Part shown: one piece after another, positions 1 to 19,312 of the stretch | How positions within the stretch are numbered: position 1 is the first letter of the stretch | Layout: each line of letters starts with the position of its first letter | DNA from: an uncultured archaeon | GTDB taxonomy: Archaea; Asgardarchaeota; Heimdallarchaeia; Heimdallarchaeales; Heimdallarchaeaceae | Assembly: GCA_964549075.1 (NCBI GenBank) | Contig: CAZJUB010000048.1 | Location: forward strand, 1 to 19,312 | Reading direction: 5' to 3' | DNA length: 19,312 nt | Made by a program: the position numbers and the translations under genes | Notes under the pieces: model-generated | The model's database searches: none | Seen by the model: the letters and a program-made list of their open reading frames with translations, nothing else | What the model was told of the DNA's origin: nothing

Positions 1-313
1 CCATATTTTTAAGTTGTGATCCAAGTTCTATGATTCTCTTTCCGATTTTATCCGCATCTTCACGTAAAATGTCACGCATCTGCTTTCGGACTTGGACTTC
101 TTCATTAATCTGATCACGTTTTTCTTTAGATTCCTTTGCTTCTTCAAAGAGTTTGCGTGATAATTGATTGTTTTTGTCCCTAATGCTTCTTTGTTCATTT
201 CTCTTTGAGTTGCATTCACGAAGCTTGTCAATCAATTCTTTTCGTCTCAAACGAATCTCTTCGAGATGTTGTCGTTTTTCGTCCAAGCTCATTTCTTCTG
301 TTTCAGTACTCAT
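1..313 (-). CDS. Archaeal coiled-coil protein (COG1340-like), 5' part only; runs off the left edge
   Basis: Manual translation from ATG at 313: MSTETEEMSLDEKRQHLEEIRLRRKELIDKLRECNSKRNEQRSIRDKNNQLSRKLFEEAKESKEKRDQINEEVQVRKQMRDILREDADKIGKRIIELGSQLKNM..., open to the edge. RD-x-x-N coiled-coil repeats are typical of this family. The track ORF 28..231 is an off-frame shadow. Confidence 0.75.
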   Translation of the reverse strand, partial: MSTETEEMSLDEKRQHLEEIRLRRKELIDKLRECNSKRNEQRSIRDKNNQLSRKLFEEAKESKEKRDQINEEVQVRKQMRDILREDADKIGKRIIELGSQLKNM

Positions 314-442
314 CGTTAATCCAAGCTAGATAGCTTACATGTTCCCTTGGGTCAATCTATCTACAAAGAAGATAAATTCAATTTAAATTTTGTGTCAACA
401 CACTGTGTTGTTTTTTCTTGAAAATTGAGTGCCTTATTAAAT

Positions 443-601
443 CTATTTTTTATTTGATCTTTTCATTCTAAGCTCTTTAGATCTGCATTTGCGGCATTTA
501 GTTGCTGTTTTTGGATTAGTAGCATAACATTTACGACAAACTTTTTTTTCCATTATATGTGATCTTGCTATAGCCCTGTATTCTGGATTTGTTACTGGCA
601 C
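443..601 (-). CDS. rpl40e: 50S ribosomal protein L40e (52 aa, Zn ribbon)
   Basis: Not in the ORF track (<60 aa). GTG start at 601 with SD GAGGTGA (608-614). Translation MPVTNPEYRAIARSHIMEKKVCRKCYATNPKTATKCRKCRSKELRMKRSNKK contains the L40e signature CRKCYA-x-NP-xx-A-x-KCRKC...LR-x-K. Confidence 0.95.
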   Translation of the reverse strand: MPVTNPEYRAIARSHIMEKKVCRKCYATNPKTATKCRKCRSKELRMKRSNKK

Positions 602-700
602 AAAGGCTCACCTCAATTCTTCTATTTCTTTGCAAATAACAGTATAATAAAAGCATTTCTATTAATAGCAAAAGTTTTTGAAAAGTACATAAATCACTTT

Positions 701-1156
701 TTATGTAGTTGTTACATATCTATACTGAAACTTTTCTTTAACATGATTTAATAATTCTTCGAGTTCTTTCCAATCCTTTTCATTCTCATCTTTTAGAAAG
801 ATCTCAATTTCCTCCTTGTATTCTTGCAAGTCTTTTATATCAGCAATATATGAGTTAACTTCAGACTTGATTTTTTCAATTTTTTCAGGAATATCCTCTA
901 AAGAAATTTTAGTTTCCAATGATGTTAAATCACCATTTTCTTTTGTTGCAAGCAAGGCAGTAATATTGTAGTCTAGTTTTGCAATTTTTGAATTTAACGA
1001 AAAAATTCTTTGATTTATCATTACTGTCATATTTTCAGCTCTAGAGATTAATGGGTTTTTTTCTTTCTTCCTTTTTCTGGTTAAGATTAGGATAACTGCA
1101 ATGATAACTAATATTCCGATTCCAACTCCAAGAATTATGTAAAAAGTATTGGGCAT
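701..1156 (-). CDS. Hypothetical single-pass membrane protein with cytoplasmic coiled coil
   Basis: N-terminal hydrophobic helix (IILGVGIGILVIIAVILIL) followed by RKRKKEK (positive-inside rule) and a heptad-rich helical remainder. Confidence 0.75.
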   Translation of the reverse strand: MPNTFYIILGVGIGILVIIAVILILTRKRKKEKNPLISRAENMTVMINQRIFSLNSKIAKLDYNITALLATKENGDLTSLETKISLEDIPEKIEKIKSEVNSYIADIKDLQEYKEEIEIFLKDENEKDWKELEELLNHVKEKFQYRYVTTT

Positions 1157-1586
1157 TATCTAGCTAGAATTTGTGTATAAAGCTATTTAAACTTAAGTAA
1201 ACTATTCTTCCCTCCTATTTCTTTGTTTTCTATCTCATTTAATTTTCTAAAATAGTGTAATATGGGAACTTTTTTATTCCACTCTTTGTTAGAGTTACTT
1301 GAACTGAAAGAATAGTTCAACATATTAAAAATAAGGTATAGAATACCTAAAAATTAATGTGAGTTTACAAAAAGATGATGGATAAAACTCACCCTATCAC
1401 GATTACAATCAATTACATTCAAATTCCATGAATTATTATAAAGTGTGATAAATGAATAAAAACATAATTTAGATTAGTCTAAATTCTATTAATTTAAAGT
1501 AGGGTAGGGATTTGCAGGATTTTTCCATCGTTTTAAAGTAAGCAAATGCTACGAAAATACTAAGCAACGTACAAGGTGAAAAAAAA

Positions 1587-3155
1587 TTGGGTGCTAAAAC
1601 TGATAACTCAACTACAAAATACGAAATTCGTGCATCCTTCGAAATTGATGGTGTTGTTGAAAAACCTGATATTATTGGAGGAATCTATGGACAAACGGAT
1701 GGATTATTAAGTGAAAATCTAGATATCCGTGAACTTCAAAAAACAGGTAGAATTGGAAGGATAAATGTTGAACTTCACAGTGAAGGAGGAAAAACTTCTG
1801 GAAGAATTTTCATTCCAACAAGTTTATCACGTATGGAAACAGCTATTTTAGCTGCTACTCTTGAAACAGTTGATCGTGTGGGTCCATGTAGCTGTGCTGT
1901 AAAACTTGATGAAATTGTAGATGTAAGAATTAATAAACGTCAAAGTATAGTGGATCGTGCTTCTGAGATAATTAGGCAATGGGATCAAAAAGTAAGTCCA
2001 TTTTCTAGTAGTATTAGTTCAGAAGTAGAAAAAACTACTAAGGCAAGTCAGGTATTAAGCATAAGTGATGAAGGATTTTCTGCAGGACCTGGTTTTGAAA
2101 ATCAAAAGAAAATAATTCTTGTTGAAGGTAGAGCTGATGTAGTCAACCTACTAAAATATGGTATTGATAACACAGTCGCAGTAAATGGAACAAGTATTTC
2201 TCCAGAATTAGTTAAATTAATCTCAAAGAAAACTGTAACTGCGTTCTTAGATGGAGATCGGGGAGGAGATCTTATTCTAAAGGAACTCCTACAAGTTTCC
2301 CATGTGGAATATGTTGCTCGAGCTCCACTAAAAAAAGAGGTGGAAGACCTAAATCAAAAGGAGGTTACAGAAGCTTTAGAGCATGCTGTCCAGTTAAACG
2401 ATGCAGTATTCCTTACAGGAAAAGATGCAGAAATTACAGTTAAAGAATTTCTTGAAAAAAGCAAACCTCAGAAGAAAAGGCTTCGATTCGGATCTAAGAA
2501 AACAGAGATAACTAAAAAAGAGACAACCAAACAGAAAGATACAGGTATTAAAATTATAAAACCAGCATTACCTTCAAAAAAGCCTGAAGTTAAAAAAACT
2601 AAGCAAAAAGCAGTAAAAACTGAAAAAGACGTTGAAAAGGAGAAAATTCCAAGTAAACCGGTTTCAACCAAACCAGTAGTGTCTGCACAATCGACTCCTG
2701 CTAGTAGAACAACAACTCAAAAAAGACCTCCAAGTAGACCTTCAGGTAGACCTCCAGGTAGATCTCCAAGTAGGTCTTCTTCAAAAAGACCTTCGAGTAG
2801 CCATTCTAGCAGAACCAGTACTCGAACCAGAACTTCAAGACCTCCAAGAAGAGAAATCCGAAAGGTCGAGTTACCTGAATATTTATCAAACGCTGTTAAG
2901 GAAATCAATACTAAATTGGAAGCAATAGTTTTTGATGAAGCAGATAAAGAGATTATGAGAAGCTCTGCTGCTGAAGCTTTCGATAATCTTGGTAAAATTA
3001 AAGAAGGTAAAGTACTCGTAATAGACGGAGTAATGACTCAAAGATTACTTGAACGATCTAAGGAAAAAGGGATCACTACTGTAATTGGAGCACGAAAAGG
3101 AGAAATATCTAAAAAACCAACTAACGTTAAAATAATTGAATTTAAGAACGTTTAA
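1587..3155 (+). CDS. dnaG: Archaeal DnaG (TOPRIM primase-like, exosome-associated) with a long basic low-complexity insert
   Basis: N-terminal GVVEKPDIIGGIYGQTDGLL...LRELQKTGRIGRI-type motif; TOPRIM motifs IILVEGRADV and FLDGDRGG; TTG start with SD AAGGTGA at 1573-1579. Confidence 0.95.
   Translation: MGAKTDNSTTKYEIRASFEIDGVVEKPDIIGGIYGQTDGLLSENLDIRELQKTGRIGRINVELHSEGGKTSGRIFIPTSLSRMETAILAATLETVDRVGPCSCAVKLDEIVDVRINKRQSIVDRASEIIRQWDQKVSPFSSSISSEVEKTTKASQVLSISDEGFSAGPGFENQKKIILVEGRADVVNLLKYGIDNTVAVNGTSISPELVKLISKKTVTAFLDGDRGGDLILKELLQVSHVEYVARAPLKKEVEDLNQKEVTEALEHAVQLNDAVFLTGKDAEITVKEFLEKSKPQKKRLRFGSKKTEITKKETTKQKDTGIKIIKPALPSKKPEVKKTKQKAVKTEKDVEKEKIPSKPVSTKPVVSAQSTPASRTTTQKRPPSRPSGRPPGRSPSRSSSKRPSSSHSSRTSTRTRTSRPPRREIRKVELPEYLSNAVKEINTKLEAIVFDEADKEIMRSSAAEAFDNLGKIKEGKVLVIDGVMTQRLLERSKEKGITTVIGARKGEISKKPTNVKIIEFKNV
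2724..2783 (+). repeat. Degenerate in-frame 12-bp tandem repeat within dnaG (R-P/S-P/S-S/G units)
   Basis: agacctccaagt agaccttcaggt agacctccaggt agatctccaagt aggtcttcttca encodes RPPS-RPSG-RPPG-RSPS-RSSS. Confidence 0.8.
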
Positions 3156-3178
3156 TCCTTCCTTTTTTTTATTTATTT
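3156..3178 (+). terminator. Probable archaeal oligo-T terminator after dnaG
   Basis: tccttccttttttttatttattt directly follows the stop codon. Confidence 0.45.
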
Positions 3179-3322
3179 CCGTAAAATTTATGAATTTAAT
3201 ATTTCTTGTAGAGTTGAGATGATGCACTTGGAATATCTATAACCTCCTTCAGATTTTTATTTGCTAGGTTAGTGAAACCAAGGTATTTTCACGATTATAT
3301 TTTTGCATTGAGGTGTATTTAA

Positions 3323-4390
3323 GTGACTATAGATGAAAAGGTTAAACTGGTAATTAAAAATACTGAGGAAGTGATTCTTAAATCTGAAATACGAGATTTA
3401 ATAGAGAAAAAGAATAATCCTAGAACATATATCGGTTTTGAGTTGTCTGGCTTAGTACATTTAGGAACTGGAATTGTATGTGGCAATAAGATAAAAGACC
3501 TTATCAAAGCTGGTTTTGAAACTATTGTATTTCTAGCAGATTGGCATAGTTGGATAAATAACAAACTTGGAGCAGATATGGAAAAGATTCAACTAGCTGG
3601 AGAATATTTCAAAAAGGCTTTCGAATCTGTAGGTGTCAAAGGACCTAGAGTAAAATATATCTGGGGATCTGAATTAGCAGAAAAGGTGACTTACTGGGAA
3701 AAAGTTGTGAGAATAGCAAAATCTAACTCTTTAACAAGAGTGTTAAGAACTTTACCTATAATGGGTAGAAAGTCTGAAGGCGACCTTGAATCTGCTTTCT
3801 TGTATTATCCCGCAATGCAGGTCGCTGATATCTACGATATGGAAATTGATTTAGCTTACGGTGGTATGGATCAACGAAAAGCTCACATGCTTGCGCGTGA
3901 TACTGCTGAAAAACTTGGAAGAACCAAACCTGCCTGTATTCATACCCCTCTCTTAACTGGTTTACAAGGTTTTGGTAGAAAAATGGATTCTGAATCAAAA
4001 CCTGATCTTGCAGAACAAATAGATGTTAAGATGTCTAAATCAAAACCAGAAACATGTGTTTTCATACATGATACAGAAAAAGAGATTTTCGAAAAAACTA
4101 CAAAAGCTAATTGTCCTGCAAAACAAGTGATAGCAAACCCCATTACTGAAATCGTCCAGTATATCCTTTTTGATGTTTTTAACGAAATTAAAATTGAACG
4201 GGATGCAAAATATGGTGGTGATTTAATCTACCATACCTTCAAATCTTTCAAGGAAGATTATGAAAAAGGTGAGATTCATCCTCAAGACCTAAAGATTAAT
4301 GTTGCAAGATTATTAAACCAGCTTTTGACACCTTCACGAAAATACTTTGAAAAACATGAAAATCTTATAGAAGAAGTTAAAAAACTCTGA
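3323..4390 (+). CDS. tyrS: Tyrosine--tRNA ligase (archaeal/eukaryotic type)
   Basis: YIGFELSG..HLGT (HIGH-like), LADWHSWIN, YPAMQVADI, GGMDQRKAHMLARD and KMSKS motifs; GTG start with SD GAGGTG. Confidence 0.96.
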   Translation: MTIDEKVKLVIKNTEEVILKSEIRDLIEKKNNPRTYIGFELSGLVHLGTGIVCGNKIKDLIKAGFETIVFLADWHSWINNKLGADMEKIQLAGEYFKKAFESVGVKGPRVKYIWGSELAEKVTYWEKVVRIAKSNSLTRVLRTLPIMGRKSEGDLESAFLYYPAMQVADIYDMEIDLAYGGMDQRKAHMLARDTAEKLGRTKPACIHTPLLTGLQGFGRKMDSESKPDLAEQIDVKMSKSKPETCVFIHDTEKEIFEKTTKANCPAKQVIANPITEIVQYILFDVFNEIKIERDAKYGGDLIYHTFKSFKEDYEKGEIHPQDLKINVARLLNQLLTPSRKYFEKHENLIEEVKKL

Positions 4391-4406
4391 TTTCTTCTTT
4401 TTCTTT
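4391..4406 (+). terminator. Probable oligo-T terminator after tyrS
   Basis: tttcttctttttcttt directly follows the stop codon. Confidence 0.45.
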
Positions 4407-4419
4407 AATAGTCTTTGAC

Positions 4420-4433
4420 AAAAAAGTTCAATA
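4420..4433 (+). promoter_or_regulatory. Candidate BRE/TATA promoter for the ncRNA
   Basis: Purine-rich AAAAAAG followed by TTCAATA (4427-4433), about 25 nt upstream of the first hairpin at ~4454. The TATA match is imperfect. Confidence 0.4.
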
Positions 4434-4452
4434 CCATTCATACGATAGTAAT

Positions 4453-4672
4453 GTGCCTTTATCGAGGACTTTCTAGAGATGGCAAGAGCTAACAAGGAAA
4501 GAAAGTGCAATAAAAAGGCAAAAGACTACCAACGGGCTCCTATGGAGTAGAGTAGGACTCTACACAATGAAGTAAGGGCAACCCTGGTAGACAACAGTTG
4601 CTCCTGAGGAGCTCAACTAACTGATATGGGAAAATCCCTAAATATGATGTTTAGAGTTAACCTCAGGAGCAT
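4453..4672 (+). ncRNA. Putative three-hairpin box H/ACA pseudouridylation guide RNA
   Basis: HP1: lower stem gccttt(4455-60)/aaaggc(4514-19); pocket atcgagg / gcaa; upper stem actttct(4468-74)/agaaagt(4500-06); K-turn AGA...AAG-GAA; then AAAAGA (ANANNA). HP2: ctacca(4526-31)/tggtag(4585-90); pocket acgggc / gcaaccc; K-turn GGA...AAU-GAA; apical gtagagt/actctac; then ACAACA. HP3: tgctcctgagg(4599-4609)/cctcaggagca(4661-71) with a C/D-type K-turn CUGA(4621-24)...UGAUG(4645-49). The HP1 and HP2 pockets match recalled archaeal 23S PTC sequences. Confidence 0.8.
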
Positions 4673-4736
4673 TATTTCTGTTTTAAGATGAAAACATAAA
4701 AAATAAATAATGATTCAATAATCTTCCCGTGTTTAT

Positions 4737-4815
4737 GGGGCAGTGATCTAGCCTGGTCTATGATGCCGCTCTCACACAGCGGATGTCGCAGGTTCAAATC
4801 CTGCCTGCCCCACCA
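4737..4815 (+). tRNA. tRNA-Val (anticodon CAC), intronless, CCA encoded
   Basis: Acceptor stem GGGGCAG/CTGCCCC, D arm with G15 and GG, anticodon arm CCGCT-CTCACAC-AGCGG, T arm GCAGG-TTCAAAT-CCTGC, discriminator A plus CCA. Confidence 0.97.
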
Positions 4816-4843
4816 TCTCATCGTTAAATTATGGGTCGACAAA

Positions 4844-5299
4844 ATGCCTCAGTTAGTCAAAGGAGGGAAATATGTTTTTGGTTGGTCTTATGTTGGGGAT
4901 GAGGGTAAAATCTCTCTCCCTCCTGAAGCTTGGATTGAGTACAACTACCAATTATATGATGAAGTTATTTTGATTTCGGGGAGTAAAACTTCAGGGGGTT
5001 TTAGTATCATAAAAATAGATAAATTACTAGAATCGTCTTTGTCAAGGATAATAAGTGAATCACAAGGTAATCTTCCAAAAAACGAGATTTTTCAAAATGG
5101 AAATAGGAATTTATTTGTTTCTACATTTGAAGAAGAGTGTGCTATTAATCTTAAACCCAATGTTCTCAATAAATTTGGCATTGGTCTCAATACCAAACTA
5201 TTAGCTGCTAGAGGAAGCGGTTTAGGACTCGGTCTCATAGCAAAAGGCCCCATTTATCAAGAAGCTGAAAATCATCCCGAACTAGAACTTTTTACATAA
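4844..5299 (+). CDS. Conserved hypothetical protein, probably tandem AbrB/MraZ-like swapped-hairpin fold (151 aa)
   Basis: Start reassigned to ATG 4844 because the track start overlaps the tRNA. MPQLVKGGKYVFGWSYVGDEGKISLPPEA resembles AbrB-type V-x-x-x-G-x-I-x-IP; a second similar unit is FEEECAINLKPNVLNKFGI. Confidence 0.7.
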   Translation: MPQLVKGGKYVFGWSYVGDEGKISLPPEAWIEYNYQLYDEVILISGSKTSGGFSIIKIDKLLESSLSRIISESQGNLPKNEIFQNGNRNLFVSTFEEECAINLKPNVLNKFGIGLNTKLLAARGSGLGLGLIAKGPIYQEAENHPELELFT

Positions 5300-5316
5300 T
5301 TGTTGGTGTTAACAAA

Positions 5317-6297
5317 ATGAACCTAGAACCTTCCTCTAAACAGAATAATTTTGTTGATTTATTCTCTGGTGCAGGAGGTTTTAGTCTAGGATTTAAAATG
5401 TTAGGGTTTCATGATTTACTTGCTATTGAGCAGAATGAAACTGCAGCTAATACATATAAACTGAATTTTCCAAGCTCACCTATTATTTTAAATGATATAA
5501 GAAAAATCCATGGTTTGGAAATTATCGAAAATGTACAAGATAAGATAGATGTAGTATTAGCATCTCCACCTTGTGAGCCATTCACATCTGCTAATCCTCG
5601 AAGGATGAAAACACCTTGGGAAAGATTCTATCAAGATCCACAAGGTGATTTGATATTTCATGCCATAAGAATTATTAGTGATCTAGAACCTGATTTTTTC
5701 GTTATTGAAAATGTCATCGCAATAGCTGAAGAAGAATCACAAAACATAATCAAAGATGAGCTTGGCACTATTGGATATGAAAAAATTTATTTTAATTTCG
5801 TCTCTGCAGAGAAACATGGTTGCCCAAGTGTTAGGAAAAGAGTTTTTATATCAAATCTTAAATTTCAATTACCATTTCGTAGTGAAATTACGGTAAAGAA
5901 TGCCATATATAGCTTACCTTCCCCATCCTATCCAAATGATTATCAAGGACATTTTACCCTTCCTTTTGCTAAACAAGCAGAGAGAAAAGCGCTCAAAATA
6001 AGAAAAGGAGACGCAGCAGTTCATTTTAAAGGTGCAAAAGGGGAATTTCAAAACTGGATAAAACTTGACGAAAATGATGTTTGTCCTACCGTAATGGGAA
6101 AATCAAGATTCATTCACCCTACTGAGAATAGACCTTTAACAATACGCGAACATGCAAGACTACTTAGCTATCCTGATACTTTTCATTTCTTGGGTTCTGT
6201 AGAGGAAATGTTTAATCAGGTAGGAGAATCAGTCCCTCCAGTAGTTTCTAAAGGAATTGCAGAAAAAATAAAAAATAAGATTAAAGAAAAAGAATAG
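5317..6297 (+). CDS. C5-cytosine methyltransferase (Dcm family, archaeal orphan type resembling MJ0563)
   Basis: Motif I DLFSGAGG, IV SPPCEPFT, VI ENV, VIII PSVRKRVF, IX RPLTIREHARL, X QVGESVPP. Confidence 0.92.
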   Translation: MNLEPSSKQNNFVDLFSGAGGFSLGFKMLGFHDLLAIEQNETAANTYKLNFPSSPIILNDIRKIHGLEIIENVQDKIDVVLASPPCEPFTSANPRRMKTPWERFYQDPQGDLIFHAIRIISDLEPDFFVIENVIAIAEEESQNIIKDELGTIGYEKIYFNFVSAEKHGCPSVRKRVFISNLKFQLPFRSEITVKNAIYSLPSPSYPNDYQGHFTLPFAKQAERKALKIRKGDAAVHFKGAKGEFQNWIKLDENDVCPTVMGKSRFIHPTENRPLTIREHARLLSYPDTFHFLGSVEEMFNQVGESVPPVVSKGIAEKIKNKIKEKE

Positions 6298-6302
6298 GGA
6301 TT

Positions 6303-6974
6303 CTAGATGGAAGTAAAAACTTCTCCCAAGCTTGAAAATATCAGCGCCAGGGGTACATCTAGAATGTTGTGAAAAGTTTTACGAGCTTTTCTAATTGAAA
6401 ATAAATCAGATGTGGAGAAGATTTTACCGTTTTTATTTACAGCTGTAAAAGAATCTTTTGCAACCCAAATAAGACGATTTTCTCCTTTGCGAGCAATTAT
6501 CTCTTCTTCTCCCACCATAAATGTAGAGTCTTCATTGATAAACCATAGAGATGTGGAGTTATATGTTTGTATCATTATACTTTCCTTTTCGTCATATCTG
6601 ATATAATCTGCTCGTTTAATCTGATGTTTGTATTTTCTAACAATCTCTTCATACAACTCTGTTTCTTCTAATGGCGGGATTTCTTTCACTTGATCTTTGG
6701 TAAGGAAAGGAAGTTGAACGGGGAAAAGAAGAGCAGTTGAATAAGTGTCCTCTATAATCTCCCCTACAGCTCCTTTTGCGGTATGAACAAGTAAATCAGC
6801 GATTATCCCTGTGGGACCATCAAGTAGAAAACCTATCTGTCGGTTTTGGTTTTCATCAAAAACTGGTAGAAGTATGGAATTTTTAGATATAGAAAGTTTC
6901 ACATGTCTGTTATCAAATGTATATTCAAAACTATGTGTTGTTTTCAAAGGTCTGTTTTTTACAATTAATCTCAT
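6303..6974 (-). CDS. Hypothetical beta-rich protein, last gene of the ArsR operon
   Basis: 223-aa ORF with SD GGAGG upstream, 17 nt after the ArsR stop codon; no motif recognised. Confidence 0.7.
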   Translation of the reverse strand: MRLIVKNRPLKTTHSFEYTFDNRHVKLSISKNSILLPVFDENQNRQIGFLLDGPTGIIADLLVHTAKGAVGEIIEDTYSTALLFPVQLPFLTKDQVKEIPPLEETELYEEIVRKYKHQIKRADYIRYDEKESIMIQTYNSTSLWFINEDSTFMVGEEEIIARKGENRLIWVAKDSFTAVNKNGKIFSTSDLFSIRKARKTFHNILDVPLALIFSSLGEVFTSI

Positions 6975-6991
6975 TTTAGTTCCTCCGAAAA

Positions 6992-8344
6992 TTAATCAAT
7001 ATCTATGTCAATTCCTTCTTCGTCCTCTAATTCTTCTTCTAAACGTTTCTTTCTTAAATAAATCATTTCAGCAAGTTTCAAAGCTTCTAAGCCAAGTTGG
7101 GTTATAAGATATCGACCTCTAATTGCTTCTCTTGTTATGTAATTTTCATCTTGCAGGATATCTGTATGGTGTTTGAAAGTTCCACCTTTTAATTCAGTAT
7201 CCTCAGAAAGCTCTTTCTGATATTGTGGAGATAATTCCAGAATCTTGAGAATCTTTAATCGATTTTTGTCTCCTAATGCTGAAAGTAGCTCTGAAGCTTC
7301 TTCATAAAATTCTTCCTGAGCTTTTATTGCAATCCTTCCGTTTGAAGAAGTTGTTCCATTAAGGTCTTCAGAATCACCAATGCTTATCACTTTTCTTATG
7401 CCTTTTTTTCCTTCTCCCCATGCAGTTCTGAGTGTTGTTTCCAGGTTTTTTCCAACAGAGTCAACAACCTTGGTTACATACTCACTTATTGTACCATCTA
7501 CATCAAAATCATTTGTTCCAATAATTTTTATTGCTTTATTTTTCTGAGCTTCATGAATTTTAGATGCTCTTCTTCGTAATCTAGAAAACTCACGTCTTGT
7601 TTGAGCTAAAGCAGATCTAGTTCGACTCAAGTTTATCATTGCATTTCTAAGGTCTTGTTCATTTTCTTTCAGTTCTCGCTCAATTTCAACTTGTTTTTCT
7701 AAATCATTTTCTCTATAAGCTCTCTCAAGGCGTCTTCTGATATCTAAAGAAGCTCTTCTGACTTCTTCAACATGTCCTCTTTCTTCATCAACATCTCTTT
7801 GGGCTTCATCAATGTCTCTTCTAGCTTCATCAATTTCTTTTCTCATCTCATTGAACTCTTTATCACTAAGTCCTGATGATTTTGTTATTTTGTCTGTTTC
7901 AACCTCTAGATATTTATTGAATTCTTTTTGCATTCTTTGAGAAATTTTCTCAGCTGTTTTCATTCCCTCTTTAGTTGCTTTCTCAACTTTTTTCTTCAAA
8001 TCTTTGAGTTTTTCTTTGAATTCTTCACTATCAAAATCAAAATAAAACTGATTTGGAAAGAATACGTGTTCTGGAGGTTCTGGCGGTTCTGGAGCCTCAG
8101 GTGGTTCAGGAATTTCGGGAGAAAATGATTTTTCATGTTTTTCTCTTATCGACTCTTTATGTATCCTCCCCTTCTCTCTTTCTAACCTTTCAATATCCTT
8201 TTCTAACTTCCTTTTTACATCTTCTTTCTCAGCAACGTCTAAATTCTTGTAAGCATCAGATTGGGATTTTGACAAATTCTTAATTAATTCTTTTAATTCT
8301 TCGATTTCTTCTCTCAATTCATTTATTTCTTCATCTTTTGACAT
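6992..8344 (-). CDS. ArsR-family winged-HTH regulator with a long N-terminal coiled coil and Pro/Glu linker
   Basis: C-terminal LSALGDKNRLKILKIL...QKELSEDTELKGGTFKHHTDILQDENYI...GRYLIT is an ArsR wHTH. Heptad repeats EIDEARR-DIDEAQR-DVDEERG-HVEEVRR; PEIPEPPEAPEPPEPPE linker; SD GAGGTGA. Confidence 0.85.
   Translation of the reverse strand: MSKDEEINELREEIEELKELIKNLSKSQSDAYKNLDVAEKEDVKRKLEKDIERLEREKGRIHKESIREKHEKSFSPEIPEPPEAPEPPEPPEHVFFPNQFYFDFDSEEFKEKLKDLKKKVEKATKEGMKTAEKISQRMQKEFNKYLEVETDKITKSSGLSDKEFNEMRKEIDEARRDIDEAQRDVDEERGHVEEVRRASLDIRRRLERAYRENDLEKQVEIERELKENEQDLRNAMINLSRTRSALAQTRREFSRLRRRASKIHEAQKNKAIKIIGTNDFDVDGTISEYVTKVVDSVGKNLETTLRTAWGEGKKGIRKVISIGDSEDLNGTTSSNGRIAIKAQEEFYEEASELLSALGDKNRLKILKILELSPQYQKELSEDTELKGGTFKHHTDILQDENYITREAIRGRYLITQLGLEALKLAEMIYLRKKRLEEELEDEEGIDIDID
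8069..8119 (-). repeat. In-frame 9-bp degenerate repeat encoding (PEx)n linker
   Basis: Encodes PEIPEPPEAPEPPEPPE. Confidence 0.7.
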
Positions 8345-8346
8345 AA

Positions 8347-8580
8347 TTATTCACCTCGGTAATCATAATAAAACTCCCTCCCAGAACTGGAATCAACATC
8401 GGATTCAAAAATATTTTTTAAGCCTTCGCGGAGCTCATAAAACTCTTCTTCTAAATCCACAAACATTTCCTTTAAAGATCTTTTTAGATCTTGAGCAAAT
8501 GTTTTCAATGATTCCTTTACTTCATCAACTATGTTTTCTAATTCACAATCAATTTGTTCATCAAATCTATCTTTTCTCAT
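8347..8580 (-). CDS. Small amphipathic helical hypothetical protein (77 aa)
   Basis: SD GGTGA upstream, tightly coupled to both neighbours; amphipathic LENIVDEVKESLKTFAQDLKRSLKEMFVDLEEEFYELREGLKNIF. Confidence 0.75.
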   Translation of the reverse strand: MRKDRFDEQIDCELENIVDEVKESLKTFAQDLKRSLKEMFVDLEEEFYELREGLKNIFESDVDSSSGREFYYDYRGE

Positions 8581-8584
8581 TTTG

Positions 8585-8713
8585 TCACCAACAGACTTCG
8601 TAACTAGTTTGTTTCTTCTGTACTAATCTCCTAGCTCTTTCTAAATGGTTTATTTCATCTTTTAATCTGCGGATCTCCTGATCCAATGTTTTGAGGGTTT
8701 CTTTTTGGTTCAT
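8585..8713 (-). CDS. Small coiled-coil protein (42 aa), first gene of the ArsR operon
   Basis: Not in the track. ATG 8713 with SD AAGGTG; MNQKETLKTLDQEIRRLKDEINHLERARRLVQKKQTSYEVCW; its stop overlaps the SD of the next gene. Confidence 0.7.
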   Translation of the reverse strand: MNQKETLKTLDQEIRRLKDEINHLERARRLVQKKQTSYEVCW

Positions 8714-8731
8714 GTTTAACACCTTTATGAT

Positions 8732-8824
8732 TTACACACAAATCTTACTTAATTACAGATTTATGTAAGTATTCACCAAGACCTATATAAATATTACCAT
8801 TTTATACACAGAACTGTAAGTATT
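8732..8824 (-). promoter_or_regulatory. TATA box flanked by TACA-N6-TGTA palindromic operators
   Basis: Minus-strand TTTATATA at 8784-8791. TTACA-gattta-TGTAA (8753-8768) and TACA-cagaac-TGTAA (8805-8819) are both followed by GTATT. A degenerate third copy lies at 8732-8747. Confidence 0.6.
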
Positions 8825-9055
8825 GTGAAGTTGCTTGTTGTGCCTTTAAAAGGTGTTTTTCTGATAGTTTCTGCTTTCAAAATGTGTTCTTTTATGTTAA
8901 AAAATGAACAAGTTCTATTTGTAGATGTTCTGTAGGTGATACTTATTCATATTATAATGCTAACCAGTCTGGAATTAGTGAAAATAATTATTTGGGTATA
9001 TTTACTCTAATAAAGATAGTATGTATGAGAATATCATAATTAAAGAGGTAGTAGT

Positions 9056-9742
9056 TTGAAAAATTTAAAACCAGAATCTTTGGTAGAAGATACAAATTTT
9101 GAGCAGATAGATATTACGCAAAGTTATCTCAAAGCCATTGATTCTGTAATTAAAAATCAAAAAAATATGTCTCCCAATCTCAAAGAAAAGATCTATCCCA
9201 CTGGAATAAAGAAAATAACATATAGCCCTCAGACTGAATCTGTTTATTATTATGAAACAGATAAGATTGATAATTCAGGTATAAAAAATTCCTGGGAAAT
9301 ATTCGAGGATAGAGGAGCTTTGGTTGAAAGTAAGTTAATTGAACATCTTTCGGAAGTAGAGCCCATAAGAAATGATTTTGAAGCAATAAACAAAGATGAA
9401 GAAGAAATTGAAGAAATGAAAAATGGTGAATTAGTCTCTGCAATTATTGAGCATGTAAATGATTATGGAGAAAAAGCTTATCGGTATAGGATGGATAAGG
9501 GGATTAAAGAAAAATGTATGATTGTTAAATTTCAGAGAACCTCAATGGCTGAAGAGATAATCGTTTTTGGTTCTGATTCTTATTTAGTTTTGAATAGAGA
9601 AGAAGAGGAAGATATTGTTCATCAACGTATGATGAAATATATGAGTAGAACAGTAGTTAGTTGGTATTTTGAAGGTTTATTAAGAATCAAGAGATTGAAC
9701 GAAAAGCAACACAAATATAATAAAAAATCCTTTAATTACTAA
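9056..9742 (+). CDS. Hypothetical protein (228 aa)
   Basis: TTG start with SD GAGGT (9045-9049); long ORF; no motif recognised. Confidence 0.65.
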   Translation: MKNLKPESLVEDTNFEQIDITQSYLKAIDSVIKNQKNMSPNLKEKIYPTGIKKITYSPQTESVYYYETDKIDNSGIKNSWEIFEDRGALVESKLIEHLSEVEPIRNDFEAINKDEEEIEEMKNGELVSAIIEHVNDYGEKAYRYRMDKGIKEKCMIVKFQRTSMAEEIIVFGSDSYLVLNREEEEDIVHQRMMKYMSRTVVSWYFEGLLRIKRLNEKQHKYNKKSFNY

Positions 9743-9870
9743 TTATCGTTTTTAAAGAATTTATAAATAATATATATCCTCTACATATCACTCTGTATAA
9801 TACTCTCTTTTAAAATAAAATTAGAACGTTTTTGATCAGTAATTAACCTAATTTAATGAAGGTGAAAAAA

Positions 9871-10137
9871 ATGCTCTATGAACTAGATTCGATTTATTGT
9901 TCTAGATGTAAAGAGTTTACTCCCGTTTTTGATGCTTTTAATTATGATTTCTCTGCAATCGAGATTATTTGTAGCAACTGTGGAACAATATTACTAATAA
10001 TGAAAACAAAATATCAAAATAGTTTTGAACAAGATTTTAATGCTAGCAGAATTGAAACTTATTTGCAGAAAGAAAATCAAAGAAGCGCTAAAAAAGTTAA
10101 AATGCAAAAGATTATGACAGGAACAAATTCAGCGTAA
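9871..10137 (+). CDS. Small zinc-ribbon protein
   Basis: CSRC...CSNC. Start reassigned to ATG 9871 behind SD AAGGTGA (9859-9865). Confidence 0.7.
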   Translation: MLYELDSIYCSRCKEFTPVFDAFNYDFSAIEIICSNCGTILLIMKTKYQNSFEQDFNASRIETYLQKENQRSAKKVKMQKIMTGTNSA

Positions 10138-10186
10138 AATAATCATTAACCATACAATTTTTCAATGCAAACTAATTTTGTAAATT

Positions 10187-11410
10187 GTGAATATCGCTGA
10201 ATCTGAATTAGCTGTTGTTGGAGGTGGACCTGCAGGTTTAATTTCAGCAAGAAGAGCAGCTGAAGAAGGGAGCGATGTAGTTCTATTTGATTCTGGTAGA
10301 GAGATTGGTTTACCTGAGCATTGTGCGGGATTATTAAGTGTTCAGGGTCTTACTGATTTAAGTTTACAAAATCTACCTAGTGAGATCATTCAGAATGATG
10401 CAATTAAAGGTGCAATTATCTATTCTCCTTCAGGAAAATCTATCACTGTTGAAAAACGTCAACCTACTGCATATGTAGTTAACCGTTCAAAGCTTGACCA
10501 TTATCTTTACGATTTAGCAGTTGATTCTGGTGTGAAGGTACATCTGTCCTCTAGAGTACTTAATTTAGAAAGGGATAACAATTCAATACTACTAAAATTA
10601 GGAAAAAGAAGTGTGTTTAAGCATCATCAAAGTAACATTGTTATTCTTGCAGAAGGACGATTTCCTAAGCTTAATCAACAACTTGGTCTTCCTCCTCCTA
10701 AAAAAGAGAAAATTGTCTTTTCATCAATGTATATTATGCAAAATATCAAAGATATCAATGATGAGTTTGTTGAACTTTATCAAGATCAAAGATTTGCTTC
10801 TGGTTTCTTTAGTTGGATAATTCCTATAGATAATAAAACAGCTAAAGTTGGTCTCGCCTCAACAGAAGTTCCTGCTAGTACTTATCTTAATAATTTCATC
10901 AAAAATCATCCTGTTGCAAAAATCAAACTCAAAAATGCTGAGATAATTAAAAGAACAAATGGAGCTATACCACTTGGTTCCTTCATTAAAAAGACACATA
11001 CAGATAATGCTTTAGTTGTCGGAGATGCAGCAGGTCAAACCAAACCTACCACAGGAGGAGGAGTTATATTTGGAGGGATTGCAGCACAAATTGCTGGTAG
11101 AATTGCAAGTGATGCAATAAAACAATCTCGTTATGATAAACGATTTTTAGCACAATACTCAAAACAGTGGAAAAAAGAGCTTAAATTTGATCTTTTAACC
11201 ATGAAAATGGTTCGTAATTATCTAAATGGTTTAAGTGAGAAAGAAACAGAGAGATTTTTTGAATTAATTAATATTCCCCGAATTACGAAGATAATCTCGA
11301 ACAAAGGAGATGTAGACTATCAGCGAAAAGTGGTATTTAATCTGCTATTAGAACCTAGAGTGTGGCCATTTTTTCTAAAAACAGGAATCAAATTTTTACT
11401 AAAATTATAA
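10187..11410 (+). CDS. Geranylgeranyl reductase family FAD oxidoreductase (DGGGPL reductase-like)
   Basis: VVGGGPAG Rossmann motif, PEHCAG, NRSKLD, FSWIIP and VGDAAGQTKPTTGGGV. Confidence 0.9.
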   Translation: MNIAESELAVVGGGPAGLISARRAAEEGSDVVLFDSGREIGLPEHCAGLLSVQGLTDLSLQNLPSEIIQNDAIKGAIIYSPSGKSITVEKRQPTAYVVNRSKLDHYLYDLAVDSGVKVHLSSRVLNLERDNNSILLKLGKRSVFKHHQSNIVILAEGRFPKLNQQLGLPPPKKEKIVFSSMYIMQNIKDINDEFVELYQDQRFASGFFSWIIPIDNKTAKVGLASTEVPASTYLNNFIKNHPVAKIKLKNAEIIKRTNGAIPLGSFIKKTHTDNALVVGDAAGQTKPTTGGGVIFGGIAAQIAGRIASDAIKQSRYDKRFLAQYSKQWKKELKFDLLTMKMVRNYLNGLSEKETERFFELINIPRITKIISNKGDVDYQRKVVFNLLLEPRVWPFFLKTGIKFLLKL

Positions 11411-11432
11411 AATGAAAAGTATTAGTCTGAAA

Positions 11433-11897
11433 CTAATACCTTGTTTTAAGAGCAGAAAGTTTGAGTTTAACTTTTACAGAATTTTGTGTTATCACTTTAT
11501 AATCTGAGGATCCTAGAGGAACTGCTAGCTCATTGTCTATAATAATATCATCATTTTTCCCAGGATCTCTCTCAAATACATGAAATGGTACCTGTACCAC
11601 TCCTCCTTCCGGAGCTTCTCTAAATTCTGTATATAATGTTAAGCCATTTAAGGGTTGGTAAACTTCATTCTTTTCAAGATTTATTGTTCCCCTATTTGGG
11701 ATTCTTCCGCTGTAATTTGGTCTTTTTCCAACTCGAAAGTATAACTCAGATTCATTTCCGAGTAAATCTCTATCTTCCAAAACCTTAAGCGAAATAAGTT
11801 CAACTATAACTTGGTATCTATCTTTAAATTCTTTAGAATCTCTCTGTCCTCGGGCATATGTGTCTTTATAGACTTTCTTGACAACTCGTCTTCCCAT
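11433..11897 (-). CDS. Stand-alone C2-domain-like protein
   Basis: VIVELISLKVLEDRDLLGNESELYFRV resembles C2 loop 1 (D-x-x-G-x-SDPYV); FHVFERDPGKNDDII resembles loop 3 (V-x-D-x-D-xxx-x-DD-x-IG); all-beta pattern. Confidence 0.6.
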   Translation of the reverse strand: MGRRVVKKVYKDTYARGQRDSKEFKDRYQVIVELISLKVLEDRDLLGNESELYFRVGKRPNYSGRIPNRGTINLEKNEVYQPLNGLTLYTEFREAPEGGVVQVPFHVFERDPGKNDDIIIDNELAVPLGSSDYKVITQNSVKVKLKLSALKTRY

Positions 11898-11946
11898 ATA
11901 ATCACACTAAAAATAATAGAGAATGTGTGTTTAAAACTTTTTTTCC

Positions 11947-13092
11947 CTATTCATTTTTTAAGAATTCTACTAAACAGAAGTTACCTCTACGTGTTGCAGG
12001 TATTCTTTCTCCAACTCTGAAATTCATATCTGGAAGTAAGGTTTGTAACATTCCTTCCCACATAAACAAGACGAAATCACATAAATCACGCTTTCCTTCC
12101 ACACATTTTTCTCCTGGTGCATATGTACAATACCCTCTCGCGGGAAATTCTACATACGCTACCTTTCTTGAAATACTTGATGTTATATCAGATGGTAGAT
12201 AAGCTTTCAGATCTTCTGATGTTTTTTCTTGCAGTGTTTTAATTACGTATTGACCAATCATTGAAGAGATTTCTCTCATATTCTGCTCAGAATCTCTTAT
12301 ATTTATTAACAGAAATTCTATTAGGAATAAAACGTGCAGATCATTAAATTCTGCTTTTGCTTTTTTAACAATTGAATCCTCTATATCACTGAAGAAAGTT
12401 GTCGTAATCTCACCTAAGACCTTGTGAAAAATAGGCAGTATCATGGTAGAAGGGAATTCTTTCAAAATGGGTGAAAAAACTGTTTCTAGATTGAGTTCAA
12501 TACTCGCTTTGACCTCTTCTTCAACAGATGAAACTTGTTGTGAAGTCGGGGTAGATTGAGCTTTTCGAGTTTGATTTGTTGTGATGGATGGCAAAACTTC
12601 ACTAGAAACTATAGTACTAGAAGGAATGCTTTGCTCTACCTTCTGAATAATAATTTGCAATTGTTGAGATTCAAACTGACTAGGTATTTGCTCCACTCTT
12701 ACATCTGTTTCAAATAGAAGATAACCTAATGCTTTCATCATACCTGACACAATAAGTAAATAAGGAGAAGATCCTGCACTGGAGGTTATAAATCGATTTG
12801 CACCTAGTTGAATAATTGCGTTATCTTCCTTGGTTTCAATTTCAATGTTCTTCCACCCTAAAGATTCTACTAGTAAATCAAATTGCTCTTCGATTGAAAG
12901 ATCTCTATGTGGTGTAAAATAGGTATAAAAAACATCAGCTATAGCTGTAATCATAACTTTTTCAGTTTCTTTGTTAGTAATGTCAAGCGAAGCTATAATT
13001 TTTTCTAATGAATTCATTAGAATTTTAATTGTTTGAAGAGATCTTAATTTATCGCTTCCTTTATTTGTCCAAGTTGGAGAAAAACCACTCAT
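11947..13092 (-). CDS. Tandem V4R / TRAPP-Bet3-like domain protein (381 aa)
   Basis: Start reassigned to ATG 13092 (SD AAGGAG). N-domain LVESLGWKNIEI...VSGMMKALGYLLFETDVRVEQI; C-domain YC...LCDFVLFMWEGMLQTLL...VGERIPATRRGNFCLVEF, a V4R Cys pattern; S/T/Q-rich linker between them. Confidence 0.65.
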   Translation of the reverse strand: MSGFSPTWTNKGSDKLRSLQTIKILMNSLEKIIASLDITNKETEKVMITAIADVFYTYFTPHRDLSIEEQFDLLVESLGWKNIEIETKEDNAIIQLGANRFITSSAGSSPYLLIVSGMMKALGYLLFETDVRVEQIPSQFESQQLQIIIQKVEQSIPSSTIVSSEVLPSITTNQTRKAQSTPTSQQVSSVEEEVKASIELNLETVFSPILKEFPSTMILPIFHKVLGEITTTFFSDIEDSIVKKAKAEFNDLHVLFLIEFLLINIRDSEQNMREISSMIGQYVIKTLQEKTSEDLKAYLPSDITSSISRKVAYVEFPARGYCTYAPGEKCVEGKRDLCDFVLFMWEGMLQTLLPDMNFRVGERIPATRRGNFCLVEFLKNE

Positions 13093-13335
13093 ATAAATCT
13101 GCTCCTTAATGATGCAAATACTGAAATTCCTCTTACTTAAGATGTTAAAAGCATTATTATAACCTTTATGATATTCTCGTTTCAAAATACATGAAAATTT
13201 CAGTGGCGTTTCTTTTAATATACATTACATGTTGTAATAGTTTTACTAATCTAGGATATATAAAAATAGTTTAATTCAAAAAGCTTAAAACAGCAACCTA
13301 AACGTAAGTGTATAGATAATCATTTAGTGGTTATT

Positions 13336-13518
13336 ATGAGTAAAACAATAAGTATGCCAACATGTACCTCATGTAACAAAAAAGTTAGCCCTAGTGAAGA
13401 AGGAGTTACACGTTTCTCATGTCCTAATTGTAATGATGTATTGATTATTAGATGTAAAAAATGTCGATTATTTGGTAATGAGTATGTGTGTCCAAAATGC
13501 AACTTTAAAGGTCCATAA
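13336..13518 (+). CDS. Zinc-finger microprotein (DUF1610 / HVO_2753-like)
   Basis: CTSC...F-x-CPNC...I-x-RC-xx-CR...Y-x-CPKC-x-F-x-GP; conserved position upstream of EF-1beta. Confidence 0.92.
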   Translation: MSKTISMPTCTSCNKKVSPSEEGVTRFSCPNCNDVLIIRCKKCRLFGNEYVCPKCNFKGP

Positions 13519-13531
13519 AAAGGTGAAATAA

Positions 13532-13801
13532 TTGGGTGAAGTTTTAGTAGTATATGAAATAAGACCAGAATCAGTTGAAGTGACTCCAGATAAACTTGAA
13601 CAATTAATTAGAAGTAAACTTCCTGAAACATTTAAGATGCAAAATGATCCTGAACATAAACCATTGTTCTTTGGATTAGTAGGACTTATTGGACAATTTA
13701 TAATTCCAGAAGTCGATGGTGCTCAAGATCAATTAGAAGAACTATTTGATTCAATAGAAGAAATCTCATCTTTTCAAATGACATTTGTTACAAGATTGTA
13801 G
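13532..13801 (+). CDS. ef1b: Translation elongation factor 1-beta
   Basis: MGEVLVVYEIRPESVEV...KPLFFGL...VTRL; TTG start with SD AGGTGA; synteny with the DUF1610 gene. Confidence 0.93.
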   Translation: MGEVLVVYEIRPESVEVTPDKLEQLIRSKLPETFKMQNDPEHKPLFFGLVGLIGQFIIPEVDGAQDQLEELFDSIEEISSFQMTFVTRL

Positions 13802-13826
13802 TATTTGTTTTGTAGTATCTGTTACT

Positions 13827-15926
13827 CTAATTTCTCTCTTTTTCTAATTCGACAGATTTCTGCATTGTGATTCTAATTGCGAATCCTTTGGTCCAGTCAT
13901 CTGGATTTTTATCTTCAATTTTTATTGCATATGAATATTTTTTCGCAATTTCCTTTACAATCATAAAGCCTAGATGTTTTCTCAATGTTTCATCAAATGG
14001 TGATTGTTCAATAGCTCTTTGAATCTCATCTCGTAATTCTGGTGGGATACCTTTTTTATCAACGATTTCAATTTCAAAGAACTCATTTTCTTCTTCATCC
14101 ACAATCTCTTTTCCTGAAATTTCTATAATAACCTCAGAGTCATTAGTTTTCTGTGTTAAGCTAAGAAATACATAATAAAACATATCATAAAGATAAGTTC
14201 CCCCAAGAATTTTAATAATATTTGGGATATCTATTGTTACATTAAATGTAGTAGAAGAAAATTCTTCTTTTGTTTTTTCTAATACTCTTAACAATGTCAT
14301 TTTAAGAGGAACGAAATGTAATTCATCACCGCTTGAAACGTCTAAAACATTTGAGAGTAACCTAATATCTTGAACTATTGAAGTCCCTCTCCTGACCAAA
14401 GTATTTACTCTCTCTAAAACGCCATCTTGTTCCGGTGGGATATTATCTTTGAGTAATTCATAGTAACCAGATATTCCAAATAAGATATTGTAAATATCAT
14501 GAGTTAGAACATTAAGATACATTCTAGATCTGTTTGAATATTCTTCAGCGATAGATTGAAGTTTAGTTGTTTCTGTTATATCAACTAGTGTTAAAACCAC
14601 ACAATATTCACCAGTTAGATTATTGATGGTTGGAGACATTTGAACGAAGAATGTTCGAGTATCATGATTGCCCATCTGAAAAATTTCTATTTCTAATTTC
14701 ATAGTATCCTTTGCTATATTTGCTATGACATCACGAATTTTCTGAAGCATTACCTTTGCTTTATCAGCATCCAAATTCAGGAGATGATCTAATTTTAAAC
14801 CGACACTCTCATCATGACTCAAATTAAATATTTGTTCAGCTTGTTTGTTAAGATAAATCATTTCAAACCTATTACCTACTAACATTACAGGAAAAGCTGA
14901 GAATTCAGAAGTCTGAGTTATCTGTTGTATATCATCAAGAAGTCTTTTCCTCTGTAAAGTTAGGAAAAGTTGGTTCGCCATTATTCTAAGAAAATGAATA
15001 TTAGACTCAGATAATTTTTCCTGAGAATTTGATATAACTAGAAGAAAGCCAAGCATCAGGTTTATTGACCCAATAGGAAGAATCAAGCCATATTGTTCTT
15101 CAAGATCTTCAAAGCTGATTTCTTCTATCTTGTTCGAAGTGTTATAATAACGCAGACTTGATATATCGAGAGTAGGTGATTTATAGTATTGAATTATTTT
15201 ATCATTTAATCCAATATGATGTATTAGCGAAACTTCCTCTATGTCTTTTATGAAAACACCTATGCATTCTATTCCAGTTTCAGTTTTAATTTTAGGTAAT
15301 ATTCTATTTAAAATCAGTTGAATTTCAGTGGTTTCAAGTGTCAGATTTGACATTTCTACAATTAAATCAGTTTGATGTTGTTTTAGAGTACTAAGATATT
15401 CTTTTATCCATGAAACTAAAATATCAGAAATTAAAGTGGTTGATTCTTTAATGATATCCACATATCTCTCTTTGTTGAATTTTACACTATTATCAAAAAG
15501 GAGTACATTAACTGCTCCTACATTACAATCGTCTATGACTAATGGTGAGATAATAATATCAACTACACCAAGTTCTTGAAATATGTGTTTATATTCAAAT
15601 TTATCCGAAATTTGGTCCAATGTTGCCCAAGTAAGTTTTGATCCACTAAAAGCTTCTGCAAATGGGTCCCCACTATCGTCAAAAAAGTCTATCTCTATTT
15701 CAACTTCCTCTAATCCCGCATGCTCATCAGTCAAACAAAATGGTACAAGACTCAGGTTTTCTGAATTATACTCTGAAACAAGTATTATTGCAGGTTTTAC
15801 AGAATTTTTAATTGATTGAGCTATTTTCAAAATAATGTCCTGTTTTTCTCTACTATTAGCTAATTCATTATTCTTTAGTAGTTGTAAGAACTCTTCTAAA
15901 GTATCTGATACAAGATTATTTTCCAT
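13827..15926 (-). CDS. GAF-GAF-PAS-HisKA sensor histidine kinase-like protein with degenerate HATPase domain
   Basis: GAF motifs (IIISPLVIDDCNVGAV; LILPIGSINLMLGFL), PAS (IYLNKQAEQIF...VVLTLVDITE) and H-box THDIYN are present. The N, G1 and G2 boxes are degenerate. Confidence 0.8.
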   Translation of the reverse strand: MENNLVSDTLEEFLQLLKNNELANSREKQDIILKIAQSIKNSVKPAIILVSEYNSENLSLVPFCLTDEHAGLEEVEIEIDFFDDSGDPFAEAFSGSKLTWATLDQISDKFEYKHIFQELGVVDIIISPLVIDDCNVGAVNVLLFDNSVKFNKERYVDIIKESTTLISDILVSWIKEYLSTLKQHQTDLIVEMSNLTLETTEIQLILNRILPKIKTETGIECIGVFIKDIEEVSLIHHIGLNDKIIQYYKSPTLDISSLRYYNTSNKIEEISFEDLEEQYGLILPIGSINLMLGFLLVISNSQEKLSESNIHFLRIMANQLFLTLQRKRLLDDIQQITQTSEFSAFPVMLVGNRFEMIYLNKQAEQIFNLSHDESVGLKLDHLLNLDADKAKVMLQKIRDVIANIAKDTMKLEIEIFQMGNHDTRTFFVQMSPTINNLTGEYCVVLTLVDITETTKLQSIAEEYSNRSRMYLNVLTHDIYNILFGISGYYELLKDNIPPEQDGVLERVNTLVRRGTSIVQDIRLLSNVLDVSSGDELHFVPLKMTLLRVLEKTKEEFSSTTFNVTIDIPNIIKILGGTYLYDMFYYVFLSLTQKTNDSEVIIEISGKEIVDEEENEFFEIEIVDKKGIPPELRDEIQRAIEQSPFDETLRKHLGFMIVKEIAKKYSYAIKIEDKNPDDWTKGFAIRITMQKSVELEKERN

Positions 15927-16119
15927 TTGTATCCCAATTTAGCTTTTTGTTGAAATGTAGAGATTGATGAGATTTGATTATAATCTATGTTTCTGTATTA
16001 TGGCTTACTTATATTCATTGTGTATGATGTAAAGTGTTTTCAGTTATAAAAATCAATAAAAAGAGTAATAGTCTAAGTATATTTAGGAGGAGATTGAAAC
16101 GACAATCACAGCTGTTCAA

Positions 16120-17073
16120 TTGGTATCCGAGAATGTTGCAGACATTTATGGTTTCTTCTTAGGAAATAAGGATGGAATAATCTACAAAGAAACTATTTTC
16201 AAAAAAGAAAAATGTCCGTTAGATATCTTAACTAATGTCGTTAAAGCAATCTGTTCGTTTACCGAAGAAACAAAAATCTCAGATTATGGGACTATTGAGC
16301 TTTCTCATTCTCAAATATCTTTTCGAAAGATTCAAGACATAACTTATGTACTAAGTCATGGGATAAATAAACGCCAAACAGCTAATAGAGTAATTGGACT
16401 TCTAGCAGAAGAGTTTGAAGTAAGGTCCCGAGCTAAATTTCATAGTTCAGATCCTAAACAAGTCTTTTCTGGTGCATCTGCTGTATATAATCAAACTATA
16501 GAAATGCTATTTGAACCAATCTTTAAAGCTCCTCCCAGTGATAAAGCAGAAGAAAAAAAGAAAAAACACTACCCTCAGTTAGATCTTGAGCTTGATTTAG
16601 TTAATGTTCCTATAAGTTTTGATGATTTAATGTTAGATACTAGCCAGAGTTCAAAAATTAAAGAGGAAAAACCAGTAGAACCTTTGACAAAAGATCAAAT
16701 GTTAAGTGCTGTTACTTTTAACATACTAAATAGTATTTCTGGAATAGATCACCTTGTATTCGTAGAACATAACCAAGAGAAAGCAGAAATATTCTTTCAT
16801 AGTGGTCATCTCGAAGAGAGTTTTATTAAGAAAACATTGTTGATTTGTGAAAAATATCTTAACAATATAATGAAAATCATGAAAGATGAAGAAATGGAGA
16901 ATTCTATTCAGATTACAGATAAGTATCAAATAATATTTGTTCCAATAGACGAGAGTAATTTTATCTATGCAGTAGGAACAAAAGAGGTTGATGCTGTCTT
17001 AATGGAACCTGTTTTTGAACGAATTGCATCAAGAATCAAAAATGTTGTTCTTGAATATAAGGAAACAGATTAG
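16120..17073 (+). CDS. Longin-like + Roadblock/LC7-like two-domain protein
   Basis: N-domain IYGFFLGNKDGIIY...LTNVVKAICSFTEE...IGLLAEEF follows the longin pattern. C-domain ILNSISGIDHLVFV...IIFVPIDESNFIYAVGTKEVD...ERIASRI follows the roadblock pattern. Start codon uncertain. Confidence 0.7.
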   Translation: MVSENVADIYGFFLGNKDGIIYKETIFKKEKCPLDILTNVVKAICSFTEETKISDYGTIELSHSQISFRKIQDITYVLSHGINKRQTANRVIGLLAEEFEVRSRAKFHSSDPKQVFSGASAVYNQTIEMLFEPIFKAPPSDKAEEKKKKHYPQLDLELDLVNVPISFDDLMLDTSQSSKIKEEKPVEPLTKDQMLSAVTFNILNSISGIDHLVFVEHNQEKAEIFFHSGHLEESFIKKTLLICEKYLNNIMKIMKDEEMENSIQITDKYQIIFVPIDESNFIYAVGTKEVDAVLMEPVFERIASRIKNVVLEYKETD

Positions 17074-17081
17074 TTTTATTT

Positions 17082-18146
17082 CTAATAAATATCTAACAAC
17101 TCAGAATTAGAGATTTTTTCATTAAATAAGAAACTTTTCCATTCAGTTTTACAAGAGCAATTAATCGCTTCATCCAATATTTTTGTATCTTGATTTAAGG
17201 TGAATTCTTTCAGAATACTAATAATCTCCTTGTCACATTCCCCGCAATTATGTGCTCCTCTCTCACTTCCTCCAGCAACAATATCACAAATTAACCTTAT
17301 ACCGGGGTATTCTTTCTTTATTTCTCTACACAGATATAATAATGACCACAACCAAGGTGTTCTATACATTTTTTTCTCGAATAATTCAGACAGCAATGTC
17401 CCTCTATGAATACTCATAGCATTTATTGATATTGTTTTCACTCCTAATTCTATGACCTTTGAAATGCTTTTTAAAATATCTCCTATTGAATCAAACTCAG
17501 AAATAAAAGGTGGTTTAAACAATAAGTAGGTTTTAACTCTAGCTCCTTTGTTTTGTATTTTTGTTACTGCTTTAACAAAGTCATTCCAGAAAAAACCTTT
17601 GTTAATAGAATTTTGAAGGATGTTGTCATTAGCACTTTCTAAGCCAATTGCAATTTCAATTTTGCTAATTTCAATATTCTGTGCAATATTGTCCAAAACT
17701 GATTCTGTGATATATTCGGGTCTTGATTCTAACACAATTTCCTCAATCTGCTCATATTTTGCAGTTTCTTTCATCATTTCTTTTTGTATTTCTAGAGGAA
17801 TCTCTTTGAGATCCAGAAAACTACCACTAGTAAACAGTTTTAATGAATATTTTAGTTTCTTCTCTATTTTTTGGTTAAGAATTTCTTTGAAGGAGGTTAG
17901 CATATCATCATAATTTGGTTGCTGAGGATTATCATAGATGTATCCACATATTGAACAACCACCACTCTCTGATAGAGCCCAAGAACAACCTTTTGTTGGG
18001 AGAATCAGAACTAATGCTTTACCTGCTCCCGTTATTAATCGATGATCTTCTACCCAACTAACAATCTTCCTTGAATGTTCTCTTTCTTCAAGAGATTTCT
18101 GTCTTATCTCTCTTATAATTGATGAAAGAACTTGATTTATCTTCAT
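17082..18146 (-). CDS. raSEA: Archaeosine biosynthesis radical SAM protein RaSEA (TIGR01210 family)
   Basis: T-x-GCSWA....GGCSICGY, FTSGSFLD, ESRPEY, GLESAND, KTYLLFKPPF, PWLWS and RGAHNCGEC; ATGA overlap with the arcS stop. Confidence 0.92.
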   Translation of the reverse strand: MKINQVLSSIIREIRQKSLEEREHSRKIVSWVEDHRLITGAGKALVLILPTKGCSWALSESGGCSICGYIYDNPQQPNYDDMLTSFKEILNQKIEKKLKYSLKLFTSGSFLDLKEIPLEIQKEMMKETAKYEQIEEIVLESRPEYITESVLDNIAQNIEISKIEIAIGLESANDNILQNSINKGFFWNDFVKAVTKIQNKGARVKTYLLFKPPFISEFDSIGDILKSISKVIELGVKTISINAMSIHRGTLLSELFEKKMYRTPWLWSLLYLCREIKKEYPGIRLICDIVAGGSERGAHNCGECDKEIISILKEFTLNQDTKILDEAINCSCKTEWKSFLFNEKISNSELLDIY

Positions 18147-19312
18147 CTCTTCACCTTTAATTTTTTCTTAACTTCAGCTAAACTTCCTGAAGTCATTTTA
18201 TTCATATCCAAACCAGATACTAAAGCTCGTGCAGTTGCTATTACTTGATTATTGTTTATTATGAAGATTTCATCATCAGGATGAATATTTTCATCTGCAT
18301 GAATACATCCTGGCGCATAAATATTACTTCCAGATACATATTCTGCACCAAACTCCAGTTTAACTAAAGTTTTATCTACGATTTCTTGAGCTACATCGGG
18401 TAAAATTGAGAGAAATCCTGTTTTTGAAGAGACTGTAGCTATGAGTCTTTTATCTCTAAAAACTTGTAAATTCTTTGGATATTTGCCTTTGATTTTAATG
18501 TTGTTTGAAAATAAAATGTCCCCTGTATCATTACCAAACTGATAATCAGCTACAGTTTTTAGATTACTAATCCTAGAAGGTGTTGAGTTAATTTCATGGG
18601 CACCTAATCTCGGATTTATAGAAGTTAAAACCTCACTTAGTTTTTTCAAAGATTCTGGACTTGTAGGAGATTTTTCCGCAGAAGTATCTATTATTTCTAA
18701 AGATGATTTTTCTCTTATATTTTCTATAATTTGTTCATATCCGTGTCCGTGCATATGATTGATAATAATTGATTCTTTAGGAAATTGTGATAGAACATCT
18801 AATAGTAACTCAGATGTTATTGATATCTCTTCTTCTGACCAAATACCAGCTACTGGTATATCATAGAATCTCGGAGGATATATATTTTCAAGTTCTCTCG
18901 GAACAACTGACAAAGGAGATGTTATAATTATCTCTGATAAAGCTGAAAAAACTCTTTTTCCTGCCTTTTTTATTGCAGTTCTAAATTGTATGTGAGAGCG
19001 TGAAAAGGAATAAGGTTTTTTCGCTGAACAAGGTAGTAATAATATTATTTTTTTATACATTTGAGGTTTGAATCTTGTTCGTATTCTTTGTCTATATTCC
19101 AATATGGATGGATTATAGAGTGATTCTTCCCCAATACATTTTAGTTTACTTGACGAAATAACAGGTGTTCTCTGTCTGAAAGAATCACTATAATTTTTAT
19201 CTAGATGTTTTAGTGTTGCTGCAAATGTTACTGAACGGTGAATATCTTTTTCCACTAATTCTCTTATTGTCCCTTCTTCTAGTGCAAAACGAATTTTAGC
19301 GATTTCGTTTTT
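18143..19312 (-). CDS. arcS: Archaeosine synthase ArcS (ArcTGT2; DUF5591 + PUA), 3' part; 5' end lies outside the window
   Basis: LLPCSAKKPYSFSRSH, IITSPLSVVPRELE..YP...YDIPV-x-G-x-W, ADYQFG and a C-terminal PUA domain. The frame stays open to the edge (KNEIAKIRFALEEGTIRELVEK). Confidence 0.92.
   Translation of the reverse strand, partial: KNEIAKIRFALEEGTIRELVEKDIHRSVTFAATLKHLDKNYSDSFRQRTPVISSSKLKCIGEESLYNPSILEYRQRIRTRFKPQMYKKIILLLPCSAKKPYSFSRSHIQFRTAIKKAGKRVFSALSEIIITSPLSVVPRELENIYPPRFYDIPVAGIWSEEEISITSELLLDVLSQFPKESIIINHMHGHGYEQIIENIREKSSLEIIDTSAEKSPTSPESLKKLSEVLTSINPRLGAHEINSTPSRISNLKTVADYQFGNDTGDILFSNNIKIKGKYPKNLQVFRDKRLIATVSSKTGFLSILPDVAQEIVDKTLVKLEFGAEYVSGSNIYAPGCIHADENIHPDDEIFIINNNQVIATARALVSGLDMNKMTSGSLAEVKKKLKVKR

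Follow-up and report, generated by a model that had tools for sequence, protein, structure and literature searches.

The window analysed here, a 19,312-nucleotide stretch of DNA from an uncultured archaeon, carries tyrS (3323–4390) and a tRNA-Val gene (4737–4815) on the same strand, and the spacer between them encodes a structured RNA whose function is most likely that of a pseudouridine guide for ribosomal RNA. Among named tyrS records, the closest come from Candidatus Heimdallarchaeota MAGs, in agreement with the Asgard host suspected from the sequence at the outset. The features of the spacer are as follows.

4417–4434 (+): conserved promoter-like block, GACAAAAAA[G/C]TTCAA[T/G]A, ~20–35 nt upstream of the RNA start
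4453–4673 (+): probable gene for a three-hairpin box H/ACA guide sRNA of HgcG/Pab40/Pf7 type (RF00064 and model R1 matches)
4454–4520 (+): hairpin 1; lower stem 4454–4460/4514–4520, upper stem 4468–4474/4500–4506, apical stem 4478–4493
4461–4467 (AUCGAGG) and 4507–4513 (GCAAUAA) (+): pocket of hairpin 1; AUCGAGG in 26/27 copies, GCAA in 27/27
A4475·A4499, G4476·A4498, A4477·G4497 and 3-nt bulge 4494–4496 (+): K-turn of hairpin 1, from pair counts
4521–4523 (+): ANA box of hairpin 1, reading AAA, 14 nt downstream of the pocket top; the lower stem of hairpin 2 abuts it
4524–4592 (+): hairpin 2; lower stem 4526–4531/4585–4590, lengthened by 4524–4525/4591–4592
4539–4543/4572–4577 (one bulge) and 4547–4553/4557–4563 (+): upper and apical stems of hairpin 2
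4532–4538 (ACGGGCU) and 4578–4584 (GCAACCC) (+): pocket of hairpin 2; ACGGGCU in 26/27 copies, CAACCC in 27/27
G4545 A4546 / G4569 A4570 (+): K-turn of hairpin 2
4594–4596 (+): ACA box of hairpin 2; A4580, where guide pairing to the predicted target (E. coli 2586) begins, lies 14 nt 5' of it
4600–4670 (+): hairpin 3; 10-bp lower stem 4600–4609/4661–4670, upper stem 4617–4621/4649–4654 with bulged U4652
4610–4616 (AGCUCAA) and 4655–4660 (AGUUAA) (+): pocket of hairpin 3
G4623 A4624 / G4646 A4647 and 4628–4630/4636–4638 (+): K-turn and apical GGG/CCC stem of hairpin 3
4671–4673 (+): 3' tail of hairpin 3 (AUU), at the expected place of an ANA box, 15 nt from G4656; non-canonical
4675–4684 (+): T-rich tract, UUUCUGUUUU, with T runs at the same place in relatives

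Fold and conservation of the spacer RNA

The initial annotation read the spacer as three consecutive hairpins, each with an apical K-turn, and both parts of this description agree with our results. The single-sequence fold has an energy of −71.3 kcal/mol (z −3.67) that none of 200 shuffles equals, and RNAalifold independently arrives at the same three hairpins, 24 of its 51 pairs being compensatory. The strand is not evident from folding energy alone (the minus-strand fold has z −4.0); the plus strand was set by the Rfam and model matches, the order of the boxes and the many G-U pairs. RNAalifold also permits GGG/CCC pairing within the pocket of hairpin 2. The Rfam alignment gives this hairpin an extra stem-loop (GCUCC/GGAGU); a fold of this kind was discarded as it clashes with the covarying apical stem 4547–4563.

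All three hairpins combine an internal loop with a K-turn signature of the GA/UGA type. The bases on the 3' strand of the K-turns (G4497 A4498; U4568 G4569 A4570; U4645 G4646 A4647) are invariant in all 27 copies compared, and these elements are predicted L7Ae sites. The GA of the 5' strand is kept in 24, 19 and 27 of the 27 copies for hairpins 1, 2 and 3 respectively, A4546 being the sole invariant base of the 5' K-turn strand in hairpin 2. Published accounts of H/ACA guides place the K-turn approximately 9–10 layers above the pocket and the ANA or ACA box 14–16 nt 3' of the pocket top (PMC4652768, PMC7075261), and the GA stems counted from the window sequence (10, 9 and 9 layers) and the box distances (14 and 14 nt, with 15 nt to the AUU tail of hairpin 3) match these rules.

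A covariation and conservation check of the kind proposed in the initial annotation, run on the 27 copies, supports the fold: pairing is seen in 93.0% of cells, and 28 of the 57 pairs show changes on both sides, compared to at most 53.9% and at most nine pairs in slid controls, and on four of five measures 0/500 shuffles attain the observed value. In helix 4, the eight-pair lower stem of hairpin 2, seven pairs have changed on both sides, and helices 5 and 6 contribute three such pairs each; in hairpin 3, helix 7 is 97.7% paired and three of the five pairs of helix 8 have changed on both sides (CUAAC/GUUUAG versus CUGGU/ACCAAG). While the stems covary, the pocket strands are almost invariant, and the ANA boxes of hairpins 1 and 2 are kept. 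Near-invariant pockets set in covarying stems are the pattern expected for guide sequences that are held constant by an invariant rRNA.

Within the genus, 24 of 25 genomes carry the RNA, as do 29 of 30 others in the family, and the conserved region in these relatives begins at 4454. Model R1, a covariance model built in this analysis, detected the RNA in 51 of 83 genomes from the class and, under strict filters, in 32 of 151 sampled genomes of the phylum.

Family assignment and genomic setting

A cmscan of the window matched the Rfam family RF00064 (HgcG) at 4399–4678 with 52.0 bits and an E value of 1.7e-13, covering model positions 1–276, which is the full length of the model. This score falls short of the family's gathering cut-off of 77 bits and the match is absent from a scan at the gathering threshold, thus standard annotation would miss the RNA, and we treat it as a probable divergent homologue of RF00064 rather than as a formal member. 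The same family is matched by a copy from the same genus (E 4.4e-11) and by three of 14 distant Asgard copies, and model R1 matches the window at 4453–4676 with 246 bits. A prefiltered genome search with RF00064 recovered nothing in the source genome and a match in one of 41 relatives; its prefilter passes over this RNA, which cmscan recovers directly, and the blanks carry no weight. An Rfam search had been suggested as a check on the initial annotation, with a strong match to another family named as a refuting outcome. The family that was matched is an H/ACA family, which confirms the class and takes away the novelty. The part of the annotation that describes a box H/ACA guide RNA with several K-turn hairpins, so far without annotation and belonging to an Asgard archaeon, is supported by the full-length match below the gathering score, the covarying fold and the nearest named tyrS records. 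A reading of hairpin 3 as a C/D-box element (CUGA ... AUGAUG) was rejected, as only the GA and UGA are conserved and the order of the boxes is wrong.

HgcG, also known as Pab40, Pf7 and Afu4, is a three-motif H/ACA sRNA of Methanocaldococcus, Pyrococcus/Thermococcus and Archaeoglobus. The window RNA shares with it three tandem H/ACA motifs with a K-turn or K-loop in every one, 3' ANA boxes (in hairpins 1 and 2), an internal ACA that abuts the next lower stem, a covariance-model alignment over the full length, and predicted targets that follow the same hairpin order. It differs in being AT-rich and scoring 52 bits against a 77-bit cut-off, in having AAA rather than ACA as the box of hairpin 1 and AUU as the terminal box of hairpin 3, and in its host, a Heimdallarchaeial Asgard archaeon. 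We consider it very probable (approximately 0.9) that positions 4453–4673 of the plus strand are a transcription unit of their own yielding a box H/ACA guide sRNA, and that this sRNA, with its three H/ACA motifs, is the Heimdallarchaeial orthologue of HgcG/Pab40/Pf7/Afu4.

The position of the RNA between two genes on the same strand might instead suggest a structured 3' UTR or terminator of tyrS, or a leader of tRNA-Val, and a copy does lie ~65–85 nt downstream of tyrS in 18 of 80 tyrS loci in named records, in each case beside a tyrS at least 61% identical to that of the window. At the other 62 loci no downstream copy is found, although the RNA occurs elsewhere in several of these lineages (the tyrS genes concerned are 48–54% identical, except at L055, with 71%, where the locus ends eight bases past tyrS). 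Homologues from other Asgard families sit in different surroundings, beside PheRS-beta and Trm5 or beside a cytidylyltransferase and a Toprim protein, and have no tRNA close by. Within the window, a promoter-like block separates tyrS from the RNA and a second one precedes the tRNA. Together with the homology to a family of trans-acting guide RNAs (RF00064), these observations make a cis-acting element of either gene highly improbable.

An independent gene of the HgcG/Pab40/Pf7 type is consistent with the flanking signals, both of which had been proposed beforehand and were recovered here. The upstream block at 4417–4434 is nearly invariant in an alignment of 21 copies (A1) while columns 4435–4452 vary, and we infer that it is a BRE/TATA-type promoter. 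The T runs at 4675–4684, which recur in relatives, likely act as an archaeal transcription stop for the sRNA. A scan for sigma-70 promoters and intrinsic terminators was set aside as irrelevant to archaea. Two metatranscriptome runs each contain one short contig (190 and 167 nt) wholly within 4477–4667, and none on the flanks. These are assembled contigs from a relative with 95–99% similarity which do not show ends or strand and may reflect DNA carry-over; they give a weak hint of expression. Two further RNA runs, X21 and X23, yielded no contig there, which is not to be taken as absence of the RNA.

Predicted rRNA targets

In the proposed mechanism, each hairpin would bind one set of Cbf5, Nop10, Gar1 and L7Ae, with L7Ae seated on the K-turn and the PUA domain of Cbf5 seated on the lower stem and ANA box. 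Both strands of the internal loop would pair with large-subunit (LSU) rRNA so as to flank an unpaired U-N, whose U Cbf5 would turn into pseudouridine. The genome encodes a Cbf5 with DKCLD, TruB_N, TruB_C_2 and PUA domains, a Nop10 and two L7Ae-family proteins; Gar1 was not found in the source genome, which is 89.7% complete, and is present in five of five relatives. We infer protein binding, the exact RNA ends and the actual formation of pseudouridine.

Predicted targets were assigned E. coli numbers from a computed alignment. For hairpin 1 the predicted site is E. coli 2496 (position 3642 of the organism's own LSU rRNA, UUGC[U]A CCUCGAUG) with 4+8 pairs; for hairpin 2 it is E. coli 2586, or possibly 2585 (LSU 3732, GGGUU[U]A GACCGUU), with 5+6 pairs and one internal G·A mismatch; and for hairpin 3 it is E. 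coli 1915 in the loop of helix 69 (LSU 2699, UAAC[U]A UGAGCUU) with 4+7 pairs. All three sites are identical in the four LSU rRNAs examined. No good target for any hairpin was found in SSU rRNA, for which the sequence of genome G001 was used (the source genome is without SSU rRNA).

Complementarity between guide and target is insignificant on its own, as shuffled LSU sequences scored at least as well in 2/30 cases for hairpin 1, 30/30 for hairpin 2 (contiguous pairing) and 4/30 for hairpin 3. The target assignments therefore rest on conservation and on their coincidence with published sites. The targets reported for the three motifs of Pab40/Pf7 are Pab 2588 (PMC2377435), Pab 2678, equivalent to H. 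marismortui 2621 and E. coli 2586 (PMC2377435, PMC2584109), and Pab 2016, equivalent to E. coli 1915 in helix 69 (PMC2377435, PMC2584109). The spacing between Pab 2588 and 2678 is 90 nt, equal to that between E. coli 2496 and 2586. The predicted targets 2496, 2586 and 1915 thus coincide with the published sites of hairpins I, II and III of Pf7/Pab40, with the order kept. Published work describes homologues of Pf7 stems II and III as guides for pseudouridine formation at E. coli 2586 and helix-69 positions 1915/1917 (PMC2584109, PMC7075261). A site with an equal score for hairpin 3, at LSU 2082, was rejected as it lies inside an insertion specific to genome G000 that carries a LAGLIDADG ORF.

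The 3' hairpin ends in AUU where ANA is expected. Among the 27 copies this tail is AUU in 13, AUA in six, ACU in three, ACC in two and something else in three, while homologues in another family have UACAGA or AACAGA at this position.

It is possible that only some of the hairpins are active guides, hairpin 2 forming a closed stem or serving another site and hairpin 3 being disabled or atypical after decay of its ANA to AUU. Such a reading could draw on the potential of the hairpin 2 pocket to self-pair, on the G·A mismatch in its best target pairing and the existence of a rival site at LSU 4020, on the description of Pab40 motif 2 as weak and shifted in specificity in P. abyssi (PMC2377435), and on the presence of ANA at the tail of hairpin 3 in only six of 27 copies. 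However, the pocket strands of hairpins 2 and 3 are near-invariant while the adjoining stems covary, exactly 14 nt separate the conserved ACA of hairpin 2 from the guide base pairing beside E. coli 2586, and hairpin 3 pairs in the typical UN mode; the rival site itself was rejected, its sequence being present in only two of four LSU rRNAs while the guide is invariant. We therefore regard partial activity as unlikely, and retain the HgcG/Pab40/Pf7-type guide with three predicted targets.

ANA boxes and relation to other guide RNAs

Beyond its class, the RNA had been proposed to combine archaeal K-turns with eukaryote-like H-box hinges, and possibly to stand architecturally between the sRNAs of archaea and the snoRNAs of eukaryotes. 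The two sequences on which this was based, AAAAGA (4520–4525) and ACAACA (4591–4596), are present in the source genome and fit ANANNA, the nearest named relatives place the host among the Asgard archaea, and internal ANA boxes are described as standing in for the H box in multi-hairpin guides of archaea (PMC7075261). The pattern is not conserved in relatives, however: ANANNA is kept in only three of 27 copies at the first position and 11 of 27 at the second, compared to ANA in 27 of 27 at both places. At 4521–4523 the triplet is ACA in 12 copies, AUA in eight and AAA in seven, and aligns with the 'aACA' of the HgcG consensus; at 4594–4596 it is ACA in 26 copies and AUA in one. The preceding triplet 4591–4593, ACA here, varies among copies (ACA, UCA, GAU, GCU, ACG or GCA) and is a spacer that lengthens the lower stem of hairpin 2. 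The original claim carried the caveat that matches might arise partly by chance in A-rich linkers; ANANNA occurs 1692 times on both strands of the A-rich 19.3-kb window, or at ~4% of positions.

The first hinge consists of only the 3-nt ANA, the same layout is seen in the Euryarchaeal HgcG consensus, and the RNA is the probable orthologue of the three-hairpin Pf7/Pab40/Afu4, with predicted targets in the same hairpin order. K-turns together with an internal ANA box termed an 'H box' (AUAGCU) have moreover been described in sR-h45 of Haloferax volcanii (PMC7075261), thus the combination is neither specific to Asgard archaea nor intermediate. By these conservation counts the intermediate reading is largely refuted, and we give it very little credence. 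The RNA is instead an Asgard counterpart of an already known archaeal guide, and the half-eukaryotic reading is dropped.

The similarity to sR-h45 extends to the K-turns and the internal ANA, although sR-h45, as described in PMC7075261, has two hairpins with a 56-base spacer between them and is without a homologue of stem I. The 3' hairpin of sR-h45 is reported to leave UNUN unpaired and to modify two uridines, whereas hairpin 3 of the window RNA pairs with U1917, and only 1915 is therefore predicted to be modified, as for Pab40. Eukaryotic box H/ACA snoRNAs, such as yeast snR191 and human U19 for helix 69, share the Cbf5/dyskerin family, the pocket logic and the n+15 rule, and helix-69 pseudouridines are described as conserved targets (PMC7075261). 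In eukaryotic snoRNAs there are two hairpins, a single-stranded hinge carries an ANANNA H box, and K-turns are absent, whereas the window RNA has three hairpins with a K-turn signature in all of them and no conserved ANANNA.

The window RNA does not show a transitional architecture. It adds an unannotated, clearly conserved H/ACA guide RNA to Heimdallarchaeial genomes, and extends the Pf7/Pab40/HgcG family well into the Asgard archaea; no paper on Asgard H/ACA RNAs came up in our literature searches. Model R1 can be used to annotate RNAs of this type that are missed by the Rfam cut-off. As a tentative proposal, which taken as a whole we judge rather unlikely, a tri-hairpin Pf7/HgcG-type RNA may predate the split between Asgard archaea and Euryarchaeota and have persisted toward eukaryotes as the ancestor of the helix-69 and peptidyl-transferase-centre snoRNAs, its internal ANA boxes giving rise to the H box. 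In the same proposal, the terminal hairpin in this genus would in addition be a natural guide that works with AUU in place of ANA, since it pairs in the typical U-N mode.

If the target assignments are correct, a single RNA would guide pseudouridine formation at E. coli positions 1915, 2496 and 2586, at the subunit interface and peptidyl-transferase centre, in Euryarchaeota and Asgard archaea alike. Counterparts of the Pyrococcus target sites are reported to be modified in eukaryotes as well (PMC2377435), and the shared guided sites would provide a concrete anchor for tracing the origins of snoRNAs.

Three-hairpin RNA and its distribution

The spacer between a tRNA synthetase gene (tyrS) and tRNA-Val folds on the + strand into three hairpins in succession (minimum free energy -71.3 kcal/mol, z -3.67, equalled by 0/200 shuffles). 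In each, a two-sided internal loop separates a lower from an upper stem, and a GA/UGA K-turn signature sits beneath a small apical stem; since the fold of 4454-4670 displays these parts in every hairpin, the anatomy described in the initial annotation is correct. The locus is arranged as follows:

3323-4390, class-I tyrosyl/tryptophanyl-type tRNA synthetase gene (tyrS; Pfam tRNA-synt_1b)
4417-4434, almost invariant block upstream of the RNA
4453-4673, +, the RNA
4454-4520, +, hairpin 1 (from the fold)
4524-4592, +, hairpin 2 (from the fold)
4600-4670, +, hairpin 3 (from the fold)
4693-4712, second conserved block, A/T-rich, ~25-40 nt upstream of tRNA-Val, reading CAGAAAAAATAAATA in most relatives
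4737-4815, tRNA-Val(CAC)

The minus strand of the spacer folds comparably (z -4.0), so folding energy is insufficient to assign the strand. G-U alternation is common among the pairs (e.g. CG 17/UG 9, UA 16/UG 8), which is compatible with the + strand only. When the RNA is aligned with its flanks, the first block is followed by a variable spacer and then the RNA. The second block is probably the promoter of tRNA-Val itself, and to judge from their sequences the two blocks look as two separate archaeal promoters would.

A covariation check of the kind suggested in the initial annotation was run on relatives, and the fold covaries. In an alignment of 27 copies, the three-hairpin structure pairs 93.0% of 1480 cells and shows changes on both sides in 28 of its 57 pairs, compared to at most 53.9% of cells and at most nine such pairs when the 3' partners were slid by 1-3 columns. 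None of 500 shuffles attained the observed value on four of five measures, while the fifth ('further pair types') was attained by 56/500. The genus-only alignment is 94.5% paired, with changes on both sides in 11/55 pairs, and RNAalifold recovered the same three hairpins with no structure supplied (24/51 pairs compensatory). The pocket strands are nearly constant: AUCGAGG (26/27 copies) and GCAA (27/27) in hairpin 1, and ACGGGCU (26/27) and CAACCC (27/27) in hairpin 2. In hairpin 3 GCU (4611-4613) and GUUA (4656-4659) are invariant and the flanking pocket letters vary. Near-constant pockets within changing stems are the pattern that would be expected of guides fixed by an invariant target.

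By DNA search the RNA is present in 24/25 genomes of the genus, including its own, at 73-100% identity, with similarity among these copies beginning exactly at 4454, and in 29/30 other genomes of the family. R1, the covariance model built from the 27 copies, gave full-length matches in 51/83 genomes of the class. By family, matches were found in 28/30 (f1), 19/22 (f5) and 2/2 genomes (f6), in 1/12 of f3 (a partial match only), and in 0/1, 0/3 and 0/12 genomes of f2, f4 and f7. Under strict filters, 32 of 151 genomes sampled from the phylum were positive. The nearest tyrS records that carry a name come from MAGs labelled Candidatus Heimdallarchaeota (81% identity downwards), and thus the proposed Asgard assignment holds.

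Asgard lineages, like Euryarchaeota, differ in hairpin number and spacing. A 164-nt form seen in one family contains hairpin types 1 and 2 only (L175:101-264 in genome G100 and L177:101-264 in G119), with the 3' guide UCAACCC in the hairpin 2 type; genomes G049 and G110 also contribute to these observations on number and spacing. In other Asgard lineages the hairpins are separated by 17-18 nt linkers or by inserts of up to ~130 nt.

Homology to HgcG and predicted rRNA targets

At the gathering threshold, an Rfam scan of the window returned tRNA only, with no entry for the spacer RNA. A permissive scan of 4380-4740 matched RF00064 (HgcG RNA, Pab40; a box H/ACA family) on the + strand at 52.0 bits (E 1.7e-13) over the whole model, positions 1-276. 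This is under the 77-bit cut-off, so the RNA falls short of formal membership; the claim of an unannotated H/ACA guide RNA is nonetheless upheld by the full-length match. The three motifs of the model correspond one to one to hairpins 1-3, and AAAA behind hairpin 1 lies opposite the model's 'aACA', with the next lower stem directly adjoining in both. Among 14 distant copies cut out, three also match RF00064 at E<0.01 (best 1.7e-10). Pab40 is given as HgcG and RF00064 in PMC4652768, and according to PMC2377435 Pab40, Pf7, Pho40 and Afu4 are H/ACA sRNAs with three motifs, from Pyrococcus and Archaeoglobus.

We scanned rRNA for U-N flanked by complements of both pocket strands, using the genome's own LSU rRNA (contig C65, 4235 nt) and an SSU rRNA from a same-genus genome, as SSU rRNA is absent from its own 89.7%-complete assembly. 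E. coli numbering was obtained by aligning the site stretches to annotated E. coli 23S rRNA. The best sites were:

Hairpin 1, LSU 3642, UUGC[U]A CCUCGAUG, E. coli 2496
Hairpin 2, LSU 3731/3732, GGGUU[U]A GACCGUU with one G.A mismatch, E. coli 2585/2586
Hairpin 3, LSU 2699, UAAC[U]A UGAGCUU, E. coli 1915 in the helix-69 loop

All three are identical in the four LSU rRNAs examined from the family, and the same-genus SSU contained no site comparable to them. Complementarity alone is no better than in shuffled rRNA, which gave equal or better sites in 2/30, 30/30 and 4/30 cases for hairpins 1, 2 and 3, and two competing sites must be weighed. For hairpin 2, whose pocket is capable of self-pairing (GGG/CCC), the competitor is LSU 4020, found in only 2/4 LSUs. 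An equal-scoring site for hairpin 3 (LSU 2082) lies within an insertion encoding a LAGLIDADG protein; judged by the position of helix 69, the three other LSUs lack this insertion.

The published targets of Pab40 motifs 1 and 3 are 23S positions 2588 and 2016 (stem-loop 69), and motif 2 of Pf7/Afu4 is expected to act in truth on Pab 2678, a position pseudouridylated in H. marismortui (PMC2377435). H. marismortui 2621 and 1956 are equated with E. coli 2586 and 1915 in PMC2584109, and the 90 nt spacing of Pab 2588-2678 equals that of E. coli 2496-2586. Because the mapped positions match these published targets, hairpins 1-3 indicate the three sites of the Pf7 family in preserved order. Going by sequence, the RNA is a homologue of the three-motif guide Pf7/Pab40/Afu4/HgcG and would work like it, most likely guiding the equivalents of E. 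coli 2496, 2585/2586 and 1915.

The 23S rRNA gene itself (C65:1287-5521, locus L025; 4235 nt) carries a ~155-nt insertion at LSU ~3746-3900, directly behind the E. coli 2600 equivalent (GUGAGA / ... / CAGGUUGG). Genome G009 also has an insertion at this position, and G005 and G045 have none; it is probably an rRNA intron. At L025:3282-3839 (LSU 1996-2553), upstream of helix 69, a second insertion (~680 nt) contains an ORF of 185 aa whose product has a LAGLIDADG_3 domain (E 8.7e-12), and is therefore read as a homing-endonuclease intron. In this LSU helix 69 begins at ~2696, compared to 2014-2018 in three relatives.

Box elements and the H-box reading

The initial annotation proposed eukaryote-like ANANNA H boxes at both hinges. 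What the copies share behind hairpin 1 is A-N-A at 4521-4523 (ACA 12, AUA 8 and AAA 7 of 27 copies), ANANNA at 4520-4525 occurring in only 3/27. Behind hairpin 2 it is the second triplet, 4594-4596 (ACA 26, AUA 1), with ACAACA/ANANNA in 11/27. The triplet 4591-4593 is variable and together with 4524-4525 lengthens the lower stem of hairpin 2, an 8-pair helix with changes on both sides in seven pairs. ANANNA occurs 1692 times on both strands of the window (~1 position in 23), so that, given ANA, its extra A adds little information. We therefore find no support for the eukaryote-like hinges, ANANNA being unconserved at both, and retain the H/ACA guide RNA with three hairpins and K-turns.

The ANA lies 14 nt from the guide base beside the predicted target U in hairpin 1 and 14 nt in hairpin 2 (from A4580), and the corresponding place in hairpin 3 is at 15 nt (from G4656); by manual count the GA stems of hairpins 1-3 comprise 10, 9 and 9 layers. 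Published archaeal guides follow rules of 14-16 nt for the distance and 9-10 layers for the stem (PMC4652768, PMC7075261), and these values are within both. Hairpin 3 ends in an unusual box, which in the window reads AUU (AUU 13, AUA 6, ACU 3, ACC 2 and others 3 of 27 copies); UACAGA or AACAGA stands here in homologues from another family. The predicted hairpin 3 pairing includes U1917 and leaves only U1915-A1916 free, so this hairpin could tolerate loss of the box.

Nor does the RNA appear to be an architectural intermediate between archaeal sRNAs and snoRNAs, as had been suggested. Haloferax sR-h45, which carries homologues of motifs II and III (PMC2584109), also has both K-turns and an internal ANA (or H) box; the combination is thus a described Euryarchaeal feature and not an Asgard transition state. 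The defining features of eukaryotic snoRNAs, when looked for, were not found in this RNA.

Predicted protein partners, possible expression and genomic context

The genome encodes a Cbf5-type synthase (DKCLD, TruB_N, TruB_C_2 and PUA domains), Nop10 and two L7Ae-family proteins. Gar1 (PF04410) was not found in this incomplete (89.7%) assembly and is present in 5/5 relatives; SSU rRNA is present in 10/24 other genomes of the genus. Both absences are most likely assembly gaps. In each of two public metatranscriptome libraries a single short contig (190 nt in one and 167 nt in the other, 95-99% alike) fell entirely inside 4477-4667, with none over tyrS, the spacers or the tRNA; two further RNA runs gave no contig for this region. 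These contigs, which reveal neither ends nor strand and may reflect DNA carry-over, hint only weakly that a close relative makes a discrete small RNA.

Of 80 tyrS loci from named records, 18 carry the RNA ~65-85 nt downstream of tyrS, and in all of these tyrS shares 61% identity or more with that of the window. No copy follows tyrS in the remaining 62, where tyrS is 48-54% identical, except in L055 (71%), a locus that ends 8 bases past the gene. Other families have the homologue in different surroundings, flanked either by cytidylyltransferase-like and Toprim-domain genes or by genes for PheRS-beta and a Trm5/TYW2 methyltransferase, and neither setting has a tRNA nearby. The RNA is very probably an independent gene and not a cis element.

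The window, too, has a Toprim-domain gene, upstream of tyrS (1587-3155, +), and in G065, a genome of another family, one adjoins the homologous RNA (L188:2394-3677, -); these may be a remnant of synteny. Directly downstream of tRNA-Val are a C-5 cytosine DNA methyltransferase gene (5317-6297, +; Pfam DNA_methylase, E 1.4e-48) and then a 223-aa ORF without a Pfam match (6303-6974, -), which could form a restriction-modification or mobile cassette beside the tRNA gene.

The RNA is a real, conserved and hitherto unannotated H/ACA guide sRNA of a known family, and extends this deeply conserved guide, with its most likely rRNA sites, to the archaeal lineage closest to eukaryotes.

Follow-up and report, generated by a model that had tools for sequence, protein, structure and literature searches.

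The window, that is, the whole stretch of 19,312 nt analysed here, contains a tyrosine-tRNA ligase gene and a tRNA-Val gene separated by a spacer of 346 nt, and this spacer houses a structured RNA with the features of a three-hairpin archaeal box H/ACA sRNA. The extent of the RNA was judged from the point at which its similarity to relatives begins, from its fold, from a match to the Rfam family RF00064 that spans 4399-4678, and from a match to our own three-hairpin model R1 that spans 4453-4684. The features at the locus are as follows:

3323-4390, + strand: tyrosine-tRNA ligase, the upstream neighbour (NF006330, 419.9 bits)
about 4454-4675, + strand: predicted three-hairpin box H/ACA sRNA, whole; ends approximate; similarity to relatives begins at 4454, with RF00064, model R1 and the fold as further evidence
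4672-4684, + strand: T-rich tract 3′ of hairpin 3, TTATTTCTGTTTT; T-rich tails are present in all relatives
4737-4815, + strand: tRNA-Val (CAC), the downstream neighbour

The sRNA has a G+C content of 42% and is thus A+T-rich. The fold of 4450-4680 was resolved into three hairpins at -70 kcal/mol with a z-score of -3.96, and none of 200 shuffled sequences folded as well. The T-rich tract behind hairpin 3 is likely an archaeal terminator. Elsewhere in the window, 1587-3155 codes for a 522-aa protein with a Toprim domain and 5317-6297 for a C-5 cytosine DNA methylase of 326 aa (166.4 bits), and no match was obtained in a Pfam search of the frames 4844-5299 and 6303-6974.

Two metatranscriptome runs each yielded one contig lying wholly within the sRNA and 95-99% alike to it; the first, of 190 nt, covers 4477-4665, and that from the second run, of 167 nt, covers 4505-4667. 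These contigs give a weak hint that the sRNA is expressed, presence in an RNA library being no proof of transcription; nor do the regions of the window left uncovered by such contigs carry any meaning. Two further RNA runs (X21 and X23) were considered as sources of transcripts from this locus and rejected, as their sequences matched part of the tRNA only, at less than 90% likeness, and then ran into unlike sequence, which assigns them to other organisms.

Hairpin 1: structure, conservation and family membership

The original prediction had placed the two strands of a pseudouridylation pocket at ATCGAGG (4461-4467) and GCAA (4507-4510), and this was borne out by both the sequence and the fold. 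Hairpin 1 has the layout of an archaeal H/ACA hairpin, namely a lower stem, a pseudouridylation pocket and an upper stem, and it is built from the following elements, in which the pair changes refer to an alignment of 20 sequences:

4455-4460, + strand: lower stem 5′ strand, GCCTTT; pairs with 4514-4519, and all 6 of 6 pairs change on both sides
4461-4467, + strand: 5′ guide strand, ATCGAGG; complementary to 23S CCUCGAU
4468-4474, + strand: upper stem 5′ strand, ACTTTCT; pairs with 4500-4506, and 5 of 7 pairs change on both sides
4475-4499, + strand: K-turn and apical stem-loop, with A4475, G4476 A4477, G4497 A4498 and A4499
4478-4483/4488-4493, + strand: apical stem, followed by the bulge AAG at 4494-4496
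4500-4506, + strand: upper stem 3′ strand, AGAAAGT
4507-4510, + strand: 3′ guide strand, GCAA; complementary to 23S UUGC, with the pocket strand extending to 4513
4514-4519, + strand: lower stem 3′ strand, AAAGGC
4521-4523, + strand: ANA box, AAA; ACA, ATA or AAA at the same column in relatives

The minimum free energy fold of 4450-4530 contained both stems of hairpin 1 with the loop between them open (-18.2 kcal/mol, z -2.24), and 7 of 200 shuffled sequences folded as well, so that the single sequence is weakly better than chance. The ANA box is situated one nucleotide past the lower stem and 14 nt after the upper stem, which ends at position 4506; the spacing used as the H/ACA criterion was about 14-16 nt 3′ of the pocket top. 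The GA letters of the K-turn were invariant on both strands in an alignment of 21 sequences from the genus, and the NNN-GA pattern on its 3′ side was kept in all 20 of the wider set of hairpin-1 homologues. This motif suggests that L7Ae would bind the K-turn of hairpin 1.

Next to the fold, the stems were assessed by covariation. Among the 20 hairpin-1 homologues, whose alignment was fitted to the model and in consequence favours structure, 89.1% were paired, compared with 39-52% when the partners were slid, and 16 of the 18 stem pairs had changed on both sides. For the 21 sequences of the genus, the paired share of cells was 93.2% versus 39.5-51.7% with slid partners, and 12 pairs changed on both sides versus 1-3 after sliding. 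Within these stems the guide strands TCGAGGAC and GCAA were invariant in 20 of 20 homologues from several families of the phylum, and the invariance of the 5′ guide reads as TCGAGG(AC) in the same 20. Invariant loop strands enclosed by covarying stems are the pattern expected for an antisense guide of an invariant target.

A permissive Rfam scan of 4380-4740 matched the region to HgcG (Pab40), RF00064, with 52 bits and an E value of 1.7e-13. The match was full-length (model 1-276) and collinear through all three hairpins, and the other three Rfam matches over 4380-4740 had E values of at least 3.1. The curated gathering threshold of RF00064 is 77 bits, and because the score of the window RNA lies below it, the sRNA goes unreported at the gathering threshold, where only the tRNA was reported. 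A match to RF00064 was likewise obtained with a homologue from a different family of the phylum (28.6 bits, E 2.6e-5). Pab40, HgcG and RF00064 are names of the same RNA (PMC4652768), and Pab40, Pf7 and Afu4 carry three motifs each (Muller et al., 2008; PMC2377435). Judged from sequence and fold, the window RNA is a divergent orthologue of HgcG/Pab40/Pf7/Afu4 and not a member at the curated threshold.

For the survey of genomes, RF00064 itself was of little use, as a whole-genome search with strict filters gave 1 match in 41 genomes and missed the window's own copy; blastn and our models R1 and R2 (the latter built on hairpin 1) were used instead. By blastn, the sRNA was detected in 23 of 24 same-genus genomes and was not found in 16 genomes of the order's other families. 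The three-hairpin model R1 matched 30 of 47 genomes of the order, among them 28 of the 30 from the family to which the window belongs and 1 of 16 in the other families. R2 matched 35 of the 83 genomes examined from the class, with 3 of 12 in family f3, and 19 of 151 in a sample of the phylum; two families outside the class were represented in the latter, one by 4 of its 5 genomes and the other by 1 of 5. Most of the genomes in class and phylum gave no match, and with strict filters and incomplete genomes these are to be read as misses, not as absences. A second R2 match in one genome (G044; 27.4 bits, 22% G+C, 3′ strand GAAA) was discounted as a likely chance match. When 80 loci around the ligase gene were fetched, an R1 match lay about 70 nt downstream of the gene in 18, and the remaining 62, mostly titled Bathyarchaeia or Bathyarchaeota, gave no R1 match at E up to 1; the relatives found through the neighbouring ligase are in records titled Candidatus Heimdallarchaeota archaeon.

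A different family of the order has the hairpin-1 guide as an isolated hairpin with an identical pocket (L135, 1519-1587, - strand; L168, 301-364, - strand). No ANA box was evident at the expected spacing in that of L135.

The z-score of only -2.24 for the single-sequence fold of hairpin 1, together with the lack of any Rfam family other than tRNA at gathering score here, could be taken to mean that the hairpin is a chance structure of the spacer or belongs to the tyrosine-tRNA ligase gene, as a section of its UTR or its terminator. The full-length RF00064 match at E 1.7e-13 and the compensatory changes at 16 of 18 pairs contradict this explanation, as do the pair counts within the genus, and the distant homologues came from genome-wide model searches, not from fetching the neighbourhood of the ligase. 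We accordingly grant it scarcely any probability, and the hairpin is treated below as part of an H/ACA-type sRNA.

The predicted 23S rRNA target of hairpin 1

The pocket strands had been predicted to pair with UUGC-[Psi-N]-CCUCGAU, leaving UA unpaired. When the 23S rRNA of the same assembly was extracted, the corresponding sequence TTGCTACCTCGAT was present with the required U and pairs with both strands; it occurs once in the 3.23-Mb assembly, on the + strand of contig C65 at 4924-4936, and the reversed TTGCTACCTCGAT pattern, searched as a control, gave 0 matches in the same assembly. The target reads UUGC-UA-CCUCGAU, with U-A unpaired between the two guide duplexes, so that hairpin 1 has bipartite complementarity of 4+7 bp to a stable RNA around an unpaired U-N. 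The site lies inside the archaeal LSU rRNA gene (RF02540; C65:1287-5521), and its sequence context is UUGC-U-ACCUCGAU. The target uridine, C65:4928, corresponds to position 2591 of the Rfam LSU model, and in the structure line of the model a helix has this as its final paired base, the single-stranded ACCUCGAUGU coming next. The uridine belongs to the 3′ foot of helix 89 at the central loop of domain V, next to the catalytic centre.

The specificity of this match was evaluated in several ways. In the own 23S rRNA, this target was the sole bipartite U-N site of at least 8 bp for the hairpin 1 guide, and it was again the sole site of at least 8 bp in the 16S and 23S rRNAs of a closed relative genome (G045). 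When the 7+4 guide letters were shuffled with their composition preserved, 6 of 2000 shuffles could form all 11 bp around a U-N in the own 23S rRNA. With G-U wobble allowed, 55 fitting sites were counted genome-wide against about 23 expected from base composition, and the 23S site was the only one of the 55 made up entirely of Watson-Crick pairs. It is conservation and homology that lift the target prediction above chance. Of 47 genomes of the order, 33 carry the pattern GGCTTGCT[A/T]CCTCGATGTCGGC, with A at the unpaired N in 23 and T in 10; because the target is invariant within the order except for this N, no covariation signal is to be had there. Two genomes of other families (G047 and G070) appeared to carry C at the target (...TTTGGCACCTCGAT...), and these were rejected, as the sequences belong to bacterial LSU rRNA contigs (RF02541, 841 and 444 bits). 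The contigs concerned, L176 and L177, are short, carry bacterial LSU and 5S rRNA, and are binning contaminants.

That hairpin 1 might guide some other substrate, such as 16S rRNA, a tRNA or another RNA, with the 23S match being incidental, was weighed against these data. A search of the own assembly found no 16S rRNA gene, and the 16S targets of the three hairpins were checked on the relative; this missing 16S and the 54 further wobble-tolerant sites in the genome leave some room for such a substrate. Against it, the 16S rRNA of the closed relative has no site of at least 8 bp, the 23S site alone is all Watson-Crick, guide and target are both invariant across the order, and the homologous Pab40 motif has the same target established (PMC2377435). 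We regard a different substrate as very improbable and retain the 23S site as the target of hairpin 1.

To place the site in standard numbering, the own 23S rRNA was aligned with a 2903-nt annotated E. coli 23S rRNA. The hairpin 1 target U aligned to index 2495, where the E. coli base is C; this index equals standard position 2496, the position that the original prediction had named. The U of the helix 69 loop, which is the predicted target of hairpin 3, aligned to index 1914 (base T), and the third U of GGGUUU in the own 23S rRNA to index 2585 (base T). The helix 69 uridine at index 1914 is, as we take it, standard E. coli position 1915, and with index 1914 set to 1915 the three sites become E. 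coli 2496, 1915 and 2586. By position mapping, the probable equivalents of the hairpin 1 target U are E. coli 2496, P. abyssi 2588 and yeast 2865, the P. abyssi equivalence being based on model positions, on the description in PMC2377435 and on spacing.

The own 23S rRNA gene (C65 1287-5521; L026) measures 4235 nt, compared with the 2987 positions of the model, and it differs from that of a relative by three extra or unaligned segments. The first comprises 681 nt and occupies positions 1903-2583 of the own 23S, the second, at 3232-3588 and roughly 357 nt long, is unaligned, and the third, of 150 nt, occupies 3747-3896, where it follows GUGAGA immediately and lies about 15 nt past the U2586 equivalent on its 3′ side. 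Within the 681-nt insert, a LAGLIDADG_3 domain (45.6 bits) is encoded by a frame of 185 aa; the insert is likely to be an rRNA intron that carries a homing endonuclease.

Hairpins 2 and 3 and the proposed mechanism

The other two hairpins of the sRNA have the following elements:

4524-4596, + strand: hairpin 2, lower stem 4524-4531/4585-4592
4532-4536 and 4579-4584, + strand: hairpin 2 pocket strands, ACGGG and CAACCC
4594-4596, + strand: hairpin 2 ACA box, at a spacing of 15 nt
4600-4673, + strand: hairpin 3, lower stem 4600-4609/4661-4670
4610-4615 and 4656-4659, + strand: hairpin 3 guides, 5′ AGCTCA and 3′ GTTA
4623-4624 and 4646-4647, + strand: hairpin 3 GA letters
4671-4673, + strand: hairpin 3 terminal box, ATT (not ANA)

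For hairpin 3, the best site in the 23S rRNA was UAAC-UA-UGAGCU in the loop of helix 69 (C65:3985, model position 2018), and motif 3 of Pab40 is described as guiding Psi2016 of the P. abyssi 23S rRNA (PMC2377435). Relatives have ATA, ACT, ACC or different letters at the terminal box of hairpin 3, and one closed genome has the box position base-paired within an extended lower stem.

In hairpin 2, ACGGGC and CAACCC were invariant in the genus, and no canonical target, defined by a 2-nt gap and at least 4+4 bp, was found for it in the own 23S rRNA. When 3-4 unpaired nucleotides were allowed, two 23S candidates were obtained, GGGGUUG-UAC-GCCC and GGGUU-UAGA-CCGU. The former we take to be the A loop with the U2554 equivalent, from a reading of the archaeal LSU consensus and from standard E. 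coli numbering. The latter contains the U2586 equivalent, the position proposed for motif 2 of Afu4 and Pf7, and motif 2 of the Pab40 family is reported to be irregular and to vary between species (Muller et al., 2008; PMC2377435). Hairpin 2 may be a dual guide.

The genome also encodes candidate partner proteins. A Cbf5-type DKCLD domain (59.9 bits, in a 341-aa frame), Nop10 (61.3 bits) and L7Ae (93.7 bits) were detected, and a Gar1 search gave no match in the assembly, which is 89.7% complete; in 1 of 4 archaeal control genomes Gar1 was missed by this search too.

We consider it very probable that the window RNA is a three-hairpin archaeal H/ACA guide sRNA orthologous to HgcG, and that its hairpin 1 directs pseudouridylation at the foot of 23S helix 89. 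From the observed structure, conservation, homology and target complementarity of the sRNA we infer protein binding, catalysis and pseudouridine in vivo along the following lines. The strands of the internal loop of hairpin 1 would pair with the 23S rRNA on either side of the unpaired U-A (5′-UUGC-UA-CCUCGAU-3′), L7Ae would be bound by the K-turn of the upper stem, and Cbf5-Nop10 would be anchored by the ANA box, which lies 14 nt below the pocket; isomerisation of the unpaired U to pseudouridine by Cbf5 would follow. For hairpin 3, the same reaction is predicted at the helix 69 loop (E. coli 1915), and hairpin 2, with its less regular pocket, may be aimed at the U2554 or U2586 equivalents.

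A reading that accepts the RNA as a genuine H/ACA-type sRNA may still hold that hairpin 1 makes no pseudouridine at its target in vivo, and acts as a chaperone of pre-rRNA folding or is inactive. The 3′ duplex of hairpin 1 is short, at 4 bp, which could render it inactive, and the stability of the 3′ duplex was found important for guiding in P. abyssi, where, of 21 sites predicted on equivalent grounds, 6 proved to lack the modification (Muller et al., 2008; PMC2377435); moreover, the box of the window RNA is AAA, not ACA, and a clear ANA box is missing from the single hairpin of one relative (G040). The evidence on the other side comes above all from the homologue, in that motif 1 of Pab40, with which the geometry of the window hairpin is collinear, makes Psi2588 of the P. 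abyssi 23S rRNA, a site reported as CMCT-positive in vivo, and ranks among the most active guides on reconstitution in vitro (+++, the highest class) (PMC2377435). The 14-nt spacing to the box is a specific requirement of catalysis and likewise speaks for modification, and the guide strands are invariant in the 20 homologues, as would be expected under either role. On balance, the absence of modification at the target seems to us quite unlikely, and guided pseudouridylation remains the preferred interpretation.

Eukaryotic counterparts and comparison with known guides

The original prediction had equated the target with yeast 25S Psi2865 and named snR46 as its guide, and both the site and the guide are so listed for yeast (PMC5699541; PMC8307265). 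The 369-nt offset by which the yeast position had been reached is consistent with the 15-nt spacings between Psi2588 and Psi2603 in P. abyssi and between Psi2865 and Psi2880 in yeast. The idea that not only the modified site but also its guide may predate eukaryogenesis stood in part: an archaeal family is common to this lineage and P. abyssi, but the Rfam scan of 4380-4740 listed no similarity to a eukaryotic snoRNA family at E up to 10.

Heimdallarchaeota are discussed as close kin of eukaryotes. The helix 69 loop site is presumably yeast Psi2258, guided by snR191, and the A loop candidate site we take to be yeast Psi2923, guided by snR10. The three pockets thus aim at uridines that are made pseudouridine in yeast by separate snoRNAs, namely snR46, snR191 and possibly that of the snR10 site. 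A direct descent of the eukaryotic guides for these catalytic-centre sites from hairpins of such multi-hairpin archaeal sRNAs is a doubtful proposition in our estimation; if true, the guides themselves, and not only the modified sites, would have been continuous through eukaryogenesis.

Already known are the motif 1 target in P. abyssi, the conservation of the site between archaea and eukaryotes and the proposal of its antiquity, the P. abyssi Psi2588 site having been called conserved in eukaryotes and possibly ancient in 2008 (PMC2377435), and the general picture is unchanged in this respect. The new elements are the presence of the guide in this lineage, below the Rfam cut-off, and the recurrence of the same pocket across several families of the phylum; a literature search for H/ACA guide RNAs in Asgard archaea found no paper. 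A known archaeal guide family and its target beside the peptidyl-transferase centre are extended in this way to Heimdall-type archaea, with a testable prediction of pseudouridine at one named 23S position, and the hairpin covariance model enables the guide to be traced across the phylum.

Among known systems, HgcG/Pab40/Pf7/Afu4 are the closest to the window sRNA. They share with it three collinear hairpins and a motif 1 pocket made of CGAGG and GC(G/A)A; the HgcG consensus has a K-turn of the form GA ... AAUGA (NNNGA) at an equal distance from the pocket as in hairpin 1, and motifs 2 and 3 of HgcG likewise contain the conserved letters AACCC and GUUA, respectively. The sites agree as well, motifs 1 and 3 of Pab40 being directed to P. 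abyssi 2588 and 2016 and the window targets lying at model positions 2591 and 2018, an equivalence by position (PMC2377435). The differences are a 5′ guide of motif 1 that is 3 nt shorter in the alignment than that of HgcG, a 3′ guide GCAA compared with GCGA, and the boxes AAA (hairpin 1) and ATT (hairpin 3) compared with ACA in HgcG; furthermore, the host of the window RNA is of the Heimdall type, whereas RF00064 is named after Pab40 of P. abyssi. The sR-h45 RNA of Haloferax volcanii is also a multi-hairpin archaeal H/ACA guide that acts on 23S rRNA via Cbf5; it has two stem-loops and guides Psi1940, Psi1942 and Psi2605 of the 23S rRNA, and the abstracts on it, compared here by description, name no target at the 2496 equivalent (PMC7075261; PMC5029457). 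With snR46 and the eukaryotic H/ACA snoRNP, the window sRNA has in common the same kind of guide mechanism and, by position mapping, the same rRNA nucleotide. Eukaryotic H/ACA guides have a two-hairpin layout with an H box and an ACA box and without K-turns, whereas the window sRNA has three hairpins, each with a K-turn.

Follow-up and report, generated by a model that had tools for sequence, protein, structure and literature searches.

A distant HgcG/Pab40 homolog in Heimdallarchaeia: comparative data favour the 2586 equivalent of 23S rRNA as predicted target of its middle hairpin, beside a second fit in the A-loop

Introduction

Targets in 23S rRNA have been described for the box H/ACA sRNAs of the HgcG family (Rfam RF00064), which includes Pab40, Pf7 and Afu4. 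Position 2588 of Pyrococcus abyssi is reported as an experimentally verified target of Pab40 motif 1 (PMC2377435), and motif 3 is described as acting in helix 69, where P. abyssi position 2016 lies (PMC2377435, section 26). The target of motif 2 has been disputed. An assignment of Afu4 motif 2 to the A-loop was found to break the structural rules and was rejected by Muller 2008 (PMC2377435, section 27). The sites expected to be the true ones are given there as Archaeoglobus fulgidus 2632 and Pyrococcus furiosus 2701, which correspond to P. abyssi 2678, and the equivalent of the latter is reported to be a pseudouridine in haloarchaea, fly and mouse (PMC2377435). Among the structural rules, a spacing of 14 or 15 nt between target and ACA was active, while 13 or 17 nt was inactive (Muller 2008, PMC2377435), and the upper stem is described as having 10 stacked layers up to the second G/A pair (PMC4652768). 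In eukaryotes, yeast Psi2923 lies in the A-loop of the 25S rRNA and is made by snR10 (PMC2879522).

Here we describe an Asgard relative of these RNAs, found in a window of 19,312 nt (contig CAZJUB010000048.1 of assembly GCA_964549075.1, family Heimdallarchaeaceae). A literature search of limited reach, and so weak evidence of absence, found nothing on Asgard H/ACA RNAs. The second of the three hairpins in the Heimdallarchaeial RNA brings back the dispute over motif 2, since its pocket is complementary both to the A-loop and to the 2586 equivalent.

Results

A conserved sRNA upstream of tRNA-Val

The sRNA, including both strands of the hairpin 2 pocket, lies in an intergenic gap of 340 nt between the end of an upstream ORF (4390) and a tRNA-Val(CAC) gene (4737–4815). 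Its features are collected in Table 1. Relatives of the gene neighbouring the sRNA come from MAGs named Candidatus Heimdallarchaeota. Of 24 other genomes in the same genus, 23 gave a BLAST match to the sRNA stretch, with identities down to 73%. A covariance model built from 21 same-genus sequences had hits in 29 of 30 family genomes and, at the level of the order, in 32 of 47. Two contigs from the metatranscriptomes of two studies, 190 and 167 nt long, are 95–99% identical to the sRNA and lie wholly inside it. They cover 4477–4667 only and are silent on the remaining parts; within that stretch they are a weak hint of a discrete sRNA transcript in a close relative, no proof. About 25–35 nt upstream of tRNA-Val(CAC), a conserved AAATAAATA element (window 4700–4712) is present in the 21 homologous loci reaching that part; it may be the promoter of the tRNA.

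Table 1. Features of the Heimdallarchaeial sRNA (window positions).
Feature	Position	Strand	Remarks
Whole three-hairpin box H/ACA sRNA	about 4454–4673	+	T-run 3' of the sRNA; upstream of tRNA-Val
Hairpin 1	4454–4523	+	5' guide AUCGAGG 4461–4467; 3' guide GCAA 4507–4510; ANA box 4521–4523
Hairpin 2, whole	4524–4596	+	middle hairpin of three
Hairpin 2, lower stem, 5' strand	4524–4531	+	pairs with 4585–4592; A4525/A4591 mismatch in the window; 98.4% of cells paired
Hairpin 2, 5' guide ACGGGC	4532–4537	+	invariant (27/27, 8/8 and 1/1 sequences)
Hairpin 2, upper (GA) stem, 5' strand	4538–4546	+	ends in G4545 A4546, the unbulged K-turn side
Hairpin 2, K-turn C-stem	4547–4548 with 4564–4565	+	G4547–C4565, U4548–A4564
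Hairpin 2, apical hairpin	4549–4553 with 4557–4561	+	3-nt bulge 4566–4568
Hairpin 2, upper stem, 3' strand	4569–4578	+	starts with G4569 A4570, the bulged K-turn side; one extra base, 4574 or 4575
Hairpin 2, 3' guide CAACCC	4579–4584	+	as invariant as the 5' guide
Hairpin 2, lower stem, 3' strand, and spacer base A4593	4585–4593	+	
Hairpin 2, ACA box	4594–4596	+	ACA in 26/27, ATA in 1/27; 15 nt after C4579, 14 nt after A4580
Hairpin 3	4599–4673	+	5' guide AGCUCA 4610–4615; 3' guide GUUA 4656–4659; 3/5 upper-stem pairs change on both sides

At gathering thresholds Rfam reported tRNA only. With E-value reporting, 4400–4678 matched RF00064 HgcG (Pab40) over model positions 1–276 with 50.2 bits (E 5.7e-13), short of the curated gathering cut-off of 77 bits. 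The curated threshold misses this RNA in Heimdallarchaeia. Across the phylum, none of 151 genomes exceeded the RF00064 cut-off, negatives that weigh little because the host genome itself (G000) is missed under strict filters. Nop10 (61.3 bits) and the DKCLD domain of Cbf5 (59.9 bits) were found in the host genome. Neither Gar1 nor a 16S rRNA gene was found in the host assembly, which is 89.7% complete and comprises 217 contigs.

Hairpin 2 is a box H/ACA motif with an invariant pocket

The fold of 4440–4700 has a z of -3.72, and 0 of 200 shuffles folded as well. Taken alone, hairpin 2 (4520–4600) is unremarkable in energy (z -1.28; 21 of 200 shuffles at least as stable), and its reality rests on the comparison with relatives. 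In a MAFFT alignment of 21 same-genus sequences, 94.6% of the cells are paired in the drawn structure of the whole sRNA; sliding the 3' partners lowers this to 43–55%. Changes on both sides are seen in 12 pairs. The figures are 95.1% of cells and 27 pairs for 27 model-aligned sequences, an alignment fitted to the structure being scored; pairs changed on both sides make up 6/7 of the lower stem, 3/5 of the upper stem and 3/7 of the apical part of hairpin 2.

The lower stem consists of eight layers (4524–4531/4585–4592) and is followed by the ACA box, as in archaeal box H/ACA guide motifs. The K-turn is recognised at the level of its sequence alone: G4545 A4546 stand opposite G4569 A4570, with the bulge at 4566–4568 and the C-stem next to them. 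In 6/27 sequences TA takes the place of GA on the 5' strand, and the AC at 4564–4565 is kept in 25/27, the exceptions being L146 (TC) and L147 (GC). The upper stem has 10 bases in its 3' strand and 9 in its 5' strand (4538–4546), so that 10 layers result if the extra base stacks and not otherwise. Neither guide strand shows any variation among the 27 sequences of the family, the eight loci of family f5 and the one locus of family f9, while the stems vary, which argues for selection on pairing. With its covarying lower stem, K-turn and ACA box, hairpin 2 is, as judged by sequence comparison, a genuine box H/ACA pseudouridine-guide motif. We infer the likely protein contacts from the family: L7Ae would bind the K-turn, Cbf5–Nop10 would bind the lower stem as well as the ACA box, the pocket strands would form duplexes with 23S rRNA that flank an unpaired U, and Cbf5 would isomerise that U.

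The first-pass annotation of this DNA had proposed an H/ACA pseudouridylation pocket in an Asgard genome, and this is supported, the relatives found being Heimdallarchaeota MAGs. Its pocket strands, AACGGGC (4531–4537) and GCAACCC (4578–4584), do flank the upper stem above the lower stem. Two details of the anatomy had to be revised: the conserved ACA box is the one at 4594–4596 and not the ACA at 4591–4593, and base 4578 is variable, being G in 4/27 sequences and T in 23/27.

Hairpins 1 and 3 fit the sites of Pab40 motifs 1 and 3

Hairpin 1 fits the host 23S sequence UUGC[UA]CCUCGAU (L001 4922–4936), with a canonical unpaired UA, in brackets, and L001 4928 as the target U. This U lies 58 nt upstream of the A-loop U and is, by spacing and offsets, the equivalent of P. 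abyssi 2588. Hairpin 1 has an ANA box, which is AAA in the window, with AUA or ACA found among relatives. Hairpin 3 fits UAAC[UA]UGAGCU in the helix 69 loop of the host 23S rRNA (L001 3980–3993; target U at L001 3985), again with a canonical unpaired UA. Its box position, 4671–4673, is AUU, not ACA; AUU, AUA or ACU is found in the genus, and ACA is kept in family f5 and in L146. The host 23S rRNA thus offers, as mapped by spacing, both the 2588 equivalent for motif 1 and the helix 69 site for motif 3. This fit of hairpins 1 and 3 to the canonical UN sites of Pab40 motifs 1 and 3, together with the full-length HgcG match, identifies hairpin 2 as motif 2 of a three-hairpin H/ACA sRNA, an Asgard member of the family and a distant homolog of Pab40/Pf7/Afu4 (HgcG).

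The host 23S rRNA and its numbering

The host 23S rRNA gene (G000:C65:1287–5521) spans 4235 nt, against 2987 positions of the model. Unrelated sequence follows right after GUGAGA (L001 5030), and this stretch from L001 5031 onwards suggests an intron or insertion. In the 23S rRNA of G123, about 430 nt lie between GAGCU and GGGUUUAG. E. coli positions on the host 23S rRNA are those which we take to apply, anchored by the yeast offset and by the A-loop Psi2923. By offsets, P. abyssi 2549 corresponds to yeast 2826, 2588 to 2865 and 2603 to 2880, where the position of yeast 2865 is our assumption. Yeast 2826 is equated with E. coli 2457 (PMC11077068, Table 1). By its spacing from the targets mapped below, P. 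abyssi 2647 is the 2555 equivalent. We also considered whether P. abyssi Psi2603, a guide-independent Cbf5 site, is the A-loop position; the offsets rejected this.

The host A-loop reads GGGUUGUACGCCCAUU / GGGTTGTACGCCCATT, with GGGUUG-UAC-GCCC-A-UU at L001 4980–4995. The U2554 equivalent is L001 4986, and the 2555 equivalent, L001 4987, is an A.

The hairpin 2 pocket fits two sites

All 989 U sites of the host 23S rRNA were scanned with mismatches tolerated and with spacers of 2 or 3; a scan for contiguous runs with small offsets misses both the hairpin 1 target and the 2586 site. Rank 1 went to the U2554 equivalent in the A-loop, with a score of 11 of 12 (6 bp, unpaired UAC, 4 bp, mismatch, 1 bp), and a top site as high was obtained with 16 of 2000 shuffled guides. 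Rank 2 was L001 5018 in GGGUU[UA]GACCGUU, which scored 10 of 11 (5 bp, canonical unpaired UA, 1 bp, G/A mismatch, 4–6 bp), and 25 of 2000 shuffled guides gave a second-best site as high. The distance of L001 5018 from the A-loop U, 32 nt downstream, identifies it as the 2586 equivalent, and its distance from the hairpin 1 target, 90 nt downstream, as P. abyssi 2678. No better target was found in the 16S rRNA of two relatives (best 7.5) or in 23 host tRNAs (best 9.5). The ACA is 14 nt away from the 2586 target and 15 nt away from U2554, both within the active range of 14–15 nt. Energies in the host were -15.1 kcal/mol for the A-loop versus -10.4 for 2586 with the pocket strands alone, and -16.7 versus -15.6 kcal/mol with the top of the lower stem opened. 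By complementarity, the hairpin 2 pocket fits two 23S sites and its target is ambiguous.

The main target of hairpin 2 is, on comparative grounds given below, probably the U2586 equivalent in the peptidyl-transferase centre. AACCC (4580–4584) would pair with GGGUU, leaving U and A unpaired; C4537 would pair with G, G4536 would stand opposite A, and GGCA (4532–4535) would pair with UGCC. With A4531 and C4530 included, this second part would grow to 6 bp. The ACA box would be 14 nt away, and the U of the unpaired UA is the predicted pseudouridine.

The possible but unlikely candidate is the U2554 equivalent, guided by hairpin 2 either alone or together with 2586. CAACCC (4579–4584) would pair with GGGUUG and GGGC (4534–4537) with GCCC, and UAC or UUC would stay unpaired. 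It is the best of the 989 U sites and has the strongest duplex energy. Its 15-nt spacing and the 10-base 3' strand of the upper stem match the productive 10/6/9 fold class (PMC4652768). Three bases lie between the two duplexes instead of the canonical two-base UN, and the 5' duplex has 4 bp before C4533 stands opposite an A. A UNN spacer is nevertheless described as functional for Pab19, with the 3' guide mattering most (PMC2377435), and the most 5' unpaired U is stated to be the modified one (PMC7075261, section 20). Against the A-loop, the assignment of the homologous Afu4 motif to it was rejected (PMC2377435), and an A-loop pseudouridine is not listed for P. abyssi or Sulfolobus islandicus in the available parts of PMC11077068 and PMC2377435.

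It is very unlikely that hairpin 2 guides no modification at all and is kept as a structural part of a three-hairpin RNP or as a chaperone of rRNA folding. Both candidate duplexes depart from the canonical form, and P. abyssi motif 2 is reported to have lost its 2678 target by one substitution (PMC2377435). In the Heimdallarchaeial RNA, however, none of the 12 pocket bases changes in three families whose stems do vary, and hairpin 2 forms stronger duplexes at both candidate sites than hairpins 1 and 3 do at theirs.

The 2555 equivalent is an A in the host

To our knowledge, a U at E. coli 2555 is almost universally conserved. An A at its equivalent was seen in the host, three close relatives, the two genomes of genus g10 and a single genome from family f9 (L001, L029, L033, L039, L159, L160 and L185); the other 16 pocket-bearing genomes have U. 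With A2555 in seven independent assemblies, an assembly error is unlikely.

The first-pass annotation had read the pocket as specifying the A-loop with the pseudouridine at 2555. The A-loop, at U2554, is indeed the best-scoring U site of the host 23S rRNA, but an A cannot be converted to pseudouridine, and 2555 is therefore excluded in the host; the predicted target string GGGTTGYTCGCCCGTT is likewise absent from the host genome by string search. The idea that one RNA serves two sites of the peptidyl-transferase centre survives in so far as hairpin 1 aims at another such site, and fails for hairpin 2 at 2555. Compensatory changes of guide and A-loop, which the annotation had named as a check, did not appear: the pocket is invariant while the A-loop differs at two duplex positions. 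As the 2555 assignment of Afu4 had been made and then withdrawn in the literature, the annotation had rediscovered a withdrawn assignment.

A register with base 4578 paired to U2554 and the modification at the 2555 equivalent is scarcely credible. In the window a wobble between G4578 and U2554 would be possible, and an earlier proposal for Afu4 motif 2 had named the same site (A. fulgidus 2601, corresponding to P. abyssi 2647; PMC2377435, section 27). However, G4578 is confined to the host and three close relatives, all of them with A2555; T4578 is found in the other 16 family genomes with rRNA data, and C in family f9. The target would be 16 nt from the ACA, outside the active 14–15 nt, and besides the absence of the predicted string, the A at L001 4987 is agreed on by four assemblies. 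Covariation of G4578 with A2555 was also considered. It holds in the four genomes of the window group and is broken by genus g10, which combines A2555 with T4578.

Comparative data favour the 2586 equivalent

The two sites differ in how they vary among pocket-bearing genomes. Positions 2581–2593 are identical in 23 of 23 genomes with pocket and rRNA data. The A-loop comes in variants: family f1 has U2551 and A2561, which leaves C4533 mismatched in 20 of 20 genomes, the host included, and families f5 and f9 have C2551 and G2561, which leaves A4581 mismatched. In neither case is the guide compensated, which speaks against U2554. The base preceding ACGG in the guide tracks position 2594, in favour of 2586: all 3 genomes with C2594 have G there, whereas among the 20 with U2594 there are 9 with A, 11 with U and none with G. 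Against 2586, a U stands opposite U2594 in 11 of 20 genomes of family f1.

Two further Asgard families bear on the choice. In family f8, UAACCCAG and GGUC are found with the same spacing and strand lengths. They fit CUGGGUU[UA]GACC and not the A-loop of these genomes, so that the f8 guide fits the 2586 site only. In the two genomes of family f3 with rRNA data (L165 = G040 and L166 = G035), position 2586 is a C (GGGUUCAGACC) and the A-loop is intact. CAACCC and ACGGGC of hairpin 2 are lost there, in each genome in a different way; the pocket has decayed despite the intact A-loop, a further point against U2554. The 2594 covariation and the f3 decay are one or two evolutionary events each. L169 (G070) and L170 (G047) were left out of the rRNA table on account of bacterial-looking 23S rRNA. 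The A-loop region of their 23S fragments looks bacterial, and these are likely contaminant contigs in Asgard bins.

Several observations stand against the 2586 equivalent. The A-loop ranks first and pairs more strongly in the host. G4536 faces an A and C4579 is unpaired beside the target in the 2586 duplex, yet both bases are invariant in three families, and they pair only in the A-loop model. When hairpins 1 and 3 are used as rulers for the 10-layer rule, the first base after the upper stem is C4579, again paired only in the A-loop model. The rule as such favours neither model, and the 2586-specific f8 guide has strands as long as those of hairpin 2. Compared with f8 and with the Rfam HgcG consensus, the Heimdallarchaeial type is changed at 4579, 4536 and 4585, and all three changes raise complementarity to the A-loop. 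On the other side, families f11 and f12 have A:U or G:U in place of the G:C combination 4536:4579, and an intramolecular closing pair would fit equally well. Taken together, the comparative data favour the 2586 equivalent.

Discussion

The Heimdallarchaeial sRNA places a guide of the Pab40/Pf7/Afu4 type, with conserved targets in the peptidyl-transferase centre and helix 69, in Heimdallarchaeia. The dispute over the target of motif 2, A-loop or 2586, thereby recurs in a new lineage, which adds natural tests to it: the A2555 genomes, the C2586 genomes and the A-loop variants.

It is rather improbable, but of consequence, that three substitutions in the motif 2 pocket (4579, 4536 and 4585) gave Heimdallarchaeia and one further Asgard family a dual target, U2586 and U2554. 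Were this true, the closest archaeal relatives of eukaryotes would already carry an A-loop pseudouridine of the snR10 type, and this modification, typical of eukaryotes, would predate them. Otherwise the RNA would be an ordinary ortholog with an ordinary target.

The likeness to yeast snR10 concerns the target. If the A-loop reading were right, the 3' hairpin of snR10, which makes Psi2923, would share with hairpin 2 the target nucleotide, the U2554 equivalent (PMC2879522). snR10 is a eukaryotic H/ACA snoRNA without a K-turn, and the Heimdallarchaeial A-loop pairing leaves three bases unpaired versus two.

For the preferred 2586 reading, the parallel is found in haloarchaea. We take Haloferax Psi2605 to be the same position as the 2586 equivalent. 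Stem-loop 1 of Haloferax volcanii sR-h45 is described as directing this single 23S pseudouridine with an unpaired UA (PMC7075261), as the model of hairpin 2 would. sR-h45 is a two-hairpin RNA, unlike the three-hairpin sRNA studied here, and the two are likened by target.

The closest described relatives are the HgcG RNAs Pab40, Pf7 and Afu4. Like these, the Heimdallarchaeial sRNA has three tandem H/ACA motifs with K-turns, and the 23S sites that its motifs 1 and 3 fit are the same. Motif 2 agrees with the Rfam consensus line in the core of its 3' guide, AACCC, and in the distance of 15 nt between the base before this core and the ACA. It differs in the pocket itself, which is C-AACCC-U with GGGC as opposed to u-AACCC-u with GGUC in the HgcG consensus. 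The box of hairpin 3 is degenerate in the host genus, unlike that of HgcG, and the host is an Asgard archaeon, belonging neither to Thermococcales nor to Archaeoglobus.
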